A program made the translations under genes and the position numbers. The notes beneath the pieces were generated by a model, which was not told where the DNA came from, ran no database searches, and worked only from the letters and a program-made list of their open reading frames with translations. Below are positions 1 through 26,496 of a stretch of 26,496 bases of DNA, one piece after another. The DNA is from Promethearchaeota archaeon. Lineage in GTDB: Archaea; Asgardarchaeota; Lokiarchaeia; Sigyniarchaeales; SOKP01. Each line of letters begins with the position of its first letter. Within the stretch, counting starts at the first letter, position 1. The stretch covers positions 1-26,496 of the forward strand of contig JAEOSU010000064.1 in NCBI GenBank assembly GCA_016840165.1. The letters run 5' to 3'.

Positions 1-1145
1 AGATTCATGATCTCAGTGGTTCCAGTCCAAATTTCGCCAATTCTGCTATCTCGAAGTATCCTCTCTATAGGATACACTGTAGTATATCCAATACCTCCCA
101 TAACCTGCATTGCATTGTTAATGACTTTCCAACATGCTTTTGTGGAAAACTTTTTTGATTCCGATACTAGTCTTCTTTGAAGTGCTGATGGGGCTCCAGA
201 ATCAATTGTTCTTGCTGTATTTAATACTATTGAACGTGCTGCATCCAATAAAGTAATGCTATCTGCAATATTAAAATTTACTGCTTGAAAATTTTTTATG
301 GTCTGTCCAAAAGCCTTTCTTTTAGTACTATATTTTGTAGCAATTCTTAAGCATGCTCTTGCTGATCCTAATGATCCTGCGGCAGTTGTCAAACGTTCAG
401 GAACCATCATTTGATAGAATATCTTACCACCTGCCCCCTCTCCAAGGATAATATTTTCTTTTGGTACTTTTACATCTGAAAATTTCAAACGCCCGGCTCC
501 ACCACCTCGCGTTCCCAATAAGCCATAAACATATTCTGTGCTTACCCCTTCTGTTCGATCGACAATAAATAAACTTAATGCAGTGTGAGGATCGGCTTTT
601 GGGTCAATATTAGTCCTTGCATAAACTAAGAAAAAATCTGCACCTTCCGCTCCCACTACAAAACGCTTTTCGCCATTTAAAACATAATAGTCTCCTTCTT
701 TAATAGCGGTACAAGTTGCTCCAAAAAAATCAGATCCGCCTCTTGGTTCTGTAAGAGCTTCTGCAGTATACTTTTTTCCCTCACACATAGGTTTAAGATA
801 TTTTAACTTCTGCTCTTCTGTACCGAAAAAATTCAAAGCTTCCCCACAGATTATTGGAAGTGAAAATAAACAAGGAAGAGAGCTTCCTAATATTCCAATC
901 TCTTCAAGTGCGACGACTTCACATTCCCAGTTTAACCCACGACCTCCAAATCTTTTTGGAGTTCTCATGGCAATTAGATTATATTTTCCAAGTTTTTGTA
1001 AAAATTCTATCGGATAATTAATTTCTTCCTTATCCATCTGTTTTAATAAAGAATGAGGAACTTCGTCTCGTACGAAATTTTGTACCTCCTCCTTTATCTT
1101 TTTAGCCTCTTCAGAGATAATATAATCAAACATTTTCGATTCCAT
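1..1145 (-). CDS. Acyl-CoA dehydrogenase (3' end runs off the window; not in the ORF track)
   Basis: Manual minus-strand translation from ATG at 1145: [27 protein letters not shown]...RFGGRG...ALEEIG...[10 protein letters not shown]...[16 protein letters not shown]...PERL...RKAFGQ...[36 protein letters not shown]. These are typical ACAD motifs. Alternative start ATG at 1133. Confidence 0.93.
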
Positions 1146-1327
1146 TTATGTTATTTAAACTGAATAAATATAATCATAGCTTCAATAAATAATAAATTAA
1201 AATCACCTAATAATTACAGCCGCTCATTTTTTTGATTTGCTTACTTCAAGAAAACTTCAGTATGAGAATCTATATTAAGCACTAATCGTTATATTACAAA
1301 TTAACTTACTCTAAAACGGATATATTG

Positions 1328-2587
1328 ATGTTTAAAAAATTCTTTAAATACCCAAATCCATTTAAAGTGTTGATCCTAGCCACTTTCATTGATAGATTAG
1401 GAGGCTTCTTATTATTTCCCTTTTTTTCAGTGTATCTTATCGATCATTTTAATGTGACAATAGTTGAGGTAGGATTTTTATTTTTTATATTCGCACTTGG
1501 AAGTATAATTGGTAGCACGATAGGAGGTGCGTTAACTGATAAATATGGTCGTCGATCAATGCTACTTTTCGGTTTAATCTCAAGTGGTATTGGAAGTATC
1601 CTGATGGGAATAGTTAATGATTTATATTTGTTTTTTGTAATAGCAGCAGTTTTAGGTATCCTAGGTGATTTAGGAGGTCCAGCACGGCAAGCAATGGTTG
1701 TGGATTTACTTCCAGAAGATAAACGGGCTGATGGATTCGGATTATTGCGAGTAGCTGTAAATCTTGCAGCAGTAGGAGGCCCGATACTTGGAGGGCTTTT
1801 ATATAGATATTCATATTTGATATTGTTCATATCTGATGCCGTAAGTAGTTTAATAACAGCATTAATTGTATTCATTGTTATCCCTGAAACGAAACCCGAA
1901 AAACAAGATGACAAACCCGAAGAATCGATTATGAAAACACTAAAAGGTTACATAGAAGTAATAAAGGATTATGTTTTCATATGGTTTCTCATTGTATCTG
2001 CTTTAACGGTGTTAGTATACATGCAAATGAACAGTACTTTATCAGTATTTTTGTGGGAAGTCTACAGTTTCCCGTTGGAGTGGTTTGGAGCGTTACTAAG
2101 CATGAATGCTTTGATGGTAGTAGTACTTCAGTTCTGGATTACGAGAAGGATTGCAAAATATGCACCTATGAAAATGATGGCATTAGGTACAATTCTTTAT
2201 ATGATTGGTTTTGGGATGTATGGTTTTATCTCTGAATGGTACTTGTTTTTCGTAGCGATGGCTATTCTCACTGTTGGTGAAATGATTGTAATACCTGTTT
2301 CACAAGCTACCGTCGCACGATTTGCCTCTGAAGATAAGCGAGGTCGATATATGGCTGTATATGGCTTTCATTGGTCCATTCCAACTTTATTTGGAGTTTC
2401 AGGGGCTAGTTTTATCTATTTTTTTATTGGGCCAAATTGGGTATGGTACATTGCGGGACTTTTATGCTTAACTGCTATCTTTGGTTTTTGGATACTTAAT
2501 GGAGTTACGAAAAAACGGCTTGATAAGAATACTGAAATTTCGGTAGAAGAATTAGGATTAGAAATAAGAGAAGAAATAAGTGAATAA
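1328..2587 (+). CDS. MFS transporter (DHA1/MdtH-like drug:H+ antiporter family)
   Basis: About 12 hydrophobic segments, MFS motif A (GGALTDKYGRR) and motif C-like GGPILGG. ATG at 1328 preferred over TTG at 1325. Confidence 0.9.
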   Translation: MFKKFFKYPNPFKVLILATFIDRLGGFLLFPFFSVYLIDHFNVTIVEVGFLFFIFALGSIIGSTIGGALTDKYGRRSMLLFGLISSGIGSILMGIVNDLYLFFVIAAVLGILGDLGGPARQAMVVDLLPEDKRADGFGLLRVAVNLAAVGGPILGGLLYRYSYLILFISDAVSSLITALIVFIVIPETKPEKQDDKPEESIMKTLKGYIEVIKDYVFIWFLIVSALTVLVYMQMNSTLSVFLWEVYSFPLEWFGALLSMNALMVVVLQFWITRRIAKYAPMKMMALGTILYMIGFGMYGFISEWYLFFVAMAILTVGEMIVIPVSQATVARFASEDKRGRYMAVYGFHWSIPTLFGVSGASFIYFFIGPNWVWYIAGLLCLTAIFGFWILNGVTKKRLDKNTEISVEELGLEIREEISE

Positions 2588-2676
2588 AAAGCAATAATTT
2601 AATTGAATTATCTTTAAATTCATTTTAAAAAATTAAAAGGGTAATATCGAGGGCTATATTGAAGTGTATATTTAAT

Positions 2677-2700
2677 TTCGTGAAAGTTCAGTTTCACGAA
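2677..2700. terminator. Perfect 9-bp hairpin between convergent MFS genes (possible bidirectional terminator or structured RNA)
   Basis: TTCGTGAAA (2677-2685), loop GTTCAG, TTTCACGAA (2692-2700). Function is inferred from position only. Confidence 0.4.
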
Positions 2701-2799
2701 TAAATACTCATACTTACGATATTTGAGAAATAAAGTACTATCACTTAATTTTAAAACGAAATAAGGTTATAAATAGAAATCAATATTTTATACTTTTGT

Positions 2800-4017
2800 C
2801 TAAATTATGGGCTCTTTTTTTTCATTAATCGGAGTAATAATCATCCATTTCCATAGGATGATTATAAGAACAAATATTGTTGCTGATAAAGCCGGTAAAA
2901 TTAATGTAGGAAGAAGATATAGCATTATTCCTCCTAAAATTGGAGTTATTATTTGACCAATACTGGTTAAAGAGTTAACTACCCCGAATAAACTGCCTGT
3001 TTCCTCTTTTTTAACAGTATTAGTTAACTTACTTGTAAGAATGGGGCGTGCTACTCCTGTCCCAAATGCTAAGAAGAAAAATGGAAGATAAACTATCCAG
3101 TAATTAGTAGAGAATATAAGAAAGAACATAGCAAATATCATTGTGAAAATACCAATTACTAGAGTTTTATTTTCACTTAATTTTTTCAGTATGGTATTTA
3201 TCAGAACACTCTGAAAAATAACCCTAAGAACCCCAATCCAAGCCATATAAAAGCTTACTTGTTGAGGGGTAGCGTTAATTTGCATTTCAGCAAATAGAGG
3301 AAAAGTGTTAATAAAAAGCATAAAACCAAAATTATAGATGAAGAAAACTATGATTAACCCCCTTATCACAGCAGATTTAAAGAAATATTTAGCTTCTTTA
3401 ATAGGGATAATATCTCCGAACTTAAACTCTAGTTTGTCTTCCCTTCTTTTTAATGATTCAGGTAATAAAATGAATACCAAAATGATTGAAAGCAGACTTA
3501 TTCCAGCAGCAAAGAAAAAAGGAGCTGAAAAATTGATTGATAATAATAAGCCTCCAATAACTGGACCAAATATTAATCCTGCACCGAAGACTGCACTTGA
3601 ATAACCGAAAGTTTTAGTTCGATATTTAGGATTGGTCACGTCGCTTATATATGCTTGAGTAACTGTCATATTACTTCCCAGAAGGCCATCTACTAATCTT
3701 GCGGCAATTAATATCCAAACATTACTGGATAAGCCAAGTAATATAAATCCAATAAATGTACTTATTTGACTGAATAACAATAATGGCTTTCTTCCGTATC
3801 TGTCGCTAATTTTGCCTGTAATTGGACTTGCAAAAAGTTGGCATATACTAAAAATACTAAGGATTAATCCTATTTCAAAAGCATTCAAGCCTAAAGATAA
3901 CCCAAGAAAGGGGATTAATGGTAACACACTAGTAAAACCTAAAACTTCTGTAAATTGGATTAAAAAAATTATTAAAAGCCTTTTTTCAAATTTTTTTTCT
4001 GAAAGTTTAGGTTCCAT
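2800..4017 (-). CDS. MFS transporter, TetA-like DHA1 family
   Basis: Motif A (GKISDRYGRKP), motif B (ARLVDG), AYISDVT, antiporter motif C (GAGLIFGPVIGG), about 12 TM segments. Confidence 0.92.
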   Translation of the reverse strand: MEPKLSEKKFEKRLLIIFLIQFTEVLGFTSVLPLIPFLGLSLGLNAFEIGLILSIFSICQLFASPITGKISDRYGRKPLLLFSQISTFIGFILLGLSSNVWILIAARLVDGLLGSNMTVTQAYISDVTNPKYRTKTFGYSSAVFGAGLIFGPVIGGLLLSINFSAPFFFAAGISLLSIILVFILLPESLKRREDKLEFKFGDIIPIKEAKYFFKSAVIRGLIIVFFIYNFGFMLFINTFPLFAEMQINATPQQVSFYMAWIGVLRVIFQSVLINTILKKLSENKTLVIGIFTMIFAMFFLIFSTNYWIVYLPFFFLAFGTGVARPILTSKLTNTVKKEETGSLFGVVNSLTSIGQIITPILGGIMLYLLPTLILPALSATIFVLIIILWKWMIITPINEKKEPII

Positions 4018-4182
4018 TTTAATATTTCTTCACAATTTTGCAATAATTAAACTAAATTTAGCTACACTAAGAAAAATTGTGGAAAAGTTAAGTCTTAGCT
4101 TAATAAATTATTAGTATCAAAATCATTTTATTTTGAAAAAATTAAGAATTAGAGCAAAAATACTCTGGTGAATACTATTTTC

Positions 4183-4209
4183 AAAGTATATACTTTATAC
4201 CTTGTATAA
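4183..4209. promoter_or_regulatory. Tandem palindromes, possible operator
   Basis: Perfect 14-bp palindrome AAAGTATATACTTT (4183-4196) overlapping TTATAC-CTT-GTATAA (4195-4209), about 170 bp upstream of the TetA-like gene. Confidence 0.3.
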
Positions 4210-4256
4210 CCTAAGTTGCGTTTCACAAACATAGTAATTTTGTAAAGTTAATTGAA

Positions 4257-4360
4257 TGGGAAAGAGGGGACTTGAACCCCTGGCCTCTTGGTATTTTGCA
4301 CAATCAAAAATATTGAAAGTGTTCCGAACCAAGAATCATACCAAGCTAGACTACCTTCCC
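4257..4360 (-). tRNA. tRNA-Pro(CGG) with a 30-nt intron at canonical position 37/38 (intron 4293-4322); CCA not encoded
   Basis: Cloverleaf on the minus strand: acceptor GGGAAGG/CTTTCCC plus discriminator A; D arm GTCTAGCTTGGTATGAT; anticodon stem CTTGG/CCAAG; loop TT-CGG-A|intron|A; T arm AGGGG-TTCAAGT-CCCCT. BHB-like motif at the splice junctions. Confidence 0.9.
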
Positions 4361-4424
4361 GAAAATAAGCTTAGATAATAAAAGTAAAAATAAAATTTAA
4401 AAATTTATAAAAAAAATTAGTAGG

Positions 4425-4721
4425 TTAGATTTCAAAAATTTCCCTTGCCTTCTGCTCATTAATTTCATTATTAACTAAATCCCACACTTCACCGTAGAAA
4501 AATTCCTTGTCATCTTTAACAATTAGGGGTAAACTCTCTACACAAGCACTCATATCGCAATATAAGCTATTGAATGTAGGATTCTTCATCAATGGGTCAT
4601 TAAAATCTTTAGGATCTTGATAATCTAATACCTTAAATTTTATATCCTTATCATTTAACCAATTAATTAGTTTTTCACAGAAAAAACAACTTTTTTTTAT
4701 AACAATTTTATAATTTGCCAT
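4425..4721 (-). CDS. Glutaredoxin-like (thioredoxin-fold) protein
   Basis: N-terminal beta strand followed by CFFC (CxxC) and a helix; SLP cis-proline-like motif followed by a beta hairpin; 98 aa. Confidence 0.7.
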   Translation of the reverse strand: MANYKIVIKKSCFFCEKLINWLNDKDIKFKVLDYQDPKDFNDPLMKNPTFNSLYCDMSACVESLPLIVKDDKEFFYGEVWDLVNNEINEQKAREIFEI

Positions 4722-4903
4722 GATTATGATCGTTCAAAATAAGTAATTAAATTTTTATTTTATATTTTGAAAATTAGGGTTTGATCTCATTTAAATATTA
4801 ATTTCTTGAATTTAGGAGATTTAGTTATATAATGGTAAAATCTTTTAAAATTTAGAACTCGTTTTTGAAATAGTATAAATATAATTCTCATTTTTAAAGA
4901 ATT

Positions 4904-5590
4904 ATGAATGAGTTCTTTTCTATTTATACTTATACGCCTTGGGATAAACTCAACGATGATAAATTAACCCAAATTCGAGTTCTTTCTTTAAAAAGTATAT
5001 TTAAAAGTTTTCCTGTGATTGAGCCAGCATTTTTTGATGATTTAGTTTCAAATCTTACTAAATATCAGCATTATATTAGAATAAAAGCCATTAAAAGAAT
5101 AGTTGGACCTAATAAGGAGGATTATGATATTAGTCCTTGGATCTTTATATGGGGAATGGATTCTGAGAGAAGAATATACCAATTTCTGCTACAGAAAACC
5201 AAATCTGAAAATAAAGATTCACAAGCTGCATTAGTTGCTCTTGCTCCTCCTGAATTAGTTAAATTATTCTCTGAATATCATGAAAATGTGATCTTAAGAA
5301 TCTTAACTCTTTTAAATAATCCCGTTGAGATAAAATTTCTTTTCATTCTCACTCCTAAAGGAAAATCCATTGCCGAAGAGCAACAACTTCTCTATGGGAG
5401 CAAATCGGAACTCGATAAATTAAATTTTGTAAAAAAACTCAAACAAATGCCGAATATTAGAGGAGAGTGGTTTCCTTCTTTTGATCCAAGATGTCCAGTG
5501 TGTAATGGAATAATGACTGAGTTAAAAGATTATAAATTAGGTTTTAAAAAACTAGTATGCCCTCAGTGTGGATATGAAAAAAAGAATTAA
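4904..5590 (+). CDS. Hypothetical protein with C-terminal C4 zinc ribbon
   Basis: 228-aa ORF ending CPVCNG...LVCPQCGY. N-terminal part not recognised. Confidence 0.75.
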   Translation: MNEFFSIYTYTPWDKLNDDKLTQIRVLSLKSIFKSFPVIEPAFFDDLVSNLTKYQHYIRIKAIKRIVGPNKEDYDISPWIFIWGMDSERRIYQFLLQKTKSENKDSQAALVALAPPELVKLFSEYHENVILRILTLLNNPVEIKFLFILTPKGKSIAEEQQLLYGSKSELDKLNFVKKLKQMPNIRGEWFPSFDPRCPVCNGIMTELKDYKLGFKKLVCPQCGYEKKN

Positions 5591-5669
5591 TTATAAATAA
5601 AAATATGATGATTTTTATAAAATAAAATAATCTATATTAATATTAAAAAATTAAGAGGAAATAATCAAA

Positions 5670-7202
5670 ATGTTTATCGCAAGTCTTGATCTTGGTACGA
5701 CCGGAGTAAGAACATTTATTTTTGATATATCTGGAACTGTATTAGCGACAGATTATCAAGAATGGGAGAGTTTTTATCCTATCCCTTCATATGTTGAGCA
5801 GGATGCAAATTCATGGTGGAATTCGCTTAAAAAAACCATCGAAGCAGCTATTAAAAAAAGTGGCATTGATAAATCTGAAATTGTGAGTTTATCTGTGACC
5901 AATCAAAGAGAAACTATTGTTCCTATAGATAAAGAAGGTAATCCTTTACATAACGCATTAGTATGGCAAGATCGCAGAACTACAGATCAAGTAGAATTCA
6001 TCAAAAAGAAAATTGGTGCTGAAAAAGTTTACAAGACTACTGGTTTAACTATAGATCCTTATTTTTCAGCCACTAAGATATTATGGTTTAAGGATAATAA
6101 ACCCGAAATCTATAAAAAAGCGCATAAGTTTTTGTTAGTTTCTGATTTTATATTATTTAAGCTGACTGGTCAATTTTATACGGATTATTCTAATGCATCT
6201 CGGACTATGTTGTTCGACATTAATAAGTTAAAATATTCTGATGATATTGCATCTGATTTGGAATTAGATTTAGATAAAATGCCTGAACCCTTAAAAAGTG
6301 GTAAAGATATAGGAGAAATAAATACCGATGAAACTCTTTTTGACAAAAAAACCTTGGTAATTACAGGAGCGGGGGATCAACAATCAGCAGCATTAGGAGT
6401 GGGAGTTACTTCCCCAGGCACGATAAAATTAACAACTGGAACTGGCAGTTTTATGTTAGCATATTTAGAAAAACCTAATTTTGACCCAAAGAAGCGTGTA
6501 TTATGTAGTTGTCATGCTGTTCCTGGTGCTTGGGTTCAAGAAGCAAGTATTTTTACTACTGGAGCCTATTTAAGATGGTTCAGAGATGAAATTGCCTATG
6601 AAGAGTGTATTGTAGCAGAAGAACAAAATCAAGATCCTTATAATATTATATCTAAAGAAGCAAATGAGTCTCCTGTGGGTGCTAATGGCTTAATAACAAT
6701 CCCGCATTTAGTAGGAGCTGGAGCACCTCACTGGAATCCTTATGCGAGAGGAATTATCTTTGGATTGGCATTAGGGCAAAAAAGGAGAGATATTGCTCGT
6801 GCTATTCTAGAAGGAGTTGCTTTTGAAGTAAAGAAAAATGTTGAAGTATTTCAAGAATTAAATATCAAACCTGTCGAATTAATGCTAACTGGGGGAGGAT
6901 CCCGATCTGATCTATGGAATCAGATAATTTCAGACGTTTTAGGGATTATATGTGTAAGGAATGTCATTGAGGAAGCTACATCGTTAGGAGCAGCAATACT
7001 AGCGGCTTCAGGTGCAGGAATTTTCCCGGATATTGCCAAAGCAGCCGAAAGCATCTGTAAGATCGACAAAAAATGGTTACCAGATACAGATCGTCATTCA
7101 AAATATGATAAGTTATACCGGTTCTCTTATGATTTATATAATCTCTTGCAATCAGATAATATTTATACTAAATTCCAGGAAATTATACGGAACAAAGAGT
7201 AA
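5670..7202 (+). CDS. FGGY-family carbohydrate kinase (glycerol kinase/xylulokinase-like)
   Basis: DLGTT phosphate-1 motif, TNQRET, WQDRR, TDYSNASRTMLF, GDQQ, GTGSF, GAGAPHW and GGGSRS. TNQRET, WQDRR and NASRTMLF resemble glycerol kinase; substrate not certain. Confidence 0.9.
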   Translation: MFIASLDLGTTGVRTFIFDISGTVLATDYQEWESFYPIPSYVEQDANSWWNSLKKTIEAAIKKSGIDKSEIVSLSVTNQRETIVPIDKEGNPLHNALVWQDRRTTDQVEFIKKKIGAEKVYKTTGLTIDPYFSATKILWFKDNKPEIYKKAHKFLLVSDFILFKLTGQFYTDYSNASRTMLFDINKLKYSDDIASDLELDLDKMPEPLKSGKDIGEINTDETLFDKKTLVITGAGDQQSAALGVGVTSPGTIKLTTGTGSFMLAYLEKPNFDPKKRVLCSCHAVPGAWVQEASIFTTGAYLRWFRDEIAYEECIVAEEQNQDPYNIISKEANESPVGANGLITIPHLVGAGAPHWNPYARGIIFGLALGQKRRDIARAILEGVAFEVKKNVEVFQELNIKPVELMLTGGGSRSDLWNQIISDVLGIICVRNVIEEATSLGAAILAASGAGIFPDIAKAAESICKIDKKWLPDTDRHSKYDKLYRFSYDLYNLLQSDNIYTKFQEIIRNKE

Positions 7203-7328
7203 TTATAAATCATACCAATTTAACCTTCTTATTTTTTATTTAATATTACAATATTAGCTTAAATAATCAATTTTATATATTCTTATTTTTATAAGTTCGT
7301 TAAATATAGATAAAGAGGATAGAATTAA

Positions 7329-7916
7329 ATGATAGAAAATAAAAAATCTGACTATACACCAAGACAAAGGGCTGCAGGGGAATTATATTATATATTTATT
7401 GTTGCTGCTAGCATAATTACCATTGGAGGTATTGTTTGGTCAATCGTAGACATGTGGATGCCAACAGGAAAATTAGGAGCATTTTTAGAGTTAAATTTAG
7501 GATATCAAATAGCGATTATTGCTGGATTTTTAGCAGGATTGTTCTTTATATTGATATTTTTCTTCGGTCTTTTTAGAAAAGGAAGCATTCTCGTACTTAA
7601 ATTTTTATTTAAGACTCGACCTATTGAAGAGCGATTTAAAAATAGATGGGATGTTAAAATTGCAGCTGGAGGACTCTTAATAAGCATAATCGCGGTCATT
7701 GTAGGATTAATATATGCTTTAATTAACGATCTACTTCTAGGTCCTGGTAGTAGCGCGCCGTTTTCGAATCTTCTAAGCACCTTCACTTCGGGGAACTGGA
7801 CATTATTTATTGGTATCGCATTATATGCTGGCATTGCGATTACACTATTCATGGTTTATTTTTGGAAAAATGGTTATTATTTGATTTTAAAAATAATGGG
7901 TACCTTAGAAAAATAG
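7329..7916 (+). CDS. Hypothetical 4-TM membrane protein with apparent internal duplication
   Basis: Four long hydrophobic stretches, GAGGA SD upstream; both halves follow the pattern AAG-TM-D...G-TM-(F/W)xxG-x3-(V/I)LK. Confidence 0.75.
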   Translation: MIENKKSDYTPRQRAAGELYYIFIVAASIITIGGIVWSIVDMWMPTGKLGAFLELNLGYQIAIIAGFLAGLFFILIFFFGLFRKGSILVLKFLFKTRPIEERFKNRWDVKIAAGGLLISIIAVIVGLIYALINDLLLGPGSSAPFSNLLSTFTSGNWTLFIGIALYAGIAITLFMVYFWKNGYYLILKIMGTLEK

Positions 7917-8026
7917 ATCCATTCAAACAAATAATTTTTTCTCAAATTTAATCTCTTTTTTAATTCAAATCATTAATCTTGTGCTCTACCTTCATTTTTA
8001 TTAATCAACATTCTTACTTTTACTCA

Positions 8027-9547
8027 ATGCCCTTGAAGGTTGGAATTGTTTTTAATTATCTTCAGTTACCAGATGTATTACAATATCCATTTGTGATTAA
8101 TAAAAGAACAGATGATATTGTGATCAAAAAAGGCATGTTTGTCTACACAAATTCTTTAGAAGGTTTTCTGATTGGCATAGTAGAAAAAATCGTACTTTTA
8201 AACGAATATTTTTCAGATGCCCTTACCATAAAAGCCTACAATAATAATAGCAATCCCAATATCCTGAAAGGGCTTTTTCCAAGTGATGATTTTGAATATG
8301 CAATAGCGATTGTAAGAAATTTAGGAATCATTGAATTTTCGGCAAATTCAAAGGATTCTATAGAGAAAATTTCAAGAATGACATATCCTGCAAGCCCCGG
8401 AAAAGAAGTTTATCTAATAGAGAATAAAACACTTATCGATTTTATTGGTTTAGATGAGAAAAAAGGTTTAAATTTAGGCAAACTTAATTCAACGGATATA
8501 GAAGCCAAAATAAATATGGATCGATTGTTAAACAAACATTTTTCCATACTTTCTATATCAGGAGGAGGAAAAAGTTATTTAACATCAATTATTATCGAAG
8601 AGTTACTTACTCGAAATCCTTCCTATGGAACTCCAGCAATAATTTTAATAGATGTACATGGAGAATATACATATTTAAAAAATGTCAACAAAATCAAAAA
8701 TAAGGTAAAACTCATTGATATGTCATATTTTCAAGCTTCAGTGCCTCAAATGAGTCCCTATATATTCCGGAAGTATCAAGAGCAAATTTCACACGTTCAG
8801 ATTAGGGAATTAGCTAAAACTATTAAAAAATTACGTGAAAGAAAGGATAATAATGGTATTTATGGAATAAAGGATATTATAAAGTCAATTGAAAATGATT
8901 CAGATGGAAGTAAATCAACTAAACAAGCTTTAATAGGCTGGTTATCTGAATTAGATAGATTAACTATTTTCGGTCCTCAAGAAAATCCAACTTTAAATAA
9001 TATCGTAAATCAAGGTGAATTAATTATTTTTAACCTTGAGAAAGAAACATCAATTCGAAAAAAGCAAATTCTAGTTGACTATATCTGTAATCGTTTATTT
9101 TATTTAAGAAGATTGCAAAAAATTGCTCCTTTTTTGCTTATTATAGAAGAAGCTCACCAATTCTGTCCTGAAGCAGCTCATTCTAAAGCGTTATCTAAAA
9201 GTATTATCGAAACTATCGCACGAGAAGGAAGAAAATTTATGGCCTGTCTCTGTTTGATTAGTCAAAGACCTAAAAAGTTAAGTACAACGGCATTATCTCA
9301 GACTAACTCCAAACTAATTCTCAATATAAAGAATCCTTATGATCTTAAACACTTAATGGATAGTTCGGAAGCAATCACTAAAGATTTTACCGATATGATT
9401 TCAAGTTTGGGAGTTGGAGAAATGCTTCTAATGGGCAATGCAGTAAATTACCCGGTCTTCGTAAAAGTAAGAAAAAGGAATTTCAAATCAAATATGGAAA
9501 CAATAATTTTATCAAAAGTCTGTTTAAATTGGAAAATTGAAAATTAA
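8027..9547 (+). CDS. HerA/FtsK-family (DUF87) ATPase/helicase with N-terminal HAS-barrel-like region
   Basis: KHFSILSISGGGKS (Walker A), IDVHGEY, IIEEAHQF (Walker B), AREGRKF (Arg finger) and LISQRP. ATG at 8027 preferred over TTG at 7979. Confidence 0.88.
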   Translation: MPLKVGIVFNYLQLPDVLQYPFVINKRTDDIVIKKGMFVYTNSLEGFLIGIVEKIVLLNEYFSDALTIKAYNNNSNPNILKGLFPSDDFEYAIAIVRNLGIIEFSANSKDSIEKISRMTYPASPGKEVYLIENKTLIDFIGLDEKKGLNLGKLNSTDIEAKINMDRLLNKHFSILSISGGGKSYLTSIIIEELLTRNPSYGTPAIILIDVHGEYTYLKNVNKIKNKVKLIDMSYFQASVPQMSPYIFRKYQEQISHVQIRELAKTIKKLRERKDNNGIYGIKDIIKSIENDSDGSKSTKQALIGWLSELDRLTIFGPQENPTLNNIVNQGELIIFNLEKETSIRKKQILVDYICNRLFYLRRLQKIAPFLLIIEEAHQFCPEAAHSKALSKSIIETIAREGRKFMACLCLISQRPKKLSTTALSQTNSKLILNIKNPYDLKHLMDSSEAITKDFTDMISSLGVGEMLLMGNAVNYPVFVKVRKRNFKSNMETIILSKVCLNWKIEN

Positions 9548-9816
9548 TATGATTGAATTATAGCATCATCTTTAATATTTTGATTACGCTTATTATAAAC
9601 AATCATTTTCTTATTCTTAGAGACTCGAAAAACGTTGATAATATTTAAAGATTCCAATTTCATAAAAATTTCTTCAAGATACAATGAATTTACAAATGGA
9701 AATTCCTTCTTAAGGAGTTCTTCGATGCGTTTATCCAACATCTCGCCTTTATTTTTTATTAAAATATCAATAATAGAATTAATAACGGGTTTTTGATTCC
9801 AACGGTGTGCTTCTAT
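9544..9816 (-). CDS. Small winged-helix-like protein, probably 90 aa from an ATA start (ORF track gives 65 aa from 9741)
   Basis: The frame is open from 9741 up to TGA at 9823-9825. AGGTGA SD (9823-9828) lies 6 nt before ATA at 9816. The extended protein (M)EAHRWNQKPVINSIIDILIKNKGEMLDKRIEELL...FMKLESLNIINV...KKMIV has a three-helix plus wing pattern. Confidence 0.65.
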   Translation of the reverse strand: MEAHRWNQKPVINSIIDILIKNKGEMLDKRIEELLKKEFPFVNSLYLEEIFMKLESLNIINVFRVSKNKKMIVYNKRNQNIKDDAIIQSY

Positions 9817-9867
9817 AATACTTCACCTAAATAGTATATATAATCTATTTTTAATTAATTTTTCCTA

Positions 9868-12114
9868 TTAAATAAATAAACGATCTTCTTTAGACTTTTC
9901 AATAATTCGGCTCTTTAGATTTTTTCCGAATTGCTCGAACCATTTTATTAGTTCTGGTGTGATGGTAGGATGTAATATTTCCTGAGCTTTATTAAAATGA
10001 TCACTATTAACTTTTCTCGCTCTTATATTTTCTCTAAGAGCAATCATCGCGGCCTCACGGCATAAGGTTTCAATATCTGCGCCTGAATATCCTTTTAAAT
10101 TTTTACTCAATTCCTTGATATCAACATCACTACTTAAAGGCATATTTTTTGTGAATATCTTTAAGATTTCGAGTTTACTTTGCTCATCTGGAGGTGGGAC
10201 TAAGAGTATTCGATCAATTCTTCCCGGTCTTATTAACGCTGGATCTAATATATCTGGACGATTTGTAGCAGCAATTACTATAATATCTTTCTTTATTTCT
10301 AATCCATCAAGTTCTGTTAAAAATTGAGACAGCACCTTTTCTGATACTCCTGAATCCGACGTATGTCGACCTCTACTAGGTGCTATGGAATCAAACTCAT
10401 CAAAAAATATAATACATGGCGCTGCCATTTTAGCTTTACGAAAAACTTCCCGTATCGCTTTTTCACTTTCACCAACGTATTTTGATAATAGTTCTGGACC
10501 CTTAATTGATATAAAATTTGCTTTACTTTCATTAGCAACGGCTCTCGCCAATAAAGTCTTTCCACAACCTGGAGGACCATATAATAATATTCCTTTAGGA
10601 GGATTTATGCCCATTCGCTCAAAAATCTTAGGATTCGATAATGGCCAATCAACTGCCTCAATTAGCATCTGTTTTAAATCATTTAATCCCCCTATACTAT
10701 CCCACGTCTGATTAGGTACTTCAACAAATACTTCTCTAATTCCTGAAGGTAAAACTTCCTTAAGGGCTGTTTTAAAATCCTCTAAAGTGACTTCTATAGA
10801 ATCCAATAACTCAGGATCAATATTATCGGATTCTAGATCAATTTTTGGTAGATATCGTCTTAATGCTGACATTGCTGCTTCTCTCGCTACCGCTGAAATA
10901 TCCGCACCAACAAAACCATGTGTTATGTTAGCAAAGTTTTTTAAATCAATTTGTTCATCTAACGGCATATTTCTTGTGTGAATTTGAAATATTTCTCTCC
11001 GACCTTTTTCATTTGGCACTTTAATTTCAATTTCTCGATCAAATCGTCCAGGACGCCGTAAAGCAGAATCCAAACTATTTGGTCTATTAGTAGCTCCAAT
11101 AACTATCACTCTCCCCCTACTATGTAATCCATCCATTAACGCTAATAATTGAGCTACGACTCTTCTTTCGACTTCTCCGGTGACAGTTTCTCTCTTAGGG
11201 GCAATAGCGTCTATCTCATCGATAAAAATGATTGAAGGGTTCTTTTCTTCTGCTTCAATAAATATTTTCCTTAATTTTTTTTCAGATTCTCCATAGAATT
11301 TACTCATTATTTCTGGACCATTGATAGAAATGAAGTGCGCCTCACTTTCATTTGCAACTGCACGAGCTAACAAAGTTTTACCACATCCAGGAGGTCCTCT
11401 AAGTAGAACTCCTTTCGGAGGGTCAATACCTAAGCGTTTAAATAAAGAGGGATGCCGAAGTGGTAACTCCACCATTTCCCTTACGCGCTGTATTTCTCTG
11501 TCTAATCCACCAACATCTTCATACGTGACATACTCTGGACCACCCTCCTCACCTTCAGTAATATGCTCACTTATATGTAGATTAGTCTCTTGTTCAATCT
11601 TGCATATCCCACTCGGTTTCATACTAATTACTTTAAAAACTATTTCCCTGCTAATACCAATAGAAATGTAAATATAATCATCAATAGTTGCGGGATAATT
11701 ATTCAATTTACGCTTAACAAATGTTTCAAATTTTGGATTGGTTTTAAGCTTTATTTTGGATGGTGCTAATACTATACTCTGAGCAGTTTGAGTTTTAATT
11801 TTTCTAATATCGATCATATCATCGATAGCAGTTCCGGTGTTCTTCCGAATTCTGGGATCAATACGAATTATACCTAATCCCTCATCTTGAGGATAACTTG
11901 GCCAAGCAATCCCTGCGCTTAATTTCTTTCCAAATAACGCAATGACATCACCAGCCTGCATTTTTAATTGTTCCATAGTTTTACGATCAATACGAATAAT
12001 ATTCCGTCCATAATCTCTTTTTTTAGCGTTTTGAACACGTAAAGATACCTTTTCCGAATCAGTTTCGAAAATCTTTTCTTTCTCATCACTTTTCTTATCA
12101 TCTGTAGGGGTCAT
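9868..12114 (-). CDS. cdc48: CDC48/VCP(p97)-family AAA+ ATPase
   Basis: N-domain plus two AAA modules, each with GPPGCGKT, Walker B (IFIDEID / IFFDEFD) and SRH (ATNRP...RPGR). Confidence 0.97.
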
Positions 12115-12192
12115 ATTATATCTTCACTATAAACCTAAGTTTTCTTAATTATTTGAATTATTAATTTTGTAAAAACTTTTCTCTATTTTTGC

Positions 12193-13248
12193 TTAGTTCT
12201 TTTTAAAGAAATCATCTAAAGATGCTTGTCTTTTGGAAAGATCTTGCTTTTTTATTTGCTTTAAAGCATTCTTTACTCTTTGAGAGGAGAAGTTATGCTC
12301 TTCAATTAGTAGCTCTTCAACTTTATCATAATTAATTCCCCTCCATTTTGGCTTGGTATAATTCTGGTTCACATTTGGCTTTAAAAAAATCTCCTTAATC
12401 TCATTAACAATATCTAGACTAATATCTATAGATTTATTCCTAATGGTTATATTGTTCCTTATAATATTCTCCAATGATCCGTGTTTTTTTATTAGATCTA
12501 AGGCCGTATGTTGCCCGATACCCTTTATGCCAGGATAGAAATCAGTTCCAATTAATATGCCCATTTCAATTAATTGTTCTCGATTAATATTAAGCTGTTC
12601 TAAAAATTTTGATAATGAAATATACTCGATATCCACACTAGTAGTGGTATCTTTAACTTTTCTAGTTCTAGTTATTGCAAAGTTACGGATTAACCGTTTA
12701 GCACCAAATAAAAGGGAATCATAATCTTGGGACCCGCATGCCCAAGCATCTCCTTTACTAACAAGGTAAGCGGCTTGAGCTTCGCCTTCAGAATCTGCTT
12801 GAATTACAGGTATTCCGAGATATTCAATCAACTTTTTACTTTCTCTGATCATACTTTCATTTAGTGTGGATGAGTATTGAGCATATCGCATTGCTTTTTC
12901 GAAATCTTCCTTTTCTTGGGCCTCGACCATTTTTTCGCGAGCCTCCTTTTTTCCTTTCTTTCTTTCTCTTATTGTGTCCAATTTCAATTCTGAGGGCGTT
13001 CCATCAAAAACATAAATAGGCTTTATATTATGTTCGAGAAAGTTAAGAGTCCTATAAAACAATCCAGAGAGGTGAGAAGTCACATTTCCTTCATAATCTT
13101 TCAATGGAGTGCCATCTTTTTGCCTAATTATAGCCAAAAATTGATAAATAGTATTAAAGGCATCAATTGCAATTTCCTTATTGAGTAAGTTTTCAAAGGA
13201 TATTACTTTTCTTGTTTTGCTTACCAATTCATTTATTTTTGTGCCCAT
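12193..13248 (-). CDS. fen: Flap endonuclease 1
   Basis: MG start, IAIDAFN..YQFL, TSHLSGLFYR, YVFDG, EGEAQAA, SQDYDSLLFG, GTDF.PGIKGIG (H3TH) and C-terminal PIP box QASLDDFF. Confidence 0.97.
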   Translation of the reverse strand: MGTKINELVSKTRKVISFENLLNKEIAIDAFNTIYQFLAIIRQKDGTPLKDYEGNVTSHLSGLFYRTLNFLEHNIKPIYVFDGTPSELKLDTIRERKKGKKEAREKMVEAQEKEDFEKAMRYAQYSSTLNESMIRESKKLIEYLGIPVIQADSEGEAQAAYLVSKGDAWACGSQDYDSLLFGAKRLIRNFAITRTRKVKDTTTSVDIEYISLSKFLEQLNINREQLIEMGILIGTDFYPGIKGIGQHTALDLIKKHGSLENIIRNNITIRNKSIDISLDIVNEIKEIFLKPNVNQNYTKPKWRGINYDKVEELLIEEHNFSSQRVKNALKQIKKQDLSKRQASLDDFFKKN

Positions 13249-13314
13249 TCTTTATCTTTTACCTTATTATTCAATAATTATGTAGTATTATTCATTTATA
13301 TTTTACACGTTATT

Positions 13315-13863
13315 TTATTCCCTTTTTTTAGGTCTTCTTTTTAATTTTGACCCACAAACCTCACAATACTTCAAAATATTCTCAGTAGAATATTTTTCTT
13401 TACAAGATGGACAATAAAGCTCAAATATTTTTTGATTTTTTATTCCCTTTTTGAAGATTGAGTTGAATTTTATATTCATCTCCGAACAGAGGTTCTGAAC
13501 TGTATAATCATTTGAATATAATGTGACTTCTTCTCCAGAAGTCTCCATTAATTCTAACGCTAAAGCGATTAATTCAATATCTGCTTTTGAAAGAGCATTA
13601 ACATCACCTGTGATTTTAGAAGCATCTAGTGTTCTATTTATATACTCTTCTTTAGGATCTCTAATAATTAGTTGTTCTTTGTTTACTGCTACTTCGATCC
13701 TATTGATGATATTTCGATTTTTGTTTTGATACTTTAATACTTTAATCTCATCAATGATTTTATGAGTAGTATACATTTTTTCTTTAAAGATATTAATATC
13801 TATTCCTTTCAGGAAGATATTTGTATCAATAATGAGAATTGAAATCTTCTTCTGGGCTATCAT
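13315..13863 (-). CDS. nob1: Nob1-family PIN endoribonuclease with Zn ribbon (SSU rRNA maturation)
   Basis: IIDTNIF, DE, TGD...LS.AD..LIALA, NDYTVQN, CPSC...CEVCGS.L.R. Overlaps the NAD kinase 3' end by 38 bp. Confidence 0.88.
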   Translation of the reverse strand: MIAQKKISILIIDTNIFLKGIDINIFKEKMYTTHKIIDEIKVLKYQNKNRNIINRIEVAVNKEQLIIRDPKEEYINRTLDASKITGDVNALSKADIELIALALELMETSGEEVTLYSNDYTVQNLCSEMNIKFNSIFKKGIKNQKIFELYCPSCKEKYSTENILKYCEVCGSKLKRRPKKRE

Positions 13864-14752
13864 CTAAAGGAACTCTTATTGTACCAATGATTTTTTTCCT
13901 TAAGCGTCTAAAATAATTATCACTGAGACTTCTAGAAAACCGAATAAAATTAGAGTGTGCGTTAGCTTTTCGGATTTTTATAACTGTATTAGGAGATACG
14001 TTTCGAAAAGATTTTTGACCGTCAATAACAACATCCGCGTCTAATCGATGTCTTAATAGTTTAATTTCTACCTCACTTTCAATGGGCAAAATGATTGGTT
14101 TTAAACCAGACCGCGCAAAACTATTTAAAGGGGTTAGCTGCATGATATCTAATGAAGCATTGACAATAGACCCTCCCGCACTTAAGTTATAAGCTGTTGA
14201 ACCCGTGGAAGTAGAAACAATAACCCCATCTAAATAACTTCTATTCAGAAAAACACCATCTATCTTTACCGATACTAGTAATACTTTAGTACTCTTTGAG
14301 GATATTACCAGAACTTCGTTTAATGCATTATCCAGCTTATGCTCCTCATTGTTTTTAATGATATAGGCTGCGATTTTACTACATCTTTCTAAAATATACT
14401 CCTTTTTAAGTGCTCTTCTTAAATCATTAAAAATCGTTCTTTCATTAGATTCATCTAAAAAGCCCAGAGAACCAATATTAACTCCAAGTATTGGTGGAGG
14501 ATTCACTTGAGGTAAACTATTTGCTACTCTTAAAATAGTTCCATCTCCTCCAATAGAAATAATAAATTTTGTGTTTTGAGAATTCATCTCAGATAGATCT
14601 TTTCCACTATGAGGTAAAATTTTAGGGGAAATTCTAGTTTCTAAATATACAACTTCACCTTTCTTTACCAAGAATTCAAAAACTTTCTTAGTTAAATTAA
14701 TAGCCCTTTCTGAATCCATCCGACAAGCTAATGAAATCGCTTTTTTTTCCAT
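13826..14752 (-). CDS. nadK: NAD(+) kinase
   Basis: GGDGT, GVN.GSLGFL, ALNE, DGVIVSTSTGSTAYNLSAGG. Confidence 0.95.
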   Translation of the reverse strand: MEKKAISLACRMDSERAINLTKKVFEFLVKKGEVVYLETRISPKILPHSGKDLSEMNSQNTKFIISIGGDGTILRVANSLPQVNPPPILGVNIGSLGFLDESNERTIFNDLRRALKKEYILERCSKIAAYIIKNNEEHKLDNALNEVLVISSKSTKVLLVSVKIDGVFLNRSYLDGVIVSTSTGSTAYNLSAGGSIVNASLDIMQLTPLNSFARSGLKPIILPIESEVEIKLLRHRLDADVVIDGQKSFRNVSPNTVIKIRKANAHSNFIRFSRSLSDNYFRRLRKKIIGTIRVPLDDSPEEDFNSHY

Positions 14753-14837
14753 TTGCTCTAAAAATTAATATAAAATTTAATTTAACTTAAGGAAATTTTA
14801 TTTAATTATATTTGTCTTAAAAAGAGATAATTGGATA

Positions 14838-15266
14838 TTAATTGATGATTACTCTATTGATAAGGGTTTTTCCCGCTAATTGCCAGTATTCAACTTGAGC
14901 TAATGACATTTTTTGTGGATTTGCTCGTAAATCATTTAATTTCGCAACTAAATCGTCATCACTGGGCCATTTAACATCCATTGAATGATAAGACTCAAGA
15001 TCCATGATATTTATAAGTGCATCTTCTATAAAATTAACTTGAGCTGTGCCTTTAATAATTTCTGGAACCTCGACCATATGACCAGACGGTATAGTAAGAG
15101 ATCTCTTATTACTATCAAATACACCAACACAAACAACCCGAACTTTAGCGTGACCATGTTTTCCAGATTTGCTCCTCTCAGTTGATTTTATTACACATGG
15201 CTCTTCATCAACCATAATATACTGACCACTTTTTAATTTCTGAATTTCTGTTCTTCTAATACTCAT
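14838..15266 (-). CDS. eif5a: Translation factor aIF5A/eIF5A
   Basis: Hypusine loop SKSGKHGHAK, KOW-like N-domain, MDLESY in the OB domain. Confidence 0.95.
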   Translation of the reverse strand: MSIRRTEIQKLKSGQYIMVDEEPCVIKSTERSKSGKHGHAKVRVVCVGVFDSNKRSLTIPSGHMVEVPEIIKGTAQVNFIEDALINIMDLESYHSMDVKWPSDDDLVAKLNDLRANPQKMSLAQVEYWQLAGKTLINRVIIN

Positions 15267-15424
15267 TTTTAATTATCACTTTTTTAATTCTAATCTATAT
15301 TTCTTTTTGGAATGTTTTTAAATTTCACTTAACTTTTTTATATATTAATATCTTTATTCAAAAAAAAATATTAGTTTTTGACAATATTAGTTACTTAAGA
15401 TTAAAAGTTACTTGTGATTTTATC

Positions 15425-16795
15425 ATGGTTCTCGAAAAATTAGGGCGCTCTTTAGAACAAGCAATAAGAAAAGTCCGAAGATTGCCAATTGTAGATAAAG
15501 ATGCTATTAATGCATTGATTCAAGATTTACAGCGAGCATTATTAAGTTCAGATGTGAAAGTTGAGTTAGTTTTTGAGATGACAGAAAATATAAAAAAGGA
15601 TGCAATGAACACAAAACTTACAAAAGCTAAACGAAAAGACTTCATTATTAAGCTCGTTCATGATGAACTTATCAAAACTTTAGGTGGAAAACCTGCTCCC
15701 ATAAGATTAAAATCTGGAAAGAGTAATGTAATCCTTTTAGTTGGAATCCAAGGCTCTGGAAAAACCACAACCGTTGGAAAGCTCGCAAGGTTTTATAAAA
15801 ATAAAGGTTATAAAGTTGCGGCTGTAACAACTGATACATATAGACCTGGTGCTTATGAACAATTAGTTCAGCTTACGAATCAAATTGATGTAAAATGTTT
15901 TGGTAATCCAGATGAGAAGAATGCCATTAAAATTGCTGTAAAAGAAACTAAAAAAGCCATAAATGGAGGATACGACATAATTTTGGTAGACACTGCTGGA
16001 AGGCATAAGGAAGAAAAAGAATTAATGCTTGAAATGCAAAAAATTGAAAGTGCACTAAAACCAAATGAAGTTATTCTCGTAATAGATGGGACTTTAGGAC
16101 AATTAGCTTATTCTCAAGCAGAGGAATTTGCCAAAGCAACTAATATTGGAAGTATTATAGTGACCAAATTAGATGGAACCGCAAAAGGAGGTGGAGCACT
16201 TTCCGCCTGTGCTGCGACTAATCAATCAATTAGATTCATAGGTTTAGGTGAAAAAATTGATGAATTTGAAGAATTCGATCCTACTTCTTTTGTAGGGACA
16301 TTATTAGGTATTCCTGATATTGAAGGATTAGTTAAAAAAGTACAAGAAGCAGAGGTTGATATCGATCCAGATATGGCAAAGAGAATGATGAGAGGAAAAT
16401 TCACCTTAGACGATCTTTATTATCAACTTAAGTCAATTAAAAAAGTCGGAAAGATGAAGAATATTCTTGCAATGGTAGGTGGTGGAAATATTCCCGATGC
16501 ACTAAAAGATGATGCGGAAAGAAATTTAGAAAAATGGGAGATTGTATTAAACTCTATGACAAAAGAGGAAAAGGAAAATCCAAAAATCATTAAAAAAACT
16601 AGAAAAAGAAGGATTGCTATAGGAAGTGGATCAGATTATTCCACTATTAATCGCATGTTAGATCAATACAATCAGATGAAGAAATTTATGAAAAGATTTC
16701 TGCAAATGCAGAAGAAAGGAAAGGGAATGCCTGGAGTCCCCGGTGGAATGGCACAGTTTTTGAATAAAATGGGAAAAGATTTTAAATTCTCTTAA
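15425..16795 (+). CDS. srp54: Signal recognition particle 54 kDa protein
   Basis: [33 protein letters not shown]; Met-rich M domain with FTLDD, SMT.EE and RIA.GSG. Confidence 0.98.
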
Positions 16796-16807
16796 AAAGT
16801 ATATTTT

Positions 16808-17470
16808 TTGATCAAATTGACGGAATTCTTATTAATTCTTGAGAATCTAACAAATTACAATAAAAAAGATGTCGATCAAGGAAAAATTCCATCAGATGTC
16901 TACATTATTTGCTCATGCATAAGAAATGTTTTCTGTCTTTCATATTCAATTAGAAAGGATAACATATTTTACCTCTTTATTACGAAACGCAATTTAATTA
17001 TCAAATTAGATGGAAAAAGACTAAAGTATTTAGGTCCGGATGAACGCTCCCAGTCTTTGCTCCTCAATAAAGCATTAAATCTCTCCAATCAGACATATAA
17101 TATGAAAAATCAATTAGATTGGATCAAATCTACTCCTGGAATTTTTATTCAAAACTTTCCATCAGAAAAGAGTTTAGTAGATATTCTTATTTCAATAACT
17201 AATAAAAATTTCGCGATATTTAATGGAAATAATATCCTTTTTACTGATTTCATAAAAATATCTCCAAAAAACTTGAAACAGCTAGAGAGATCTTTCCTCA
17301 TTTTTCCTTCTTATCTCAATAATCATAATAATTTTGAAATATTTTATCAATTAAATGAGAAAAAAACAATTTTAAACTTTAAAATACCATATATTAAATC
17401 CATCGAAGATAAAATTTTATATATTAATTTTCAAATAGATAGACTTAAAGAAAAGAATTTACTCGACTGA
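16808..17470 (+). CDS. trmY: TrmY-like (tRNA pseudouridine-54 N1-methyltransferase, SPOUT) protein, divergent
   Basis: C.CI...F.LSYSIRKD, LKYLGPDERS..LL.KAL and STPGI match the N-terminal TrmY motifs. The C-terminal SAM-binding motifs are not recognisable. Confidence 0.65.
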   Translation: MIKLTEFLLILENLTNYNKKDVDQGKIPSDVYIICSCIRNVFCLSYSIRKDNIFYLFITKRNLIIKLDGKRLKYLGPDERSQSLLLNKALNLSNQTYNMKNQLDWIKSTPGIFIQNFPSEKSLVDILISITNKNFAIFNGNNILFTDFIKISPKNLKQLERSFLIFPSYLNNHNNFEIFYQLNEKKTILNFKIPYIKSIEDKILYINFQIDRLKEKNLLD

Positions 17471-17472
17471 TA

Positions 17473-18870
17473 ATGATTCTTAAGAATGCAAATATTTACT
17501 ACAATGGACAATTAAATAAAGGTGCCATTTTAATTCAAGATGGAATCATTAAATCGATATATAAAGAATCTGATACCAATAATTTTAACTTATTAAAGGA
17601 GAGTAATAAGGATAAAATTGAGATTGACTGCAAGGAACGATGTATTTTACCCGGAATGATAGATATTCACTCACATTTACGGGATATGGGGCAATCTGAT
17701 AAAGAAACGTTCTATTCAGGAACAAAAGCCGCAGCATATTCAGGGATCACAACTGTATTCACTATGCCCAATACAAAACCACCAGCAATAACCGCTAAAC
17801 AACTGAGTAAATGGAAAAATAAGGCAAAAAATAATATTTTTATTGATGTAGGATTTATATCTGGAGTTCCTAAATCTATAAATGAGGATGAAATTAAAAA
17901 GATATTAAAACTTGGTATTGTAGGTTTTAAAATATATCCTTTAAAACCGCTAAACGGAATTGATTGGACTATAGGCAATAACATTCAAAGACTTCTTCAT
18001 ATTTCTGCTAACTATCAAGTACCAATATTTATACATGCAGATTGGCCTTTGAGAACTGGCGAGGAGGAATATTTAAAAAAAGAATATTCTAAATTACCTT
18101 TTCTGAAACTGCATAATAAATTGCATCCAGAAAAAAATGAGGCAAGATATGTGAATTTTATATTAGATAATTATATGGAATTCATAAAAATAAGATCACC
18201 TCAATTTTTTAATCCCATTATTCATTTCTGTCATATTAGTTGTAAAGAAAGCTTTATTGAAATCAAAAATTTTATGGAAAAAACAAAAGATCTCTCTAAT
18301 ATATATGTATCATTTGAGGTGACTCCACATCATCTTTTATTATCAAATGAGATTAATTTAAAAAATGAAGCTATAGGGAAAGTTCTGCCTCCTTTAAGAG
18401 ATAAAACAGAGCCAACTTATCTTTTTAAGCAATTAAAAGAGGGAAATATTTCCCTAATAGGGACAGATCATGCTCCCCATACTATAAATGAAAAATTAAC
18501 AAATAAATTCAAGGCACCTAATGGATTCCCTGGATTTGAAACATATTCATATCTACTATTGCAAAAAGTACTTGAGAATGAGATTTCTTTAAAAAGATTT
18601 GTTGAAGTCTCGTCTGAGAACCCCTCACAAAAATTTAACCTTAAAAACAAAGGTTTTATCGAAGAAGGAAAAGATGCTGACCTTATTATAATAGATAAAG
18701 TCAAAAAACATTCAATTACTTCACACAAATTTAAAACTAAAGCAAAATTTACACCCTTCGAAAATTCAGAAATATCTCATAGACAGACACAAATTTTGAT
18801 TTGGAAAGTATTTTTACGCGGTCAAGAGATAAATTCTGAGAAGATAAGACCAAGCGGAAAAATAATATAA
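17473..18870 (+). CDS. pyrC: Dihydroorotase (cyclic amidohydrolase family)
   Basis: PGMIDIHSHLRD, MPNT.P, GFKIY (carbamylated Lys), IHAD, HFCHIS, EVTPHHL, PPLR, GTDHAPH, G.PG.ET. Confidence 0.85.
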   Translation: MILKNANIYYNGQLNKGAILIQDGIIKSIYKESDTNNFNLLKESNKDKIEIDCKERCILPGMIDIHSHLRDMGQSDKETFYSGTKAAAYSGITTVFTMPNTKPPAITAKQLSKWKNKAKNNIFIDVGFISGVPKSINEDEIKKILKLGIVGFKIYPLKPLNGIDWTIGNNIQRLLHISANYQVPIFIHADWPLRTGEEEYLKKEYSKLPFLKLHNKLHPEKNEARYVNFILDNYMEFIKIRSPQFFNPIIHFCHISCKESFIEIKNFMEKTKDLSNIYVSFEVTPHHLLLSNEINLKNEAIGKVLPPLRDKTEPTYLFKQLKEGNISLIGTDHAPHTINEKLTNKFKAPNGFPGFETYSYLLLQKVLENEISLKRFVEVSSENPSQKFNLKNKGFIEEGKDADLIIIDKVKKHSITSHKFKTKAKFTPFENSEISHRQTQILIWKVFLRGQEINSEKIRPSGKII

Positions 18871-18925
18871 AAAACATATAAAAGGGTAAATATAATAATA
18901 TTAAATTAAATTTAGATCCAAGTTA

Positions 18926-19561
18926 ATGATGTCCGAAAACGATAATTTTAGTTTAGAAGATGGTACAATACTCATAAAATTTGCTAGAGATAATATACAA
19001 TACTATTTAGAGAATGACAGGAGGATTCCAATCCCCGAAGAGATCAAAAAGAGATTTTCAGAAAAATATGGTGCATTTGTCACCCTTAATCGTATAGATG
19101 TCCAAGGAAATCCATTAAGAGGATGTATTGGGTATATAGAACCTGTATATCCCTTATTTGATATTATTCACCGGGTTTCAATCAGTTCCGCTTTAGAGGA
19201 TCCTCGATTTCAACCTATAACTAAAGATGAATTAGATAAGATAGTAATTGAATTATCAATATTAACACCTCCCAAATTGCTTGAAGTTGATGATCCAAAT
19301 GAATATTTAAACTTGATCGTCATTGGGAGAGATGGTTTAATCGCTGAAAGGGGTATGAGAAGAGGTTTATTACTACCTCAGGTACCAGTCGATCATGGAA
19401 GGAACTGGGATGTAGAGACTTTTTTAAAGCATACCTGTAATAAAGCTTATCTCCCGAATGATGCTTGGAAAGAAAAGGATACAAAAATTTATTCATTTCA
19501 AGCAATTTTATTTGAAGAAGAAGAACCACATGGCGAAGTTAAAAGGAAATATTTAGTATAA
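18926..19561 (+). CDS. AMMECR1-domain protein (archaeal TIGR00296-type)
   Basis: GAFVTL, LRGCIG, EDPRF, IELSILT, GRDGLI, GLLLPQV. Confidence 0.93.
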   Translation: MMSENDNFSLEDGTILIKFARDNIQYYLENDRRIPIPEEIKKRFSEKYGAFVTLNRIDVQGNPLRGCIGYIEPVYPLFDIIHRVSISSALEDPRFQPITKDELDKIVIELSILTPPKLLEVDDPNEYLNLIVIGRDGLIAERGMRRGLLLPQVPVDHGRNWDVETFLKHTCNKAYLPNDAWKEKDTKIYSFQAILFEEEEPHGEVKRKYLV

Positions 19562-19589
19562 AAGCTCTCAATTTTTTTCGTGAATTGTT

Positions 19590-21098
19590 ATGAATAATCC
19601 AAAAGAAAAGATCATATCAATTGATATATCGTCAAATTCTATAAAAATAGGCTTAATTTCGGATAATTTAAGGGTAGACTACTTCACTAGACAAGATCTT
19701 AAAATATATAATGAAGATATAGACGGTTTTGCGAAAAGAATCGATATGGATGATTTATGGCATAAAATTAAAATTGGATTTAAAGAGATTACTAGAAGAT
19801 ACATATCAGATAATATTAAAATAATTGCGATCTCCACCTGTGCTCAAAGGATTGCTAGTGTTTTTTTGGATGAAGCCGGAAAAACTATTTATGGAGGACC
19901 GAATACGGACATAAGAGGTATAGATTCAGGCTATTTAATTGAAGATGCTTTCTCTGAAGAAGAATTATTTGAAATAACAGCACATAATCCCTCAATATTA
20001 TTTTGCTTAGCAAGGTTATTATGGTTCAAAGAAGAGGAGAAGGAGAGTTACGATAGAATTAAAAAAGTATTGATGCTCGACGATTGGATAGCGTATAAAC
20101 TTACGGGAATTTTCTGTACAGATTTAACGTCTTTAGCAGAGTCTCAATTAATCGATATAAAAAAAGCTAATTGGAGTTCAGAGATTATAGAAGCGTTTAA
20201 CTTAAATTATGACCTTTTTCCACCAATTGTAGATTCGGGTTCTCAGATTGGGTATTTAAAGCCAGACTTAACTCGAACCTTTGAAATAAATAATGGAAAT
20301 ATCCCTATTATTAAAAATGGAGCAGATACTCAAGCATCTTTACTAGGAATGGGCGCGATTGAAAAAGGAGATTTAGGGATTAGCATGGGAACCACCACTC
20401 CATTACATCTGGTATTAGAAAAACCCTATATTGACCCTGAATTGACTTTTTGGACGTCTTTTCATTCAATTCATAATAAATGGATTCTTGAATCTCATGC
20501 AGGTAACACTGGCTCGTTATACAATTGGTTTAAAAACTGTTTTTTAAATAGATTTTCAGAAGATTCAGATGCTCTTATAGACACATTTCTTAAAAAATCA
20601 AAGCCCGGCGCATTATCAACCTTTTCTTATTTAGGTCCTGAACTTATGAACCTTAAAAATCAAACTTCAATAAAGCGAGGAGCATTCGTATTTCCTCCTC
20701 CCATGATGATATCAGATGTATTGCCGGTGTTAGATGATTTTGCTCGAAGCATTATCGAGAATATTGCTTTTGGAATCTATGAAAATTATCAAGCACTCCA
20801 GAAATTTCAAATTTCAAAAGTATTTTGTGCAGGTGGCATGAGCAAATCAAGAGAAATTTTGAAAGTTCTCGCAAATATATTAGGTACAAATCTAATTATT
20901 CCTGAATATAAAGACTCCTCATTTATAGGAGCAGCTATGAGTGCTCTGAAGACTTTACAATACTATGAGAATTATAAATCAATTATTGATGAAAATATAA
21001 AGTTTGAAACTATAGAAAATGATGCTTCTCTTATAGAAAACTATTCACAAATATATCTACAGTGGAAAAATATTAAAAATAAGATTGATAATTTGTAA
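19590..21098 (+). CDS. FGGY-family sugar kinase, YoaC/LsrK-like subgroup
   Basis: SIDISSNS (variant phosphate-1 motif), STCAQR, PNTDIRG, DWIAYKLTG, GADTQ, GTT, AGGMSKS. Confidence 0.82.
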   Translation: MNNPKEKIISIDISSNSIKIGLISDNLRVDYFTRQDLKIYNEDIDGFAKRIDMDDLWHKIKIGFKEITRRYISDNIKIIAISTCAQRIASVFLDEAGKTIYGGPNTDIRGIDSGYLIEDAFSEEELFEITAHNPSILFCLARLLWFKEEEKESYDRIKKVLMLDDWIAYKLTGIFCTDLTSLAESQLIDIKKANWSSEIIEAFNLNYDLFPPIVDSGSQIGYLKPDLTRTFEINNGNIPIIKNGADTQASLLGMGAIEKGDLGISMGTTTPLHLVLEKPYIDPELTFWTSFHSIHNKWILESHAGNTGSLYNWFKNCFLNRFSEDSDALIDTFLKKSKPGALSTFSYLGPELMNLKNQTSIKRGAFVFPPPMMISDVLPVLDDFARSIIENIAFGIYENYQALQKFQISKVFCAGGMSKSREILKVLANILGTNLIIPEYKDSSFIGAAMSALKTLQYYENYKSIIDENIKFETIENDASLIENYSQIYLQWKNIKNKIDNL

Positions 21099-21185
21099 TA
21101 GCCTTTTTATGATATTCCATATAATTAAATTATATTATTCTATTCTTTGAATTAAATCTCAACTAAAGTTATTGGTGATAATAGG

Positions 21186-21533
21186 TTGTCTTTTAGCAAT
21201 ATAAAATCATGTTTGAAAGAAATAGAAGATCGATATAATACCAATGAAAATGTGAAAAAAAAGTTAGCTAATTATGATGAGCCAATTCAAATTACATTTC
21301 TTGATACAAATCGCTCAATCTTATTGCTAATTAATAAAGATCAAGGGATCGAAATTAAAGATAACTTTAATGATGAGAATGCGGCTGTGAAGATTGAATT
21401 CACTTCCGAAAAGGTGATGCTTGATTTATACAATAAAGAAGTCGGAGCTGTAAAAGCATACTCTACTGGAAAGATCAAGGTTGTTGAAGGAAAAATTCGA
21501 AATTTGATGAAACTTAAAAGTTTGATGTTTTAA
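21186..21533 (+). CDS. Stand-alone SCP2 sterol/lipid-carrier domain protein
   Basis: 115 aa with the SCP2 C-terminal signature AVKAYSTGKIKVVEG...LMKL..L. TTG start with GGTGA SD at 21174-21178. Confidence 0.78.
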   Translation: MSFSNIKSCLKEIEDRYNTNENVKKKLANYDEPIQITFLDTNRSILLLINKDQGIEIKDNFNDENAAVKIEFTSEKVMLDLYNKEVGAVKAYSTGKIKVVEGKIRNLMKLKSLMF

Positions 21534-21615
21534 TTAGTTATGAATCATTTTTTTGTTTAATTCATTTTGTATAAAAAAAATTTGAATCATTTAGAATAAT
21601 AGAGGTAAAAATAAC

Positions 21616-23298
21616 ATGAAAGCATTAATAACAGCTAGTCTAACTAAAAGTTCTTTAAAAGAGTTAGAAAAAATTATGGAAGTAACCTACGAGAGCTGGA
21701 GAGATACAGGAATTATATATTTTGATGCTAATGAGTTACTTGAAAAGTTAAATGGTTATGATATTTTTATTACTGCTGTTGATGATTTAAAAAAAACAGA
21801 GTTTTTTGAGCATACCGATTTGAAGCTAATTATAACTTGTAGAGGAGACCCTTTTAATTTAAACATTGAAGCTGCTAATAAAAAAAAAATACCAATCCTC
21901 TACACTCCTCTAAGGAATGTTGATGCTGTTGCGGAATTAACCATTGGATATATGATTAGCTTAGCAAGAAATGTAACAAAGTTAGATAGGTTTTTGCATT
22001 CCGAGGACTTTAGTATAATTGATTTTGAGGATTGGATTGATATTTATAATAGATTTATGGGAACAGAATTAATAAATAAGAAAGTTGGCATTATTGGTTT
22101 GGGAGAGATAGGTCGTAGAGTGGCTAAAATTACACAATCATTTGGATGTAGAAACCTAATCTTTGATCCCTATGTAAACGAAGAATTTGTAGCAGATTTT
22201 GGAGAGAAAGTAGATTTAGACAAACTTCTAAAAGAATCTGATTTCATTACGATTCACGCAAGAGCTACAGATGAGAATGATAATTTAATCGACGAAAAAA
22301 GGATTACGATGATGAAAGAAACCGCTTACCTCCTCAACTTAGCAAAAGGGAGTCTTGTTGATTATGAAGCGCTTTTTAACGCTTTAAAAGAAAAAAAGAT
22401 TGCTGGTGCGGCTTTAGATGTATTCCCTCTTGAACCAATCGATGAAGATAACAAATTCCTACAATTAGAGAATGTCATTGTGAGTCCTCATCTTGGAGGA
22501 AACACAATTGAGGTCATTCAAAGACAATCAGAAATGATCCTTAAAGGAATCAAGGCTTGGCTAAATAATGAGATTCCAGCTAATATTTTGAATCCCGAAG
22601 TATTAAACCTTCATACTAAGGAAAATATAAAATACGATAAAGATCTATTTAGTAAGAAAAAAGAGATATTAGCTATTTGTAAAAAGCTATTAGAAGAAGG
22701 ACATGTTATAGGATCCGCAGGAAACGTAAGTATGCGTGTATTATATAATAAACAAGAACTTATTTTAATTACTCCGAGCAATGTAAGATATGATACTATG
22801 AAACCTGAAGACATTTTAATAATAAATTTAGAGGGAAAAGTTATTGAAGGAGAGAGAAATCCATCTGTGGAAAAACATCTTCATTTAGGTATCTATAAAG
22901 CTCGTGATGATGTTAATGCTATAATACACTCTCACGGTATATATTCGACAATATTAAGTACTTTAAAATTATCTTTACCTCCGATCATTGAGGAGTTAGT
23001 ACCATATTTAGGAGGTGAAATCATTTGTGCTGAATATGGTGAAGCTGGTACGGAAGAATTAGCTCATAGTGTAGTGAAAAGTCTTGAAAATAAAAATGCG
23101 GTTTTACTCGCCAACCATGGAAATATTTGTTGTGGAAGCCATTTAGATGGTGCTTATATGGTTCTTAGATATTTAGAACGAGGTGCAAAAATATATTACT
23201 TAGCTAAGCTATTAAAAGATCCAACTATGCTTCCAGAAGATACTATTGATTATGAGAAAGATATTTTCGAAATTTTTAAAGAATCAAAAAAAATTTAG
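21616..23298 (+). CDS. Fusion: D-isomer-specific 2-hydroxyacid dehydrogenase (N-terminal) + class II Zn aldolase/adducin domain (C-terminal)
   Basis: N-terminal domain: AVAE, GIIGLGEIG, FDPY, AALDVF..EP, SPHLGG. C-terminal domain: GNVS.R, ITPS, PSVE..LH..IY..R.DVNAIIHSH, LLANHG. Confidence 0.92.
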   Translation: MKALITASLTKSSLKELEKIMEVTYESWRDTGIIYFDANELLEKLNGYDIFITAVDDLKKTEFFEHTDLKLIITCRGDPFNLNIEAANKKKIPILYTPLRNVDAVAELTIGYMISLARNVTKLDRFLHSEDFSIIDFEDWIDIYNRFMGTELINKKVGIIGLGEIGRRVAKITQSFGCRNLIFDPYVNEEFVADFGEKVDLDKLLKESDFITIHARATDENDNLIDEKRITMMKETAYLLNLAKGSLVDYEALFNALKEKKIAGAALDVFPLEPIDEDNKFLQLENVIVSPHLGGNTIEVIQRQSEMILKGIKAWLNNEIPANILNPEVLNLHTKENIKYDKDLFSKKKEILAICKKLLEEGHVIGSAGNVSMRVLYNKQELILITPSNVRYDTMKPEDILIINLEGKVIEGERNPSVEKHLHLGIYKARDDVNAIIHSHGIYSTILSTLKLSLPPIIEELVPYLGGEIICAEYGEAGTEELAHSVVKSLENKNAVLLANHGNICCGSHLDGAYMVLRYLERGAKIYYLAKLLKDPTMLPEDTIDYEKDIFEIFKESKKI

Positions 23299-23497
23299 TA
23301 AATCCACTAAATATTATTTAAATTTTCTTTAATTAGTTCAAATTTTCAAGATTTATAATGAATATAATAAAATTAAGCAATTATAATTAAATTATGAAAG
23401 ATTATTAAGGAATATTACTTGACTATTTAATAAATCTTAGAGGGAAAGCCTCACAATTAATATCTTAATTGCGTGAAGACAAAGGGTGAATTAAACG

Positions 23498-25567
23498 ATG
23501 GAGATAAATGGTGTTATTGTTCCCTCTTTGACCTTTTTTGACGAAAATCAAAATATAAATAATGAAGTTCAGAGTCTTTTGATAAAACATTTGCTCATAA
23601 ATGGTGCTGATGCTATACTACTTCTCAGTCTGATTGGGGAAGGCTTACTATTTTCTGACGATATCGAGCAAACATATAATTTAATTGATCTCACTTATGA
23701 AGCAACTGGAAAAAAGACACCAATTCTTTTAAATATTCTTGGAAATGATGAAGAAAATAGAATTAGTAAATTAAATGAATTCGGAAAAAAATATTCAAAC
23801 TTAGCTTTTGTCCTTCCTCCACCGCTTTATAAAAAATACTCATCTTCTGAATTGATTTCTTACTTTGAAAATATCTTTAGTTCAATTAATATAAAAAATC
23901 CTATAATACTCCATAATAATCCTATTAAGTTTCATGAGAACGAATTGACTCCTGAAATAGTTACAAAAGTAAGAGAATTTTCAAATATGAGAGGGCTCAT
24001 CGATGATTTTGAAAATATTAACTATGCCAAGTTTTATTCTTCAATCATAAGTGATAAATTTTCAATATTTTGTTCTAATGAAGGAAACTTTCAGAAATAT
24101 TTCCAAATAGTCCCTCCAGAGCATCATAAAACAAGTGGTATTGTTCCGAGCATCAGTAACTTGGTTAATTTATGCTCTAAAATTTACTATTGCGCATTAG
24201 AAGAGAAGTTATTGGAATTACACCAATACCAAGATGATTTAAATGACCTTCACACTAAAATTTATGATCCAAAAATCGATCTAGGAAAAGTACGTAGGGG
24301 TTTAAAGTATGCATTTCTTTATCTTTATAAAGATATATTATCTACTCCATTAAAATATAATTATAATATATCTCCTGAACTTCAGAGAGATTTAGATGAC
24401 ATCACGATAGGAAGAATTAATGCAACTATTAATTATTTAATTAATCAAAAATATATTTATAAGCTATATTCGCTAGGTAAACAACAGATTTATCAGCTTA
24501 ATGATATTATAAAAATTTTTTCCGATGTCAAAGTTTTGCTAAATCAAGGGAAAATTAAAAAAATAATTGGGCCTTATTCCGCAAACTTTAATACAATTTA
24601 CCGAGTAAACTTTGAGAAATCAAAAATATTATTTCGATTTCGGACTTCAGAATATTTTAGATCAGAAGAAATGATTAAAGAAAAGCTCATATTCCCCTTA
24701 TTAGATGGTACCATTAATAGTAGCGTATCTAATTTTCGAGAGATAATAAAACCCTTTCTACGTTCTAATAAAGGGGAGTATATTTTTAAGGAAAATAAAC
24801 CACCTATTATCCCTGTAAGCAACTTATTATATTATGATGAAACTAAAGAAAAAATCCCTTATAATTTCAGTATTCAAGAATATATACGCGGGAAATCTTT
24901 AAATGAGATTTTAGGGGAAAGTATGAATTTTTCAAAATCTAAATTTTTGAATCTATTTTATAATATAGGTGATATTTTAGGAAAAGTTCATAGTATAGAA
25001 TTTAATTATTTTCAAGAAACTTTATATGATATTGCTAAAGAAGGAACAGATAATTGGTTAGATATTTTTGAACCACAATTACATATAGAGATTCAAGAAT
25101 TAAGAAGAAATAAATTTGACATTGATAAAGAACTTTCCAAATATTTCAAAGAACATGAATCGCTTATAATGGATGATCAAACTCCAGTTTTAATTCATAA
25201 TGATTTTCAACTAACTAATATTATAGGAAAAGAGGAATCAGGCAAAATTAATATAACAGGGATAATTGATTTTGACGATTGGAGTATTGGAGTGAAAGCT
25301 CAAGATTTTGTAAAACTCTATTTTCTTACATTTAATGTAATCAATAACCCAGATATTCTAAATTCATTTCTAAGTGGTTATAAAAATCATCATACCATCG
25401 AACCGGATTTTGATAACAAAATTAAGCTTTACACAGCTTTTTGGTTATTAAGAATGTTAAATTATGAATCATTGAAGAAAGAAAACGAGAAACCTCTAAT
25501 CTCGAGATCTTACTCTAATGAAACAGCTTATTATCTAGAAGAATTAAAAAAAATAATATCTAATTAA
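23498..25567 (+). CDS. Fusion: degenerate DapA/NAL-family TIM barrel + aminoglycoside-phosphotransferase(APH)-like kinase
   Basis: N-terminal domain: GVIVPSLTFFD, NGADAI...GE, VLPPPLY, PIILHNNP. C-terminal domain: NTIYRV, IQEYIRG, LGKVH, LIHNDFQLTNI (Brenner motif), GIIDFDD. GGGTGA SD at 23484-23489. Confidence 0.85.
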   Translation: MEINGVIVPSLTFFDENQNINNEVQSLLIKHLLINGADAILLLSLIGEGLLFSDDIEQTYNLIDLTYEATGKKTPILLNILGNDEENRISKLNEFGKKYSNLAFVLPPPLYKKYSSSELISYFENIFSSINIKNPIILHNNPIKFHENELTPEIVTKVREFSNMRGLIDDFENINYAKFYSSIISDKFSIFCSNEGNFQKYFQIVPPEHHKTSGIVPSISNLVNLCSKIYYCALEEKLLELHQYQDDLNDLHTKIYDPKIDLGKVRRGLKYAFLYLYKDILSTPLKYNYNISPELQRDLDDITIGRINATINYLINQKYIYKLYSLGKQQIYQLNDIIKIFSDVKVLLNQGKIKKIIGPYSANFNTIYRVNFEKSKILFRFRTSEYFRSEEMIKEKLIFPLLDGTINSSVSNFREIIKPFLRSNKGEYIFKENKPPIIPVSNLLYYDETKEKIPYNFSIQEYIRGKSLNEILGESMNFSKSKFLNLFYNIGDILGKVHSIEFNYFQETLYDIAKEGTDNWLDIFEPQLHIEIQELRRNKFDIDKELSKYFKEHESLIMDDQTPVLIHNDFQLTNIIGKEESGKINITGIIDFDDWSIGVKAQDFVKLYFLTFNVINNPDILNSFLSGYKNHHTIEPDFDNKIKLYTAFWLLRMLNYESLKKENEKPLISRSYSNETAYYLEELKKIISN

Positions 25568-25571
25568 TGAT

Positions 25572-25940
25572 TTATTGATATAGAACGCATACTATTAAGG
25601 GAAAATTCCACGGAACTTTATCGCCGCTATAAATTAAGGATTTTACTTCATCCGAGGCTTCAATATTGGAATGATCTTTAAAAACTTTCCAAGAAAGTTT
25701 ACCGATTATGCCCTCATCATTTAAAATATCACTAAAATTTTCTTTAATCCCTGCCCAGTAAATCCTTTTTTTATCCATTATTTCTTTTAAATCATTCAAC
25801 TGAACTAATTTCTCCAACACAATATTCTCACTTACATTTGTAAAATATTTAGAGAATTTGCTTCCCATTTCATCGGGAGAACCTAAATTTCTATTATATA
25901 AAAACACTATTCCAATCGATTTCAATTCTATCCCATCCAA
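25572..25940 (-). CDS. Hypothetical protein
   Basis: 122-aa ORF with TTG start that fills the gap between two genes and has globular composition. No family recognised. Confidence 0.65.
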   Translation of the reverse strand: MDGIELKSIGIVFLYNRNLGSPDEMGSKFSKYFTNVSENIVLEKLVQLNDLKEIMDKKRIYWAGIKENFSDILNDEGIIGKLSWKVFKDHSNIEASDEVKSLIYSGDKVPWNFPLIVCVLYQ

Positions 25941-26036
25941 GTTAGTTTTCTTATTTATACAAATTGGGAAAAAATATTATAGGTTTAGTTTATAGAAAAT
26001 AAATAATATCATTCAAAGATTTTAAAAATTAATATT

Positions 26037-26447
26037 CTACCAAAATGCTTTTCGAAATCGGTCTATAGTTTCTTCTAAACTTCCCTCAATTTCCTCTTCA
26101 AACTTTTTAAAGATGCTTACATCATTGTCCCAATTCTTTAACATTTGCGGAGGATACAATTTAAAGAACTTTTCAACGATTTCTTTTAATTCTTCCATTA
26201 TTTTTTTTTCTTTTATTTTTTTAGAAGAATTTGCGATGAATATTAGATTGTTTTTTTTTAATAGTGTGAATCTCTTATCATGTAATTCAAAATTTGATAA
26301 ACCATCTTTTACAACCTCTTCTGCAAACGAATTTAAAGCAGAAAACAAGCTTCCAAATAACTGATCATCAAAGTTTTCATCATAAATACGATGATATAAT
26401 ACAATTCCCGCTTCTGTTAAAATCCAAATATCCTGCAGAACTTTCAC
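26037..26447 (-). CDS. Longin-like domain protein (eukaryotic signature protein type)
   Basis: IWIL..AG.VLY.R (beta-beta), D.QLFG.L.SAL.SFA (helix), three beta strands ending LIFIA, then two helices ending F..F...I. This matches the longin topology. GTG start. Confidence 0.72.
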   Translation of the reverse strand: MKVLQDIWILTEAGIVLYHRIYDENFDDQLFGSLFSALNSFAEEVVKDGLSNFELHDKRFTLLKKNNLIFIANSSKKIKEKKIMEELKEIVEKFFKLYPPQMLKNWDNDVSIFKKFEEEIEGSLEETIDRFRKAFW

Positions 26448-26496
26448 TAGATCACACCAATTATCATTAGTAATTTAAAATATAAAATAAAAAAAA

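Follow-up and report, generated by a model that had tools for sequence, protein, structure and literature searches.

An FGGY-family kinase, a small SCP2-fold protein and a D-2-hydroxyacid dehydrogenase fused to a class II aldolase constitute one conserved unit in the stretch of Promethearchaeota DNA analysed here (26,496 nucleotides, hereafter the window), and the same parts are fused together in other lineages. The module is widespread yet unstudied, and no publication describing it was found in our literature search. It occupies the first three of four open reading frames of the forward strand, whose exact bounds were confirmed as 19590-21098, 21186-21533, 21616-23298 and 23498-25567:

19590..21098, + strand: FGGY-family kinase, 502 aa, core member (Pfam FGGY_N and FGGY_C)
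21186..21533, + strand: stand-alone SCP2-fold protein, 115 aa, TTG start, core member (Pfam SCP2, structural model)
21616..22620, + strand: D-2-hydroxyacid dehydrogenase domain, residues 1-335 of a 560-aa fusion (Pfam)
22636..23298, + strand: class II aldolase domain, residues 341-560 of the same fusion (Pfam)
23498..25567, + strand: DHDPS-like pseudo-aldolase barrel fused to an APH-type kinase, 689 aa, accessory neighbour and non-core (Pfam)

The initial annotation had described four co-oriented genes with these folds plus a lipid-carrier domain, a description that the ORF coordinates, the Pfam matches and, for SCP2, the fold confirm. Indeed, 2-Hacid_dh, 2-Hacid_dh_C and Aldolase_II are found in one chain (Pfam, 2.8e-53, 4.2e-49). 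The gap upstream of the DHDPS-APH gene is 199 nt and the other intergenic gaps are 28-87 nt; no transporter gene lies in the window's operon. The motifs quoted in that annotation are present as well (the kinase contains PNTDIRG and GADTQ, the dehydrogenase CRGDPFN and YTPLRNVDAVAE), and they are family signatures that also occur in distant relatives.

The first three genes are syntenic throughout the genus and the order, and chance is therefore excluded for this part of the four-gene arrangement. The full-length fusion gene was found in 27 of 40 Asgard relatives belonging to 4 families, and the kinase, SCP2 and fusion genes are adjacent in all 11 window-type loci as well as in variant loci, which are 44-49% identical; the co-occurrence in related genomes that had been expected is thus observed as adjacency of the triad across Asgard relatives. 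Furthermore, the evidence for one system is stronger than could be known at first reading, because there are bacteria in which a single chain holds all four domains. These giant fusions (P0132, P0137 and P0155, 1,312-1,481 aa, one of them being Chloroflexota MEW6179088.1) occur in Chloroflexota and other bacteria and display the domain order FGGY, 2-Hacid_dh, SCP2 (one or two copies), Aldolase_II. The 150 relatives closest to the dehydrogenase domain include at least 15 clusters, at 50% identity, of the giant type and about 10 of the FGGY-dehydrogenase(-SCP2) type. The window kinase falls in a 98/98 clade with the giant fusions, separate from the other FGGY genes of the genome, and the window dehydrogenase in a 99/98 clade of FGGY-associated dehydrogenases, so that the trees give both as orthologues of the giant fusions, not grouped with the genome's own paralogues. 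The earlier proposal of one undescribed system, with its fusion logic, stood for the first three genes, while the DHDPS-APH gene had to be removed from the core. Dehydrogenase-then-kinase gene pairs of the same subfamilies are common in many bacteria; in Bacillus sp. N5-665, a clade kinase occurs without any dehydrogenase of the subfamily.

The kinase matched FGGY_N (127 bits, 1e-36) and FGGY_C (63 bits, 5e-17), both above the Pfam cut-off. Its catalytic Asp motif, GxD(T/Q)Q, reads GADTQ at residues 245-249 and is conserved in Asgard, giant-fusion and Dehalococcoidia kinases, and the signatures PNxDxR and GxDTQ are common to the window kinase and the kinase domain of the giant fusions. The N-terminal phosphate loop, DxGT(S/T), reads DISS in the window clade and DxGS or DxGG in relatives. 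None of the named FGGY equivalogs of NCBIfam (XylB, LsrK, FucK, GlpK, GntK, RhaB, AraB) was reached by the kinase, the best score being 175.5 for XylB (cut-off 380), followed by 159/528 for LsrK and 108/471 for FucK. Its best solved relative is LsrK (5ya0, E 6.9e-27), which favours the processing of an AI-2/DPD-like signal by an LsrK-like kinase, then reduction and cleavage, as do the SorC-type regulators beside bacterial fusions, LsrR belonging to the SorC family, and the JGI label 'AI-2 kinase' of one fusion. However, the LsrK score is far below its equivalog cut-off and that of XylB is higher, no LsrF or LsrG is present in any locus seen, and SCP2 would be left unexplained; we consider this role highly improbable.

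The Pfam match of the SCP2 protein is marginal (3e-5; 24.7 bits, with the cut-off at 21.3). Its AlphaFold model (pLDDT 88.6) displays a predicted SCP2 fold: each of the best 47 PDB matches (E up to 6e-3) is either an SCP2-fold protein or an alkylsulfatase with an SCP2-like C-terminal domain, and the Foldseek matches comprise the SdsA1 and Pisa1 C-domains, AF1534, SCP2 and UbiJ (E 5e-6 to 1e-3). In sister clusters, membrane-anchored proteins contain a homologous SCP2 domain, to which the window protein is 34-40% identical, and in the variant Asgard clusters two predicted transmembrane helices and a Pro/Ser/Lys-rich linker tether this domain. SCP2 is kept in every Asgard version, and the bacterial giants contain one or two fused copies.

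In the fusion protein, the dehydrogenase part shows both Pfam domains and the GxGxxG NAD motif, with G161, G163, G166, E273 and H292 invariant. Judged by alignment, it keeps the NAD motif and the Glu/His pair, but Lys244 (NLAKG) takes the place of the catalytic Arg (Arg-Glu-His triad) in the window clade only; the Arg is retained in the rest of the subfamily, including the variant Asgard fusions and the giants. The SerA, GhrB and PdxB equivalogs of NCBIfam were not reached (PGDH 213/454, glyoxylate reductase 208/455, PdxB 89/434). The best solved relative of the aldolase part is DrdA 6btd (E 3.8e-44), then FucA 4c24, and its catalytic Glu419 and three metal-binding His (His438, His440 and His501) are invariant, so that the catalytic residues of both kinase and aldolase look intact, Glu460 being a case apart. 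This residue aligns with a Tyr of DrdA 6btd and S. pneumoniae FucA 4c24, which we take to be the catalytic Tyr113 of FucA; the position is Glu or Asp in all SCP2-linked and Dehalococcoidia versions and Tyr in Paracoccus and Halomarina. An acidic residue occupies this position in L-ribulose-5-phosphate 4-epimerase. Given the Glu in place of the FucA/DrdA Tyr, the domain could therefore be an epimerase or a decarboxylase instead of an aldolase. No aldolase equivalog cut-off of NCBIfam was reached (PRK06833 183/264, FucA 113/400, 4-epimerase subfamily 145/251, OtnC 106/250), the sub-threshold matches being to the 4-epimerase, to 3-oxo-tetronate-4-P decarboxylase and also to FucA. Altogether, no domain reaches the curated NCBIfam cut-off of any characterised equivalog, XylB, LsrK, FucK, FucA and SerA included.

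We tentatively favour the reading that genes 19590-23298 form one catabolic module, which would convert an amphipathic, polyol-ended substrate into dihydroxyacetone phosphate (DHAP) and a lipophilic aldehyde. The SCP2 protein would hold the hydrophobic part of this substrate, whose end would be a terminal 1,2,3,4-tetrol or a 5-substituted 5-deoxypentitol; the FGGY kinase would phosphorylate the terminal primary hydroxyl, the NAD-dependent dehydrogenase domain would oxidise the adjacent secondary hydroxyl to give a ketose-1-phosphate-like intermediate, and the metal-dependent class II aldolase domain would split the latter into DHAP and the aldehyde. The order of the reactions, DHAP as product and a lipid as substrate are inferred. 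The domain order agrees with the proposed reaction order, and the apparent closeness of the aldolase domain to DrdA and FucA, with metal ligands and catalytic Glu invariant, argues for the same scheme, since these enzymes yield DHAP and an aldehyde (PMC6079011). Also on this side are the genes for Fe-ADH, aldehyde dehydrogenase or aldehyde:ferredoxin oxidoreductase that adjoin several module versions.

Of the two substrates guessed at in the initial annotation, a SAM-derived thio-sugar and a lipid-linked polyol, the latter gained support. We counted in its favour the SCP2 fold, the tethered SCP2, the P450 and thiolase neighbours (together with TetR and enoyl-CoA hydratase genes, they surround one FGGY-dehydrogenase-SCP2 gene) and the proximity of hpnC/hpnD, which in 4 of 11 Dehalococcoidia genomes with a kinase orthologue lie 2.4-2.9 kb upstream of the kinase gene on the same strand. 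Counted against the favoured reading as a whole were the sugar-type uptake and control genes, the SCP2-less operons, CofC/CofD, which the trio adjoins instead of lipid genes in one Dehalococcoidia genome, and the neighbours of a Paenibacillus relative of the dehydrogenase (GntP acid-sugar permease, RpiR regulator, FBA-type aldolase). On the same side stand the habits of the dehydrogenase family, since D-2-hydroxyacid dehydrogenases usually act beside a carboxylate and not a phosphate ester, the Glu at the Tyr position, the want of a transporter in the operon and that of a squalene synthase in the window genome.

A small soluble substrate is possible given the sugar-type transporters and regulators at bacterial versions. 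In such an ordinary soluble sugar, polyol or deoxy-sugar route (e.g. tetritol, pentitol, 5-deoxypentose-derived or acid-sugar), the kinase, dehydrogenase and aldolase/epimerase/decarboxylase chemistry would be the same and SCP2 would be a scaffold or a sink for small aldehydes, not a lipid carrier. A SorC-type regulator and an MFS transporter adjoin the giant fusions themselves and likewise the Streptomyces version, a CUT1 ABC transporter is found at the Halomarina version and an ABC transporter at that of Paracoccus, and the Paenibacillus GntP and RpiR genes and the sub-threshold 4-epimerase, decarboxylase and FucA matches point the same way. Moreover, the unfused bacterial and haloarchaeal operons with such transporters or regulators (Streptomyces, Paracoccus, Halomarina) have no SCP2. 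However, their kinases fall in another FGGY clade on the tree, and this different lineage, with the FucA/DrdA Tyr kept in Paracoccus and Halomarina, suggests that they are possibly a separate subtype. With SCP2 in every Asgard version, once or twice in the giants and membrane-tethered in the variants, we consider the soluble route somewhat unlikely.

A narrower form of the favoured lipid reading, which we consider distinctly doubtful, is that bacteriohopanepolyols, or lipids with a similar polyol tail, lose DHAP from their tetrol side chain through the module; the kinase would act at the terminal carbon and the dehydrogenase at the next, and the aldolase would leave a C32-type lipid aldehyde. 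If true, triterpenoid membrane lipids could serve anaerobic sediment archaea and Chloroflexota as food, or be remodelled by them, and the C32 hopanoic acids and hopanols that predominate in sediments would gain a biological origin. As the window genome has no squalene synthase, any triterpenoid substrate would be external. The same lack stands against a biosynthetic direction, in which kinase and dehydrogenase would turn glycerol into DHAP and the aldolase would add it to an SCP2-presented lipid aldehyde, building a polyol head or tail. This direction fits the domain order equally, as well as the link of the trio to squalene synthesis genes in some Dehalococcoidia and the predicted location of tethered SCP2 at the membrane, but the kinase does not resemble glycerol kinase (GlpK 94 bits, NCBIfam cut-off 590) and uptake transporters and catabolic-type regulators adjoin the bacterial versions, which makes it quite unlikely.

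Among known systems, 5-deoxyribose salvage (the DHAP shunt; DrdK-DrdI-DrdA, and MtnK or MtnP-MtnA-Ald2; PMC6079011) likewise ends with a FucA-family class II aldolase that gives DHAP and an aldehyde, on which the variable end of the substrate remains; among solved structures, DrdA (6btd) is closest to the window's aldolase domain. It uses an APH-fold kinase and an MtnA-type isomerase on an aldose, whereas the module would use an FGGY kinase and a dehydrogenase on a polyol, adds SCP2, has Glu at the DrdA/FucA Tyr position and scores under the NCBIfam cut-offs. The tetronate route (LtnD/DenD-OtnI-OtnK-OtnC) shares oxidation, phosphorylation and DHAP release by a class II aldolase-family enzyme (PMC12994016), but its kinase (DUF1537) and dehydrogenase families differ, the OtnC score of the module is sub-threshold and its operon has no OtnI. 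In L-fucose and L-rhamnose dissimilation (FucK-FucA-FucO; RhaB-RhaD) an FGGY kinase also adjoins a class II aldolase, and an Fe-ADH of the FucO-like family lies beside a variant Asgard cluster. In contrast, the module locus has no isomerase, its dehydrogenase is fused to the aldolase, SCP2 is present, and FucK and FucA scores are far under cut-off. RhaEW is reported (Rodionova et al. 2013) to be a rhamnulose-1-phosphate aldolase fused to a lactaldehyde dehydrogenase, hence also a class II aldolase domain joined to a dehydrogenase of the same pathway; that dehydrogenase is reportedly short-chain and acts after the aldolase, whereas the D-2-hydroxyacid dehydrogenase is N-terminal to the aldolase in the window and between kinase and aldolase in the giants. 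In B. subtilis yoaDCB, a 2-hydroxyacid dehydrogenase is accompanied by an FGGY kinase and an MFS transporter, a trio also found around bacterial relatives, but the operon is not known to include an aldolase or SCP2. The function of that operon has only been guessed at (PMC2885750). YoaD did not surface in a name search starting from one Bacillota relative.

The fourth gene combines DHDPS (2.6e-18) and APH (2.8e-13, 50.6 bits) in one chain (Pfam). The initial annotation was right to call it a pseudo-DapA: when aligned by HMMER with KDG aldolase 4uxd and DHDPS 3di0, it shows Ile in place of the Schiff-base Lys and His in place of the active-site Tyr (YNVP). The APH kinase motifs HxDxxxxN and DFD are found in the translation as IHNDFQLTN and IIDFDD; the best NCBIfam match of this domain is an RdoA-like kinase (27.7/194), and no MtnK-type match was obtained at E<=0.01. 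MtnK and DrdK have the APH fold (PMC6079011), which, with an aldolase domain nearest DrdA and a DHDPS-APH gene that, wherever it co-occurs with the fusion gene, lies directly downstream of it, would suit an obligate fourth component, e.g. an MtnK/DrdK-like kinase step in the salvage of SAM by-products. We judge this very unlikely, as the NCBIfam result and the lost Schiff-base Lys oppose it and the gene is patchy: it is present in 10 of 24 genus genomes and was not found at E<=1e-30 in the other 14, 5 of 11 window-type loci and all variant loci lack it, and at least 6 genomes keep the triad without it. Conversely, genomes G005 and G017 retain it though their fusion gene is a remnant, degraded or missing. 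Restricted to Asgard archaea, included in none of the bacterial fusions and gained or lost independently of the triad, the DHDPS-APH gene is an accessory, lineage-specific local neighbour.

The window, contig C43, belongs to an Asgard genome of 3.6 Mb and about 30% G+C, and homologues carry the labels Promethearchaeota or Lokiarchaeota. The open reading frames were compared with Pfam. The four plus-strand ORFs announced in the initial annotation were found at their coordinates and given the following domains.

Genes of the module and its downstream neighbour with their Pfam assignments
19590-21098, + strand: P0001, FGGY kinase
21186-21533, + strand: P0002, SCP2 protein (weak match)
21616-23298, + strand: P0003, D-2-hydroxyacid dehydrogenase (residues 1-335) fused with class II aldolase (residues 341-560)
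23498-25567, + strand: P0004, DHDPS-like domain fused with APH-type kinase

The SCP2 fold of P0002 is borne out by a structure model (pLDDT 88.6), whose significant PDB matches are all SCP2-fold proteins or alkylsulfatases with an SCP2-like C-terminal domain. The predicted complex of the SCP2 protein with the fusion protein scored 0.00, which counts neither for nor against an association. None of the domains of the four proteins reached the curated cut-off of a named NCBIfam equivalog, and neither a riboswitch nor any other Rfam family was detected in the module region. Upstream of the module lie housekeeping or unrelated genes, namely AMMECR1, an amidohydrolase, an RNA methyltransferase and SRP54.

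The synteny survey shows kinase, SCP2 protein and fusion to form one unit, as had been proposed: a full-length dehydrogenase-aldolase fusion is found in 27 of 40 relatives, belonging to four families, and the order kinase, SCP2, fusion is kept in 11 loci of the genus. The fourth gene, which had been included as a core member, does not hold that place. The fusion of a DHDPS-like barrel with an APH-type kinase is known from Asgard archaea only, occurs in 10 of 24 genomes of the genus, is missing beside the triad in at least six genomes and is never a part of the bacterial fusions. Where both exist it always adjoins the fusion gene, and two genomes (G005 and G017) retain it with a 115-aa fusion remnant or no fusion gene; at G005:C138:83706-86201, the remnant is C-terminal and stands directly before an intact homologue. 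The proposed "pseudo-DapA" character is borne out: in the barrel of P0004, Ile stands in place of the Schiff-base Lys and His in place of the active-site Tyr. The kinase motifs of P0004 are intact. P0004 is treated here as an accessory neighbour.

A second, divergent version of the triad, with fusions 44-49% and kinases 25-30% identical to those of the window, has representatives in other families, and four genomes of the window's genus carry it too. In the three genus genomes whose loci were compared it fills the chromosomal slot of the window, inverted, between AMMECR1 and the genes for a 122-aa protein and a longin-domain protein. A homologous cassette seems to have been substituted at this site. 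Compared with window 18926-26447, these loci (L022, L023 and L024) carry fusions about 48% and kinases about 28% identical, and have no DHDPS-APH gene. SCP2 in the second version makes up the C-terminal part of a protein of 250-310 aa; a pair of predicted transmembrane helices lies at the N-terminus of this protein, and a Pro/Ser/Lys-rich low-complexity linker comes after them. One such locus also has an extra free SCP2 protein and an Fe-type alcohol dehydrogenase.

Genes for SCP2 domains with a predicted transmembrane tether, each directly upstream of a dehydrogenase-aldolase fusion
L023:10868-11683
L025:7719-8573
L026:7037-7807
L027:8281-9084
L028:10902-11846

An exhaustive search with the dehydrogenase domain returned stand-alone relatives and many proteins of 890-1,485 residues. 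According to Pfam, the giant chains combine FGGY, 2-Hacid_dh, SCP2 (in one or two copies) and Aldolase_II; other long chains consist of FGGY and the dehydrogenase, sometimes with SCP2, without the aldolase. One long fusion is found in a Chloroflexota genome and others in Halioglobus and Syntrophaceae. In the kinase tree P0001 shares a clade of 98/98 support with the kinase domains of these fusions and with kinases from Dehalococcoidia and Binatus, apart from the five other FGGY genes of the genome; in the dehydrogenase tree all kinase-associated dehydrogenases form one 99/98 clade, with the genome's own paralogues outside. Both enzymes form well-supported subfamilies of their own, marked by PNxDxR and GxDTQ in the kinase and by xRGxPxN and TPGRN in the dehydrogenase, and the module is distributed across Asgard archaea, Chloroflexota, Proteobacteria, Actinomycetota and haloarchaea. 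A contig scan with the dehydrogenase alignment gave 80 loci, most of them unrelated dehydrogenases since the peptide pattern is generic for 2-HADH, and a kinase and/or aldolase was present at only 14. No dehydrogenase of the subfamily was found in Bacillus sp. N5-665, and the name YoaD was not among the matches listed in a homologue search from a Bacillota relative.

The catalytic sites were inspected. P0001 has the catalytic Asp and an unusual phosphate loop (DISS). The P0003 dehydrogenase has an invariant NAD motif and invariant Glu273 and His292, and Lys244 takes the place of the catalytic Arg; this exchange was rejected as a family trait, since only the window's close clade shows it and all other members have Arg. 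The nearest solved structures of the aldolase domain are those of DrdA (6btd, identified as DrdA in PMC6079011) and FucA. Its metal ligands and catalytic Glu are invariant. Glu460 of P0003 replaces a Tyr found in the aligned DrdA and FucA (Tyr113 of FucA). All SCP2-linked and Dehalococcoidia versions have an acidic residue here; in the Paracoccus and Halomarina operons, neither of which has SCP2, the residue is Tyr.

We infer a three-step route that agrees with the order of the domains and with the reactions of the nearest characterised enzymes: a terminal hydroxyl would be phosphorylated, the adjacent hydroxyl would be oxidised to a ketose-1-phosphate-like compound, and retro-aldol cleavage would then yield DHAP and an aldehyde. 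A lipid-borne terminal 1,2,3,4-tetrol, such as the side chain of bacteriohopanetetrol, would be compatible with this chemistry and with SCP2. A hydrophobic substrate is favoured by SCP2 being retained, fused or, as predicted, membrane-tethered, by one FGGY-dehydrogenase-SCP2 gene lying among TetR, P450, thiolase and enoyl-CoA hydratase genes, and by aldehyde-handling genes as frequent neighbours. Furthermore, 11 genomes in a sample of 81 Dehalococcoidia have the kinase orthologue; four of them place it 2.4-2.9 kb downstream of hpnC/hpnD and in the same orientation. That the module is generally linked to hopanoids was rejected, as only those 4 of 11 carriers show such a link. The window genome has no squalene synthase. 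A soluble substrate is favoured, on the other side, by a SorC regulator and an MFS transporter beside the giant fusions and the Streptomyces operon, by sugar ABC systems in Halomarina and Paracoccus, by a GntP permease in Paenibacillus, and by CofC and CofD adjoining the trio in one Dehalococcoidia genome.

Several of these loci have features of their own. At L053:4255-9562 (Dehalococcoidia), the dehydrogenase, kinase and aldolase come immediately after CofD and CofC, of F420 biosynthesis, and are followed by a small HMG-CoA_red_N-like protein and then by PNPOx and F420-dependent oxidoreductase genes. On a Halomarina plasmid (L041:10374-11711), two class II aldolase domains stand in tandem in one 445-aa protein, whose neighbours are a dehydrogenase of the subfamily, two FGGY kinases and an ABC transporter of the CUT1 type. 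The operon of Paenibacillus sp. BR2-3 (L131:5923-11890) comprises an RpiR regulator, a dehydrogenase relative, an FBA-type aldolase, the GntP permease and an FGGY kinase. Its aldolase, from another family, and its acid-sugar permease mark this operon as one more variant.

The module combines four known folds and lies outside every characterised equivalog. No paper on the domain combination was found in full-text literature searches, and those on yoaD/yoaC and on hopanetetrol side-chain enzymes returned nothing relevant. LerI was set aside as a class II aldolase, being a TpiA homologue (PMC10733421). In its predicted working the module resembles the DHAP shunt or the fucose pathway, with the isomerase replaced by a dehydrogenase and a lipid-carrier domain added. 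Should the substrate prove to be a polyol-tailed lipid, the module would be a first enzymatic route stripping carbon from such lipids without oxygen, with a bearing on what becomes of lipid biomarkers and on the life of Asgard archaea in sediments; should it be a small sugar, kinase plus dehydrogenase rather than kinase plus isomerase would still be a new entry to the DHAP-forming aldolase step. A function would also be given to genes, thousands in number, that at present go by "NAD(P)-dependent oxidoreductase", and the cultured carriers Streptomyces, Paracoccus seriniphilus and Halomarina make the module testable.

Other genes were observed around the locus. About 2-6 kb past the window's right end, L033:7870-11649 holds an inositol-monophosphatase-family gene, a Y-family polymerase, a xylose-isomerase-like TIM barrel and a stand-alone class II aldolase, which also has Glu at the FucA-Tyr position (IMEEQ); in most loci of the genus this aldolase keeps a distance of 2-6 kb to the fusion gene. 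Some 12-19 kb upstream of the module are a second, more canonical FGGY kinase (5670-7202; FGGY_N 247 bits) and, at 1325-2587, 2800-4017 and 3-1145, genes for two MFS transporters and an acyl-CoA dehydrogenase. A 104-nt tRNA at 4257-4360 (- strand), found by Rfam (49 bits) and not by ARAGORN, presumably contains an intron. Finally, a longin-domain protein (Fuz_longin_1; 26037-26447, - strand) is conserved beside the locus; its trafficking domain is eukaryote-like and of a kind typical of Asgard archaea.

Follow-up and report, generated by a model that had tools for sequence, protein, structure and literature searches.

A predicted non-catalytic DHDPS/NAL-like barrel fused to an APH-fold kinase in one lineage of Asgard archaea

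What does a protein do that joins an aldolase-type barrel, stripped of its catalytic lysine, to a kinase whose motifs look intact? The question is raised by a gene in the window analysed here, the whole stretch of 26,496 nucleotides at positions 1 to 26,496 of contig JAEOSU010000064.1 from a Promethearchaeota archaeon. A first-pass annotation of the same DNA had proposed a possible metabolite-sensing kinase, regulated by a catalytically dead barrel. The features of the gene are as follows.

23484 to 23489, + strand: SD-like GGGTGA, 8 nt ahead of the ATG (read directly from the sequence)
23498 to 25567, + strand: whole open reading frame, 689 residues and stop, DHDPS/NAL-like barrel and APH-fold kinase (Pfam; full-length AlphaFold model, pLDDT 83)
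23498 to 24460, + strand: barrel, residues 1–321, the (beta/alpha)8 barrel and C-terminal helical part of the DHDPS/NAL fold, predicted to be catalytically dead (Pfam, Foldseek, dN/dS)
23630 to 23635, + strand: codons of Leu45-Ile46, at the site of the carboxylate-binding Thr-Thr of GTTGE (alignments)
23912 to 23914, + strand: codon of His139, at the site of the catalytic Tyr (Tyr133 of E. coli DapA; alignments)
23999 to 24001, + strand: codon of Ile168, at the site of the Schiff-base Lys (Lys161 of E. coli DapA; alignments)
24461 to 25564, + strand: kinase, residues 322–689, with the bilobal fold of APH and eukaryotic-like small-molecule kinases (domain model, VIA)
25196 to 25219, + strand: catalytic loop H567-N-D569-F-Q-L-T-N574, of the HxDxxxxN type (alignment)
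25268 to 25276, + strand: D591-F-D593, with the Mg-binding Asp of a DFG-like motif (alignment)

An AT-rich spacer of 200 nt separates the preceding gene from the SD-like GGGTGA. Scanning around the gene for sigma-70 promoters and intrinsic terminators, an approach unsuited to archaea, gave matches no better than those in shuffled sequence.

The N-terminal half belongs to a well-known superfamily. PF00701 (DHDPS) spans residues 3–256 (E 2.6e-18; 66.2 bits against a cut-off of 22.1), and the target-normalised Foldseek TM-scores of 0.80–0.88 against DHDPS, NAL and KDG aldolase bear out the DHDPS/NAL layout that had been read from the sequence. The barrel and the C-terminal helical domain are the same as in the class I aldolases of this superfamily (PF00701; KD(P)G aldolase, 4uxd and 2yda; YagE, 2v8z and 3n2x; DapA, 1dhp; NanA). 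The catalytic motifs were placed by alignment, with HMMER to KDG aldolase and DHDPS of solved structure and with MAFFT to the genome's own DapA and to Lys-bearing relatives; both confirm the three altered signatures of the first-pass annotation. GTTGE is replaced by SLIGE, with Leu45-Ile46 in place of Thr-Thr; (I/L)YN(V/I)P reads ILHNNP, with His139 for the Tyr; and GIK(D/C) reads GLID, with Ile168 for the Schiff-base Lys. The one point in that description to be corrected is that the equivalent of Tyr107 is present in this copy, as Tyr111. Lys is absent from all eight strands of the AlphaFold barrel (residues 5–9, 39–42, 76–79, 103–106, 136–140, 164–169, 188–192 and 213–215). Judged by these alignments, the barrel is predicted to be incapable of Schiff-base chemistry.

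The barrel is not DapA: its TIGR00674 (dapA) score is 61.7 bits against a cut-off of 206 bits, the residue equivalent to Arg138, which binds substrate in DHDPS, is a non-conserved Lys144, and a true DapA adjoins DapB elsewhere in the genome (contig C89). The subfamily as a whole, Lys-bearing members included, scores 52–85 bits against the same 206-bit cut-off and lies far under every NCBIfam equivalog cut-off. It has barrel motifs of its own, namely YNNPxxFGGN, a six-residue insert before G-x-V-P-S-I-x-N, and GKxQRGLK. Six polar residues, N140, N148, D169, C192, N221 and N224, are invariant at the C-terminal ends of barrel strands 5–8, and are also found in the Lys-bearing relatives. These relatives have the full Thr-Thr/Tyr/Lys set in common with the DHDPS/NAL aldolases, from which the barrel of the window differs in having none of the three, and the subfamily in being fused to or paired with a kinase. 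Assigning the ancestral aldolase to a known activity was attempted and abandoned, the Lys-bearing barrels matching DapA, KD(P)G aldolase, KdgD, HpaI-like, YagE and NanA weakly and about equally (NCBIfam, PDB).

The C-terminal half is an APH-type kinase. PF01636 (APH) spans residues 436–625 (E 2.8e-13; 50.6 bits against a cut-off of 23.2), and the model of the kinase domain has a pLDDT of 85 and a pTM of 0.85. In VIA, this model matches APH(2''), 25-hydroxysteroid kinase, FN3K, APH(4) and homoserine kinase with Z 18–21 over 250–316 residues, the best matches reaching Z 20.8 with an rmsd of 3.5–3.9 over about 285 residues. H567-N-D569-x4-N574 and D591-F-D593, which read HNDFQLTN and IIDFD in the sequence, align with their counterparts in APH(2'')-IIa, the catalytic loop and IDFGD, so the retention of HxDxxxxN and DF(D) noted previously holds. 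The usual β3 Lys position is occupied by Arg380 (Arg in 44 of 47 relatives and Lys in the other 3); E390 and E395 are conserved and are candidate helix C Glu partners of this basic residue. As every phosphoryl-transfer motif residue is kept, the kinase appears to be catalytically competent.

The substrate is harder to place. The bilobal fold, HxDxxxxN and D-F-D are shared with the APH-type kinases in general (PF01636; APH(2'')-IIIa/IVa, APH(4)-Ia, 25-hydroxysteroid kinase, FN3K, homoserine kinase type II, and choline/ethanolamine kinases), but identity to them is just 10–22% and the top matches lie within about 2 Z units, with no standout subfamily. Pfam and NCBIfam (47 relatives), Foldseek, VIA and ESM Atlas features, which led to generic APH clusters, likewise single out no specific kinase subfamily. 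A profile search of the PDB with the kinase half returned only 3csv (E 1.7e-5), and in a library of 1.84 billion proteins, family members score at least 284 bits while all others drop to about 110 bits. An aminoglycoside or macrolide resistance phosphotransferase was considered and rejected, at 14–24 bits against NCBIfam cut-offs of 625–640.

Neither sequence nor fold matching yielded a solved structure that spans both domains, and full-text searches returned no paper on the barrel–kinase architecture, in line with the first-pass annotation, to which no characterised protein of this kind was known. Prediction of a complex between barrel and kinase domain scored 0.00 (mark 0.32), a result that is uninformative on the packing of the halves.

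The architecture is nevertheless conserved. The combination of PF00701 and PF01636 recurs in more than 150 full-length homologues, and of 80 species-representative genomes surveyed, almost all of them labelled Asgard, 71 carry the fused form as one uninterrupted frame of about 690 residues. Loss of the Lys, which the first-pass annotation had proposed to check in homologues, proves typical of the fused clade, in which 67 of 71 forms are without it and 4 keep it, the column reading N in 34, I in 29, K in 4, D in 2 and V in 1, with one deleted. In a split sister group of eight loci (L013, L016 and L017 from a metagenome index and five from species genomes), a separate barrel gene is followed by an adjacent kinase gene on the same strand in every case, with gaps of 37 nt in L013, 17 nt in L016 and 6 nt in L017. 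All eight split barrels keep S/T-T-G-E, YNNP with the catalytic Tyr and GxKD with the Lys.

The split, Lys-bearing sister group shows the origin of the fusion. When the kinase-domain tree is rooted with the split forms, the fused proteins fall into one clade (SH-aLRT 99) whose first branch is Lys-bearing, indicating that the fusion arose once. The Lys column changes state seven times on this tree; after fusion, the Schiff-base Lys was lost at least three or four times, and the aldolase Tyr and the Thr-Thr loop were also lost repeatedly.

dN/dS of the window's gene against P0003 and P0005 is 0.10–0.14 in the barrel and 0.18–0.19 in the kinase, so purifying selection acts on the Lys-less barrel no less strongly than on the kinase. 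Of 25 further genomes searched in its GTDB family, 13 have the gene, as do 7 of 12 in its genus; it is therefore dispensable.

The neighbourhood gives context, and only a putative link.

19590 to 23298, + strand: upstream syntenic cassette of the following three genes
19590 to 21098, + strand: FGGY sugar kinase
21186 to 21533, + strand: SCP2-like protein
21616 to 23298, + strand: fusion of D-2-hydroxyacid dehydrogenase and class II aldolase
25572 to 25940, − strand: convergent gene of 122 residues with no family match, conserved as the next gene after the fusion in 21 of the 71 fused loci

In 40 of the 71 fused loci the 4 kb upstream include an SCP2-like frame, which travels with the dehydrogenase–aldolase; the cassette is missing from several loci, Lys-bearing ones included. 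Methionine and 5-deoxyribose salvage combine an MtnK-like kinase with a class II aldolase; this pathway was considered and rejected, as the upstream amidohydrolase is a dihydroorotase and not an MTA or 5'-deoxyadenosine deaminase, and no MtnK model was matched. Two further families occur as neighbours, one of 243–262 residues, which 41 of the 71 fused loci have upstream in divergent orientation and L016 has downstream of its split kinase, and one of 225 residues, upstream in 4 split loci; neither has a Pfam match.

The reading that we prefer, with middling confidence, is that the protein is a kinase of small molecules whose barrel is a non-catalytic relic, a lineage-specific fusion derived from an aldolase and kinase module. 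The ancestor would have been a two-gene module, with the gene of a DHDPS/NAL-superfamily aldolase of the Schiff-base type (class I) ahead of that of an APH-fold small-molecule kinase. The fusion occurred once, in one family-level clade of Asgard archaea, and Lys, Tyr and Thr-Thr of the aldolase site were lost repeatedly afterwards. Lyase and kinase pairs are familiar from sugar-acid catabolism, as in NanA with NanK and KD(P)G aldolase with KDG kinase. The ancestral split module follows the same two-step logic, aldolase gene then kinase gene, but its kinase has the APH fold rather than that of ROK or PfkB, and in the window the lyase half is dead. The present protein would be an ATP-dependent kinase for a small hydroxylated metabolite, most likely a sugar or sugar acid once handled in consecutive steps by the ancestral pair. 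The barrel would catalyse nothing any more and would be kept for structural reasons. It might support the fold or an oligomer, much as dimers and tetramers are built from DHDPS/NAL barrels; alternatively, it might still offer a surface that binds the part of the old substrate other than pyruvate, since N140, N148, D169, C192, N221 and N224 are invariant while the pyruvate subsite decays. Several observations stand against this reading: the kinase half fits no specific functional subfamily, the gene is patchy and dispensable, the usual β3 Lys is replaced by Arg380, which may bear on ATP binding, and some Lys-less relatives lack D569 or D591.

These relatives bear on the first alternative, that the whole protein is a pseudoenzyme with a selected role in scaffolding, ligand or partner binding, or regulation, the intact kinase motifs being a leftover not yet eroded or serving only to bind nucleotide. 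The catalytic Asp (D569), the Mg-binding Asp (D591) or both are also lost in 16 of 66 Lys-less fused relatives, the former giving HNN and the latter changing to G or N. Decay runs stepwise, barrel first and kinase second. In pairs of such double-dead genes the frames are intact and dN/dS is still 0.14–0.18 in the barrel and 0.19–0.27 in the kinase; the selected function in that sub-clade therefore cannot be phosphoryl transfer, and it could be the real function of the window's protein too. However, the H, D, N and Mg-binding Asp are retained in 50 of the 66, including the whole Ile clade to which the window's protein belongs, the losses are limited to the Asn clade and its derivatives, and no partner is known. 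For the window's protein we therefore regard this alternative as unlikely.

The sensing role put forward in the first-pass annotation, with the dead barrel binding pyruvate, lysine or a keto-deoxy sugar acid and acting as an allosteric switch of the kinase, fares less well and is now doubtful. Pseudoenzyme domains acting as allosteric sensors are a known theme, and both the strong purifying selection on the barrel and the invariant polar residues on its C-terminal face would suit one. Among Lys-less relatives, however, the equivalents of the pyruvate-binding and catalytic residues T44, T45 and Y133 lie at the 91st–95th percentile of barrel variability, so that few barrel positions vary more than the Thr-Thr, Tyr and Lys that bind the 2-oxoacid; hypervariability of this kind is not what a conserved 2-oxoacid sensor would display. 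The R138 equivalent that defines substrate binding in DHDPS is not conserved either, there is no sign of any regulatory output, and the kinase residues themselves are gone from the double-dead relatives.

It is also rather improbable that the kinase half acts on proteins, in the manner of SrkA/YihE or, like FN3K, on protein-bound groups. SrkA/YihE (NF008738) is the best NCBIfam match of the kinase half, but 27.7–29.5 bits against an equivalog cut-off of 194 led us to reject this identity. Fructosamin_kin (PF03881) is matched by 26 of 47 relatives (best E 2.2e-10), with no match at E ≤ 1 for the window's own protein in Pfam, and FN3K structures, at Z 19–20 in VIA, are tied with other kinases, many of them small-molecule kinases. 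The ancestry of this half as the operon partner of an aldolase suggests metabolism instead.

Some nominal pseudoenzymes prove to have migrated catalytic residues, and the six invariant polar residues at the catalytic face could be read as a sign that the barrel is still an enzyme through Schiff-base-free chemistry, for instance with a migrated residue or a metal. We consider this very improbable: no barrel strand holds a Lys, the invariant residues are shared with Lys-bearing relatives and are therefore not replacements, and the catalytic positions vary freely among close relatives.

An assembly artefact, a one-off fusion or a pseudogene in decay is refuted for the window's gene, despite the patchy presence in the family and one decayed relative recovered twice (L015 and L095; a deletion inside the barrel, kinase motifs HNN and NFE, no ordinary start codon), by the uninterrupted frame in 71 independent species genomes, by dN/dS well below 1 in both halves and by a 99%-identical copy in other assemblies. 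Of the outcomes that the first-pass annotation had named as refuting it, separate genes do exist in relatives, but the fusion is neither artefact nor one-off. An apparent triple fusion in L048, a frame of 1009 residues joining the fusion to a downstream IMPase-family gene, was discarded as artefactual, since a stretch of N in the scaffold accounts for it.

Both superfamilies are well known, while their combination is without a characterised member. Proteins of about 690 residues with this architecture are now labelled 'dihydrodipicolinate synthase family protein', which is misleading for most of them, because no Schiff base is possible and the real DapA is elsewhere in the genome. Practical significance outside one Asgard clade is limited. 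As in pseudoenzyme domains of multidomain enzymes generally, an inactive domain is held under purifying selection beside an active one; the present case differs in that living relatives preserve all stages, split active, fused active, fused with a dead barrel, and fused double-dead. A bolder outcome, which we put forward only tentatively, is the stepwise conversion of a two-enzyme module into a conserved non-catalytic protein, the shell of barrel and kinase perhaps having become, in one Asgard lineage alone, a regulator, a scaffold or a switch that binds a ligand or nucleotide; the window's protein would then be an intermediate still binding or turning over ATP. With every intermediate stage still present in related genomes, the family is a clean natural case of the origin of a pseudoenzyme, and the question why a dead catalytic domain is kept becomes directly testable with a handful of orthologues.

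The fusion gene is a single open reading frame, preceded by a 200-nt AT-rich spacer with an SD-like GGGTGA 8 nt before the ATG. Its features are as follows.

23498–25567, forward strand: fusion gene, 689 aa
Residues 3–256: DHDPS domain (PF00701; Pfam, E 2.6e-18)
Residues 436–625: APH domain (PF01636; Pfam, E 2.8e-13)
Leu45-Ile46: SLIGE, replacing the Thr-Thr of canonical GTTGE
His139: ILHNNP, replacing the Tyr of canonical YNxP
Ile168: GLID, replacing the Lys of canonical GIK(D/C)

The full-length AlphaFold model (47 homologues as input; mean pLDDT 83) consists of a barrel of eight strands plus C-terminal helices (residues 1–321), followed by a bilobal kinase; modelled by itself, the kinase half gave a pLDDT of 85 and a pTM of 0.85. 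The barrel matches DHDPS, NAL and KDG aldolase structures with TM-scores, normalised to the target, of 0.80–0.88 (Foldseek). The kinase aligns with APH(2''), 25-hydroxysteroid kinase, FN3K, APH(4), homoserine kinase and macrolide kinases over 250–316 residues at Z 18–21 (VIA-align); these matches are practically level, with none of the kinase types ahead. Literature searches found no paper on this architecture, and none of the solved structures matched by sequence or fold covers it.

Motifs in the barrel were placed by HMMER alignments to solved enzymes and by MAFFT alignment with the genome's own DapA and with relatives bearing the Schiff-base lysine, and the three altered signatures described in the first-pass annotation were borne out. 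Schiff-base catalysis is ruled out for this barrel, since the sequence and the AlphaFold model place no lysine in any of the eight modelled strands. The annotation had also described the kinase motifs HxDxxxxN and DF(D) as retained, and indeed H567-N-D569-x4-N574 and D591-F-D593 line up with the APH(2'')-IIa catalytic loop and its metal-binding IDFGD motif, respectively. Assignment of the barrel as DapA was rejected: it scores 61.7 bits against a DapA cut-off of 206 bits, while the canonical DapA of the same genome (297 bits; GTTGE, YNVP, GIKC) adjoins DapB on contig C89. A second canonical, Lys-bearing DHDPS barrel (residues 8–289, 258 bits) is found on contig C12 of this genome (L008:1480–2967, forward strand), in a 495-aa fusion with a formaldehyde-activating enzyme (Fae) domain (residues 334–491).

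The window's protein has 156 matches among 5.8 billion clustered proteins; among the 120 matches listed, nearly all are 660–710 aa long with both domains (41–99% identity), and the named sources are Asgard MAGs in every case. A phylum sample of 151 genomes was searched once with a single protein and once with a kinase profile, with the same outcome: of the 25 further genomes from the window's GTDB family, 13 carry the fusion (7/12 within the genus), and it was not found in the 125 genomes searched from 26 other families. Pattern scanning across 185,579 species genomes returned 92 relatives, the best 80 of which comprise 71 fused forms, 5 split forms with separate barrel and kinase genes, and 4 truncated at contig ends. 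The fusion is genuine and conserved, neither an assembly artefact nor a one-off. A 1009-aa ORF joining the fusion to an IMPase-family gene (L048:2903–5929) was rejected as a triple fusion, being created by a stretch of N within the scaffold.

Searching 1.84 billion representatives with a kinase-half profile gave 17 proteins at E ≤ 1e-30; scores of at least 284 bits mark a top group of fused proteins and stand-alone kinases of 385–420 aa, below which they drop sharply to about 110 bits. Relatives encoding two separate genes, which the annotation had set against the fusion, thus do exist, although with 71 fused loci the fusion is no one-off. At loci L013, L016 and L017 a stand-alone DHDPS-like barrel gene lies directly upstream of the kinase on the same strand (gaps of 37, 17 and 6 nt); these barrels share the family-specific motifs YNNPxxFGGN, VPSIxN and GKAQRGLK and keep S-T-G-E, Tyr and GIKD. 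In the species genomes, the five split loci have the same arrangement and retained residues. Four split loci (L017:1435–2112, forward strand; L024, L025 and L026) also carry, upstream of the barrel gene and in the same orientation, a gene for a 225-aa protein of unassigned family with faint HTH-like matches only; it directly adjoins the barrel gene in the first three. This suggests an ancestral unit of three genes.

A tree built from the kinase domain only, with barrel columns excluded, was rooted on the split forms. In this tree the fused proteins are monophyletic (SH-aLRT 99); their first branch (P0077) is Lys-bearing, a second Lys-bearing clade is nested within them, and the Lys column requires 7 state changes. 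Given this topology and these changes, the order of events was a single fusion, after which the lysine was lost independently at least three or four times. Most fused homologues lack the lysine, only 4 of the 71 fused species genes retaining it (N 34, I 29, K 4, D 2, V 1, deleted 1).

The fusion lies in a strongly syntenic block, running from IF5A, SRP54, TrmY-like, dihydroorotase and AMMECR1 genes through a variable insert to the fusion, and on to a metallophosphoesterase (bracketed in the block), an IMPase-family gene, DinB (opposite strand) and a 224-aa class II aldolase. Flanking genes are listed below.

21616–23298, forward strand: D-2-hydroxyacid dehydrogenase (PGDH/GhrB-like) plus class II FucA-like aldolase, one 560-aa ORF
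25572–25940, reverse strand: 122-aa gene, convergent, directly after the fusion
26037–26447, reverse strand: 136-aa protein, first longin domain of FUZ/MON1/HPS1 (PF19036, E 6.5e-8)
L012:6064–6795 (reverse), L003:7080–7664 (reverse), L016:7207–7995 (forward), own-genome L019:8597–9325: family of about 190–262 aa

The window's insert holds an FGGY kinase, an SCP2-like protein and the dehydrogenase-aldolase ORF, a cassette found 5' of the fusion in many relatives; the SCP2-like gene, present within 4 kb upstream in 40/71 fused loci, moves together with the dehydrogenase-aldolase gene. The IMPase-family gene begins 15–140 nt downstream of the fusion on the same strand in 26/58 loci, minus-strand genes intervening in the window's lineage, and in one split locus (L013) a class II aldolase directly follows the kinase. 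Because all fused genomes fall within one family-level clade, this neighbourhood, with its carbohydrate and sugar-phosphate flavour, is treated as synteny and not as evidence of a pathway. The 122-aa gene recurs in 21/71 fused loci (52–56% identity), its product having no Pfam or NCBIfam match. The family of about 190–262 aa, also with no Pfam match, is divergent and upstream of the fusion in 41/71 fused loci; in L016 it comes immediately after the split kinase. The own-genome locus L019 (contig C103:4000–22000) contains a sugar-utilisation cluster (ORFs 5734–14682) of an MFS_2 transporter, a sulfatase, a homologue of the 243-aa fusion-flanking protein, a GH31 glycosidase, a fucose-isomerase-like protein, a 3-hydroxyisobutyrate-dehydrogenase-like reductase and a TAL/FSA-family aldolase, which we take to resemble a sulfoquinovose degradation cluster of the sulfo-transaldolase type. 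The longin-domain protein is of a eukaryote-signature type, consistent with the Asgard origin of the window.

Comparison of the window's gene with the DNA of two relatives (87% and 80% identical) gave dN/dS of 0.10–0.14 for the Lys-less barrel and 0.18–0.19 for the kinase; by this measure the barrel is under functional constraint. The main alternative, though unlikely, is that selection on the entire fused family now maintains a non-catalytic function. In 16 of the 66 Lys-less fused proteins the kinase has lost its catalytic Asp as well (the motif reads HNN), its Mg-binding Asp (now Gly or Asn), or both, and yet pairs of these genes show dN/dS of 0.14–0.18 (barrel) and 0.19–0.27 (kinase), domain boundaries being imperfect in some pairs and clean in L032/L042 and L072/L083. 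However, all 16 fall within the clade with Asn at the Lys position and its derivatives, and the window's Ile clade retains every kinase motif; the motifs are also intact in 4/4 Lys-bearing fused and 5/5 split forms. A decayed orthologue with conserved synteny, from one lineage recovered twice (L015:6302–8182, forward strand, the same record as L095), has a barrel deletion of residues equivalent to about 165–262, HNN at the catalytic site, NFE at the metal site, and no ATG, GTG or TTG near its start.

A metabolite-sensing barrel, as originally proposed, would account for the constraint, but the old catalytic site is not where this acts, and we consider a sensor the less probable of the two alternatives. 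Across 41 Lys-less proteins the equivalents of T44, T45 and Y133 lie at the 91st–95th percentile of barrel positional entropy; the six fused proteins that keep the lysine show no variation at T45 or Y133, and five of them have Thr at T44. N148, D169, C192, N221 and N224 are invariant in both groups, and N140 is invariant among Lys-less proteins and mostly His among Lys-bearing ones; all six map to the C-terminal ends of strands 5–8. Variable pyruvate-site positions, set against this invariant polar set, argue against a conserved 2-oxoacid sensor, and leave room for the barrel as a structural element or as a residual subsite for that half of the old substrate which is not pyruvate. On balance, and with about even confidence, we favour the view that the window's gene encodes an APH-fold small-molecule kinase and that the barrel it carries is a relic of its one-time aldolase partner, catalytically dead yet maintained by selection.
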